From contig JABVCE010000005.1 of NCBI GenBank assembly GCA_014905635.1, positions 620,001 to 684,000 on the forward strand: 64,000 nt of DNA. Reading direction: 5' to 3'. Position 1 is the first letter of the stretch, and each line of letters opens with the position of its first letter. Positions 1 through 64,000 of this stretch are shown here, piece by piece. Made by a program: the position numbers and the translations under genes. Origin of the DNA: Scenedesmus sp. PABB004 (Eukaryota). Below the pieces are notes generated by a model that was given only the letters and a program-made list of their open reading frames with translations, was not told where the DNA came from and searched no databases.

Positions 1-715
1 CATCTGCGCCGTGCTCAAGCGCTCGGGCGAGGCGGTGAAAGAGAACGAGGTGATCGCCCAGATAGAGACGGACAAAGTCACCATCGACATCAAGGCCCCC
101 TCCGACGGTGCGGCGGCGCGCCGGGCACGCACGCGGCGGCGGCGCCGGCGACAGCGCCGTGCGCGCGGCACCGGCGAGCGCGCGCCCGCGGCGCCGCCGC
201 CGCCGCGCAGGCGTGCTGGTGGGCGTGGTGTGCCAGGAGCAGGACACGGTCGTGCCGGGGCAGCTCGTCGCGACGCTGGACGACTCGGCGGCGCAGGCGG
301 GGCTCATCGGCGCGGCGCCGCCCGCGACCCCGGGCGCGGCGGCGGCGGCGGCGCAGCCCGCAGCGCCGGCGCCGCAGCAGGTCGCGGCGGCGGCGCCCGC
401 GCAGCAGCACCGCGTGCCGGGCATCCGTTTCCCGCCGCGCGTGACGGCCGACGGCCGGCGCGTGAGCAGCCTGCCGGCGGCCGAGGCGGCCGCGCTCGTG
501 GCGCAGTGGCGCGGCGGCGCGGCCGGCGAGGCAGCGCCCGCCGCCCCGCAGCGGCGGCGCCGGCGGCGCCGCGGCCGCCCGCGCCGGCGGCGGCGGCGCC
601 GGCCGCGCCGAGCAAGTTTGCGAGCAGCATGACGCGGCTGGCGGAGATGCCGGCGCGGCGAGAGCTGAGCGCGCGCGAGATGGAGGCGATTGAGCTGGGC
701 GGCGCGCCGCCGTGA
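1..715 (+). CDS. Lipoyl-domain protein with C-terminal KGD4/MRPS36-like region (5' truncated by window; one intron 108-210; apparent frameshift near 545)
   Basis: Exon 1 encodes VKENEVIAQIETDKVTIDIKAPSDG (lipoyl-lysine motif ETDKV). After GT-AG intron 108-210 it continues GVLVGVVCQEQDTVVPGQLVATL, then a linker and HRVPGIRFPPR. The C-terminus MPARRELSAREMEAIELGGAPP* (stop 715) is in another frame; one extra C in the run at 544-547 would join them. Confidence 0.75.
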   Translation, partial: ICAVLKRSGEAVKENEVIAQIETDKVTIDIKAPSDGAAARRARTRRRRRRQRRARGTGERAPAAPPPPRRRAGGRGVPGAGHGRAGAARRDAGRLGGAGGAHRRGAARDPGRGGGGGAARSAGAAAGRGGGARAAAPRAGHPFPAARDGRRPAREQPAGGRGGRARGAVARRRGRRGSARRPAAAAPAAPRPPAPAAAAPAAPSKFASSMTRLAEMPARRELSAREMEAIELGGAPP

Positions 716-909
716 GCCAGCCTGTGCGGCGGCGGGGACGGGCTCTCTATTTCTCTGATTCTCTTCTCTTTCCAGCCCGGGCAACAGACAGGCGGCCGTG
801 CCTCGGCAATGCGCCGCGCACGCCGCGCTCGCCGCTGCCGCAGCGCGCGCCTCTCCCTCACTCCCTCCTGCTCGCCCCCGCGCCAGCCCGCCGCGCGCGC
901 CGCGCTCAG

Positions 910-1941
910 CTAGCTGGCCGCGCCCGCCGCCCAGGGCTGCTGCTCGGGGTAGAAGCTGCCGCCGTAGACGACGTGCCAGTCGGTGAGACCGACCAGCCAG
1001 TGCTGCCAGCCTGCGGGAACGCGGCCGCGGCGGCGGGCGGCGCGGTCGGACGCCGCGCTCGGCGCGCGGCGCCCGGGCCCCGCGCGGGGCACACGGCGCG
1101 CTAAAAACGCGGCGCGGCGCGCACCCGCGGGCATGTAGAGCGCGGTGCCGCTCCACTCGGCGCCCGGCAGCGGGACGCCGTCGTCCTGCAGGAGGAAGTA
1201 GTAGCCGCCCGCCGCGCGCACGTCGTCGAGCAGCTGCCGCGTCGGGCGCAGCAGCAGCCCGGGGTCGCCGCCCGGCGGCAGCGTCGTGTCGCCCGGCGGC
1301 AGCAGCAGCGTGAGCTTCGCGCCCTCGCAGATGGCGAGGTAGGTGCTGACCGGCGTGCGGGTGCCGCCCGCGCAGGCGTTGTCCTTGTCGAAATGCAGGC
1401 CGATCGAGGCGTTGCCGCGCCCAAAGATGACCTGGTCGTACGTCGGCACGTGCCCGCCCGCCGGCCACCACGCGGGGTGCTGCACCTGCTCGATCAGCGA
1501 GCACCAGTACGGCCGCCGCGCCTCCTCGGCGTCGGCGAGCGCGGCGACCGCCATGTCCCAGCTTGAAAGTTTGACGTGCACGTTCTCCACTCTCACCGAC
1601 ACGTATTTTGATGCGTAGCCGCCGTAGTTGTACAGCGCGTGCCCCAGGTTGCGCGGCTTCAGCGGCAGCACGCCCGCGTCCTTGGTGAGCAGCGGGCCGT
1701 CCAGCAGCGCGCGCGGCCCGGCGGCGGCGATGTCGGCGCCCGACAGCAGCGGCGGCGCCCACATGGCGCACCCCAGCGCCTCCACCGCCGCGGTCACGCC
1801 CTCGACCGTGGGCGCCGGCGCCGGCGCGCCCACGGCCGCGACCGCGCGGGGCACCAGGGCCGCTGCTGCTCGCCGGCGGCTGCTCGCTGCTGGCGCTGCT
1901 CCCCGCATGCGCTGCGCGCCGGCCGCGATCCTGGTCTTCAT
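910..1941 (-). CDS. JmjC/cupin-like 2-oxoglutarate-Fe(II) oxygenase with organelle transit-peptide-like N-terminus (intron 1011-1124)
   Basis: Spliced product has SIGLHFDKD (HxD), TYLAICEGAKLTLLLPP and LYMPAGWQHWLVG (distal His), the JmjC pattern. The N-terminus MKTRIAAGAQRMRG...LVPRAVAA is Ala/Arg-rich and lacks acidic residues. Confidence 0.7.
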   Translation of the reverse strand: MKTRIAAGAQRMRGAAPAASSRRRAAAALVPRAVAAVGAPAPAPTVEGVTAAVEALGCAMWAPPLLSGADIAAAGPRALLDGPLLTKDAGVLPLKPRNLGHALYNYGGYASKYVSVRVENVHVKLSSWDMAVAALADAEEARRPYWCSLIEQVQHPAWWPAGGHVPTYDQVIFGRGNASIGLHFDKDNACAGGTRTPVSTYLAICEGAKLTLLLPPGDTTLPPGGDPGLLLRPTRQLLDDVRAAGGYYFLLQDDGVPLPGAEWSGTALYMPAGARRAAFLARRVPRAGPGRRAPSAASDRAARRRGRVPAGWQHWLVGLTDWHVVYGGSFYPEQQPWAAGAAS

Positions 1942-2483
1942 GATGCGCCTCGCCAATTCCGGCCGCGGGCGAACTGGGGCGCGGCTCGCTCGGAGGCGTG
2001 GGCGGCAGCAGCGGCGGTGGCACCGCCGCCCGCTCGAGCTGCTGCTGCGTGCCACGCGCTGCCCCCTGATCGCGTGTGTGTGTGCGCTGCAGCCCGGAGC
2101 GGTCGAGGCCGCAGCGGCGGCCGCTTCAACGCAGCGGGGCTCAGGCAGGTTGCACCGCCGCGACCGCGGCCCGAGCGCCGTCGCGCGGCCGCCCCCTGAG
2201 CAGCAACGTGCCTCCCTCGAAGCAGGCAGCACCGAGCGCGCTCCCTGCAAACTACCGACTTGCTCGCTTCCACCGCCGGCGGCGCAACCAGCGGCGCGCA
2301 ATCAATCGCAGCCGCGCGGCAGCGCTGTCCCCGCCCCAGCCCCCCACTCCCCGCCCGCCGCTCGCACCGACCCGCCGCCCGTCCGCGCCGCCCCAGCCGC
2401 CGGCCGCCGGGCGCCCGCTCCGCCGCCCCCCCGCCCGCCCGCCTCGCAGCCGCGGCGCCGCGCCGCGTCGCGCTCGGCGGCGC

Positions 2484-5400
2484 TCAGCGCTTCTCCTTCT
2501 TGGTGAGCCAGAGGAAGCCGGCGTACGTGAGGAGGTGGAGGAAGGCGAGGTATCCGACAAGGATGACCACGGTCTGCCAGAAGGGCCGGAAGAGGTCGAA
2601 GTAAGAGAGGATGCTCCCCAGCTCCACGCGGCACGTCGGGCCGGGGTTGTTGACCTGCACGGGCGGGGCGGCGGCAGCGTGGCGGGAGGGCCGGGTGGGG
2701 AGGGAGGGCGCGGGCGGCGGGCGCGGCGCAGGCGCAGGCGCGGCGCGGCGGTGCAGGTGGCGCGCGGCGGGGGCGCGCCTGGTTGAGCACGAGCGGGCTG
2801 GTGATGGCGGGCGTGTTGGGCAGGAACTCTGGGAGGAACGCGACGATCGACGGCGCGAGCCCGCCCGCGCACGAGTAGGACACGCCCCCAAACTCGGCCT
2901 GCGCGTAGCCGTCAAAGGCGAAGCCCATGGCCGAGATGTACCTGCGCGCGTGCGCAGGTGGCGGGCAGGGCGCGCGCGCGCGCGGCGCAGTGAGAGGGGC
3001 AGGATGGGGGAGGGAGAGGGCGGGAGAGGGCAGCGGGGCGCGTGCCGGCTGCGTGTGCGGCGGCGCCGCCCGCGCCGCCGCACCGCAGCTGGCTGAACCA
3101 GGCCTGGCTCATGTCCTGGTAGCGGACCATGAAGTTGGACATTAGCAGGTTGACCGCGGTCCAGCCGATGGCCAGCATGAACGCGACGTCCTGGTTGGGC
3201 GTCACGACCGCCGCAAACGCGAGCACCTGGCGGCAGACACGACGCGGCGCGAGGGTTGGCGGGCGTGGTGTGAGCGTTGGCGGGGCGCGGGGCGAGGGCG
3301 TGACGCGCGGTCGCATGGTCGCACCCACGCACACCAACAACACACGCCTCGCACACCCCGCGCCGCCCAGCGCGCGCAGCCCACAGCGCGCGCAGCCCAC
3401 AGCGCGCGCAGCCCACAGCGCGCGCAGCCCACAGCGCGCGCAGCCCACAGCGCGCGCAGCACAGCTCGCGCAGCCTACAGCACGCGCAGCACGGCCCGGC
3501 GCCGGCGTGGCACACGCACCTGCGCGGCGATGAGGTAGATCAGCACGCTCATGAGGCCGTTCATGCCGACCGCGGCGCCGCTGTGGCGCAGGCCGGCGAG
3601 GCCGTAGAGGGTGTAGCTGAAGAGAAGGACGTTGAGCACCGCAAACGGCGCGACCGCGAGCTGCTTGGCGACGTAGTACGCCGACGGGTGGTAGAGCTTG
3701 GCGCTGCTGTCGGCGATGTAGTACTGCTTGTCCGAGGTAAAGAGGGACATGTAAACATAAGGCAGCAGCAGCAGGATGACCGGCTCGACGAACAGCACGT
3801 TGAGGCGCGCGCGCAGCGCGTCGACGGCGCTCGGGAGGTTGTAGTATATGAGGCCGACAAAGACGGCGAGCCAGCAGAAGATGAGGCAGCGCCCCGCGAC
3901 GTCGGCGGGGTTGCGCGTCACCGCGAGCAGCTCGCGCCAGAGCAGGATCCTGCGGGCGGCGGGCGCGGCGCGCGGCGCGGGGCGCGCGGGGGGGGGGGGG
4001 GGGGGAGGGGCGCGGCGCGCGTGAGGCGCGTGAGGCAGGCAGGGGGAGAGGAGGGCGGGGGAGGGGCGGGCGGGGCGGGCGGAGGGGCGCGCGCGCGGCG
4101 GCGGGGGCGGGGCCACGCGCGGCGCGGGGCGCACGCGGGTGCAGGCGCGGGCGCGCACCTGAACTGCGAGAACCAGGTCGCCGACGTCGGCGGCGGGCGC
4201 GGCGCGCCGCCGAGGCCGCACAGCCCGCCGCGCACGGCGCCGCCGCCCTCGCCGCGCTCCTCCACCGCGTCCAGCACCTTGTGCATCGCCGCGGCCTGCC
4301 CGCCTGCTCGCGGGGTCGCGGCGCGCGCGCGCGCGGGCGCGGGCGTGCCGCAGGGTCAGCCAGCGCGGGGCAGGGCCGGGCGAGGCGCCGGCGCGGGGCG
4401 CGCGCGTGCGCGCGCTTGCGCGGCCGCACCGTTGCCGGCGTCGCCGGCGCGCTGCGCGTCGTCGCTGCGCGCGGCGGCCGCGGCGGCGGCCGCCCCGGGG
4501 CCGCTGGGCGGCAGCGCGGCGAGGTAGCGCTTGCGGAAGGCGTCTGCGTGTGTGGTGAGCTCGTCCAGGGAGTTCATCATGCGCCCAAACAGCGACTGGG
4601 GGCGGGGAGAGGGGGAGGGATGGAGGCAGGGCGGGAGGGAGGGAGGGACGGGTTGAGTCAGTCACGCACGTGCGCGCGCGCACACCCACACGCACGCGCG
4701 CACACACGACACACACAACGCACACACGCGCGCGCGCACCTCTGGCTTCTTGAACCCGATGTTCACCAGGTCCATGACCCAGTCGCTGGCGAGGCCGTGC
4801 AGGGCGGGGTCGTAGGGGTAGCCGCGCCCCACAAACCAGGGGACCATGGCCTCGCGCGGCCCAAAGTACATGAGGTGGCCCATGCTCAGCAGCACCGCCT
4901 GAGCGCGCGCGGGGCGCGGGGCGAGTGAACGAGCGCGGGCGAGTGAGCGAGCGCGGGGCGAGTGAGTGAGCGAGCGCGGGGCGGGTGGGCGTGCGCGCGC
5001 GCGCGGGCGTGCCGGCGGCGCGACGGCGCGGCAGGGCCGAGCGAGCGCGGCAGGGCGGCGGCGCGCGGGCGAGGGCCGGGCGGGCGCGGCGCAGTTGTGC
5101 CGGCGGCGCTGTGTGGGCGCGGCGCGGGCGCACCGTGTCAAAGAGCGCCCAGATCGCGGCGCGGGGCTGGTGGATGCTCGACACGACCGTCTGCCCGCCC
5201 GCGGCCATGGAGCGCATGTAGCTCATCACGCTCAGCGCGGCAAAGGAGTCGAGCCCGCTCGTCGGCTCGTCCAGGAAGACCACGCACGGCGTGGACATGA
5301 TGCCTGCGCGGCGGCGGGGTGCGGCGCGGCGGCGCGGAGTGGGGCGGCGGCGCGACGCGACGTGGGGCGTGGGCGGCGGCGGGGCGGCGCGGAGGGGAGG

Positions 5401-7057
5401 GCGCGGGCGGCCGCCGGCGGCGCGGAGGGGGAGGGCCGCGGCGCGGCGCGGGAGCGCGGCGGGCGGTGGCGGGCGCGGCGCGCCGCGCACCCGTCGCGAT
5501 GGAGAGGCGCTTGCGCTCGCCGCCGCTGAGGCCGCGCAGCACGATGCCGCCAGGCAGCGTGCCGCCGACGAGCGTGTCGGTCGTGTGGGAGAGGCCCATC
5601 GCGGCGAGCACCTCGCCGATGCGCGCGCGCCGCGCGGCCTTGGCCATGCCGCGCGGCAGCGTGAGCGTGGCGTAGTAGCCGCACGTCTCCGACACCGTCA
5701 TCGTCGGCATAAAGTTGTCATCCTGTCATGTTGTCATTTGTTAGAATCACGAGGACGACGCACGCGCACGGGGCAGCGGCGGCGGCGGCAGCGGCGGCGG
5801 CGGGGGTCGGCGGCAGAGGGGTGGCGGCGGGCTGGCGCGCGCGCGCGCGGTGGAGCGGCGCGCGGGTCCAGCGGTGCGCCGGCGCACCTGCGGGACGTAC
5901 GCCGTCTTGCGCGCAAAGTCCTGCTGCCGGCGCGGCGCGCCGTTGACGAGCACCGCGCCGGTGAGCGTGCCGACGCTCTTGCGCCCCGCGAGGATATCCA
6001 TGAGCGTGCTCTTGCCCGCGCCGCTGGGGCCCATGAGCGCAAGCATGTCCCCCGGCGACGCCTTGCCCCACACCTCCTGCGGCGGCGGCGGCACCGCGTG
6101 CGCCGCGTCGGCGCGCGGCGGGCGCGCGGGCGGGCGCGGCGGGCGCGGCGGGCGCAGGCGCGCGGGCGCGCCTTGAGCACGGTCTTGGTGCCCGTGGGCG
6201 TGCTGTAGCTGCAGCCGACGTCCTGCCACTCCAGCAGCATCGGCCTCATCTGCGTGGTCAGCCGCCGCATCAGCAGCTCGCTGGTGTGGCTCGGCACGGT
6301 GCCGTTGGCGCCGTCGCCCGACTCTGCGCGGACGCGGCGCGGCGGCGGCGGCGGCGGCGTCGGCGCGCCGCCGGGGCTGGCGGGCCCCGCGCGACGCGGG
6401 CGCGCCGCCGCCGCGGGCAGACCGCACGGCGCCCGCACCCGAGCCGTCCTCCGCGGGCAGGCCCAGCTCCTCGTCCTCGCCGGCGTCGCAAAAGGCGTTG
6501 CTGGCGCGGAAGGGCGTGTCATCGGGGCCCGGCGCGCCCGAGGCGACGCGCGGCGCGGGCGCGACGCGGGCCTGGTCCTTGCCGGCGGCGCCGGCGTCGC
6601 TCGAGGCGCGCGCGCCCGCGCGCGGGCTGGCCACTGCGGGGCGCGGGGTGAAGGGCGCGGCGTGAGCGGCGCCCGCGGCGCTGCTGCGGCCGGCCCAACC
6701 GAATCAACCGCCGCGCGCCGCGCCCGCGCCCGCGCCCGCGCCCCACCCGCGCCCCCGCCGCGCCCCGCCGCGCCCCCGCGTGAGCGAGAGCGCGCCTGCG
6801 CGCGCGCGCGCCGCACCCTTGCCCGCCGGCAGGCCGTGCCCCGTGCTCGAGCGGCGCCCGCGGCCGGTGAGCGCGCGCGTCGCGCTCGCCCACGCGCGCG
6901 GGTACATCACCGCAAACATGCGCGCGAGGAAGAAGGCGGCAAAGACGTGCGCAAAGACGACGCAGGGGATCCACATCGCGTGGATCACGCCGCCCGGCTC
7001 GCTGCTCAGCGGCGGCAGCGCGGCGCCGCCGCCGGCGGTTGTCGCGTTTGCCGCCAT
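2484..7057 (-). CDS. ABC transporter G family (White-like half transporter), 13 exons
   Basis: Walker A LMGPSGAGKSTL, Q-loop YVPQDDNF, signature GLSGGERKRLSIA, Walker B VFLDEPTSGLDS, H-loop SSIHQPR, then an ABC2 membrane domain ending FLHLLTYAGFLWLTKKEKR*. The start at 7057 (extra N-terminal hydrophobic segment) is inferred by splicing. Confidence 0.9.
3368..3490. repeat. 16-bp tandem repeat (CAGCGCGCGCAGCCCA), 5 perfect copies plus degenerate copies, inside an ABCG intron
   Basis: Directly visible; adjacent units with no spacers. Confidence 0.9.
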
Positions 7058-7802
7058 CGCGCCGCGTGCCGCTCCGCCGCGGCGGCCGGCCGGGGAGGGA
7101 GAGGGACGGCCGCGCCGGTGGGGGCGGCCGGGCGCTCGCCGCGCGCCGGGCGCCGCGCCGCGCGGGGCGCTGCTGCCGCCGGCTGCCGCGCCGCCGCTGG
7201 CGCGGGGCTGCGCGGCCGGGGCGTGGCCGGGGAGGCGCTTGGGCGCCTCAGACGATCAGGGGCGAGCCCGGCAGGTGCGATGCGGCCGCGCCGCGGGCAT
7301 GCGGCCCAAGGCGGGCAGCGCCGCGCTGCCCGCGCGTCGCCCGCTGCGACGGGGGGCTGCTCGGGGAGCGCTGGCGGACGGCGCTGAGTGTGCCGCCGGC
7401 GCGCGATGCGTCTTCGCGCTGCTCGCGACGCTGCTGCTGGGCGCGGCTGGCGCTGGCGCGGCGGGAGCGCGGTCCTGTGGCTTGGGGCGAGTGTGAACCA
7501 ACGTTTTGGTGGCGCGTGTGCCGAGCGGGCGGCCCACGGGGCTGCGCTCGGGCGGCCCGGTCGCCTTGGACCGCCGGTGCCCGAGCCGGTGTGGCCTTCG
7601 ATCACACCAGCGCCTCCCGCGAGCGCTCCCCCGGTCGTGATGAGCTTGATCGCCACGATGGGGTTGGTGCGCGGGCTGTTGGGGTGCCGCGCGCGACGCG
7701 GGGTGCTCCAGTGCGCTCGCGCTCGCGCCCGCCGGCCGCGCCCGCGCCTGCGACCGCCCCAGCGATGACGGGAGCTCCAGCAACTCGTGCAGCGATCACA
7801 GA

Positions 7803-8677
7803 GGCGGGCCTGGCCTTTGCTCGGCGCCAGCAGCGCGCGCGCCGCGCCGGCAGCAGCGCGCCGCGCAGCGGCGGCGGGCGCGGCGCGGCGGCGTGCGCCT
7901 GGGCGGGCACGAAGCGCCACCATCATCGCCGCTCCTGCGGGCCCTAGGCGTGGCGACCTGCTGGGGCGGCGGGGCTGCTCATGTCTCGCGCGAACCGCCG
8001 CCAGCAGGGTGTCGCGCCGGGCCGCCCGCGGCGCGCCCTGGCCCGCAGGCGTTATGGCGTGCGCGGGTTCTCGCGCCTGCCACTCACGCCGCCCGCGACC
8101 GGCGCCGCGGGCCCTGATGATCCACGCGCAGACCGCGGCGAGCGACCGCGGCACGGCGCCAGGGGCGGCGCGGGCGCGGCGCCACGCGCGCTGCCGCGGC
8201 CCGCGCCGCTGCCCGCCCGCGCGCGCGCCGCCTCCGCCTCGCGCCAGCCCGCGCGCGCGGCGCCAGGCGACCGGGAGGGCCCGTTACAGGTGCGCCACGC
8301 CGGCCTCACGCCTCGACGAGGCCTCGCCTCGACCTTCTCCCGACGAGGCCTCACGCCTCGACGAGGCCGCGCTTGGTCATTTTGCTCGCGACGACGCGCC
8401 CCGGCTCCCAGCCGTCCGTGACGCCCTGCAGGAACAGCTCCAGCGTCTCCTGCAGCGCCTCCGGGTAATCCTCCTGCGGGACGTGACCCAGCTGCAGGCG
8501 GGCAGGCGGGCGGCGTGCACGCCCACGTGGGCGGCAGGGCGCGGCGACCGCTGACTCGCAGGTCGGGTGCGAGCACGCGCCGCACGCGCACCTTGGCCGA
8601 CGCCGTGACGAGCCGCATGTTGGGGCGCTTGCTGTCCAGGAACTCGAAAGCGCTGTGAAGAGCGCTTCACATTGACA
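7803..8677 (-). repeat. Left arm of an inverted segmental duplication (reverse-complement copy of ~12474-13283)
   Basis: The reverse complement aligns by eye with 12474-13283: hydrolase last exons, 3' UTR with TGTAA, intergenic DNA and the first ~40 codons of the lipase gene, with scattered substitutions and indels. Confidence 0.93.
8351..8677 (-). pseudogene. Pseudogenic fragment: last two exons of the alpha/beta hydrolase gene
   Basis: Encodes MRLVTASAK and LGHVPQEDYPEALQETLELFLQGVTDGWEPGRVVASKMTKRGLVEA*. It starts mid-exon, lacks all upstream exons and has a 10-nt frameshifting insertion near 8655-8664. Confidence 0.85.
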
Positions 8678-9100
8678 CACAAGTGCAGCGCTTCAGGGTT
8701 CGCGGCTGCATGTGCGCGCGCACACACGTCGGTGCCGCTGCGCTGCTCTCACACGGTGGCAACCCCCGAGTGTGCCGCGCCGCGTGCAGCGCCGCCCAGC
8801 GTCGCCAGCGCCACTTTATTTCGCTGCAGCAGCGCGGCGCCGGTCGAGCTGCGAGCGCTGCTGCGCGCCGGGCGCCGCGCCGGCGGGCCGCGGCGCGTGG
8901 GCGGGCGCCGTGAGCTCCCGCCGCGCCACCGCTTGTCCGAAGCAGGCCACGCGAACGGGCGTCGAGCAGCGGCGCCGGCAGCGGCGGCGGCGCGAGCTGC
9001 TGCCAGCGGCGACCGGTCGCTGCCGCGCGTCTGGGCGAGCCGTGCTGCCCAGGTGCCAGCAGTGGGCTCTCTCAGTGCTGCTGGGAGCTCAGGAGCCGTG

Positions 9101-10906
9101 ATGTTGCGACCGCGGCTGCGAGCTCTGGTGCTGCCGTTCGCGCGCTCAGCCTGGCCAGGGCCTGGCGCGCTGCAGGCCGCGCAGCAGCGCGGCCTGGCCG
9201 GCGTGCCTGCCGGCCTGGATCCCTGGGACGGCGCGGACGTGCGCATGGAGCAGGCGAGCACGCTGCCGGCGTCGTGGTACACGTCACCCGCCGCGGTGGC
9301 GCTCGATCAGCGGCGCGTGTTTCACAACAGCTGGCAGCTCGCGTGCGCGGTCGACGAGGTTTTTCGCCCCGGCGACTTCGTGTGCGGCGCCATCGCGGGC
9401 GCGCCGTTCCTGGTGGTCCGCGGCCAGGACGGCGTGCTGCGGGCCTTCCACAACGTGCGTGAGCAGGCGCGCCCGCTCGCGCGCGGTCCAGCCCTGTGCC
9501 GCGCCGTGCGCACCAGCTCGCCGCCTCGCCTGACGGCGCGCCACGCGCGCGCGGGCAGGTGTGCCGCCACCACGCGGCCGCGGTGGCCGAGGGCAGCGGC
9601 AACGCGGCGACCTTCACCTGCCCGTACCACGCGTGGACCTACGGTCGGTCTGAAGCGCGCCCCTCCGCGCCCCCGCCCCCCTCCGCGCCCCGCTCTCGCG
9701 CGCGGCTGCGCGCCCGCGCGCCCGCGCGCCGCCGCTGCACGCCCACGCGCCCGCGCGCGGCCACGCCGCCCCGCAGACGACCGCGGCCGGCTGGTCAAGG
9801 CCACGCGGCTCAAGGGCATCCAAGGGTTCAAGGCGTCCGCCAACGGGCTTCACCCCATCGCGCTCGACACGTGGGGCCCCCTCGTGCTCCTGCACCTGCA
9901 GGGCGGCGGCGGCGGCGGCGCCAGCGAGCGGCCGCCGCCGCCGGGCGTGGTGGAGTCGCTGGGTGAGCACTCTGCCGCGCGGCGCGCTCGGGCGCGCCGG
10001 GCGGCGGGCGGCGGCGGCGGCGCCGAGCGCGCGGCGCGGCGCGCGCGCCCGCAGGCGCCGGCGGCGACGCGCGGCTGCGCGAGCTGGGCTTTGCCGACCC
10101 GTCCCTCGTCCACGTCGCGCGGCGGACGTACGAGCTGTCCTGCAACTGGAAGGTCTTCGCTGACAACTACCTGGTGACGACCTGGCCGCAGCAGCAGCAG
10201 CGCCGCCGGCCCCGGGCGCGCCGCGCAGCGCGCCGCTGCACGTCCCGCCCCGCCGCCGCGCGTGCTGCCACCGCCGAGCGCGCCGCCGCCGCCGCGCCCG
10301 CAGGACGGGGGTTACCACGTGCCGGTCGCGCACGCGGACCTGGCCGCCGGGCTGGACCTCGCGACCTACGCGAGCGAGCTGCACGGCCCGCGGCTGTCGA
10401 TACAGACCTGCGCGCCGCGCGGCGGCGGCGACGGCGGCGGCGACGCGCGCCTGGTCGGCGCGCCGGCGGCCTACGCGTACGTGTGGCCCAACCTGATGAT
10501 GAACCGCTACGGACCTTGGCTGGACAGCAACCTCGTGCTCCCCGACCCGGGCGGCGCGCCCGGCCGCTGCCGCGTCGTGTTCGACTACTGGTGCCAGGCG
10601 CACGCGCTGCTGGCCGCCGCCGGCGCCGCCGAGCCGGCGGGCGGCGGCGGGGCTGCGGCCGCCGCGGCCGCGGCCGCCGCGCCGGGCGTGCTCGAGGCCG
10701 CGCGGCGCTCGGCGTTTGTCGCGGACAGCCTCGCCGCCAGCCACGCGGTGCAGCTGGAGGACGTCGGGCTGTGCGAGGCGGTGCAGCGCGGGCTGGAGTC
10801 GCCCGCGTACGACACGGGGCGGTACGCCGCGCCCGAGGCGCCGATGCACCACTTCCACCGCCTCTACTACGCCGCCGTGACCGCGCCGCCGCGCGCCGGC
10901 CGGTGA
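9101..10906 (+). CDS. CMO: Choline monooxygenase-like Rieske non-heme iron oxygenase, 5 exons
   Basis: ASTLPASWYT, AFHNVCRHHAA...FTCPYHAWTY (Rieske CxH...CxxH), CNWKVFADNYLDGGYHVPVAH (mononuclear Fe motif) and EDVGLCEAVQRGLESPAYDTGRY match plant CMO. Confidence 0.85.
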
Positions 10907-11165
10907 TGGCGCGCCGCGCTGAGGGGCGGCACCGCGCGGGGCACGGCGGCGCAGGCCCTATGAGTGACGGCAACGAGCCCGCGGCGCGCGGTGCCTCCAC
11001 CCCACCCGGGCCGTCCCGCGCCGGTAAACCACGCCCATCCTCCTCGCGCAGCACGCCGGCTCGGGGAGCGCCGCCACTGGCAGCCACAGGCGCTGTCGCA
11101 GCTCGAGCCGCCCACGCCGCGCCGCTCCGCCTGCTGGGGCGCGCTCCAAGCGCGCGTGGTCCGCA

Positions 11166-12778
11166 ATGCAGACGCGCCTGGCGCCCGGCTGCGCCGGCAG
11201 CCGGGCCCCGCGCCTGCGCGCAGGCGGCGCTGCTGCCGCCGCCGCCGCTTCGCGGCCTGCGCGCCGCGTGGTGCGCGTACGTGCTGCGGCGGAGGCTGAG
11301 GACATGGTGGACCCCATGACAGGCGAGCCGCGCCCGCGCGCGCTGGCAGCGGCGGCACCGGCCGCCGGCGCTCACGCTCGCCCGCCCGCCCGCCGCCGCG
11401 CCGCGCGCCGCCAGGCGAGGTCATCTCCCGCACGTCGGTGCTCAACCAGGCCGCCGGCTACAGCGTCGACGTCGACGGCGTGCGCTGGGCGTACCGCCGC
11501 AGCGAGCCGGCCGCGGCCAAGGCGGGCGGCGGCAAACCCGCCGTGCTGCTGCTCCACGGCCTCGGCTCGTCGTCCTTCTGCTGGCGCCGCACGCTCGCGA
11601 TGCTCGGCGAGGCGGGGTACGAGGCCTTTGCGCCCGACTGGCCGGGCCACGGCGAGAGCGCCAAGCCGGCGCCGGCCGAGTTTGACTACACGCAGCGGTC
11701 CTACCTCGGCGGCCTGGCGCGCTTCGTCGACGCCGTCGGCATCCAGCGGCCCTACGCGCTCGTGGTGCAGGGCTACGTGCTGGGGCAGTACGGCCTGCTG
11801 CACGCGCTGGAGGCGCCCGAGGACGCCGTGTCGCGCCTCTTTGTGCTCAACACGCCGCTCGCGCTCTCCAGCAAGCTCCGACCCGAGCTCGCCGCGTACA
11901 AGAGCCCGCTGCCGTTCATGCGCCCCGGCAGCGTGCGCGCGGCTGCTGCGCGCAGCGGCGGCGCGGCGCGCGGCGCGCCCGCGCCGGCGCGCGGCGCGTG
12001 CGCGGGCGGCCCCCGACGGCGCGCCGCCGCGCGTCGCGCGCCCCGCGTCGCGCGCGCCGCGCAGAAGCCCTTTGACGGCGTCACGTACAACATGGCGGGC
12101 AGCCCCTACGCCATGCTCGAGGCCGACGCGATGACCTACGGCAAGCCCTACCGGGTGCGCTGCGGGCGGCGGGGGTGCGGGGGCGCCCTGGCCAAGCCGT
12201 GCGCCGCCGCGCGGCCCCGCCCGCCTGCCCCCGACGCCGCGCCGGCGCGCGCGCGCAGGACGACCCCGCCGCGAGCGCGGCCGTGGCGGCGACGATGGAG
12301 GCGCTGGACTTCCCCGCGCTGCTGCGCCAGGTGGACGAGGGCTACCGCACGTGGCGCAAGCCCAGCGTGCTGCTCTTTGGCGCCAACGGTGCGCGGCGTG
12401 GCGCCGGACGCGCGCCGGCGCGGCTGACCGCGGCCGCCCTCACCGCCCGCCCGGCCCCCTGCGCAGACCCGTTTGTCAATGTGAAGAGCGCTTTCGAGTT
12501 CCTGGACAGCAAGCGCACCAACATGCGGCTCGTCACGGCGTCGGCCAAGGTGCGTGCGCGGCGCGGGCTCGCACCGGAGCCGCGAGTCAGCGGTCGTCGC
12601 GCCCTGCCGCCCACGCCGCCCGCCTGCCCGCCTGCAGTTGGGTCACTGCCCGCAGGAAGACTACCCAGAAGCTCTGCAGGAGACGCTGGAGCTGTTCCTG
12701 CAGGGCGTCACGGACGGCTGGGAGCCGGGGCGCGTCGTCGCGAGCAAAATGACCAAGCGCGGCCTCGTCGAGGCGTGA
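11166..12778 (+). CDS. Plastid-type alpha/beta-fold hydrolase (haloalkane dehalogenase-like), 6 exons
   Basis: Transit peptide MQTRLAPG...RRVVRVRAAA, then VLLLHGLGSSSFCWR, AFAPDWPGHGES and LGHCPQEDYPE. The first intron 11323-11414 is GC-AG. Confidence 0.85.
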
Positions 12779-13283
12779 GGCCGGCGCGGCGCGCCTGTAA
12801 CGGGTCCTCCCGGTCGCCTGGCGCTGCGCGCGCGGGCTGGCGCGAGGCGGCGGCGGCGCCAGCGCGCGCGCGGGCGGGCGGCGGCGCCCGCCGCGGCGCG
12901 CGCGCGCGGTGCCGCGCCGGCGCCGCCCCTGGCGCCGTGCCGCGGTCTCTCGCTGCGGTCTGCGCGTGGGTCATCAGGGCCCGCGGCGCCGGTCGCGGGC
13001 GGCGTGAGTGGCAGGCGCGAGAACCCGCGCACGCCATAACGCCTGCGGGCCAGGGCGCGCCGCGGGCGGCCCGGCGCGCACACCCTGGCGGCGGCGCGCG
13101 CGAGATATGAGCAGCCCCGCCGCCCCGCCAGCTCGCCGCGCCTAGGGCCCGCAGGAGCGGCGATGATGGAGCTGCGCGCCCGCCCGGGCGTGCCGGGCGC
13201 CCCGGCGCGCCGCGCCGGTGGGCCCCGGCGCGGCCGACTCGCGACACGTGCGCTGCTGGCGCCGAGCAAGGCCACGACCGCCC
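12474..13283 (+). repeat. Right (functional, source-like) arm of the inverted duplication
   Basis: Matches the reverse complement of 7803-8677; reading frames are intact here. Confidence 0.9.
12796..12800 (+). promoter_or_regulatory. TGTAA chlorophyte-type polyadenylation signal for the hydrolase gene
   Basis: TGTAA lies 18 nt after the stop and is retained in the inverted copy (TTACA 8284-8288). Confidence 0.65.
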
Positions 13284-16200
13284 CGCCAGTGAGCTCGGAG
13301 GCGCCGGCCAGCTCGGACGCGCCCAGCGCCACCAAGCTCTGGCAGAGCGCCAGCGCGCTGGTGAACGGCCTCCGCATGCCCTGGCCGTCGCAGGAGGCGC
13401 CGCAGCAGGTGCGGGCGGGCTGCGGGCGGGGGTGCTGACGGAGGCAGCCCGCTGACGAAAAGCGCGGCGCCCCTGGGCGCCGCCCGGGCTCGCCGCGGGC
13501 CGCAGCGTCAGCAGGGGCCACCCCCGCAGCTTTCGGGCTGGCAGCTGCGGCTTTTCGGCGCGTCGGGCGGGCCTGCATCGCCCGCAGCTGCCCCTGCCGC
13601 TCGGCGGGCGGCGGGGCCGCGAGGCTGCGGGGGCCGGCCAGCGGCCCTCGCGCAGCTCTCGGCGGGCACAGCAGCGCCGCAGCACGCGCCCGCTGCGCAT
13701 GCGCGACCGGCGGCGGCGCCGCCGCCGTTCGTGGCCAGCGGAGCCTTCCGCCCCGCGGCGCCGCCTCACTCGCCGCGCCGCCGCCGCCGCGCGCCCTGCC
13801 GCAGGCCGCTCAGCAGCAGCAGCAACGGCAGCAGCAGCTGCCCGCGCCTGCGCCGCCCGCGGCGGCGGACGGCGACGCCGCGCCGCTCGACTGTCTCGCG
13901 TTCCTGGGCAGCGTGAGCGACGAGGAGCTGCGGCACATGCGGCTGCTGGCGCACCTGTGTGCGCAGACGTACTACATGGGCTCGCTCACGGTGAGAGCCG
14001 GGCAGGGGGGGGGGAGCGCCGGCCGGCAGCCGGCGGGCCGGCGGGCCGGTCTTCGCTTCCGCCGCCTGCCCGCCCACGCGCCGCCCGCCCCGCGCGCCGG
14101 CGCAGCCGCGCAAGCTCAAGCTGTGGCACCGCCTGGAGCTGGTGAGCACCAGCCTCTGCTGCGAGCGCCTCGTGTACGAGCCGGCGCGCAGCGACGAGGA
14201 GGTCGCGCTTGATGGCGACGGCATGGCCGGCCCCGCGCTGCTGGAGGCGCTCGCCCTCTACGCGCCGCCCGGCGCGCCCGAGGCCCTCGCCCTCGCCGCG
14301 CCGGGCGCCGCGCTCGGCGGCGCCGGCGGCGCCGGCAGCGCCGACGCGGCGCCGGGCGCGAACAACGTCGTGCCGTTTGGCGCCAAGCTCGCCGGCCTCG
14401 CCCCGCTCGGCGGCGCCGGCGGCGTGCGCGCCGCGGCCGCGTCGTTCTCGTCGACCGCGGCGGCGGCCGCCGCCGCGCAGGCCAGCGCGCCGCCGTCGCC
14501 GCCGCCGTCGCCGGCGGGCAGCCTCGACGGCGGCGTGGACGCCGGCGCGGGCGCGGTGGCGCCGCGGCGCGGCGGCAGCAGCTGGGGCCCCGCCGACCTG
14601 GTCGCGGCCAAGCTCAGCGAGGCCGCGGCGGCGGCGAGCAGCGTGACGGGCAGCCTCTACGCCGCGGCGGCGGCGGGGTCGCTGAGCCTCGTGAGCAGCG
14701 TGACGAGCAGCGTGAGCGCCGGCGTCGCGGGCTCGGTCGGCGGCGCGGTGCTCGGCGGCGCGGTGCTCGGCGGCGCCGCGCTCGGCCCCGGCGGCGACCG
14801 GCTCGTGCGCGAGGCCATCGCTGGCATCGCGAGCGCCGAGATCGCGGGCAGCCACCCCAACGGCACCGAGGTCAAGGCCGCGTCCACGAGCGCGGGCAGC
14901 CGCTGCCCGAGCGAGTGGTTTGTCGCCGACGGCGGCGGCACGCGTTACTTTGTCATCCAGGGCAGCGACTCGCTCGACCACTGGCGCACCAACCTCATGT
15001 TGGAGCCGGCCGAGTTTGAAGGCGGCGCGCTCGGCGGCCTGCGCGTGCACCGCGGCGCGTACGAGGCCGCGGCCGCGCTGTACGAGCGCTTCCTCCCGCT
15101 CGTGCAGGAGCACGTCGACGCAGACCCCGCGGCGCGCGTCTGCTTCACGGTGAGAGACGCGCGCGCGCGCGCCGCGCTGCCGCCCCGCCGCGCGCCCGCT
15201 GCGCTGATGCCGCGCGCCGCGCGCCCGCCGCGCTGCTGCCGCCCGCCGCGCGCCACGCCGCCGCGCGCCACGCCGCCGCGCGCCACGCCGCCGCGCGCCG
15301 CGCCTGACGCCCGGCCCGCCGCCGCTGCGACCGCAGGGCCACTCCATCGGCGGCTCGCTCGCGGTGCTGCTGATGCTCATGTTCCGGCACCGCGGCGTGC
15401 TGCGCGCGGCGCAGGTCGCGCCGGTCGTCACCTTTGGCGCGCCCGCCATCTTTTGCGACGGCGCGCTCGGCGCGTGCAGCGCGTGCGGCTCCGTGCCGGG
15501 CGGCGCCGAGTCGTGCAGCCTGGTGAGCGCCCGCGCGGCGCCCGCCCGCTCGCTCGCTCCGCCCCGCCGCGCCGCGCCTGCACCGCCGCGCGCCGCCCGC
15601 GTCGCGCGCTCACGCCCCGCCGCGCCGCGCCGCGCCGCAGGGCGGCGACCTGCTGTCGCGGCTGGGCCTGCCCGACGACATCATCCGCGGCGTCGTCATG
15701 ACGCGCGACATCGTGCCCCGCGCCTTTTCCTGCGACTACCGCCTTGTGGCGGAGCTGCTGCGCTCGTGGGGGCAGAGCTGGCGCGAGCACAGCTGCCTCT
15801 CGGGCGGCGCCTCGGGTGCGCGCGCGCGCCGCGCCGCGCACTGTGTCCTGCGCGCGGCGGCAGTCCCCGCTCCCCGCCTCGCGCCGCGCTCGCGCACCGC
15901 GCGCCGCGCTCACGCCCCCGTGCGCGCCGCCGCGTGCGCGCGCAGGCGAGGGCCGGCGGCAGCTGTACGTCCACATTGGCCGCGTGCGCGTGCTGCAGCC
16001 CGACCCGGAGCTCCCGTTTGTCACCGAGGCGCAGCCCCACCTCCCCATGCTGCCCCAGGCGCCGGGGCTGTACGAGCTCCTGCCGCGGCCGCGCCTCGCC
16101 GACGCGATGGCCGCGGCGACGCGGCGCGCGGCGCGGCTGCGCCGCGGCCTGCCGCTCGGCCGCCCCGCGGCGAGCCGGGAGGAGGCGCTCGCGGCGATCA

Positions 16201-16435
16201 TGGACACGCCGCACCCGCTCGAGACGCTCGCCGACCCGGGCGCGTACGGCAACGCCGGCAGCATCAGCCGCTACCACAACCCGGACCACTACTGCCTCGC
16301 GCTCGGGCGCCTGCTCGCGGAGCGCCGCGCCGCCGCGGCGGCGGCGCTCGCGGGCGCGCCGTTCACGGTGCCCGCGCGCGCGCCGACGCCGCGCCGTTCT
16401 TCGCGGCGGCGGCGGCGCCGCCGGGCGGGGCGTGA
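13163..16435 (+). CDS. PGD1: Class 3 plastid lipase of the PGD1/PLIP family, 6 exons (3' end needs a frameshift near 16375, otherwise reads to 16799)
   Basis: LAHLCAQTYYM, CPSEWFVAD, TRYFVIQGSDSLDHWRTNL, VHRGAYEAA, FTGHSIGGSLA (GHSxG nucleophile), VTFGAPAIFC, MTRDIVPRAFSCDY and HPLETLADPGAYG...SRYHNPDHY, with an N-terminal transit peptide. Confidence 0.82.
15244..15298. repeat. 15-bp tandem repeat (GCCACGCCGCCGCGC), about 3.5 copies, in a lipase intron
   Basis: Directly visible. Confidence 0.75.
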
Positions 16436-17445
16436 GGGGCGCGCGCGGCGGGCCGGCGCGGCGCGGCCGCCCGTAGAGGGCGGGGCACGTACGTTTTTTG
16501 GCAGAGGCGCGGCGCGGCGCTCGGTCGCCTGCGCGCGCGAGCGTCGGCGTGGCATTGCTGGGCAGCGCCTGCCGGCTGCCAGGCTGAGTCGAGGGCGGGC
16601 GCCGGGGCGGGCGCCGGGGCGGGGCGGGGAGCCGCGCCGAAGACATTCGCTTGCAAGCGGGCGGCCACTCCGGCGCACGGGCCATGGCTTGCCCCCGCGC
16701 ACTTGCTGCCGCTGTGCCTGTCTGCTGTACATGGTGTGCAGCGGCGACGCAGCAGCGATGACTTGCTGTACATTAGGCCTGCGGATTGTCGACGATTGAA
16801 GTTGGCGCTCACACGACATAGCTTAGCCCCCGCACCCCTCTCGGTGTGTCGCGCGAATCTGCAGCGTGTCTAGGTCGCTCGCTCTGTTTAGGCGGTGTGT
16901 GTTGGTGCGTGGGCATGTCTGCGTGCGTGTGCGGGCGCCCGCCCTCTGAGCAAGGGGGCGGGCGCCCGCCGCGGCGGCGCGAGCGCATCGAGCGCGCCAA
17001 CGCATGATGGGGGCGACGGGGGACGAGGATGTCTTTGAGCAGCGACTGCTCGCCACAGCACTCTGGCGCGGCGGCTGTACAGGGAATCAAGGAAACGCGA
17101 GTCGTCGCGCGCGGCACAACGACGCCCCGCCCGCTGCGCCCCGCGGCTGCGCCCCGCCGGCTCCGCCGCCACCCGGCGTGCCGCAGCCGGCTCCGCGGGC
17201 GCAGTCGCGATCCCAGAGGCCGCCCGCGCACGCACGCAGCAGACGCGCCCGCGCAGCAGCCGCCCGCGAGCCCGCCGAGCAGCAGCCGCCGCGAGCAGAC
17301 GCGGCGCCGCCCGAGGGCCCCGCCTGCTCTGTCCGGTCCGGTCGCTCTCGTCCTGGGCCACACGCTCGCTCACGCGCAGGCGCCGCGGCGCGCGCGCCGG
17401 CAGCAGCTGCAGGGCGGCGGCGGCACAGCAGCGGCGGCGGCCGCC

Positions 17446-19306
17446 ATGGCCGGGGGCGCCGCCGACCTGGCGCCGCAGCAGGCGCACCTGGTGAAGCCCA
17501 AGACGCGCAAGGGCAAGCGCGTCCTTGAGAAGCGCGGCCCCAAGCTGGTGCGCCGCCGCGGCCAGGCGGCAGCGGCGGCCCGGCGGCGCGCCGCCTGCCA
17601 GCAGCCCCCGCAGGCCCGGCAACGGCCCCAGCCCCCCCCCCCCCGCAGCGGCAGGCGGGGGGCAGCAGCGGCGCGCGCCCGCGCCCGCGTGCGCGCCGAG
17701 CCGCCGGCCGCCGCCGCCCGACGCGCGCCGCGACGCACGCGCTGCCTCTGCTCTGCCGCTGCGGCGCAGGTTGAGGACGCCAAGCGCGCCCTCTTCCTGT
17801 ACGGCAACGACGTCAGCCAGACGGTCAAGGACGCGATGAGCGACCTGCACAAGCTCAAGGGGGTGCGGCGCGCGCGGCGCGCGCTGCGAGGGCGGCCGAC
17901 GCCCGGCAGGCGCCGCGGCCCGACCCTCCGTGCCGCCCACGCTCACCCCTGCCCTCCCGCCCGCCCGCGCCCACGCGCCCGCGCGCCCGCATGCGCGCGC
18001 GCCGCAGGCCGACGCGCAGGCGTTCACGCGCAAGAACCCCGACGTGCGCCCGTTTGAGGCGGGCGGCGAGGCGGGGCTGCAGTTTTTCTGCAACAAGTCC
18101 AACTGCTCCCTCTTTGTGCTCGGCAGCACCAGCAAGAAGCGGCCCCACAACCTGGTGCTCGGCCGCCTCTACGACTTTCACCTCTATGACGCGCTCGAGC
18201 TCGGCATCGAGGCCCACGCGCCCATCCGGGCGTTCCGCGGCGCCGGCACGGCGCAGGTCGGCAACAAGGTGCGGCGCGGCGCGCGCACACCGCGCGGCGG
18301 CGGCGCGTCACACGCGCGCGCGCCGCCGCCGGGCCGCGCGCCAGCGCCGACGGCCGACGGGCGCGCCCGCCGGCCGCCGCAGCCGGCGGTCCTGTTTGTG
18401 GGCGAGCGCTTTGAGTCGGAGCCGGACTTCAAGCTCGCAAAGAGCATGCTGCTGGACATGTTCAGGGGGCAGCAGGCGCGGCGCGACGGCGGCAGCGCCG
18501 CCGCCGCCGCGGCGCGTCGCGCGCGCGCGCCGTCTGTTTGCGGCCGCCGCGCTCACGCGCGCGCCCGCGTGTGCGCCGCCCGCGCCGCCCCGTCCCGCCC
18601 CGCAGGTTGAGAGCGTCAACCTGGCCGGCCTGGACCGCGTGGTCGTCGCGTACGCGGCGGGCGGCGGCGAGCGCGGCCTGCTGCTGCGGCAGTACCGCCT
18701 GGCCTACAAGAAGAGCGGCACCAAGGCGCGGCGCCGCGCCCCCGGGGGCCGCCCGCCTCCCCGAATGTGGGGCTGTGGCCGGTGGGCCGCCGAGGGGCGC
18801 GCGCCGACGGCCGCGCGCGCGCACGCCGCCGCGCAGGTCCCGCGCGCGCACCTCACCGAGATGGGTCCGCGGCTCGACCTCGTGCTGCGCCGCGTGCGGC
18901 TGCCGCCGGTGGACCTGGAGAAGGAGGCGCTGCGGCAGCCAAAGCTCACCAAGAAAAAGGCGCGGCGGCGGCGGCGGCGGCGCGTCGGCGGCGGCGGCCG
19001 CGTGCGGGGCTGGCAGCGGTGCCGGCGGCGCGCCGACGCGCGTGCGCGCCCGGCGCCGGCGCTTCTTAAACCCTCGCCGCGGCGCAGGAGAAGAACGTCG
19101 GCAGCGACCTGCTGGGCGGCCGTGTGGGGCGCATCTACATGCCCAAGCAGACCGTCGACAAGATGGCGCTGGCCAAGCCCAAGGGCACCAAGCGCGGCCG
19201 GCGCGAGGCCGCGGCAGAGAAGAAGGCGGCGGCGAAGCGCCCGAAGCCCAGCGGCGGCGCCGAGGCGGGCGGCGGCCCGGACGGCGGCGGCAGCGACGAC
19301 GAGTGA
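17446..19306 (+). CDS. RPF2: Ribosome production factor 2 (Brix domain), 7 exons
   Basis: KPKTRKGKRVLEKRGPKLVEDAKRALFL, RKNPDVRPFEAGGE, CSLFVLGSTSKKRPHNLVLGRLYD, LTEMGPRLDLVLRR and GRIYMPKQ. Three introns have GC donors. Confidence 0.93.
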
Positions 19307-19609
19307 GGCGCCGCGGCGGCGGCCCCCACCAGCGCGCGGGCCTGTTGTTGGCTGCAGCAGCGGACCGCGGTCGGCGCTGCGCACGCAGGCAACCTCCCTC
19401 CCTGGCCGCTCTGTGCGCGCCGTGCGCCGCCCCGTCGGACCAGCCGGCAGCTCACGCGCGCAGGGGCTGCGCCGCAAACGCAGCAGCGCGGCGCGCCACG
19501 GTCGTGCGCCCGAGCCAGCGACCGCCCGGTTACCGGCGGGCAGAACACGCGCTGCTGCCGCGGGCCGCCGCCGCAGAGCCGCGCCGCTCTCTCGCTCGCG
19601 CGCGCGCGC

Positions 19610-22600
19610 TCACCCGCTCGCCGCCAGCGCGGTGCGCTCGCACTCGTAGATGATGAGGCGCTTGAGCTTCATCACAAACCCAGCAGCGTCCGAGGCGAGG
19701 ATCGGCTCGAGCTCCGCCTCCATGGCGGCTGCGGCGCGCGCGGGCGCGGGCGCGGGCGCGGCGACGGGCGCGTGAGGCGGGCGGCGCAGGGGCCCGCGGC
19801 GCGCGGGGGCGCGCCGCCGCGCCGCGCGGCCGCCCCCGGCGCGGGCGCGGGGCGGGCGCGCACGGCGCCGCTGCGCCGCCGCGCGGCACGGCCTGCGGGG
19901 ACGGGCCTGGGTGCCAGGCCGTGGCGTGAGAGGGCGGGCAGCGGTGCGCGCAGCGCCGCGCCGCCGCAGCCGCGCGCTGCGGGCTGCGGCGGCGCCCGTG
20001 CCGCCGCCCGCGCCCTCGCGCGCCTCCCCGCCGTGCCGCCCGCCCGGGCCGCCCGTGCCGACTTACCTGCGGGCGAGTGTGAGCGCACGAGGCCCATGAT
20101 GAACTCCACCAGGTCTGGCTCCTCCATGCCGACCAGCTCGGGCACCTTCCTGGCCACCCACGCGCCGATGTTGCCCAGGCTGCCCTCGCCCATGTGCTGC
20201 CAGCGCACGGGGAAGCTGCGGCGGCGGGCGGCGCGGGGCCGCGGTCAGCCGCGCGCGGGGCGGCGCCGGGGCGCGGCGCGGGCCGCGGCGCGGGCCGCGG
20301 CGGCGGGCGCGGCCGCTCGCGGCTCACGCGTGCAGCGCGTCGCGCTCGCTCGGCAGCGTGTCCATCCACTGCCGCAGGAACGCCTTGCGCCCCGCGACGT
20401 CCAGGCCGGGCGGGTACCGCGGCACGCCCTCCTCGCCGCCGCCGCCGCCGGCGCCGCCGGCGCCGCCGCCCGCCGGCGGCGCCGCGCCGTGGCCGTCCGC
20501 GGCGTGCGGCGCGCCGGCGCCGTCGGGGTCGGCCACCGCGCGCAGCTCATCCTCAGTGTACTGGATGGGCACCAGCTTGCGCCGCTTGCCGCCGTCGTCC
20601 TCGTCGTCAGCAAACAGCGCGCTGACCGCGGCGCGCCCGCCGGCGCGCCGGCCAAACAGCGCGCCGGGCGGCGCCGGCCGCGCCGCGGCGCCGGGCGCGG
20701 GCGCGGGCCCGCGCGGCGCCGCCGCCGGCGACGGCCGCGCCGGCGCGGGCGCCGCCGCGGCCGCCATCATCGCCTGCATGATCGCGTCCTGCGGGTCCAC
20801 CTCGGGCGCCGCCGGCGCCGCGGCGCCTGCCGCTGCAGGCTCCGCGCGCGCCGGCGCCGTCGGCGGGGCCGCCGCCGCGGCTGCTGCCGCCGCCGCCGCC
20901 GCCTCGGCCGCCGCCTCAGCCGCGGCCGCGGCCGCGGCCGCCTCGGCCGCCTCCTTGGCGCGGTCGGCGGCGTCGTCCTCCGCCTCGCGCTGCCGCCGCT
21001 TGCGGCGCTCCTCCGTGCGCCGGCTGCGGGCGCGGCGGGCGGGCGCGGCGGCGTCGGGCGCGCCGCCCCCGCCTGCTGCGCGCGGCGCCCGCGGCCGGCC
21101 CTCCTCCCCGCTGCCGCCACCGTCCCGCGCCCCCGCCCACCCGCCCGCGTGCCCGCCCACGCGCGACGCACTGGTGCCGCAGCGACCGCCGCGCCCAGGG
21201 CTCGACGTCGTCGTCGCTCTCGCGCCCCTCGGCGTCCGCCTTGATGTGCCGCGCGCGCTCGCGCTCCGCGTCGCGCTGGCGGTCGCGCTCGCGCTCGCGG
21301 TCGCGCTCCCGGTCCCTGCGGCCGCCAGGCCGGGCGGGCTGCTCAGGGCCGGGCCTGCGGGCGGCGCCCCCGCGTGCGGCGCGCGCGCTGCGCCCCCGCC
21401 GCGCCCCCGCGAGCTGGCACGCCGGCGCGCGGCGCACCGCTCGTGGCGCTCCCACACTTCCGCGCGGCGCTGATACTCCTTGTCCTCCCGCCGCCGCGAC
21501 TCGTCGGCCGCGCGGCGCTTGCGCTCGCGCTCGCGCTCAAACTCAGCCGCCAGCTCGCGCTCGCGCGCCGCCTCGGGGTCCGCCTCGCGCGCGCGCCGGT
21601 CGTCCGCGGTGCCTGCAGCGCGCGCCGGCGGGACGCGGCAGCGGCTGAGAGGGCCTGCCGCCGCGCGGCGCCGCCGGCCGGCGCCCCCGCCCGCGCCCGC
21701 GCCCACGACCCTGCCAACGGCGCGCGCGCGCACCCGGCGGCGGCGGCAGCCCCGGCTGCCCCGGCTGCCCGGGCTCTGCCGCCGCCGCGCCGCCGGCCGG
21801 CGGCGGCGGCAGCGCGGGGCGGCTGCTGACTGTTGCCATGATGATCGCCAGCGCTAGGTCGTCCGAGGCCTGCTCCTTAGCCGCAGCGTCCTCCTCCGCG
21901 GCGGCCTCGGCGGCGTCGTCCTCGGCGCTGCCGCCGGCCCCGGCGCCCGGCGCGGCGCCGTCCGCGGCCGCCGGCGCGTCGCCGCCGTCGGCAGCGGCGT
22001 CGGCGGCCGCCTTGGCCTGCGCGCGAAGCGGGGCGAGCACGCGCCGCAGCAGGTCGGCGCGGGCGGCCGCGGCTGCCGCCGCTGCCGCCGCCGCCGCTGC
22101 TGGCTGCTGCCCCGCCGCCGGCCGCCCCGCCGCCGCCGCACCTTGGCCTCCGCCTCGGCCTTGCGCTGCGCCGCGCGCGCCTCGCGCTCCACGGCGTGCC
22201 GCCGCCGCGTGGCCTCCTTGTTGCGCTCATACCTGCCGCACGCGGCGCGGCGCGCGCGCTCGCACGTGCGCGCTCGCGCACGCGCGAGCCGCAGAGGGGC
22301 TCCCGGCCCGCGCCGCGCGTGCGCCGCGCGCCGCACCACTCGAGGTACTTTTGCGTGGCGGTGTTGGGCTTGAGCAGCAGCTCCTGGCCGTCGAGCTTGA
22401 GGCTGTTGAGCAGGCGCAGCGCGCGCTGCGCGCCCTCGCCGTCGGCGTACTCGGCGAAGCCAAAGCCCTTGCTCGCGCCGCTCGGCTCCTTGACCGCGTT
22501 CCACGACCGCAGCGCGCCGCACGCCTCGAGCAGCTCCCGGATGACCGCCTCGGGCACCGACGGCGCGATCTTGCCGACGTAGACCGTCGTCGCCGGCGGC

Positions 22601-22964
22601 GGCCCGAGCGGGCCCCACGCGTCGAGCGGCGGCGGCCCGCCCATGCGCGGCGGCATCATCAGCGGCGGCGGCCCCGGCAGCAGTGGCTGCCCCGGCGGCG
22701 GCAGCAGCGGCTGCCCCGGCGGCGGCAGGAGCGGCTGCCCCGGCGGCGGCAGCAGGGGCCCGCCAGCCGCGCCTGCGAGGGGCGCGCGGCGCGGGCGGCG
22801 CGCCGCAGTGAGGCGGGCCCGCGATCGCGCGCCGAGGGCAGCGCTGCTGCGCCGGCGCTGCCGCCCCCGCCGCCGGCGCCGCCGGGCGCGCGCGCCGAAA
22901 GCGCACCGAAGCGCGGCATGCCCGGGTGCGGGAATCCGCCACCAAAGGGCGGCGGGAACGCCAT
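19610..22964 (-). CDS. RBM25: RNA-binding protein 25 (RRM, RE/RD-rich region, PWI domain), 9 exons
   Basis: RRM TVYVGKIAP...KGFGFAEY...ALRLLN, then ERDRERER repeats, KRRKLVPIQY, and PWI region AWVARKVPELVGMEEPDLVEFIM...FVMKLKRLIIYE. Confidence 0.92.
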
Positions 22965-23565
22965 GGCTGCGGCCTCTCTGGCGCCAATCGCCCAAGATTG
23001 GAGCGCTTCCAGCCGCTCGTGGCGCCGTGCTCAGCGGCGGGCCGCGCCCATGCGCTCCTTCAGGCGCTGCCGCTCGTCCGGGCAGGCGTGGAGGACGCGC
23101 TGGGCCAGGGGCGGCGCGGCGCGGCGTGCGCTGCTGCCGACGGCGGCGGCGGCCTGCACGGCGGCGGGCGGCGGGCGCGGCGGCCCGGTCCAGGTCGGCG
23201 CGGGGCGATGGCTCGCCAGCACGGCCGGCGCCGCGTGATCAGCCGCGGCGGCAGCCGCTCCTCAACCCCGCCGTGACAGCGGCCGCGCCGCGCCGACACG
23301 TGCGATCGCCGGCGCCGGATCGCCGGCGCCGGCGTCTGGCCCCACTCACCCGCCTCTCGGGGCAAAGCGCCACGCCCCCACGCCCGCACCGACCGCGCAC
23401 GGCGCGCGCCGCGCCGCCCGCTGCTGCTGCCGCCGGCACGCCGCTGCTCGCCGTGCGCCGCCGCCGCCGGCCCGGGCCCGCCCGGCGTCCAGCGCCGCCT
23501 GCCGGCTCCGGCCAGGCTCCGTTCTTCCCCGTTGGGGCGCCGTCTGCCGCGCGGCTCGAGGCAGC

Positions 23566-27890
<4,325 letters not shown>

Positions 27891-28089
27891 GGCACATCCG
27901 CAGGCGCACGTGTCGTTGGCGCGCGGCGGCCGTCGGGCGAGTAACGGCGGCCGAGCGGCACGCGCGAGCAGCATTTCCGCACACGCGCCGCACCACACAA
28001 CTGCTCCGCCGCGCGCAACGGCCAACAACGCACCCCCGCGCCACGCCCACACCGGGCGGTGGCCGTTGCCGCCCACTAGCTCATCGCTG

Positions 28090-28158
28090 GTCGCCTCGCC
28101 GCGTCACCCCGCGTCGCCTCGCCGCGTCACCCCGCGTCGCCTCGCCGCGTCACCCCGC
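28090..28158. repeat. 23-bp tandem repeat x3 (GTCGCCTCGCCGCGTCACCCCGC) between convergent stop codons
   Basis: Directly visible; no spacers. Confidence 0.85.
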
Positions 28159-28184
28159 ACCGCCTCGCGCCGCGCCGCGCCCGC

Positions 28185-29992
28185 TCAGTCGAGGTGCAGG
28201 TCGGGCAGGCGCTGGATGAGGTAGCTCCGCGCCGCGCCCGTGGCGGCCTTGCCGGCAAAGGACCTGCGCGCGCAGGGTGCGCCGGTGCGGACGCTGGCGC
28301 GGCCGCGAGCCGAGGGCCAGCCGAGCGCGCGCCGCCCTGCCCCTGCGGGCGCCGCAGCACCTGCCCATGATGCGTATCCAGTTGAGCACGAGTGACAGGA
28401 TGTCGGCCGCGACCGCCAGCGCCGCGGCCGCCACGTCCGCCGCCCCGCCGCCGTGCCTGGGCGCGCGCGCGTGTGCGGCGCGCCTCGCGCCGGCGGCGCG
28501 CCACGCGCTCGCGCGGGCAGGCCGCCGGCGCGCGCGCGACCCTTGCGCCGAGGGCACTGCCGCGCCTGTGCGCCAGGACGCGCTGGCCGGCGGCCGAGGC
28601 CTGCCTGAAGAGCAGCTGCGCGCCAGACTCCAGCGCGTCGTACATCTGCCGGCGTGCGTGAGCGTGAGTGTGAGTGCACGGCCGTGTGTGAGTGTTGGGC
28701 GGGGAGCGTCGCGGCACCACGCGGGCTGCGCGCCGCGGCAGGCCGCTGCCCGGCAGCGGCCTGCGCTGGCCGGCGCGCCGCGCCGCGCCGCGCCTCCACG
28801 TATGCCACCAGCAGCGCCGCGCCGACCAGCTTGAACGCGGCGAGCTCGTCCGCCGCGAGCGGCAGCCCGTCGCGCACGGGGTTGACCAGCACGCCCGCGG
28901 CGTCGGCCTTGCCGCCTGCGCCGCGGGCCGGGCGCGCACGGCCGTCGGCCCCAGGCGGCTTGGAGGCGCGGCGGTGCGCCGCGCAGGGGCCGCCCGGCCG
29001 CCGCACCCTCGGTGATCTGGGGCAGCACGTGCAGGTGGGCGAGCTGGGAGTACACCAGCAGCGCGCCGCGCGCCGCCAGGAAGAGGAGCTCGCCAAAGTA
29101 ACCGGCGGCGACGTCGGCCGCGTGCGCGGCGGGCGACGTGACGCGCTGCGCGAGCGCGAGCCTGCGCGCGCGCAATGCGTCAAGCGGACGGCTCTGAAGG
29201 ATTTCTGGTGCCCGCGGGCGCACGCGCGCGCGCGCGGCCTCGGGCGCTGTGGGGAGCACCGAGACGCCGCGCGGCGCTGCGGCGCACCGGTCGACGTAGC
29301 TGCGCGACATGGTCAGCGGCTGCGAGAGCGGCGGCGTGTTGGACACCAGGGTGTCCGTCCAGTTGACCAGCGCGCTCCCAACCGCCGCCGACGCGTTGGA
29401 CACGCTCACCGCGGCTGCGGGGGCCGGCGGCGGCGGCGGCGGTGGCGGCGGCGTGCCGGGCGCGCGCGGCCAGCGGGCCGCGGCCTGCGCAGGGGCTGCG
29501 CGGCAGCAGAGCGCAGCGCGGCGCGGCGACCGCACCCATGCCGCCGATGGCCACGATGCCACGCGCCAGCTTCTCCGCGGTCGGCGCGGGCGCGCCCGTG
29601 CCGCCGTGCTGGCGCTGGCCCAGGCCCTGGCCGCCCATGAACGCGGCGCCGCCGTGCGCCGGCGGCAGCGGCGGCGCGGCCTTGGCGGCGCGCGCGCTGC
29701 CCGCCAGGTGGATGTCCTGGTCTGCGCGGCGACGTCGGCGCGGGCGCGGGCGCGGCGTTGCGCGCGCCGCGCCGCGGACTGGCCCCTGCCGCCGCTGGCA
29801 CTGCGTCGCACCCAGCGCGATGCCGCCGGCCAGCTCGCCCCGGGAGCTGCTGCGGGACGAGGGCTTGGAGGACGCCAGCCCTGCGCGGCGCGGCGGCGAT
29901 CGGCGGCGAGGCGGGCGGGCGGGCAGCGCGAGCGGCCGCGCGCGAGCGCCGCACGCACCCCCAGCGCGCGCGGCCTCCTTCGCGGCCTCCAT
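28185..29992 (-). CDS. Senescence (spartin/ERD7-like) domain protein, about 9 exons (alternative start 30019)
   Basis: Spliced product has AEKLARGIVAIGG...SAAVGSALVNWTD and MYDALESGAQLLFRQASAAGQRVLAHRHGGGAADVAAAAL, resembling the senescence-domain C-terminal helix pattern (xYxxLExA...VxHxYG). Confidence 0.65.
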
Positions 29993-30238
29993 CGGCTCAG
30001 ACGAACGAGTGATCGTCATCAGCGGCGCGCTCCGCTCGCGCGGCGGCGGGCGGCGACGTCGAGGCGCTCGCGGGGCGCGCACGGCGGGCTGCTCGGCTGG
30101 GCTTGGGGGTCGCCTGGCTCGCTGGGGGTGCGCGGGGAGCTCTGCTGCGGCGCGGACGCGCGCATGGGACTGCCCCGCCGCTGCAGAGAACCGCCCGCGC
30201 CGGCCCGCCGGTTCGAGGCATGCGCACGCGCGCGCCGC

Positions 30239-30818
30239 TCAAAAGTCCAGCGGCCCGCCCCGCCCACGCCGCCGCCGCCGCCGCCGCCGGCCGGCCCGCC
30301 GCCGCACGCGCGCGCGTCGCCTGCGCCGCCGCGCTCCGCGGCCTCGAGCGGCAGCAGGTCAAGCGGCGCGAGGCTGACGCCGCGCCGCTTCGTGCGCAGC
30401 AGCCACAGGCGCTCGTCGACCCAGCGCTGCCGCAGCAGGCCGGCGTGCGGCAGGCGGCGCACCTCGGCGAGCGCGGTCGCTGTCGCGCCGTCGGGGAGGA
30501 GGGCGAAGACGTCCGAGGCGTCGGAGAGGTGCTGCAGCGCGACCACCGCGTCGCCGAGGTGCGCCAGGCGCAGCGCGAACGCCTCGCCAAACAGGCCTGC
30601 GCGGCCGCGCGGGCGCCGGCGCGCGGTCGGCGGCGGCCGAGCGCGCCGCCGGCGCGGCGGCGGCGGCTGCTGCGGCTGACGTGTGTGCCGACCAGCGCGG
30701 CCCGCCCGCGCCGCGCGCGCCTGCCGGCACGGTGACGAGTGCGGCGCAGCTGGCGTCCTGGATCGCCAGCCGCAGCTCCGCGACGGCGCGCAGTATCGAC
30801 GCCTCCAGCGTGGCCTCC

Positions 30819-30849
<31 letters not shown>

Positions 30850-31855
30850 CCGGCCACCACTCTGGCCCGCCCAGCGACTGAATGACGAGCCGGCCCACGG
30901 CGCCAGGGTCGCGGCTCGGCACTGCACGGCGTCGCGCGCGGGTGCGTGGGGCGCAGCGCGCGCCGCCGCCCGCACCGCCAGCTCGCGCAGCGCCGCGCAG
31001 CGCGCCTCACCCGCCGCGGGCTGGAAGCGCTGCGCGAACGCCGCCGCCGCCGCGCCGGCCGCCGCGACGGCGCCGCCCGGCGACTGCGGGTCGTCGGCGC
31101 GGCAGCAGAGCGTCTCCAGCCGCGCGCCCGCGAGCTGCTCCGGCGACATTCCCTTGCCCAGGTCCCACTGGTGGCACCACTCGCGCCCCACGCCCGCCGC
31201 CAGGCTGCGCGCGGCGCTGCTCGCGGCGCTCCTGGCTTGGCTGCGGCGGGCGCGTGGCAGCAGCAGGCCGGCAGGGAGGAGCCGGGCGTCAGGTGCCGGC
31301 GGCGCGCGGGCGGCGGCGGCGCGGGCGCGTGCGCGGCGCCGCCACGGCGCACCTGCGCTCCGGCTGCTGCCGCGGCTGCGGCGCCTGCGCCTGCGGCGCC
31401 GTGCCCGCGCGCTGGATGTACTTGCGATACTGCCAGGCAATCTTCAGGCCGTCGTCCGGCGGCGCCGGCGCCGCGCCGCCTCCGCCACCGCCGCCGGCAC
31501 CGCCGCCGGCGACGCTGCCGCCGCTGGCAGCGGCGGCGCCGCTGCCGCCGGGCGCCGCGCCCGCCTGCTGCGGCAGGAACGCCGCCGCGGCGGCCGGGCT
31601 GAGCGCCTGGGCCGTGAGCCAGGCCACGGCGTGGCCGCAGGCCACGCCCTCGCCCAGGAAGCAGCGCAGCAGCGGCGTGTGCGCCGGGCACGCGCCGTCC
31701 TCGAGCAGGAGCAGGATGCAGCCCAGCGGCAGCCCGCCGCCGAGCAGCGTGTCGAGGCCCGCCAGGCCCGTCGAGATCAGGGTCTGGCCGTGCAGCCCGG
31801 GCCGCGTGCCCGCGTCGGCGGCCCGCGGCGCCGCGCGGCGCGTGAAGGCGCTCAT
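30239..31855 (-). CDS. ELP4: Elongator complex protein 4, 4 exons (frameshift needed just before terminal PLDF*)
   Basis: GTRPGLHGQTLISTGLAGLDTLLGGGLPLG, LLRCFLGEG, LKIAWQYRKY, WCHQWDL and RLVIQSLGGPEW. The family-typical terminus LDF* lies at 30239-30250 in a shifted frame. Confidence 0.9.
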
Positions 31856-32139
31856 CGCGGCGCGCGGAGCGGCGGTCGGGGCGCGGCTCTGGGCGCGGCG
31901 GGAGACCGGCAGGTGACGGGCGCGTTGCCGCTGGCAGCTGCGGGGGCGCTGCCGCGGCGTGACGTGCTGCGCCGGCCGGCGCCGGCGTAGGCGCGGCAGA
32001 GCACCGCAGCGCTCCCCAGCTCGCCTTCCGCGCCCGGAGGCCACATCGCGCGTCGCACAGCAGCAGCCAGGCGTACCGCGCGGCGTGGCGCCCGTTGGGG
32101 GCCGCCGTTGACCGCGCGCCGCCGCGCGGTCGTGCGGCC

Positions 32140-33065
32140 ATGGCGGAGCTGCACGTGATCGGCCAGGTCCTGGGGGCGTCCGGCTTCCCCGGGCACAGCG
32201 TGTTCTGCAAGGTGCGGCGCGTGCGCGGGCCGCGGCGGCGCGCGGCGCCGGCACGCGCAGGTGCCTGCTGCTGCACCATCCGCCGCCGCGCAGTGGGGCG
32301 TGCACGTGGGGCGCAGCTGGGAGCTCGTGGAGGGGCTGGACGCGGGGCAGACGCAGACCGACTGCCCCGGCAGCGACGACATGGCGGTGTGGTCGCACCC
32401 GCTCGACGTGCACTACGTCTGCCGCGGCCTGCTCGGCTGGCCGAAGCTGCACTTTCAGATATGGAGCCAGGACGTGCACGGCCGCAACGAGCTGCGTGCG
32501 TCCTCGCGCTCGCGCGCGCACGCGACGCAGCGCCGCGCAGGCTGGCGCGCCAGCCGGCCGAGTGACCGCCGCCGCCGCGCGCCGCGCACGTCGCGCCGGC
32601 GCAGGCGGCTATGGCTTCTGCCACGTGCCCACGGCGCCGGGCACGTTTGAGATCGACTGCCCCACCTGGCTGCCAGAGGTGCGCGCGCGGGGGCACGCAG
32701 CCGCCCGGCCGCCGCCTCGCCGGCCGGCTGTGAGGCAGGCAGCGCCCGCTGCCCCCGTCGCCCCCGGCGCGGCGCGCACAGGGCTCCGTGGGCGAGCGCA
32801 TCGCGTCGTTCTTTGTCGGCGGCGCGCCGCGCCTGCGCGCTGAGGAGGTCGTCCACGCGCCCGGCGACCGCTTCCGCCTGCAGACGGTGTCCGGCGGCGT
32901 CGTGCACCTGCAGCTGGGTGCGCCGCGCGCCCCGCCGCTGCGGCGGCGCGGCACTGGGGCTGCGGCCCCGGCCGCGCGTGCTGACCACGCTGACCGCGGC
33001 GCCGCCGCCACTGTGCCGCAGGCATCATCATGAAGGACTTTGAGAAGAGCAACGTGCAGGTCTGA
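32140..33065 (+). CDS. B9D2: B9 domain-containing protein 2 (ciliary transition zone, MKS module), 5 exons
   Basis: MAELHVIGQVLGASGF...FCKWG, GQTQTD, VWSHPLDVHY...GWPKLHFQIWSQDVHGR, GYGFCHVPTAPG and FFVGGAPRL. Confidence 0.94.
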
Positions 33066-33357
33066 CGCGACCTGCGCGCGGGACGGCCCTCGACCGGCCG
33101 GGCGCGCGCGGCGGTTGCCGAGCGCGAGCGTAGGTTTTTGTCAACGCTTGCACCGCCCAACGATGCAGCCGCCCGCCTCACCGGCAGCAGCAGCACACAA
33201 ACCGGGGGTCCCACGCAGCTGGGAGGTCGCGCGGGGCGGCAGCGGGCGATCTGCGGCGAGAGCAGCGGCGGCGGCGCGCGCCGGGCGCCACGCGGCGCAG
33301 CAGGCGCAAAACCGGTACCCAGATGCGGAACTAGGCCTTCTAGAGGAGGTGCTGAGC

Positions 33358-36300
33358 ATGGCAAGCGACCGGCAGCGGCGCCGGAGCGCCTTGGGCGCGG
33401 CGATGCAGGTCCGTGCTGCTGCTGCCGCTCCCGCGCGAGGCAGGGCCGCGGCGGCCGCCCAGGCACGTGCTGTGACGACCGCAGGTGGCGTTGATGCTGG
33501 CCTTCGGCCTGGCGCTGGCCGGAGCGAAGCAGCAGGCGCGCTGGGACCCGGAGGCCCTGATGGAGAAGGCCGCAGAGCTCAGGTGCGGCTTGGCCGACGG
33601 CCCCGCGGCGCGGTCCAGGACGGGATAGACAGCGCGTCTCGCTGGAACGCGCCCCGCACGCTGTGCGGGCGCCGCCGCCGCGCCCGACGCCGCTGCCGCG
33701 CTGCTGCCGCGCGCCGCGCCGTGCAGGGACAAGCCGGCGGCCACGGCGCGCGAGCTGAAGCTGGCGGCGGGCCTGCTCTCGGAGGCGGCGGGCCTGGGCG
33801 TCTCGAAGAAGGGCGGCGAGGCAGCCGGGGGCGAGCCGGTGCCCGGCTTCCCGGCGCTGACGTTTGCTGCCGACGGCCATGCGCCGGCGCTGCGCGAGCT
33901 GGGCAAGCTCTACCAGGTGCGGCGGGGGCGCCATGCGCGCGCGGCACAGCGGCGCGGCAGCAGGCGACGCGAACGCAACTGCGCGGCGGTGTGAGCGCGC
34001 GCCGTGCCGCAGCGCGCGCCGCCGGCGCCCCACGCCCGCCGCGCCCGCGCCGCCGCCCCCTTGCCGTGCCGCGCGCAGCGCGGCAAGGGCGTGGACGTGA
34101 ACCTGCGGCTCTCGCTGGAGCTGCTGCGCCGCGCGGCGGAGCTGGGCGACCCGGAGGCCCAGGGCGCGATGGGCGTGCGCATGGCGTTCGGCCTCCAGCA
34201 CGGCAGCAGCTTCGACTCGGGCGCCGCCGTGCGGCACTTTGGCCGGGTGCGCGCGGCCGCGGCGCCGACACGCAGCCGCGCGGCGGCGGCGGCGGCAGCA
34301 GCTGTGCGCGCCGCCCCCGCGCCGCGCCGCGCCGCGCGCCGCTCACGCTCTCGCCGCCCGCCCGCCGCCGCCTCCTCCTCCTCCCCACACCCACCCGCCA
34401 GCCCGACGAGGCGGGCGCGCTGCTGCACTATTTCTTCGGCGCGGCCGGCGGCGACGCGTACTCGCGCGCCGCGCTCGGCTACCGCCACACCTTTGGCCTG
34501 GGCGTGCCCAAGTCGTGCTGGGCGGCGGTGGCCTACTACCGCCCCGTCGCGGAGGGCGTCGTCGCGGCGGCGGCGGCCGCGGGCGCGCGCCGCGGCGGCG
34601 CCGGCGCCGCCGGCCCGCTCGGCGGCGCGGCGGGCGGGCGGGGGCTGCCGCACGTCGAGCGCATCCGGCTCAACGTGCACGCCAACGCGGGGCTCAAGCC
34701 CGACCGGCAGCGCGAGGTGCTTCAGTATTACCAGTACAGCGCCGACCGCGGCAACACCGACGCGCAGGCCGCGGTGGGCACGCTGCTCAACCTCGGCACG
34801 CACGGCGTCGCGCGCGACCACGTCGCGGCCGCGCACTACCTCGCGCGCGCGGCGGCGGGCGGCAGCGACGAGGCGATGGCGCACCTCGGGCACATGCACG
34901 GCGCGGGGCTCGGCGTGCCGCGCGACGCGGCCAAGGCGCTGGCCTACTTCCGGCAGGCCGCGGCGAAGCACAATGCGCTGGGGCTGTACGGCCTCGGCTA
35001 CATGCACCTCGCCGGCGCGGGCGTGGAGCAGGACCACGACGCCGCGTTCCGGCACCTCTCGTCCGCCGCGGAGCAGGGCGACCGCGACGCGCACTTCTAC
35101 CTCGGGGCGATGCACCTCCACGTGCGCCCCGCCCCGCCCGCCGCGCGCCGCGCGCCGCGCGTGGTCCGTGCTGTGTTGCGTGCTGTGTGCCGCGTGCCGC
35201 GCACGCCGTGGCGAGCGCGGGCTGGCCGCGTGCGCGGTCGCGCCCCGCGGTCGCGCCCGCCTCACCCCGGCCGCGCCGTGCCGCCCGCCGCAGGGCCTCG
35301 GCGTGCGGCGGCGCAGCCTGTCCAAGGCGTTCATGCACTTTTTCCAGGCGGCGAGCATGGGCCACGTGCAGGCGCGCGGCGCGGCGCGGCGCCTGCCCCC
35401 GGCCAGCGCGGCAGCGCGGCGCGGCCGCGCCCGACGCGCTTCAGCCCGCCCGGCCGCCTGCCTGCCCGCCCTGCTTGCGCGCGCGCGCGCCCTCAGGCAA
35501 TGTACAACACCGCCGTCATGCACCTCAGCGGCAAGGGCACCGCCAAGGCGTGCAAGCCGGCGCTGTCGCAGCTCAAGGCGCTCGTGGAGAAGGGCCCGCT
35601 CGCGGCGTCGCTGCAGGCGGGGCACGAGGCGTTCTTCCGGGGCCAGCACGGCCAGGCGCTGCTGCACTACCTCACCGCCGCGGAGATGGGCATGGAGCTG
35701 GGGCAGTCCAACGCGGCGTGGATGCTCGAGCGCGGCTTCGGCCACGCCGGCCCGCATGCCGCCGCCGCGGCGGCGACGCTGCTGCGCCGCTCCGCGGAGC
35801 AGGGCAACGTCGCGTCGCTGCTGCAGCTCGGCGACGCCTACTTTGCGGGGCGCGGCGTCGAGCAGGACTGGACGCGCGCGGCGGCGATCTACTACGAGGC
35901 ATACAAGGAGCGCAGCGCGGAGGCGATGTTCGACCTCGGCTACGTGCACCAGCACGGCGCGGGCGTGCCGCAGGACATGGCGCTCGCGGCGCGCTTCTAC
36001 TCCATGGCGCGCGCGGCCAACGCCGACGCCGCGCTGCCGGTGCACCTCGCGACCGCGTGGCTGCGCGTGCACCGCGCGGCGGCGTGGCTCGCACCGCGCC
36101 TGCCCGCTGGCGCGGGCGCGGCGCTGCGCTGGCTGTTCGAGCTGCGCCCCAAGCCGGGCTCGCCTGCGGCGCGCGCGGCGGCGGCGGGCACCCCTGCGAC
36201 GCTCGTGCTCGCTGCTGGCGCCGCCGCCGGCGGCGCCGCCGGCGCCGGCGGCGCGGCCGGCGGCGCGGCCGGCACGCCGCCCGGCCCCGCGCCCGGCGTG

Positions 36301-36903
36301 CCCTCGCCCGCGCTGCCGGGCGGGGGCGCCGCGCCCGCCGACGGCAGCGGCGCGCCCGCCGACGACCCCGGCGCCGGCGGCGGCGGCTGGCCGTGGTGGC
36401 TCTCGCCGCAGCTGCTCGCGTGGCAGTGGGACGGCCTGCTCTGGCGGCTCGCCGAGGCGACCGGCCTGGGCGGGCTGAGCGTGGGCCGGGTCCTCGAGGA
36501 GTATGCTGACGTGGGCGAGACGCTGCTGCTGCTGCTGCTCATGGCGGTGCTGGGGCTCGTGCTCCGCATCCGGCGCCAGCGCCAGGCCGCGCTGCAGGAC
36601 CAGGTGCTCGCCGCGCTGCGCCGCGGCGCGGGCGGCGACGAGGGCGCGATCGCCGCCCAGATCGCGGCGCAGATGGGCCTGCCCATCCCGGCGCGCGCAG
36701 CCGGCGGCGGCGCCGCCGACGCGGACGCGGACGCGGCGCCGGCGGAGGGCGCGCCGCCGCGCGCGGAGCGGCCCGGCGGCGCTGGCGAGCCGGCGCCGAA
36801 CGGGCTCGCCGCGGGCGCCGGCGGCGGCGCGGGCGCCGGCGGCGGCGACGGGGGCGCGCCGCCGCCGGCGGCGCCGGCCACGGGCGGCGCCAGCGACAGC
36901 TAA
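33358..36903 (+). CDS. HRD3: HRD3/SEL1L-like ERAD component (signal peptide, Sel1 repeats, C-terminal TM helix), 7 exons
   Basis: Spliced signal peptide VALMLAFGLALAGA, many Sel1 repeats (AALGYRH, AMAHLGHMH, GLYGLGYMH, LLQLGDAYF, AMFDLGYVHQHG), AEMGMELGQSNAAWML and TM segment LLLLLLMAVLGLVL. Confidence 0.88.
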   Translation: MASDRQRRRSALGAAMQVRAAAAAPARGRAAAAAQARAVTTAGGVDAGLRPGAGRSEAAGALGPGGPDGEGRRAQVRLGRRPRGAVQDGIDSASRWNAPRTLCGRRRRARRRCRAAAARRAVQGQAGGHGARAEAGGGPALGGGGPGRLEEGRRGSRGRAGARLPGADVCCRRPCAGAARAGQALPGAAGAPCARGTAARQQATRTQLRGGVSARRAAARAAGAPRPPRPRRRPLAVPRAARQGRGREPAALAGAAAPRGGAGRPGGPGRDGRAHGVRPPARQQLRLGRRRAALWPGARGRGADTQPRGGGGGSSCARRPRAAPRRAPLTLSPPARRRLLLLPTPTRQPDEAGALLHYFFGAAGGDAYSRAALGYRHTFGLGVPKSCWAAVAYYRPVAEGVVAAAAAAGARRGGAGAAGPLGGAAGGRGLPHVERIRLNVHANAGLKPDRQREVLQYYQYSADRGNTDAQAAVGTLLNLGTHGVARDHVAAAHYLARAAAGGSDEAMAHLGHMHGAGLGVPRDAAKALAYFRQAAAKHNALGLYGLGYMHLAGAGVEQDHDAAFRHLSSAAEQGDRDAHFYLGAMHLHVRPAPPAARRAPRVVRAVLRAVCRVPRTPWRARAGRVRGRAPRSRPPHPGRAVPPAAGPRRAAAQPVQGVHALFPGGEHGPRAGARRGAAPAPGQRGSAARPRPTRFSPPGRLPARPACARARPQAMYNTAVMHLSGKGTAKACKPALSQLKALVEKGPLAASLQAGHEAFFRGQHGQALLHYLTAAEMGMELGQSNAAWMLERGFGHAGPHAAAAAATLLRRSAEQGNVASLLQLGDAYFAGRGVEQDWTRAAAIYYEAYKERSAEAMFDLGYVHQHGAGVPQDMALAARFYSMARAANADAALPVHLATAWLRVHRAAAWLAPRLPAGAGAALRWLFELRPKPGSPAARAAAAGTPATLVLAAGAAAGGAAGAGGAAGGAAGTPPGPAPGVPSPALPGGGAAPADGSGAPADDPGAGGGGWPWWLSPQLLAWQWDGLLWRLAEATGLGGLSVGRVLEEYADVGETLLLLLLMAVLGLVLRIRRQRQAALQDQVLAALRRGAGGDEGAIAAQIAAQMGLPIPARAAGGGAADADADAAPAEGAPPRAERPGGAGEPAPNGLAAGAGGGAGAGGGDGGAPPPAAPATGGASDS

Positions 36904-37181
36904 CGCGGGGGGAGGGGGGAAGGGGGGGGGGGGTGGTCGGCATTGAGCGGCTGGCCAGAACTGTGTGACCCGAGCGAGGCGAGCGCGGTCTGGCGGCGGT
37001 TTTGCGCTGGTGCCGCGCCAGCAGCTGACCTCGATCCAGGGCCGCGTTCTGGCGTCCCCGCCGCTCGGGCAGGCGAGCCGCCGCAGCGCACAGAGCTGGC
37101 TGCTGCCGTGCTGCCGCCGCTGCAGAACGCGCTCCGCTGCCGCGTGCTGATGCAGTAGCGCCGTTATTTCCGCGAGCCGCC

Positions 37182-40100
37182 ATGGCGCATCACCTCTGGA
37201 CGCTGCTGGCGGCGGCCTGCCTCCTCGCGGCGGCGCGCGCGGGTGCGCGGCGGCGGTTGGCGGCCGCGGTGCCGCAGGGGCCGCACCCCTGCCCTGGCAG
37301 CGCGCTGGCGAGCTGCGAGACTGTTTTCCGGCGCTGAAAGCGCGCGGCGGGCGCTGCTGCGAGAGGGCTGACCCGGCGGGTGGCAGCAGCCGGCGGCGGC
37401 ACCGGCAGCGGGCGCTCGCCGCTCACGCGACCCCCGCCCGCGTCCGCAGCGCCGCGGCAGCCCGCCCAGGCCACGGGGCTGTACGGACCCGTCGACTGCA
37501 CGCCGCCGGGTGAGACGCGGCACGCCCCCGCGCGCGCGCGCGCGCGCGCGCGCTCAGTCGCGCGCGCCCTGACCGCCGCGCCGCCCGCGCCCGCAGCGCT
37601 GCCCGACCCCAAGCCGCTCGCGATGCCGCTGCCGCCGCTGGCGCCGGGGGAGCGGCCCAACTTCATTGTGATCCTCACCGACGACCAGGGCTGGGACGAC
37701 CGCGGCGCCGCGCACCCCACCGTGCCGGGGCGGCCGCGCTTCGTCAACACGCCGCACCTCGACGGCTTCATGGCGCGGTCCACGCAGTTTGGTGCGCCCG
37801 CGCGCCGCGGCAGTGCCGCCGGCTGCGGCGCCAGCGGCGTCGCGCGGCCGTGCGGCGGCGGCGCGCGCGAGCGGCCGCGGCGCGGCCTGATCCCCGCCGC
37901 CGCCACGGTCGCCCGACAGACAACTTTTACGTCACGCCCATGTGCTCCCAGACGCGCGCGGAGCTGCTGACCGGCCGCAGCTACGCGCGGTGCGGCCGCG
38001 CGCGCGCGCACGCCGCGCCTGCGCACACGCCTGCGCCTGCGCCGCTCGCTCGCGCGCAAGCCCACGCGCGGCCCGCCGCCCCCGCCGCCGCAGGACGGGC
38101 TCGCTGCTGGTGTCGGGCGGCTACGACTTTATGTCCCGCGACGAGGTCAACTTTGGGCAGTTCTTTGCGGCCGCCGGTTACAGAACCGCCCACTTCGGGA
38201 AGTGGTGAGTGAGCCCCCCGCGTGCACGCGCGCGCGCGCGCGCGCGCCGGAGGCACCCGCGCCGCCCGGGCCGTGCCAACGCACACCCGGCGCGGCGTGG
38301 CGCGGCAGGCACAACGGGCGGTCGCTCGGCTACGAGCCGTGGAACGTCGGCTTCCAGGAGAGCTGGCACCCCGAGCAGTACGTGCACTTGGACAACCTCA
38401 TGGCGTGAGCGCCGCCACCGCGGCCGCCGCCGCTGGCCAGGCCCCCGCCGCTGGCCAGGCCCCCGCCGGGCCGCCGGGCCCGCCAACACGCATGCCGCCG
38501 CGCGGCGGCCGCCGCCGCCGGCGCAGGCACAACGGCGAGTACGTGCAGACGACCGGCCTGATGGAGCAGGTGCTCATGGATAAGATGCTCGGCTGGCTCG
38601 ACGGCCGGGCCGCCGACCCGGCCGACCCATTCCTGCTGTACTACGCGCCCAACGGTGGGTGGGGCACCGGGGGGACCGGGGGCACCGCCACGCCGCGGAT
38701 TGCGGGGCGCGCGGCGCGGCGGCGCGGCGACGACGGCGCCGACGGCGCCCGCGCGCCGCGCGCGGCGCGCAGCCATCCACCGCGGCTCGATGCGGCCGGG
38801 CGTGGGCCCGCTGTGGACGCGGCCGTCGCCCGCGGCGTACCAGTCAAAGTACCGCCCGCTCGAGGCCCAGTTCAACATCTCCGGCTCCACCGTAGAGGCG
38901 CGCCGCGCCCATGCGCCGTGCCGCGAGCGGGCCGCTCACTCTCCAGCGCCCGCGCAGCGAGCGAGCGAGTGAACGCCGCCCCAGCCACGCGCCCGCGCTG
39001 AGTCTCCCCGCGCCGCCGCGTCCAGGTGTGGGCGATGCTGGAGTACCTGGATGACGTCATGGGGCGCCTCTTCAACTACCTCGCCGCCAGCCCGCTGCGC
39101 ACCAAGACGTGCGTGCCCCGCGCGCGGGGCGCGCCCGGCCGCCGCCCCGCGCCCGCCTCACTCAGCCTCACTCGCACGCTCACTCGCACGCTCACTGGCG
39201 CCGCGCCGCGCCGCGCGCCGTGCAGGTATGTGATGGTGATGAGCGACAACGGCAGCGAGCTCTTCCTCGGCGAGATTCGCAGCAAGGACGTGAGACCCAC
39301 CCCCGCGCCGCCGCGCTGCGCTGCGGCGGAGGGCTCCCTCCGGGGCCGTCCACGCCTGGCTGCCCTGCGCGCCGCCCGCCGCGCGCCGCCGAGCGCCGCG
39401 CCCCGCTGCGCGCCAGGTGCGCATGCCGAGCGGCATGCAGGGCTACAAGCGCGACGTGGAGGAGGGGGGCATACGCAACTTTCTGGCCGTGCAGGGCCCC
39501 GGCGTGCAGGCCGGCGTCGTGGACAGCACGCTGCTGTCGGCGCTGGACATCTTTCCCACCATGGTCGCGCTCGCGGGGCTGCACCCCGACCTGCTCCCCC
39601 ACGCGCCCTGGGACGGGCTCAGCTTCGCGCACCTGCTGCTCGTGCCCGGCGCCGGCGCCGGCCCGCCGGCGGCGCCGCGGCGCGGCAACGCGCTCGCGAG
39701 CGCGGCGGAGCGTGACCGCTACCTGGTGTCGATGTCCCCGCTCTGCTGGGACCCCAACGCCGTGCCCGCGCTCGGCGCCGACAGGCGCGGCGCGCGGCGC
39801 GCGGCGCGCTCTCTCACCGCGCACGGCACGCGCGGCGCGCCCGCCCGCCGGCCCCTCCCCGCGCGCGGCCAAGCCCACCGCGCCGCGCCGCGCCGCGCAG
39901 GCGCGTGGTGCGGCCGCAGGCGCTGCTGGACTATGACGCCGGCGGCTACCCCAACGCTGACCTGGCGACCTACTACGGCGTGCCGACCAAGGACCAGCAC
40001 GGCTTTGCGACCTGCCTCGCGGTGCGGCACAAGGAGTTCAAGTGGATCGGCCACACTGGCAAGGTGTACCGGTGCGCCTGTCGGGCGAGGCGGCACGCGA

Positions 40101-41506
40101 GCGCACGCGCGCGCGGTGTGTCGAGCGAGGCTCCGGTCTCCACCAGGCGGCGCGCGCCGCCCGCGCGCCGCGGCGCCCCACCGCCCCCACCGCCGCCGCC
40201 GCCGCGGGCGCAGGTTCGCGGGCACGCCGCACAGCCACGTCGAGCTGCCCTGCAACGAGGTCACAGGCGCGGAGGGCGCGGCGCTCGCTGCGGAGATGTC
40301 GGCCGCGGCGCGCGCGTGGTTTGCGTCCGTCGCGGCCGAGCCGCACTCGTTCGCCAAGCCGACGTTCGTCCTCGGGCTCAGCCCCTGGACCGTGACCAAC
40401 CTCCTGCCCGACGGCGCGCACGAGCGCACCAAGGGCGCCGTCACGCTGCTCGCCAACGGCGCGACCGGGTTTTTCGCCCCCGGCGACGCGCTCTGCTTCG
40501 ACGTCGCCGTGCTGACCGGCGGGCGGTACGAGGCGGTGCTGATCTACACCAGCAAGGCCACGGCCACGCTGCGGCTCGCGGTCGGGCCGCACGCGGCGAT
40601 AAAGGCGGGCTCCGCGCCCGCGGTCACCGCGCAGCTGCCGCAGCAGGTGCGGCGGGCAGAGGGGGAGGGCAGGGAGGGGGGGGGGGCTGTTGGTGGCTGC
40701 TGGCGGCGGCGCGGCGCGCGGCGTGAGCCCCCGACGACGCCCGCCTCAGCTGTGCCCACGTACGCGCGCCGCGCGCCGCAGAGCACGCTGCTCGGCCAGA
40801 CGCTCGGCACGCTGGACCTGCCGGCCTCCGGCTCTGCCAAGACAGACGCGTGCCTGGAGCTGGTCGGCCGCGGCGGCGCGGCGGGCGACAAGGTGTTTGC
40901 CTACCTCGGCGTGCTGCGCATGACGCTGCTCACGCCGTCAGCGCCCGTGGGCACCGCGGCGCTGCCGCCGCGGGCGCGGGCGGCGGCCGTGGGCGCGGCG
41001 GCCAGGCGCCGGGCGCGGCCGGCGGCACGCGGGGGCACGCGCGGCCTCCGGGCGGCAAGGCGCCGCCCGGCGCGGCGCGGCCCGGCGGCGCCAGCAAGGG
41101 CCGGCAGGCGGCGCCGGCGGCGCCGGCGGCGGCGCCGATGGCCACGCCCGCGCGCGGGCTGGACCTGGCGGGCGAGTACGGCTGGCTGCTCGCGCCGTCG
41201 CTCGAGCGCGGCGCGCCGGCGGGCACCAAGCAGCAGCCGGGCGGCGTGCCGCCGCGGCCGCGGCTCAACGCGACCGCCGCGATGCGCGCGGTCGAGGCGC
41301 AGGCCGTCGCCGCGGCCGCGGCCGCGTCCGGCGCGTCCGGCGCGTCCGGCGGAGGCGGCGGCCGGCCGGGGCCGGCGGGCGCGTGGGAGCGGCTGCGCCG
41401 TGCGCACGGCTGGCCCGACGGGCAGACGCGGCTGGAGAGCATGTTCAGCCCCTATTCGGACGAGGGCATCGAGCTCTGCGGCGCGCCCTGCTTCCCCCGG
41501 ATCTGA
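37182..41506 (+). CDS. Secreted formylglycine-type (S1) sulfatase with C-terminal beta-sandwich-like region, 14 exons (frameshift near 40960)
   Basis: Signal peptide [20 protein letters not shown], then [69 protein letters not shown] and [12 protein letters not shown]. Confidence 0.88.
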
Positions 41507-41792
41507 CCGACCGCCCAAGCGTCCGCGCGCGCGGTCAACCGGCGGCACGCGGCGGGCCGTGGCGGGCCGCGGTGGGCGCGCAGCGAGAGTTCGGGTTTCC
41601 CAAGCCCGCCGCGTCGGGGGCTGGCCGTAACGGCGCCTGGCAGGCGCGAGGGCGCAAGGGCTCGCGGCAGCAGCAGCGCGCGCCTCGAGCTCCGCGCCCG
41701 CGGGGCCCCACTTCACAGCTCCCGCACCGCTGCAGCACGCCCGACACGCGCGCGAGCCCGCGCCGCCCGCCGCGCCAGCACAGCTCGAAGCG

Positions 41793-42320
41793 ATGGCGCT
41801 CCTCGCGCAGCGCCGCAGCGCCGCCCTGGCCGGCCGCAGCGCCGCTCCGCGCCCTGGGCTGCGCTCGGTGCAGGGTGCGGCACGCAATGCGCCGCAATTG
41901 GGCGCGCCGCCGCGCCGGCGCGCGCCTAACGCCCGCGCTGCTGCTGATGGCGCCCGCAGTGCGCGGCGCTGCCGCGGTGGTGGCGTCCAAGAAGAAGGAG
42001 ATTATGATGTGGGAGGCCCTGCGCGAGGCCACGGACGAGGAGATGGAGCGCGACCCCACCGTCTGCGTGATGGGTGCGCAGTTGGCGGGCAGAGGCGATG
42101 GATCCATCCCCCGCGCCCCCGCCCCGCGCTCACCGCCGCGCCGGCCGCAGGCGAGGACGTGGGCCACTACGGTGGCAGCTACAAGGTCACCTACGACCTC
42201 TACAAGAAGTACGGCGACATGCGCGTGCTCGACACGCCCATCTGCGGTGCGGCAGCGGCGCGCGGCGCGCGGCGGGCGGCGGCAGGGCTGGAGCGGGAGC
42301 AGCAGCCAGGGCAGCAGCAG

Positions 42321-42366
<46 letters not shown>

Positions 42367-43269
42367 CACCAGGGGCGCCGGCGCGCGGCGCGCCGAGCCG
42401 CGCCGCCCCGCCGCGCCGCCGCCGCTGCTTGCCGCAGAGAACGGCTTCATGGGCATGGGCATCGGCGCGGCGATGACGGGGCTGCGCCCGATCGTGGAGG
42501 GCATGAACATGGGCTTCCTGCTGCTCGCGTTCAACCAGGCGCGCGCGAGCGGCGGCGCGCCTCGCTCCTCTCTCCCCGCGCAGCGCGCGCGCCGCGCGGG
42601 GCCCGACGCGCCGCGCCCGCGCCGCCGCCGCGCGCCCACTCGCCTGCGCCCCCACACACCGCGCAGATCTCCAACAACTGCGGCATGCTGCACTATACGA
42701 GCGGCGGGCAGTTCAAGGTGCCGGTCGTCATCCGCGGCCCCGGCGGCGTCGGCCGCCAGCTCGGCGCGGAGCACAGCCAGCGCCTGGAGAGCTACTTCCA
42801 GTCAATCCCCGGCGTGCAGCTCGTCGCCGTGAGCACCGTCGCCAACGCCAAGGCACTGCTCAAGTCGGTGCGTGCTGCCCCGCGCGGCGCGGGGGCCAGG
42901 CGGCAGGGCGCCAGGCGGCGGGCGCCGCGCCGCGGCGCGGGCGCGGCGACGCGCCACGGCCGCGCCGCGCCGCGGCGGCGCCGCGGCTGTGGGCCAGGTG
43001 GGCGCGCGGCGGCGGGAGCTCACGCGCGCCGCGGCGCGCCCGCCCCCTGCTGCGTGCGTGCGCGCGCGCGCGTGGCTAGGCCATCCGCAGCGACAACCCT
43101 ATCATCTTCTTCGAGCACGTGCTGCTGTACAACATCAAGGGCGAGACCCACGACGGCGACTACTGCCAGTGCCTGGAGAAGGCCGAGGCGCGCCGGGCCC
43201 GCGCGCGCTCAACCCCGCGCGCGCTCAACCCCGCGCGTGCCGCGCCCCCGCGCCGCGCCCCGACCGCCG

Positions 43270-43308
<39 letters not shown>

Positions 43309-44080
43309 GCGCGCAGATGGTGCGCGAGGGCACCGACGTGAGCATCTTCACGTACAGCCGCATGCGCTACGTGGTCATGCAGGCGGTCGCGGAGCTGGAG
43401 AAGAAGGGCTACAACCCCGAGGTACAAGAGGCACCCCACACACCGCAGCGCACCCGCAGCGCGCCCGCAGCGCGCCCGCGGCGCCCCGCGCCCGGCCGCT
43501 GCTCGGCGCCCCGCTCGCGGCGGCCCGCCCACCCGCCCACCCCGCCGCCTCGCGCCGCCGCCGCCGCCGCCGCCGGCAGGTGATCGACCTGATCAGCCTG
43601 AAGCCGTTTGACATGGAGACGATCGCCAAGTCGATCCGCAAGACGCGCAAGGCGCTGATCGTGGAGGAGTGCATGAAGACGGGCGGCATCGGCGCGTCGC
43701 TGAGCGCGGTCATCAACGAGTCGCTCTTTGACGAGCTCGACCACCAGGTGCGGCCGCGGGGGCTTAGGGTTTGGGGGCCACACGCGGGCCACGCGCGGGC
43801 CTCGCCGCGCGCGCCGTGGGCGCGCGTGTGCGAGGGCGGGCGCAGCGCGCGCGTGAGCGGGTGTGTGCGGCGCCGCGGCGGCGGCAGCGGCGCACGCTCG
43901 CTGCGACGGCGGCCCACGCGCGCCGCGTCGTCGCCGTCGCCGTCGCAGGTGCTGCGGCTGTCAAGCCAGGACGTGCCGACCGCGTACGCGTACGAGCTGG
44001 AGGCGGCCACGATCGTGCAGCCGCAGCAGGTGGTGGAGGCGGTCGAGAAGATGTGCGGCCGCGTCGCCGCGGCGGTGTGA
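41793..44080 (+). CDS. pdhB: Pyruvate dehydrogenase E1 beta subunit, plastid type, 9 exons
   Basis: Transit peptide, then [58 protein letters not shown] and [23 protein letters not shown] (plastid/cyanobacterial type). Confidence 0.96.
42300..42365. repeat. (CAG)n microsatellite within PDH intron 42247-42437
   Basis: Directly visible; lies between exons encoding DTPIC and ENGFMG. Confidence 0.85.
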
Positions 44081-44393
44081 GCCGGCAGCAGCTGCAGCAG
44101 CAGCAGCGGCGGCGGCGCCCGCGCGGCGCGAGCGGGCCGAGGGCCGCGGGCGGGCAGGCGCGCGCGCGCGCGGCGCATGCCAGCGGGGCGGCAAAACCCA
44201 GGGCGTCGCGCCCGCCCTTGCCGCCCGGCTGCACAGCATGCCGCCGGCGCACGCCCGCCGCGGCGCCCGTGTGCGGCGGCGGGGCGCGCCCGCCTGGCTG
44301 CGCGCTCACGGACCGGCCGTGCCGCGCGCGGCGCCCGGGGTCTGGGGCTGGGGCGGGGCCATTGCAGCACTGACTGGCGCGGCCGGGCACAAG

Positions 44394-44398
44394 TGTAA
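44394..44398 (+). promoter_or_regulatory. TGTAA candidate polyadenylation signal for PDH E1-beta
   Basis: TGTAA about 310 nt downstream of the stop. Confidence 0.5.
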
Positions 44399-45006
44399 CC
44401 TCTTCTTCCGCGGTGCGAGCTCCGCGCAAACCGCCAACGTCCACCCCCCCCCCACGTTTTCAGCCCAGTCCAGCTCAAAGCCACGCGCGACCCCTGGTTC
44501 AGTGGCAGGGTCCCGTTGATCTGCTACGCCGATCTAGATGCCGCGGCGCGGGTGCGCCGCACGACACCACCAGGACACGAGCGACGGACGCCGCCGGGGC
44601 GCAGGCGCCGGGAGGGGATGCAGTTTCGCAGAGCTTGAGCGATCGCTGGAGCAACCGCGGGGGCTCGCGCGGGCAGCGCGCCCTGCATGCGCACAGCGGC
44701 GTGGGTGTGTGGCGCGAGTGCGTGCGAGTGCGTGGGTGATCAAGACAATCGTCGCGCGTTCGCCAAGCTCCCCATCACCGACGACAGAGCCCGGGGCGTG
44801 GCCGGGCGGGCGTTCTCTGCGCGTGCCACGCGCCAGCGCCGCGGCGTTGACCGCGGCGCCAAGGACAGCCGCGGCAACCTGCCGAGGCTGTCAACCGTGT
44901 GCCCAAAGTGCAGTGTGCAAGTGCCGCGCAGGCAGGGGCGGTCCAGACTAAACAAGACTAAGCAACAGACCCCGGTGCTGCGCTGACCGGCGTGGCCCGC
45001 GCCCGC

Positions 45007-47458
45007 TCACGCGTGCAGCGCCGCGGCCCCGCGCCCGTGCGCTGCCGGCTGCGCGGCGCCGGCGCCGGCGGGCACGCCGCCGCCGCCGCCGCCGCCGGCC
45101 GCGAGGCGGCGCTCGCGCGCGGGCAGGAGCCAGCGCAGCGCGCCGACGAGCAGGCCGCAGAGCATGGTCGTGGCGCCGATGACGTAAAACACGGGCGCAA
45201 AGCCGTGCCTGCTGCGCTGAAGGATCGTGCCGACCGCGATCGGCCCCACCACGCCGCCGAGCACCGAGATGGCGCCATACACAGGCATGCCCACGACCTG
45301 ACTCGGCCCCGCGCTCACGCGCGACGTGATGGCCTGGCTGGGCCCGTTGGCCGCCGAGACGGCGGCCGCCGCGCCGACGAGCGCGACAAAGCCCGCCGCG
45401 ACCTGGGCGCCCGCGAGGGCGGGGAACGCGGCGAGGCACGCGCCCCCCATCAGGAACGCGGCGGTCGTGTGCAGGATGAGCTCGTTGCGCCGCTCGCTGT
45501 GCGCGGCGACGGCCCAGGCGGTCGCGCCGGCGACGGCGTACGGCACGGCGGTGAGCAGCACCGGCTTGACGTCGAGCGCCGAGTGCGCCGCCGCCGTGGT
45601 GGCGAGCCCGACCGCGGTGCCGGCCAGGAGGTTGGAGATGATGATCGGGCTCCAGAAGATCTGGCGGCACACGGAGAGAGAGTGAGAGAGCGAGAGGGCG
45701 CGGGGCGGGGGCGGAGAGGGCGAGGCGGGGGCGTGAGCGGCGGCTGGCGCCGCGCCCGGGCCTCGCCGGCGCGACGTGGCGCGTCGCCGGGCCGCCGCGG
45801 AACGCACGTAGGTGTATGCGGCGACGGAGAAGAGGAAGCCGACGAGGCTCATGAGCAGCAGGAGCGGGTTGACCGCGACCATGCGCAGCAGCGGGAGCGG
45901 GCTGCGCGGGATGGCCTCCGCCGGCGGGCTGCGGCTGAGGCTCTCCGCCATCTGCGGCCGCGCGGCCGCGGGGCGTGAGCCCGGGGCGCGGCGCGCGGTG
46001 CGGCGCGGCGCGGCGCCGCCCCGCCGTGCCCCCCAGGCGGCGCGCACGTCGTCGCGCAGCAGCTCTTTCTGCTCGGCGCTGAGCCACTTGGCGTCGGCGG
46101 GGCGGTCGGGCAGTGTGAGCCAGAGCAGGCCGCCGAGCAGCACGCTGGGGATGCCTTCGAGCATGAAGAGCCACTGAGTGTGTGGGGTGTCAGTGAGTGT
46201 GTGAGTGTGTGTGTGTTTTGGGGAGGGAGTGAGCGGGTGAGAGGCCCTTGGAAGGGAGGCGCGCGGCGTGGCTCAACGGCGCCGCCCGCGGCGCACCTGC
46301 CAGCCGTGCAGGCCGCCCAGGCCCTCCATCGCCAGCAGCCCGGCTGCGCGGCGGCGGCGCCGGCGCCGGCGGCGGCCGCTGCGTCACCGGCGCGCCCCCG
46401 CCGGCGCGGCGCACGCCGCGCGCTGCCCCGCGCCGCGCGCTGCCCCGCGCCGCGCGCTGCCCCGCGCCGCGCGCTGCCCCGCGCCGCGCGCTGCCCCGCG
46501 CCGCGCGCTGCCCCGCGCCGCGCGCTGCCCCGTGCGTCGCTGCGACGCACACCTGCCACCGGCGCGCCCAGAACGTTGGCGATCAGCACGCCCACTGTGA
46601 GCCACATGTATGGCTTGGTGAGGCGGTGCTGTGGGAAGAACTGGGTGAGGTGCCACCACATCGCCGGCGTGGCGCCTGCGCCCATGGCGCAGGCCGCGCG
46701 CGCGCGGGCGGCGCGGCGGCGCGCGTGGGCGGGGCGCGGCCGCGAGCGGGCGGGCGGGCGGGCGCGGGCGGGGGCCTCGGCGGGGCGCACCGCTCTCAAA
46801 GGCGCCCAGCAGCAGGCGCAACACGAAGAACCCGGCCGCGTTGTGCACGAGCGCGAAGCACGACGCCACGACGCCCCACGCCGCGACGAGGAGCGCGAGC
46901 CAGCGGCGGCAGCCGACGCGGACCATCACGAGGTTGGAGGGCACGGCGAAGAGGCAGAACGTCACGAAGAACATCGACACGCCGACGCCGTACGTCGACG
47001 AGGAAAACCCGAGGTCGCGGTTCATGGTCAGCGCGGCAAACGCGATGTTGTTCCTGCGAAACGGCGGCGGCGGCGCGCGCGCGCACACGCGTCGCGGGGG
47101 AGCGCCGCGCGCGGGCGCCGGCGCCGGCGGCCGCGCCTGGCGGCGGGCGGGGCCTGGCGGCGGCGCGCGGGGCCGGCGGCCGTGCGCCGCGCCGTGCGCC
47201 GCGCCTGTCGAGCTGGTTGCAGATGACGACGAGCACAAACAGCGGCAGCAGGCGCCGCCCGGTGCGCGCGTAAACCGCCTGCAGCTGCGCCGACGCGGCG
47301 CCCGGCGCCGCGGGCGCGCCCTCCGGCACCGACGCCACCGAGGCCTTGGCGTCGGCGTGCGGCGCGGGCCCGCTGGCGTCCCCGGGCGCGCGCCGGCCGG
47401 CGCCGCCCTGCGGCGCCGGCCCGTCGAGCGGGCGCCTCGTGCGCATGAAGAACGACAT
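45007..47458 (-). CDS. Major facilitator superfamily transporter, anion:cation symporter (TtuB/Tna1-like), 7 exons
   Basis: RRLLPLFVLVVICNQLDRNNIAFAALTMNRDLG, YGVGVSMFFVTFCLFAVPSNL, FFVLRLLLGAFESG and GLGGLHGWQWLFMLEGIPSVLLG...LPDRPADAKWLS. Confidence 0.9.
46414..46532. repeat. 17-bp tandem repeat x7 (CGCCGCGCGCTGCCCCG) in an MFS intron
   Basis: Seven perfect adjacent copies. Confidence 0.93.
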
Positions 47459-47892
47459 CTTCTGCTGCTGCTGCTGCTGCGCCCGGAACGAGCCAAAGCT
47501 GCCCCCGTCACGCCGCCATCCCCGGCGGGCTGCTGCGGAGCCGCAGCGGCGCGCGGCCGGCGCCGCTGCTGCTGCTGCTGCGCGGGCGGTTGCGCCGCGC
47601 CGGCGGCGCCGCTGGCCCTGTGGGCGTGAGCTGCTCGCGGAGACTATGCCCCGCTGCGCAGCGTGGGAAAAAGTGGCGGGGCGTTCGGGACCAGGGGAGC
47701 TGGGCGGGTGGGCGGCGGCCGCGCTCCTCAGAAGCGCACGCGCGCCGCCGCCGTCGCCCCGCGTGATGCTCGCGACACCTCGCTCGCGGCAGTGCACCGC
47801 ACCCGCAGTCTCGGGGCCGTCGTGACCAGACGCCTGCCTCCTCCCTCGCACAGCACGGCGACGCTGCGCCGTCGACGGCCACCACCGCAAAC

Positions 47893-48982
47893 ATGGCCCT
47901 TCGAGCGCCGCCCTGTGCGGTCTCAGCGGGCACCACGACGAGCAGGATGAACAGCGGGCGCGGCAGCAGCGCCGCGGCGCAGGCGGCGGCGGCGCGCGGA
48001 GCAGCAGCCGCCGTCGCTGCCTGGCGCGGCGGCCTGCGGTGAGCAGGGCGCGCTGCGGCTCGCGCAGGCGCACACACGTGCCGCCGCATCCTGCGTCGTA
48101 TGCGCTCACGCCGCCACGCCACCGCCGCGCCGCGCCGCGCCCGCCAGGCCGCAGCAGCAGCCGGCGGCGGCCAGGCCTGCCGCCCGGGCCGCCGTCGCGT
48201 GCGCCGCCGGCCGGGCCCAGCCGCAGCAGCAGCAGTCGCAGCAGCAGTGGCACGGGCAGCAGCAGCAGCAGCCGCAGCAGCAGGCGCAGCAGCAGGCGCA
48301 GCAGCAGGCGGAGCAGCAGCCCATCCTCGTCGCGGCCGGCACGGCGCCGGGGGCGGTCGCGCGCGCGGTGCAGGTGCAGCTGTCGCGCTTCGGCGGCGCC
48401 GAGGTGTGGGCGACGAGCGCGGCCAACCAGCTCACCGCGGTCGCGGGGCTCGGCGAGGCGCACGCCGCGCTCGCGGCGCGCGGGCAGGGCCTCGTCGCCA
48501 CCGCGGTGCTGTCGGGCAGCGACCAGGCGGTGCCGGACGAGCAGAAGCGCGGCCTGCGCAAGCTCACGCTGCGCGTGGCGCCCTGCGGCGCGGCGCCGCC
48601 GGGCGCGTGGGCGCCGCCGGCGGGCGGCGCGCCGCCGCGGCTGTCCAGCAACCGCACGACCGCCGTGCCCGCGCTCGCGGCCGTGCTCACGGCGGCGCTC
48701 GGCGACGGCGGCGGCGGCGCCGCGTCCGGCGCGCTCGTCGTCGAGGCGCGCGGCGAGCAGGCGGTCACGCGCGTGCTCAAGGCCGCGCTCGCGCTGCAGG
48801 CGGGCGCGGGGCGGCGCCTGTCGCTCGCGCCCATGGCGGGGCCGGTCGCCGACGTCGTCGCGGAGAAGCGCGGCGAGCCGCCGCGCACGGCGCGCGGGCT
48901 GCTGCTGCGCCTCGCGTGGGCGCCGGCGGAGGCGCCGGCGGAGGAGGCCGAGGCCGGGCAGGCGGGCCCGGGCGCGCCGTGA
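47893..48982 (+). CDS. Protein with transit-peptide-like N-terminus, Q-rich linker and two SpoVS-like domains (intron 48039-48147)
   Basis: Frame-consistent splicing from ATG 47893. Domain 1 ILVAAGTAPGAVARAVQVQLSRFGGAEVWATSAANQLTAV...LVATAVL and domain 2 LSSNRTTAVPALAAVL...LVVEARGEQAVTRVLKA resemble SpoVS (LKVSAKSSPNSVAGALAGVLRERGAAEIQAIGAGALNQAVKA). Confidence 0.65.
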
Positions 48983-49293
48983 GAGGCGGCAACAGGCACG
49001 GCCGCCGCGCCGCGCCGCGCCGCGAAGCGCGCGCTGGCGCGCTGGTCGCCGCGCTGCGCGGCGCCAGCAGCAACGGCCAGCAGCCGCCGCCGCTGTCGAG
49101 AGCTCGTGCGTCCGGTGCCGAGCTCGGGGCCCGCGCAAGTTCAGGCGCGGCAGCGGGGAAGCCCACGGGTCATTTTCCGTCACGCATTGCCAGCCCCGCA
49201 GTCGAGAGCCCCCGCCCGCCCGCCCGGAGGTCCGCAGGTCCGATCCCGGCGCCCCCGACCCGCTCCGGCCGCCGCGCACGCCCCGGCGCCGAC

Positions 49294-50186
49294 ATGCAGC
49301 TCGCAGCGCGCTGCCCGTGCGCGTCGCAGCCGCGCAGCCTGCGTGCCGGCACGCGGGGGGCGCGCGGGACGATTGCTCCGCCCCTCCGCACGGCGGCGCC
49401 GCAGAAGAGCTCGGCCGGCACGGCAGACAGCAGCAAGTGCGCGCCCTGGCCAGCCCTGGCGCGGCCGGGAGGGCCGCCCGCGCCGGCATTGCGTGCCCTG
49501 CGGCACGACGGCGCCGTCCCGCAGGCCTCGCGCCACGCGCGGGGGCCGCAGGGGCGCAGGGGCGGGAGGGGCTTAGCATCAGCTGCAGCTCTCCCGCAGC
49601 GCCCTCACGCCCGCGCTGCCCCGCCGCTCCGGCGCCCCGCAGAAGCGCGTCCGCAGCGCTGGCCAGCAGCGTCAACGTCAACGTCGCGGCCGTGCGCAGC
49701 CTGAGCTCGGTGAGGCGCGCGGGGATCTGCCGGGCGCGCGCTGGCAGGCAGCGCCCGGGCGCTCGCGGCGGCCGCGCCGCAGCCGGACAGCTGGCGCGGC
49801 CCTGCCAAGGCCAGGGCCGCCCGACGTGGCCCCGCGGCGCGGGCGGCGGTCGCTGACGGCTGCCGGGACGCCGAATCCTCGCGCCCGGCGCGCCGGCGGG
49901 GGCGCGGCGCCGCGCATTGCTCGCAGCTGCACGCGACGGGATCCCCGCCGCGCCGGCATCGCTCGCTGACGCCCCGCCCGGGCGCTGGCGCAGATGGACA
50001 AGGCGATGGAGGGCTCCATCGCCTCCTCGGACGCCTGGAAGGCGCTGCAGGAGCACGTGGCGGAGATCGAGAACACGTGAGCAGCCCGCGTGCGAGCAGG
50101 CCCGCAGCCGCGCCTGGCAGGGGCAGCGCCGCCCGGCAGCGGCGGTTGGCAGCGGCGCAGCTGCTGCTGCGCGCGCGCGCCGGCGC

Positions 50187-50217
<31 letters not shown>

Positions 50218-53200
50218 AGCGCCGGGGCCGTGCCGCCGCGGCCCTGCAGCGCGGGCGCGCCGCGCCGCCGCTGGGGCCTCGGCGCAGCCGTCCGCCGCGC
50301 GCGCCGCGCGCCGCCAACCGCCGCTGCCGCCGCCCGCGCTGCCCGCGCGCCGCGCAGGCACCTCAAGGACCTGCTGGCCGACCAGGTGCGCTGCGAGGCG
50401 CTGCTCAAGGAGGACCAGGGCCTCTACATCGACTTCAGCCGCCAGCGCATGACCCAGGCCACCGTCAAGGCGCGCGCCGCGCTCGCCCCGGCAGCGCGCC
50501 GGGGGCAGCGCGGCAGCGCGCGCCGCGCCGCGGGCGACGTCGCGCGGGCAGCGCGGGCCGCAGTCGCGACGCCCGCCCGCCCGCCCGCCCGCACGGCGCG
50601 GCGCGCAGAAGCTGATGGACCTCGCGGCGGCGGCGGACCTCAAGGGCAAGATCGAGGCGATGTTCCGCGGCGACCACATCAACAGCACCGAGGACCGCGC
50701 CGTGCTGCACGTCGCGACGCGCGCGCGCAGGTCGGCGCGCATGGGCGGCGCGCGCGCGCAGGCGGGCGGGCGGGCGGGCGCAGCGCGCGGGGGGCGCAGC
50801 GCGGTCGGGCGGCGGCGCGGCAGCAGCGGCGCTGCGCTGGGGCCGCGTACCGCCGCGCGCCGCGACGCTCCGCCCTGGCCCGGCCCGCGCGCGTGCCCGC
50901 GCAGGGACCAGGTGATGGTCGACAACGGCAAGAACGTGGTGCCGGACGTGTGGGAGGTGCTGGACAAGATTAAGGTCTTCAGCGAGAAGGTGCGGCAGGG
51001 CGGCCACCACACGGCGTGGCCACTAGGCGCCGGCGACGTCAGAACAGAAGGCCGCCAGCGCGCGCTGGGTGCCCGCGGGCTGCGTCGCGGCCGCCAGCCC
51101 GCGCCGAACGCCGCGCCGCCCGCGCCGGCCGTCGCGCCGCGCCGCGCAGGTGCGCAGCGGCGAGTGGAAGGGCAGCACGGGCAAGCCGATTAAGTCTATC
51201 GTCGCCATCGGCATCGGCGGCTCCTTCCTCGGCCCGCTCTTTGTGCACACGGCGCTGCGGTGCGCGGCGGCGCAGCCGCGGCCCCGCCGCCGCAGCTCTG
51301 CCGCAGCCGCCCCGCCGCCGCCGCCGCGGCCGCGGCAGCCGGCCAGCGCCGCCGCCCCGCTTTGCCCTGAGCCGCCGCGCCGCGCCGGCGCGCGCAGGCT
51401 GGAGCCGCAGTCAATGTCCAAGAGCACCGGGCGCACGCTGCGCTTCCTCGCCAACGTCGACCCCATCGACGTCGCGCGCGCGCTCAACGGGCTCGACCCC
51501 GAGGAGACGATGGCGGTCGTGATCAGCAAGACCTTCACCACTGCCGAGACGATGCTCAACGCCCGCACCGTGCGCAGCTGGCTCACCTCGCAGCTCGGTG
51601 CGCCGCCGCGGGCGCCACGGCGCGCGCGCGGGCCCGCGGCCGCCGCCGCGCCGCGCGGCGCCCGCCTGCCCGCGCCCCGCGCTCACTCGCCCCTCTCCCT
51701 CCCCTCTCTGCACAACGCGGCAGGCGAGGCGGCGGTCGCGAAGCACATGGTCGCGGTGTCGACCAACCTCAAGCTCGTCAAGGAGTTTGGCATCGACCCC
51801 GAGAACGCGTTTGGCTTCTGGGACTGGGTCGGCGGGCGCTACAGCGTGTGCAGCGCCGTCGGCGTGCTGCCGCTCAGCCTGCAGTACGGCTTCGAGGTGC
51901 GCCGCGCCGCCGCGCCGCGCCGCCGCCGCGCCGCGCACGCTCCCTCTTCCCCTCTCCCCGCCGGCGGGCGCGCGCGCTCGCGCCGCCGCGCGAGCGCGCT
52001 CGCGCGCCCCTCTTCACGCGCTCACCGCCCCTCTCTCGCCCCGTCGCTCCCTCCCTCCCTCCCTCCGCCGCATCCCCCGCAGGTGATGGAGCAGTTCCTG
52101 AGCGGCGCCAACGCGATGGACGACCACTTCCGCGAGACGCCGCTCGAGAGCAACCTGCCCGTGCTCATGGGCCTCACGAGCGTGTGGAACATAAGCTTCC
52201 TCGGCTACCCCGCGCGCGCGATCCTGCCCTACTGCCAGGCGCTGTCGAAGCTCGCGCCGCACATCCAGCAGGTCTCGATGGAGTCCAACGGCAAGGGCGT
52301 CGACATCAACGGCTCGGTGCTGCCGTTTGAGGCGGGCGAGATCGACTTTGGCGAGCCCGGCACCAACGGGCAGCACTCCTTCTACCAGCTCATACACCAG
52401 GTGCGGGTGTGGGTGTGTGTGGTGTGGGTGTGTGGGTGTGGGTGTGGGTGTGGGTGTGGGCACGGGTGTGTGGGCGGGAGGAGAGGCGCAGCGGCGGCGC
52501 ATCACGCTTGTTGTCTGTCACAGCCTGCCGGCGCGCAGAAAGCGGTCGCGGCCGCCCGCGGCGCCGCCGCGAGGCCGGGCGTCACCGAGCCTGCCCCTCC
52601 CCCGCCTCCTCCCCCGCGCCGCCAGGGTCGCGTCGTGCCGTGCGACTTCATCGGCATCGTGCGCAGCCAGCAGTCGGTCTACCTCAAGGTGCGCGGCGCT
52701 GCTGCGCGGCGGCGGGGTCGCGCGCGCAGCGCGGCGCAGCGTCGGCTCGGCCCGGCGCGCGCCCCGGCCCCCTCGGCCGGCGCAGCGGCGCCGCAGACCC
52801 GCGCCGAGCCGCCACTCACGCCGCCGCCGCCGCCGCCGCCGCGTCTGCCGCGTCTTGCCGCCCAGGACGAGATCGTGTCCAACCACGACGAGCTGATGTG
52901 CAACTTCTTTGCGCAGGCCGACGCGCTCGCGTACGGCAAGTCGCGCGAGGAGCTGCGCAGCCAGAACGTGCCTGACTACCTCATCCCACACAGGCGCGTG
53001 CCGCTGGCTGCGTTGTTGTTCTGTTGTTGTTCTGTCGCTCGCGCGGGGCTGCGCGCAGCTCGCAGCCCGAGGCGAGGCCCGCGCCGCGCGGCGCGCCGAC
53101 ACTGCACTCCGTTGGGCCCCGCCGCGCAGGTCGTTCACGGGCAACCGGCCGAGCACGAGCCTGCTGCTGCCGGAGCTGACCGCGTACACCGTGGGCCAGC

Positions 53201-53791
53201 TGCTGTCGCTCTACGAGCACCAGGTCGCGGTGCAGGTGCGCCCCTCCCGCGCCGCAGCAGAGCGCGCGGCCGCGCCGCCTGCGCAGCGCACGCGCTGCGG
53301 CGGCGCCCCGCAGCAGCGTGCGCGCGCCGCGCCGCGCCGCGCCGACCGCGCGGCGCGCACCGCGCGCGTGCGCAGGGCTTTGTGTGGAACATCAACAGCT
53401 TTGACCAGTGGGGCGTCGAGCTCGGCAAGGTGCTCGCGAGCAAGGTGCGGCAGATGATCAACGCGAGCCGCAACAAGCACCGCTTTGTCAACAACAGCGA
53501 CGGCTTCAACTACAGCACCACCCGCCTGCTCAACAAGTACCTGCAGGCACGCGCGCACGGGCGCGCGGCGCGCCGCAGCGGCGGCGGGTGCCCGCCGCCT
53601 GCACACAGACAAGCGCGCAGCGGCCGCGGCGGCGCCGGCGAGCAGGGAGCCCGCGCGCGCGCGCGCGCACGCGCGCGCGAGTGGCTCACCCGCGCGCCGC
53701 GCCGCGCGCCGCGCAGGGCAAGACGCAGCTGCTGTACCCGGAGCCGCGCGACGTGTTCCCCGCGGAGCTGCTGGAGCACCGGCCGTTCTGA
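49294..53791 (+). CDS. PGI: Glucose-6-phosphate isomerase, cytosolic-type sequence with two upstream transit-peptide exons, 15 exons (core starts 49994)
   Basis: [85 protein letters not shown] and [13 protein letters not shown]. Upstream exons 49294-49436 and 49643-49709 splice in frame. Confidence 0.95.
52405..52472. repeat. (GGGTGT)n-like repeat in a PGI intron
   Basis: Directly visible. Confidence 0.8.
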
Positions 53792-54093
53792 TGCGGCGCG
53801 GCGCGGGCGGGGAAGGGCGGCGCGTGAATGAAACCCCCAGCGTGTGCGCGCGCGCGGCGCGCACGCGTGGGGGTGCGGGGCGCGGGCAGCGAGGGCGCGT
53901 GCGCGGCTGTGTGCGAGCGCGCAGGGGGCTAGCGTGTGCGTGGGGGCTGCACGCGCGCGCGCAGCGGCCGGCCCCCCCCTGCATCCAAGTGTGGGGCTTT
54001 TCGACGGCCGGCCGGAGGCTGCACCAGCGCCGCGCGGCCCCGCAGACGGCACCACCGCCCAGACCGGGCGGCGCGCGACCCTCTCCGGCGCTC

Positions 54094-54098
54094 TGTAA
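54094..54098 (+). promoter_or_regulatory. TGTAA candidate polyadenylation signal for PGI
   Basis: TGTAA about 300 nt after the PGI stop. Confidence 0.5.
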
Positions 54099-54282
54099 CA
54101 TACCTCCTCGCGCAGCGACCTGCCCGCACAGCCCTGGGGCGGCGACTGCGGCGGCGCGATCGCGCGGCGGGCGAGCGCAGGCGACCGCCGCGAACGCACG
54201 GTTGCAGCGCGCAGGCCGGCGCCAACTCAGGGTTATGTACAACGCTGTGCCCCGCTCCCCGCCCCGCGCCGCCCGCGCCGCC

Positions 54283-55785
54283 TCACGTTTCCATCTCATG
54301 CGACTCGGCCTGGCCGCCGCCGCCGCCGCCGCCCGTCCCGCCGCGCGGCCCGCCGCTGCCGAAAACAAAGCTGGCCGCCGGCGGCGCCGCGAACGGCGCG
54401 CCCGACGGCGGCGGGCCGCCAAAGACAAAGCCGCCGCCGCCGGCCGGCGACCACTGCTGCTGCTGCTGCTGCTGCTGCTGGCCCAGCGCAAAGATGCCGC
54501 CCGGCTGCTGCTGCGCCTGCTGCAGCGCCTGCTGCGGCTGCGGCTGCTGCGCGCTGGGCGCCAGCGCTGCGGTTCGGGCGGGCCGGGCGCGTCAGGCGGG
54601 CCGGGCGCGTTGGACGCCGGCCGCAAGGCGCCGCGCGGCGCGGGCGCGGGCAGCGCCGCACCTGGTAGGCTGATGAAGGCAAAGCCGGACGGCACCGAGC
54701 AGCTGCCGTGCATCTGCGTCTCCAGCTCCTGCAGCCGCTTGGTGTCGCCTGCGGCGCCGGCGGCGCGGCGTGGGCGCGGGCGCGCGGCGCGGCGCGCGGG
54801 GCGCCGCGCGCGGCGCGGGCGCGGGCGCGCCGAGGTTTGTTGGGTGCCGCGGCCGCACGCGCGCGCGGGCGCACCGTCTGAGATGTGGATGGACGGCCGC
54901 TTGTCCTTGACCCACTTGTAGCTCTCCGCGAGCCGCCAGCCGCGCAGCTTCATGAGGTACGCGATCACCACCGTCGGCGACCTGCCGCGGACGCGGACGC
55001 GGCGGCGCGGTCGCGGCGCGCAGGCACGCCGCGGCGGCGGCGCGCGCCGGGCTCGGCGCGGCGCCGGCTGCTGAGCGGCGGGCGGGGCCGGGGCGGGCTG
55101 GCGGCGCGCACCGCGTGACGCCGCTCATGCAGTAGACCAGGGTCTTCTTCTTCTCCGCCGTCGCCTCGTCTGCGCACGGCGCGCAGCGCGGCGGAGGGCT
55201 TTCAGGACGCGCGCGTGCCGCGGCGCGCGTGCCGCGGCGCGCACGCCGCGCCGGCACCGTCGCCGCACCGAGGAAGGCAAAGCACTCGGCAAAGTCTGGC
55301 GGCGCGTGCTCCACGGTGTGGTAGGTGAACGTGTTCTTGTACAGGGCCGGGCAGGTCGGCACCGTCTGCGGCGGCGCGCCGCATCATGCCGTGGCCGCAG
55401 CGGCGGCGTGAGCAGCGCGCCGCGGCGCTGCACGCGCCGCCGCGCGCGCCGGCGCCCGCCCCGGCGCACGTTGAGGACGTGCGTGATGCCCATGGCCTTG
55501 AGCAGCTCCTGGCGCGAGGCAGTGTCGTAGGAGCCGAGGTAGAGCGAGCCCGGCAGGATGGTGGTGGGCATGCAGCTCTCGTGCCCCTTAGCGCCCGCGG
55601 GCGCCATGACGTGCCCGCAGATGGAGCACGGCTCGCCACCCTCATACTGCGCGCGCGGAGCGGCGCTGATCACGGCGCGGCCGGGCGCCGGGCGCGGGCA
55701 GCGCGCGCTGCCGCTCGCGCGCGCCCACGTCGTGGTAGTGCCCGCAGGTCGCGCACGCCTCCTCCCGGTCGCGCTTCTGCTTCAT
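54283..55785 (-). CDS. IBR5: IBR5-like dual-specificity protein phosphatase, 7 exons
   Basis: N-terminus MKQKRDREEACATCGHYHDYEGGEPCSICGH, LYLGSYDTASRQELLK, active site LVYCMSGVTRSPTVVIAYLMK, WRLAESYKWVK and C-terminal FVFG motifs. Confidence 0.9.
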
Positions 55786-56005
55786 GGCTCACCGCCACGC
55801 CGGCCCGCGGGGGCCGGCGGCGGCGGGACGCGGCGCGGCGCGGCGCGGCGGACAGGGCGAAGCAGCGGCGGCGGGCGCGCAGGCTGGCGTGTGTGGGGCG
55901 AGGCGGCGCCTGGGCGGGGGCGGCGAGTGGGCGTGAGTGGCGAGGCCGGGGAGGGAGTCGCAAGCGAGCGGCGGCGGGGTTCAACACAGCACGCCGCACG
56001 CGCGC

Positions 56006-56993
56006 TCAACCGCGCCACCCGCCCGGGTGCGCGCCGTCGCCGTCGCGGGCCCGCCCGTCCGGCGCGCCGCGCTGGGCCCAGGGCTGGGCGCCGCGCTGCT
56101 GCTCCGCCGCTGCTGTGCTGGGCGGCGCGCCGGCGCCGCCGTGCCGCTGCTGCCACGGCTCATCGCGCGGCGCGCCCCCGCCCCACGGCACGCCTGGGAA
56201 ACCGCCGCTGCGCGGAGGCGGGGCAAACCCGCCGCCACGCGGCGGGCCCGGGCGATTGGGGGCGCCGGCGCCGGCGCCGCCGACGCTGGCGCTGCGCCCC
56301 AGCGCGGCGCCGCCGCCCGGGCCGCCGGGGAACTCGCGCGCCCACTCTCGGTCGCGGTCCGCCGCCGCCGCCGCCAAGAACGGCCCGCCGCTGCTGGTGC
56401 GCCGCAGCGGCGGCTCGCCCTCGTCCGGGCTGCCGCCCTGTGGCGGGGGCCGGCGCGCCTGCTGCAGCGCCTCGTCGCGCCAGCTGCGGCCGCTGCTCGC
56501 CGGCGGGGCGCCGCTGCCGCTGAAGCTCTGCCGCGGCGAGCGCGCCGCGCCCTCGCTCGCGCGCCGCCCCGGCTCCGGCTGCCAGCCGCCGTCCCAGCCG
56601 CCGCCCGGGTGCGGCTGCCTGCCGCTGCCCGGCCGCGCGGCGTCGTGCGAGTGCGCCTGCTGCGGCTCGCCGCCAACGCCGCTGCCCGCCCGCGCCGGCG
56701 GCTGGCCCCAGCTCGGCGCGCGGCCGAAGTGCGCGCCGCCCGAGCCCTGCGGCGCGAGCCCCGCCGGCCCGCCAGCGCCGCCCGGCCGCGGCGGCTGCGC
56801 GGGGCTGAGCAGCCACTGCGAGCGCGCGGAGCCCGGCGGGCTGATGAGGCCCACGCTGTGGGCCGCGGCGGCGGGCGTGAAGGCCGAAGGCGTGTGCAGG
56901 CCGCCGTGGCGCTGGATCGGCGTGAAGCCGCTGGGCGGGGCCGCCGGCACGGGCGGGATGCCCAGGGGCGTCAGGCCGGGGCGGTAGCCCCCG

Positions 56994-57055
<62 letters not shown>

Positions 57056-57829
57056 CTGCTCCGCCGCCTGCGCCTGCTGCTGCTGCAGCGCCGCCTGCTG
57101 CGCCGCGGCCGCCTCCTGCTTCGCGGCCGCCTCGGCCTGCATCGCCTGTGCGTGGCGGCGGGCGGCGGCGCGGTGACGCGCGCGTCGGGGGAGGGTGACG
57201 CGCGCGTCGGCCCCTGGCCTCTGTCCCGGGTGGCGCTGCCCTGCGCGAGGCCGCCGCACCTGCTTGAGCTGCTTCACCAGGTCGTGCTTGCTCTCCCGCA
57301 GCTCGTCCAGCCGCGCCTGCACCTCGCCGAGGCGCTGCGCCGCGGCAGCGTGCTCCGCCGCCAGCCGCTCCTTCTCGGCCAGCCTGGCCGCCTCCTCGTC
57401 GGCCTGCTGCTGCTGCAGCTCCGCCAGGAAGGCCTGCAGCTGCGCCTCCGCCGCGGCGGGGAGGTCCTCCACGGCCGGCGCCGGCGTCTCATCCTCCTCC
57501 GCCTGGCGCGGCGCGGCCGGCGACGCCTGCTGCGGCGGCTGCGGCGACCCCGCCGCCCGCTGCTCGCCGCCCGCCGCCGGCTCGCCGCCGACCTCGCCGC
57601 TGCCCTCCTCCCCGGCGGCGTCGGCCATGTGCGCGTCGGCGCCGCCGCTGGTGCTGGACGCCGAGGGCTCGTCGGGGTCGGGGCCCAGCTCCGCGCCCGC
57701 CCACTCGCCCGCGCGCACCGCGGCGCGCAGCTCCGCCAGCCGGCGCGCGCCCACCGCGGCCTCGAGCTCCCCCGCCTCCAGCGGCGGCGACGGCGGGCGC
57801 CAGACGCGCTTGTAGTAGAGCCTGGCCAT
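56006..57829 (-). CDS. Low-complexity coiled-coil protein, GPS2-like segment, polyQ (one in-frame intron)
   Basis: MARLYYKRVWRPPSPPL..., then coiled coil RLGEVQARLDELRESKHDLVKQLKQ|AMQAE resembling the GPS2 LxEEKHQLFLQLKKVL motif, followed by a polyQ and G/P-rich tail. Confidence 0.6.
56995..57052 (-). repeat. Coding (CAG)n run of about 19 units, polyglutamine
   Basis: Directly visible as (CTG)n on the + strand. Confidence 0.9.
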
Positions 57830-58220
57830 GGGCGCGCGGGGCCGGGCGCCCCGGGCTGCAGGCCGGGGGCGGCGGCGTGCGCGAGCGGCGGCGCAGCAGC
57901 GGCGGCGGCAGCGGCGCGGCCCGCGTGTACTCGGGGGCCTGTTTGCCGGGCTGGGGCGCGCTGTGGCGAGGGCTCGCGACAAATGTGATTATGGCGCACA
58001 GCCGGCCGCTGGGCGCGTTCCATGGCGCGCGCAGGGCTTGCGCGAACAGCAAGCCCTCGCTTGTTAGCGACCGGCGCAACAACCCTCGCCCGGATCGTCC
58101 CCACGCGGTGTGGCGCCCTCTTCCCACACGCGGGCTGGCGCTGGGCAGGCCGGCCGCGCGTCGCCCGCGCCAGGAGGCGCGGCATCAGCACTCCGTGGCC
58201 CCCTGCGCCGCGCAGGCGCC

Positions 58221-59807
58221 ATGCGGGTGGACGGCCCGCCCGCCAAGGATGGCGCCAAGCGCGAGCGCTCCGAGGAGCCGTCGGCCTCCTCCCAGGACGA
58301 CGATGAGAGGCCGGTGCTGCAGAGCGTCGCGGACCGGCGCCTGGTGCGCGGCGTGCGCGCCAGCAGGGGCCTCCAGGGGCCGACCAGGCCCCTCCAGCGC
58401 CGCCCTCACCGCCCGCACGCGCCGTGCCGCAGAGCCAGGAGGGCGGCGCGCCGCCAGCGAAGCGCGCGCGCACGTCTGCCGCTGCTGCTGACGCCCAGCA
58501 GCCGCCGGACGCGGCGGGCGCCGGCACGCCGTTTGCGGCGACGCACGAGCACGCGGCGCAGGCCGACGCGCCGGGCGGGCAGGGGCTGACGGGCCAGCAG
58601 TCGGTCCGTGCCAAGCGCGCGCTGGCGTCGGTGGGCAGCGGCACCGGGGTGGCGTCCCGGGGGCCGCGGAAGCCCCAGAGCAAGACCGCCAAGATGAAGA
58701 TCCTGGAGGCGGCCTGGCCCAAGGACATGCGCCACAACTGGGGCGGCGGCAACGGCGGTGAGCGGCGCGGCGGCCGTCCCGCGCACGCGGAGCGGCGCGC
58801 CGGCCGCGCGCGCCCCTCGGCGGCGCGCCGCGCCGCGCCGCGCCCCAGCCCGCGCCGTGCCGCGCCGCCCGCAGCGGACAAGCCGGACGTGCAGGCGGCG
58901 GTGACGGAGCTGCCGGAGGGCACGGCGGCGGTCGGGTGGGGCTTCTGGCAGCTTTACGGCAGCGGCGGCGGTGACGAGGAGAAGGCCGAGAGTGAGGAGG
59001 ACGAAGAGGAGCCCCAGGGGCCCTCCTGGTACCGGGGCGCGGTGGTCTGGTTTGACGAGGACCACGGCGAGCTCTGGGTGCGGCGCGCGGCGCGGGGGCG
59101 GCGCCCCGCGCCCGGCGCCCCACGCCCCGGCCCGCGCGCCCGCCGCGTCGCCCACGCCGCGCTGCGCGCCCGCGCTGCGCGCGCCGCGGCAGACGATCAT
59201 GGAGGACGGCGAGGAGACCAACAACCTGGCCGTCGACGACATGCAAAAGGAGATGAGCGCCGGGGAGTGCATCTTCTGCCGCCCGCCGCCGGCGCACGCG
59301 CCCGCCGGCGCCGGCTCGCGGCTCGCCGAGGCGGGCAGCAGCAGGACGCCCGGCCGCACCCGGCACAAGAAGCAGCCGGAGCAGCCGGAGCAGCCAGAGC
59401 AGGCGCCCGTGCAACAGGCGCCGCTGCCGGCGCGGGCGCAGCGGCGCCGGAGCAGCGACGCCGCGCCCGCGCCGGCGGAGGGAGGCAGCGACCAGCAGGG
59501 CAAGGCAGCTGGCGAGCCCCAGCGCGGCAGCGGGGGCGGCAAGGCTGAGGCAGCTCCAGCTGCAGAGGCGGCCGCGGCGGCAGTGGCCGTCGCCTCAGCC
59601 CCGAGCGCCGCGCAACAGGGACAGAGCGAGCAGCAGCGGGAGCCGCAGCAGGAGCAGCCGCAGGAGCAGGAGCAGCAGCCGCACCCGCCGCCGCCCGCGC
59701 CCGGCATGGGCGCTGCCGGCGGGGTGTCGGCGGACGACGTGCTTGATGCAGCGCACCCCGCGGGCGCCGACAACGTTGCGCTGGCACAGGTCGACCGGCA
59801 GCGGCCT

Positions 59808-59862
<55 letters not shown>

Positions 59863-61121
59863 CGCGTCCGCAGCAGCAGCGGCAGCGGCAGCCGCAGGGC
59901 GCCAAGCCGGCTCACAGCACCGGCAGCCAGGGCGGTGGGGCGAGCTCTGGCAAGCCCGCCGCCCAGCGGCCGCAGCCTGGCGGCGTCGCCGGCAAGCAGC
60001 AGCCGGCGCCCGCGGGGCCCAACCTCTCCGGCTTGAGCGACGGCGCGCGCCGGCTGGCGGACTGCCTGCTCGCCGTGCAGCAGGGCGCCGAGCTGGTGCG
60101 GGAGGGCATGGCGAAGCAGCTGCAGGCGCTGCAGGAGCTGGGCGAGGGCGAGGGCGTCGACGCCAAGGCTCGCAGCGAGGTGGCCGCGCGCGGCAAGGCC
60201 CTGCCGGCGCTGCTCGGGCAGCTCGTGGCGCAGGGCTACGCGCTGCCGCTGGGGGCCAGGACGCTGCTCGCGGACATCAAGGCCCTGGCAGAGCCACTCC
60301 ACGTCAAGACCGGCGGGCAGCTGCCCCGGCCCGGCACGGCGCCGCCCGGGAGCAAGCAGGGCGCCGGCGCGGGCGGCCCCGCCGGCGCGGCGCAGCAGCA
60401 GGCCGCCGGGCGGGCGCGGGCGCAGAAGCAGCAGCCGCAGGCCCCGCAGCGCCGCCCGCCCGCCGCGCCCGGCGGCGAGCCCAAGCCGGGCGCCGCGGTC
60501 GCACGGGGGGCGCCGCCGTCGCCTGCCGGCGGCATCGGCGGTGGCGGCGTGCCCGCTGACCTGGCCGAGTTTGCGGCGCGCGTGCGCGCCGTGGTGCCGC
60601 TGCAGCCGCTGGACCAGCCGCTGCGCGACCAGGCGGTCGCGCTGCTCGCGGCGGCGCTGCACCCGCCCGCGTGCGCGTCGCCGTTTGCGCTCGCGCACCA
60701 GATTGAGGCGCAGCTGAGCGAGCGCTACGGCCTCGTGGGCGAGGGGCGCGCGATGTATGTGCGCCACCTCTGGCACATCTGGTGCCTGCTCGGAGGCAAG
60801 GAGCTGCTCGCCGCGGCAGAGGCGGCGGAGCGCGCGCGCGACGCGCTGCGCGGCGCGCCGGCCGCCGCGGGCGGCGCCGGCGCCGACGGCAGCGGCGACG
60901 CGGCGCGGCCCGCCAAGGCGGCGGCCGCCGCGGCGGCGGCCGAGGCGGCGGCCGCGGCGGCCGCGACCGCCGCGGCGCGCGCCGCGCTCGAGGGCGCCGG
61001 GCCGGCCGTGGCCGACGCCGCGGCGGTGCGGGCCGCGCTGCTCGACGGCTCCGCGACGGCGGCCGAGCTGTTTGAGGTCACGTGCCACCAGCTCGGCTTT
61101 GACAACCCCCGCGACAAGTAG
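58221..61121 (+). CDS. Uncharacterised nuclear-type protein with Tudor-like segment and C-terminal TFIIS central-domain-like region, at least 4 exons
   Basis: NLS-like PPAKRAR. Tudor-like WYRGAVVWFDEDHGELW|TIMEDGEE. TFIIS-M-like LRDQAVALLAAAL...LAHQIEAQL...MYVRHLWHIWCLL...VRAALLDGSATAAELF. The start is uncertain because an acceptor-like CAG precedes the ATG. Confidence 0.6.
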
Positions 61122-61189
61122 GCAGGCGCGCCGCGACGGGCGGCAGGGTGGGGCAGGGAGCGCAGAGCACGGCGCGTCCGCGCCTGATG

Positions 61190-61194
61190 TTACA
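61190..61194 (-). promoter_or_regulatory. TGTAA candidate polyadenylation signal for the VPS68-like gene
   Basis: TTACA on the + strand, about 75 nt beyond the stop. Confidence 0.55.
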
Positions 61195-61268
61195 GACGTT
61201 GGCTCCGAGCCCCGTCGCCCCGGCCTGCAGCAGCCCGCCGTGCAGCAGCCCGCGCGCGCCGCGCTCGA

Positions 61269-61983
61269 TCAAAAGCCCATCAGGCTGTAGTCGGACCCCT
61301 CGGCCGACTTGGCCAGCCAGGTCACGAGGCCGGAGAGGCAGATCGTGGCCGTCTGCGCGACCGCCCCGACGTCGACGGCGAGGTCGCCGCCGCCCTGGCG
61401 GCCGAGCAGCAGCACGACCACGGCCGAGGCGATCGACCCAAACGCCAGGCACCACGCGACAAACAGGCAGCACTTGCTGCGGCACTGCGTGGCCGCGCGC
61501 GCCGCGGCGGGCGCGCGCGCGCGTCGTCGGCGCCGCCCGCCCCCGCACCCGCCCCCGCCCCCGCCGCGCCGCCGCCGCCGCTGGTGCTGCTGCGCCACCG
61601 CCGCCGCCGCACCTGCTCGCCCTCGTCGCCGTAGCCGACGTAGTCGCCGCCGTCGCGCGGGACGAGCGCCATGAGCACCACCGCCAGCGTCGCGACGATG
61701 CCAGGGAGGTAGTGCGGGAACGGGACCGCCGCGCCGAGCACCAGCGAGCTGCCCCGGCGGCGGCGGCGTGAGGCAGGTGTGGGTGAGGTGTGTGGCGCGG
61801 GCGCGCGGGGGGAGGCGGCATGAGGCAGGCGTGCGTGAGGTGCGCGGCGCGGCGCGCGGGGCAGCGGCCGCGTGCGGCGCACCTGCGCAGCACGACGTCG
61901 CACCAGATCCACCAGCCCGTCCCGAACAGCGCGCCGGCGGCGAGCATGCCGTAGGGCTGCGCCGCCTCCGCGAGGTGCTCCAT
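61269..61983 (-). CDS. VPS68: UPF0220 / Vps68 / TMEM50 family membrane protein, 3 exons
   Basis: AAGALFGTGWWIWCD, HYLPGIVATLAVVLM, RSKCCLFVAWCLAFGSIASA and VGAVAQTATICLSGLVTW; four TM segments. Confidence 0.85.
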
Positions 61984-62019
61984 GACGCGCTGGCACTGCT
62001 AGCTGCGGCGCCGCTGTCA

Positions 62020-64000
<1,981 letters not shown>

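Follow-up and report, generated by a model that had tools for sequence, protein, structure and literature searches.

The window analyzed here is a 64,000-nt stretch of the Scenedesmus sp. PABB004 genome. Its first 715 nucleotides carry the 3′ four-fifths (about 80%) of a nuclear gene, which lies on the + strand at nt 2 to 715 and is truncated at the 5′ end of the window. Because the gene extends past this edge, the window lacks its presequence and the beginning of the lipoyl domain. What lies inside the window encodes the rest of an E2o-type lipoyl domain, including its lipoyl-lysine, and then two motifs, each preceded by a linker: linker 1, rich in Ala and Pro, leads to an N motif with the core HRVPGIRFPPRVTADGRRVSSLPAAEA, and linker 2 to a C-terminal motif (Table 1). 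A predicted 103-nt intron separates the lipoyl-lysine codon from the linkers and motifs. The stop codon comes directly after this tail, and the window gene lacks an E2 catalytic domain (2-oxoacid_dh).

Table 1. Features of the lipoyl fusion gene at the 5′ end of the window
Feature	Position (nt)	Strand	Basis
Exon A, in-window part; middle of the lipoyl domain, frame 2, ICAVLKRSGEAVKENEVIAQIETDKVTIDIKAPSD plus the first base of a Gly codon	2..107	+	Pfam Biotin_lipoyl; family HMM
Lipoyl-lysine codon AAA, within IETDKV	74..76	+	Sequence reading
Predicted intron, 103 nt, GTGCGG...CGCAG; shifts frame 2 to frame 3	108..210	+	Boundaries from sequence; lipoyl domain resumes at 211
Exon B, first part; last lipoyl strands, frame 3, GVLVGVVCQEQDTVVPGQLVATLDD	211..284	+	Identity to relatives; HMM
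Linker 1, Ala/Pro-rich	285..407	+	Open frame shared with lipoyl strands
N motif block HRVPGIRFPPRVTADGRRVSSLPAAEAAALVAQW; proposed E3-binding element	408..509	+	Same exon and frame as lipoyl strands; conserved columns
Linker 2, Ala/Pro-rich, with one frame change (frame 3 to frame 2)	510..607	+	Family HMM
C-terminal module PSKFASSMTRLAEMPARRELSAREMEAIELGGAPP, frame 2; proposed to dock on the E2o (E1o-E2o) core	608..712	+	HMM; sub-cut-off Pfam Kgd4-YMR31
TGA stop, immediately 3′ of the C-terminal motif MPARRELSAREMEAIELGGAPP	713..715	+	Sequence reading

Exon A alone matched Pfam PF00364 (Biotin_lipoyl) over profile positions 18 to 50 of 73, scoring 31.1 bits against a cut-off of 22.1 bits (E = 2.1e-7), and full-length relatives scored 58.6 to 63.5 bits with the same profile. 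A family HMM built from 19 full-length relatives matched three pieces of the window colinearly, at nodes 49 to 85 (59.3 bits), 81 to 194 (103.9 bits), and 188 to 254 (26.6 bits). When exon B alone was used as the query against a database of 5.8 billion proteins, relatives were retrieved at E values of 6e-28 to 1.5e-20, and the anatomy of the window gene is therefore far beyond chance. Exon B was 57 to 61% identical to relatives P0001 to P0006.

No single frame spans nt 211 to 715 in the window copy as assembled. The family HMM follows frame 3 as far as about nt 557 and already matches frame 2 from about nt 524 onward, and on this fit the frame change most likely falls in nt 524 to 557, for example in the C run at nt 544 to 547. 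An earlier reading of this DNA, made from the letters alone and referred to below as the sequence-only reading, had placed the change at nt 540 to 555; one frame change is needed, but it is bracketed only to about nt 510 to 607. We considered an intron as its cause and found seven GT..AG pairs of a suitable length class (441-616, 462-616, 498-616, 506-534, 506-612, 506-624, and 506-627), all of which either delete conserved residues or are too short. Since no usable intron accounts for the frame change, it is most likely a 1-nt indel in linker 2, which may stem from the assembly or, possibly, from a genuine mutation.

The lipoyl fusion is conserved across the Chlorophyta

We found the fusion architecture, in proteins of about 220 to 340 amino acids, in Tetradesmus, Chlamydomonas, Chlorella, Micractinium, Coccomyxa, Trebouxia, Picochlorum, Ulva, Bryopsis, and Pycnococcus. 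All named family members belong to the Chlorophyta. The sequence-only reading had proposed looking for such a fusion in green-algal proteomes, had described a lipoyl domain joined to a two-motif tail without a catalytic domain, and had named a Biotin_lipoyl match as a check. The exon A match lies above the cut-off, and the architecture is confirmed in sequence, is conserved in Chlorophyta, and occurs in single open frames.

Full-length members begin with an organelle-type presequence, followed by one E2o-type lipoyl domain, an Ala/Pro linker, an N element, linker 2, and a C-terminal element. The N element, of about 30 residues, has the consensus x-I-(R/K/H)-F-P-P-R-x-T-x-D-G-x-R-I-S-x-L-P-x-x-E-A and continues into a helix, and the C-terminal element reads P-x-R-R-x-L-(T/S)-x-x-E-(M/I)-(E/D)-x-I-x-L-G-G-A before the protein ends. 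The lipoyl-lysine turn is IETDKV in the window, and its TDKVT.D columns were invariant in 16 of 16 full-length relatives, as were the I.FP.R....G...S columns of the N motif in 16 of 16 relatives. The GGA columns of the C-terminal motif were likewise invariant, with relatives terminating 0 to 3 residues past GGA.

A profile made from 11 tails retrieved 157 proteins at E ≤ 1e-3 among 1.84 billion representatives. Our family counts refer to the 149 representatives among the matches listed that were left after removal of one Ig-repeat false positive. A whole lipoyl domain preceded the tail in 52 of these 149 and a lipoyl domain cut by the ORF start in a further 27, and the C motif lay no more than 25 residues from the C terminus in 124. 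The 2-oxoacid_dh catalytic domain was found in none of the 143 family representatives scanned. The first six exon B matches (232 to 351 amino acids) all contained Biotin_lipoyl and no other real domain, the catalytic domain included.

The lipoyl part and the tail share one open frame in metagenome contigs L012 (595-1449) and L015, and they are also in frame in three complete transcriptome-derived ORFs (P0011, P0160, and P0197). At 11 of 15 metagenome loci, the N motif is preceded on its own strand by an exon with the lipoyl-lysine; the remaining four loci have less than 700 nt of upstream sequence. Among 79 full-length members, the first 25 residues of the presequence contained no acidic residue in 58 and at most one in 72, and the fusion protein is predicted to be mitochondrial. 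In an AF2 model of P0004, the lipoyl domain (pLDDT 85 to 94), the N motif block with its helix (90), and the C motif block (87) were separated by linkers with pLDDT values below 50.

In Micromonas, the tail occurs alone, as a protein of about 100 amino acids without a lipoyl domain. This stand-alone form is represented by Micromonas commoda XP_002503700.1 (annotated as “predicted protein”; P0225) and its marine relatives (the P0177 and P0182 clusters), proteins of 100 to 127 amino acids that consist of a presequence, the N motif, a variable linker, and the C-terminal motif. The fusion-tail profile retrieved stand-alone proteins of about 100 amino acids with a presequence at E values of 3.5e-12 (P0049), 2.6e-10 (P0065), and 1.7e-6 (P0113, which belongs to the Micromonas-type group).

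The lipoyl domain resembles that of E2o

The best single-domain match of the lipoyl domain in the PDB was E2o 9njt_A (54.9 bits), and 1ghj and 1pmr were also matched. Its best bacterial matches were SucB equivalogs above cut-off in 10 of 10 cases tested. Judged by these matches, the lipoyl domain of the fusion protein is of the E2o type and not the E2p type. The predicted lipoyl-lysine would be lipoylated, and the mature protein is expected to have a mass of roughly 20 to 30 kDa.

Relationship of the tail to KGD4/MRPS36

KGD4/MRPS36, also called E3BPo, has been described as the fourth subunit of mitochondrial 2-oxoglutarate dehydrogenase (OGDH) (Heublein 2014, PMC4214781; Hevler 2023, PMC9974300; Skalidis 2023, PMC10203282). 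Its N-terminal part binds E3, and its C-terminal part binds the Kgd1-Kgd2 core (PMC4214781; PMC9974300). In the sections of these papers available to us, it is regarded as a protein of fungi and animals that stands in for the E3-binding domain absent from eukaryotic E2o (PMC4214781; PMC9974300); homologues are reported in fungi and animals only (PMC4214781) and were gathered by BLAST with the bovine protein (PMC9974300). The excerpts of the KGD4/MRPS36 literature that we consulted report neither a lipoyl fusion nor a green-lineage homologue, and they do not address how E3 is retained on OGDH in the green lineage. Plants are not mentioned in the consulted parts of the published KGD4 accounts, including PMC4214781, and the part of the Andalucia study available to us is silent on plant or algal KGD4. 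As far as our literature search reached, the lipoyl-KGD4-like fusion design is undescribed in print.

We compared the tail with Pfam PF10937 (Kgd4-YMR31), which has a curated cut-off of 22 bits. The C-terminal piece of the window matched profile positions 99 to 116 of 116 with 11.6 bits (E = 0.93), below the cut-off. The best score in the family was 21.6 bits (P0022; E = 7.4e-4) and the next 19.8 bits, these being 2 of 143 representatives. Sub-cut-off matches were seen in 3 of 11 tails (best E = 0.0068) and in 4 of 29 and 6 of 47 sequences of further sets, and PF10937 was the only non-lipoyl family to recur in our scans. It was not found at E ≤ 1 in any of six full-length relatives or at E ≤ 10 in any of 35 Micromonas-type and related stand-alone proteins. 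The PF10937 matches listed begin between profile positions 19 and 99, and every one of them runs to the last position, 116 of 116. Profile evidence for the N motif is essentially absent, because only the match of P0166 (positions 19 to 116) might reach the corresponding part of PF10937.

A protein-language-model search of the ESM Atlas with the stand-alone protein P0182 returned PF10937 clusters at scores of 0.97, 0.91, and 0.90, on a scale that comes without alignment or E value and on which about 1 in 100 shuffled proteins reaches 0.95. The neighbors included a “putative 28S ribosomal protein S36, mitochondrial,” and 26 of 30 matches shared that family set. The same search with the tail of P0004 gave no usable match. 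Neither tail-profile search returned a KGD4 protein recognized by Pfam; a homologue search with an alignment of 29 tails (E up to 10) yielded 71 proteins, none with a precomputed PF10937 assignment. Searches of the PDB by sequence with the 11- and 29-sequence tail profiles gave only Ala-rich noise or nothing, and a model of the tail matched no solved fold in the PDB by Foldseek and none at Z ≥ 2 among 48,161 chains.

The motifs of the tail presumably resemble those of the yeast and human KGD4 proteins. Both the tail and the stand-alone green forms share with KGD4/MRPS36 the plan of a short module in which conserved N- and C-terminal elements surround a variable, disordered linker. The algal fusion differs in that an E2o-type lipoyl domain and linker 1, rich in Ala and Pro, lie N-terminal to the tail, and the algal N motif has an added conserved part, T-x-D-G-x-R-I-S-x-L-P. 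The Micromonas commoda protein and its relatives have the N and C-terminal motifs in common with the fusion tail, whereas the lipoyl domain is absent from them. On sequence grounds it is probable, but not proven, that the tail is the green-algal counterpart of KGD4/MRPS36. The KGD4 assignment made in the sequence-only reading thus stands in part: PF10937 recurs in the family and the Atlas neighbors are KGD4/MRPS36, but the profile never reaches its cut-off and is absent from many members.

Origin of the N motif

The sequence-only reading had also raised the possibility of an ancestral architecture linking KGD4 to E2-derived modules. Pfam E3_binding (PSBD) had no match at E ≤ 10 in the window pieces, in 11 tails, or in 29 sequences. 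An hhalign comparison of a 200-sequence N-motif alignment with 49 bacterial E2o PSBDs gave a probability of 0.14% (E = 0.42, 8 columns), which leaves the idea of the N motif as a PSBD remnant unsupported. In this single test, then, the N motif showed no profile similarity to bacterial E2o PSBDs, and the ancestral, E2-derived reading is not supported by it. The N motif also showed a weak resemblance to MerR-type regulators, which was not significant (E about 0.5).

We consider it improbable that KGD4 is the remnant of an E2o paralogue (“E3BPo”) that lost its catalytic domain, with the chlorophyte lipoyl form preserving the ancestral layout of lipoyl domain, E3-binding element, and core-docking end, and the lipoyl domain lost later in Mamiellophyceae, fungi, and animals. 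If true, this history would account for the appearance of the adaptor upon loss of the PSBD from eukaryotic E2o.

A possible role at OGDH

Our favored reading, which we hold to be rather likely, is that the window gene encodes a mitochondrial protein conserved in Chlorophyta whose tail is a KGD4 counterpart with an E3BP-like adaptor role at OGDH. The fusion protein is predicted to bind both E3 and the E2o core. Its C-terminal element would dock on the E1o-E2o core and its N motif would hold an E3 dimer, while the lipoylated domain could serve as an extra swinging arm beside the E3 bound there. In that case the fusion protein would be to OGDH what E3BP (protein X) is to pyruvate dehydrogenase, using a short docking peptide instead of the core-forming domain of E3BP. 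In yeast lacking kgd4, E3 comes off OGDH.

The likeness to E3BP (PDHX), which concerns how the fusion protein would work and not its membership, lies in the order of lipoyl domain, flexible linker, E3-binding element, linker, and core-attachment element. Unlike E3BP, the fusion protein has no PSBD and no E2-like core domain, it would attach to the core through a peptide of about 25 residues, and its lipoyl domain is of the E2o rather than the E2p type. With E2o (DLST/SucB) it shares the closest lipoyl domains and the Ala/Pro linkers, but it ends after the KGD4-like motif, and because the catalytic domain is absent it would be unable to transfer succinyl groups.

Alternative explanations

Could the tail instead be a chlorophyte-specific docking module unrelated to KGD4, its motif likeness due to chance or convergence? 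Such a module might tether an extra E2o-type lipoyl domain to another 2-oxoacid dehydrogenase complex, to a lipoate-handling enzyme, or to a regulator. The sub-cut-off PF10937 scores, missing altogether in many members, would fit this explanation, as would the failure of the tail profiles to retrieve KGD4 proteins and the conserved T-x-D-G-x-R-I-S-x-L-P part of the N motif, for which we know of no counterpart in opisthokont KGD4. However, PF10937 is the sole non-lipoyl family that recurs and its listed matches run to the end of the profile, the Atlas neighbors of the stand-alone form are KGD4/MRPS36 clusters, and the lipoyl domain is of the E2o type. In addition, the size and layout of the stand-alone proteins (about 100 amino acids, a presequence, and two motifs) fit the KGD4 description in the available part of PMC4214781. 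Weighing these points, we judge an unrelated module unlikely and prefer the KGD4 counterpart.

The remaining explanations concern the gene itself. Were the frame change real, translation of the window copy would end in an Arg-rich out-of-frame tail lacking the C-terminal motif, and this copy would be a pseudogene. The broken frame as assembled and the loss of conserved residues with every frame-repairing GT..AG pair are in keeping with this. Past the break, however, frame 2 is intact and conserved (PSKFASS...MPARRELSAREMEAIELGGAPP) up to the immediate stop, which would be unexpected after long decay, and the family is kept in every named core chlorophyte seen. The break also falls in a GC-rich, low-complexity stretch (window GC content, 76 to 83%), and single-base indels are frequent in assemblies of such sequence. 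A pseudogene thus seems to us a doubtful explanation. Far less credible still is a fragment or mis-model of an ordinary E2o (DLST) gene, with its catalytic domain encoded at another site and its linker taken for the tail. Several sources do label the family as E2o, E2p, or “N-terminal half,” and its linkers are similar to E2 linkers. Yet the conserved C motif is followed by a stop codon in relatives as well as in the window, complete transcriptome ORFs terminate at the same place, the catalytic domain is missing from all family representatives scanned, and the tail also stands alone in Micromonas. A scan of 12 ORFs located downstream of the stop, within the first 10.2 kb of the window, returned only an ABC-2 transporter match and no 2-oxoacid_dh.

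Implications

The sequence-only reading had predicted that annotation pipelines would mislabel this gene, and database entries for family members do read E2o, E2p, “N-terminal half,” or hypothetical; recognition of the family would correct this widespread mis-annotation. The family bears on the evolution of the KGD4-type adaptor, and if the improbable E2o-paralogue origin were true, OGDH in most green algae would have two kinds of lipoyl carrier. An adaptor with its own lipoyl arm, as E3BP has in pyruvate dehydrogenase, would be a new design for OGDH, and the family provides a concrete candidate for the E3 adaptor of OGDH in green algae.

A lipoyl domain and a two-motif tail at the edge of the window

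The gene at the 5′ edge of the window is made up of the pieces listed below. Exon A alone is a partial lipoyl domain by Pfam (31.1 bits against a cut-off of 22.1). A family HMM built from 19 full-length relatives covers the three window pieces in order (59.3, 103.9 and 26.6 bits) and spans nodes 49 to 254 of 255, so that roughly four-fifths of the gene is inside the window; its presequence and first lipoyl strands fall beyond the 5′ edge.

Features of the lipoyl-tail gene in the window
Feature	Position	Strand	Reading
Exon A	2-107	+	frame 2, ICAVLKRSGEAVKENEVIAQIETDKVTIDIKAPSD
Predicted intron, GT...CAG, 103 nt	108-210	+	between exon A and the restart in frame 3
Exon B start	from 211	+	frame 3, GVLVGVVCQEQDTVVPGQLVATLDD; lipoyl domain carries on
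Ala/Pro-rich stretch	after lipoyl strands, before 408	+	same frame 3 as exon B start
N motif	408-509	+	frame 3, HRVPGIRFPPRVTADGRRVSSLPAAEAAALVAQW; same open frame as lipoyl strands
C-terminal motif, then TGA	TGA 713-715	+	frame 2, ...PSKFASSMTRLAEMPARRELSAREMEAIELGGAPP

Between the two motifs the reading frame changes. Frame 3 has to code up to the Trp at 507-509 or farther, a residue kept in the nearest relatives, and frame 2 has to code from the Pro-Ser at 608-613 or earlier, a pair belonging to the conserved PSKFA(S/T)S. A script enumerated all GT..AG pairs able to shift frame 3 into frame 2, and an intron was rejected as the cause because all seven either remove conserved residues or span only 29 nt. 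The simplest reading is therefore a 1-nt insertion or deletion in the Ala/Pro linker, most likely within 524-557, where the family HMM fits both frames; the run of C at 544-547 may be the site. The indel may be an assembly error or a real mutation. The C-terminal motif and the stop codon are intact past the break, which we take to argue against an old pseudogene.

The window resembles green-algal nuclear DNA, with a G+C content of 76-83% in every 4-kb bin across 1-64000. With so high a G+C content, its six frames hold 143 stop-free stretches of at least 250 aa, and open frames therefore mean little here. A neighboring open frame at 3475-5697 (−) matched Pfam ABC2_membrane (E 1.1e-11, 45.1 bits) and probably represents an exon of a transporter gene of the ABCG type. 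Among the 11 remaining neighboring ORFs scanned, 910-2301 (−) included, no Pfam match reached E≤1e-3.

The fused protein belongs to a chlorophyte family

Exon B alone retrieved six proteins of 232-351 aa (E 6e-28 to 1.5e-20, 57-61% identity), all six laid out as presequence, lipoyl domain, linker, N motif, linker, C-terminal motif and end. A profile made from 11 tails only, A1, matched 157 proteins at E≤1e-3, 50 of them at E≤1e-10, among 1.84 billion representatives. We retained 149 of the 150 matches listed; the one dropped was P0029, 2549 aa long and built of immunoglobulin C1-set repeats, whose 82 bits came by way of 11 separate weak matches to N-motif positions 5-35 and which was treated as a repeat-driven false positive. 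Among the 149 listed members, a whole lipoyl domain stands ahead of the tail in 52, is truncated by the called ORF start in 27 and is undetected in 70. Many of these 70 are plainly fragments starting just past the lipoyl domain, and a smaller number, with a presequence, are genuine short proteins. The C motif lies within 25 residues of the end in 124 of the 149. Two subgroups extend past GGA (P0013/P0033/P0036/P0075/P0076/P0083 and P0037/P0044/P0051/P0055/P0114), one extension being Lys-rich (EPY...KKK) and the other ending D-(I/V)-N-(I/V)-x-V-x-V-like.

All members with a species name are chlorophytes: Tetradesmus, Chlamydomonas schloesseri, C. leiostraca, four Chlorella species, Micractinium, Parachlorella, Coccomyxa, Trebouxia, [Myrmecia] bisecta, Picochlorum, Ulva, Bryopsis, Pycnococcus and Pseudoscourfieldia. 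The sequence-only reading had proposed a lipoyl domain with no E2 catalytic domain, and this stands: none of the 143 family representatives scanned has the 2-oxoacid_dh domain. It had also foreseen mislabeling by annotation pipelines, as is borne out by source names that include E2o, E2p and "...at N-terminal half" beside "hypothetical" and "lipoyl-binding domain-containing."

The lipoyl part and the tail were found in one frame in relatives, so the possibility that they are never read together fails for these proteins. The metagenome contig L012 has a single open frame from ahead of the lipoyl domain to ...MELIELGGAV-stop, and in a second contig, L015, a single exon spans IAQIETDKVTIDIKAPSAG to LINLGGAW-stop. 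Three complete transcriptome ORFs (P0011, P0160 and P0197) have the same arrangement. In the window itself, exon B holds the last lipoyl strands and the N motif in one exon and one frame. A lipoyl-lysine exon lies upstream of the N motif on the same strand at 11 of 15 related loci, and the remaining four have less than 700 nt upstream. A Gly/Glu-rich insert, about 40 residues long and absent from the other relatives, separates the lipoyl domain from linker 1 in the L012 frame (L012:595-1449) and may be an intron by chance open in frame.

An E2o-type lipoyl domain and a KGD4-like tail

Among solved structures the best single-domain match to the lipoyl domain was E2o 9njt_A (54.9 bits), with the E2o domains of Azotobacter and E. 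coli next. The closest bacterial lipoyl domains (34-55% identity) belong to SucB in all 10 genes tested (NCBIfam). In all 16 full-length members aligned, the lipoyl-lysine and the residues around it do not vary.

The two tail motifs resemble what we take to be the yeast and human KGD4 motifs, and PF10937 (Kgd4-YMR31) was the sole recurring non-lipoyl Pfam family. It matched 3 of 11 tails (best E 0.0068), 4 of 29, 6 of 47 and 2 of 143 representatives, the last at 19.8 and 21.6 bits, the higher score being that of P0022, a stand-alone protein of 159 aa. The C-terminal piece of the window gave 11.6 bits (E 0.93, profile positions 99-116 of 116). Since PF10937 had been named beforehand, these E-values, computed over the whole library, make the case for that single model look weaker than it is. 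The curated cut-off of 22 bits was reached by no family sequence scanned, and there was no match at E≤1 in six full-length relatives or at E≤10 in 35 stand-alone relatives. All alignments listed reach the last profile position; their starts range from 19 to 99, which leaves the N motif with essentially no support from the profile.

Neither tail-profile search retrieved a protein that Pfam recognizes as KGD4. The tail profile did match stand-alone proteins, about 100 aa long and bearing a presequence (P0049, 3.5e-12; P0065, 2.6e-10; P0113, 1.7e-6), and one stand-alone cluster includes Micromonas commoda XP_002503700.1. Outside the Micromonas group, P0022, P0049, P0065, P0123, P0135 and P0156 are likewise stand-alone tails that have a presequence but lack the lipoyl domain. 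An Atlas search with P0182, of the Micromonas-type group, gave PF10937-carrying clusters at 0.97, 0.91 and 0.90, a lead without an alignment; these clusters include "putative 28S ribosomal protein S36, mitochondrial," and 26 of 30 matches have the same family set. The KGD4 assignment of the sequence-only reading is favored by the recurrence of PF10937 and by the Atlas neighbors, but the subthreshold scores and the N motif tell against it. The identity of the tail is the weakest link of the whole reading, and we consider its homology to KGD4 quite probable.

Origin of the fusion

We examined whether the N motif might be a worn-down peripheral subunit-binding domain (PSBD), which would link the tail to an E2 ancestor. 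The comparison lent this no support: a 200-sequence N-motif alignment set against 49 bacterial SucB PSBDs gave an hhalign probability of 0.14% over 8 columns. Pfam scans of window pieces and tails listed no E3_binding match at E≤10, and fold searches with the tail gave no match. Micromonas (Mamiellophyceae) has the tail alone, whereas Pycnococcus, on another early chlorophyte branch, and core chlorophytes have the fused form, so that fusion or loss are both possible. We found neither a lipoyl fusion nor a green-lineage KGD4 in the literature covered, partly by title and abstract and with most subscription journals outside it. The Hevler homologue set was gathered by BLAST with the bovine protein (PMC9974300).

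A proposed working of the putative adaptor

According to published reports, the N-terminal stretch of yeast Kgd4 retrieves E3 in pull-downs and its C-terminal stretch retrieves the Kgd1-Kgd2 core, with homologues in fungi and animals (PMC4214781); eukaryotic E2o is without a PSBD, and MRPS36 was modeled with its N terminus on the E3 dimer and its C terminus on an E2o trimer (PMC9974300); and E3BPo is the name given to the Chaetomium homologue (PMC10203282). By analogy, the algal protein would be imported into mitochondria (the first 25 residues are free of acidic ones in 58 of 79 full-length members) and lipoylated on the invariant lysine. Its C-terminal motif would dock on the OGDH core and its N motif would hold E3, binding steps that we infer from KGD4, and the lipoyl domain would swing on the Ala/Pro arm beside that E3. 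AF2 models fit such a beads-on-a-string adaptor, with pLDDT values of 85-94 for the lipoyl domain, below 50 for the linkers, about 90 for the N-motif block and 87 for the C-motif block, both blocks with a helix. We read the protein as a probable KGD4-type adaptor bearing its own lipoyl arm.
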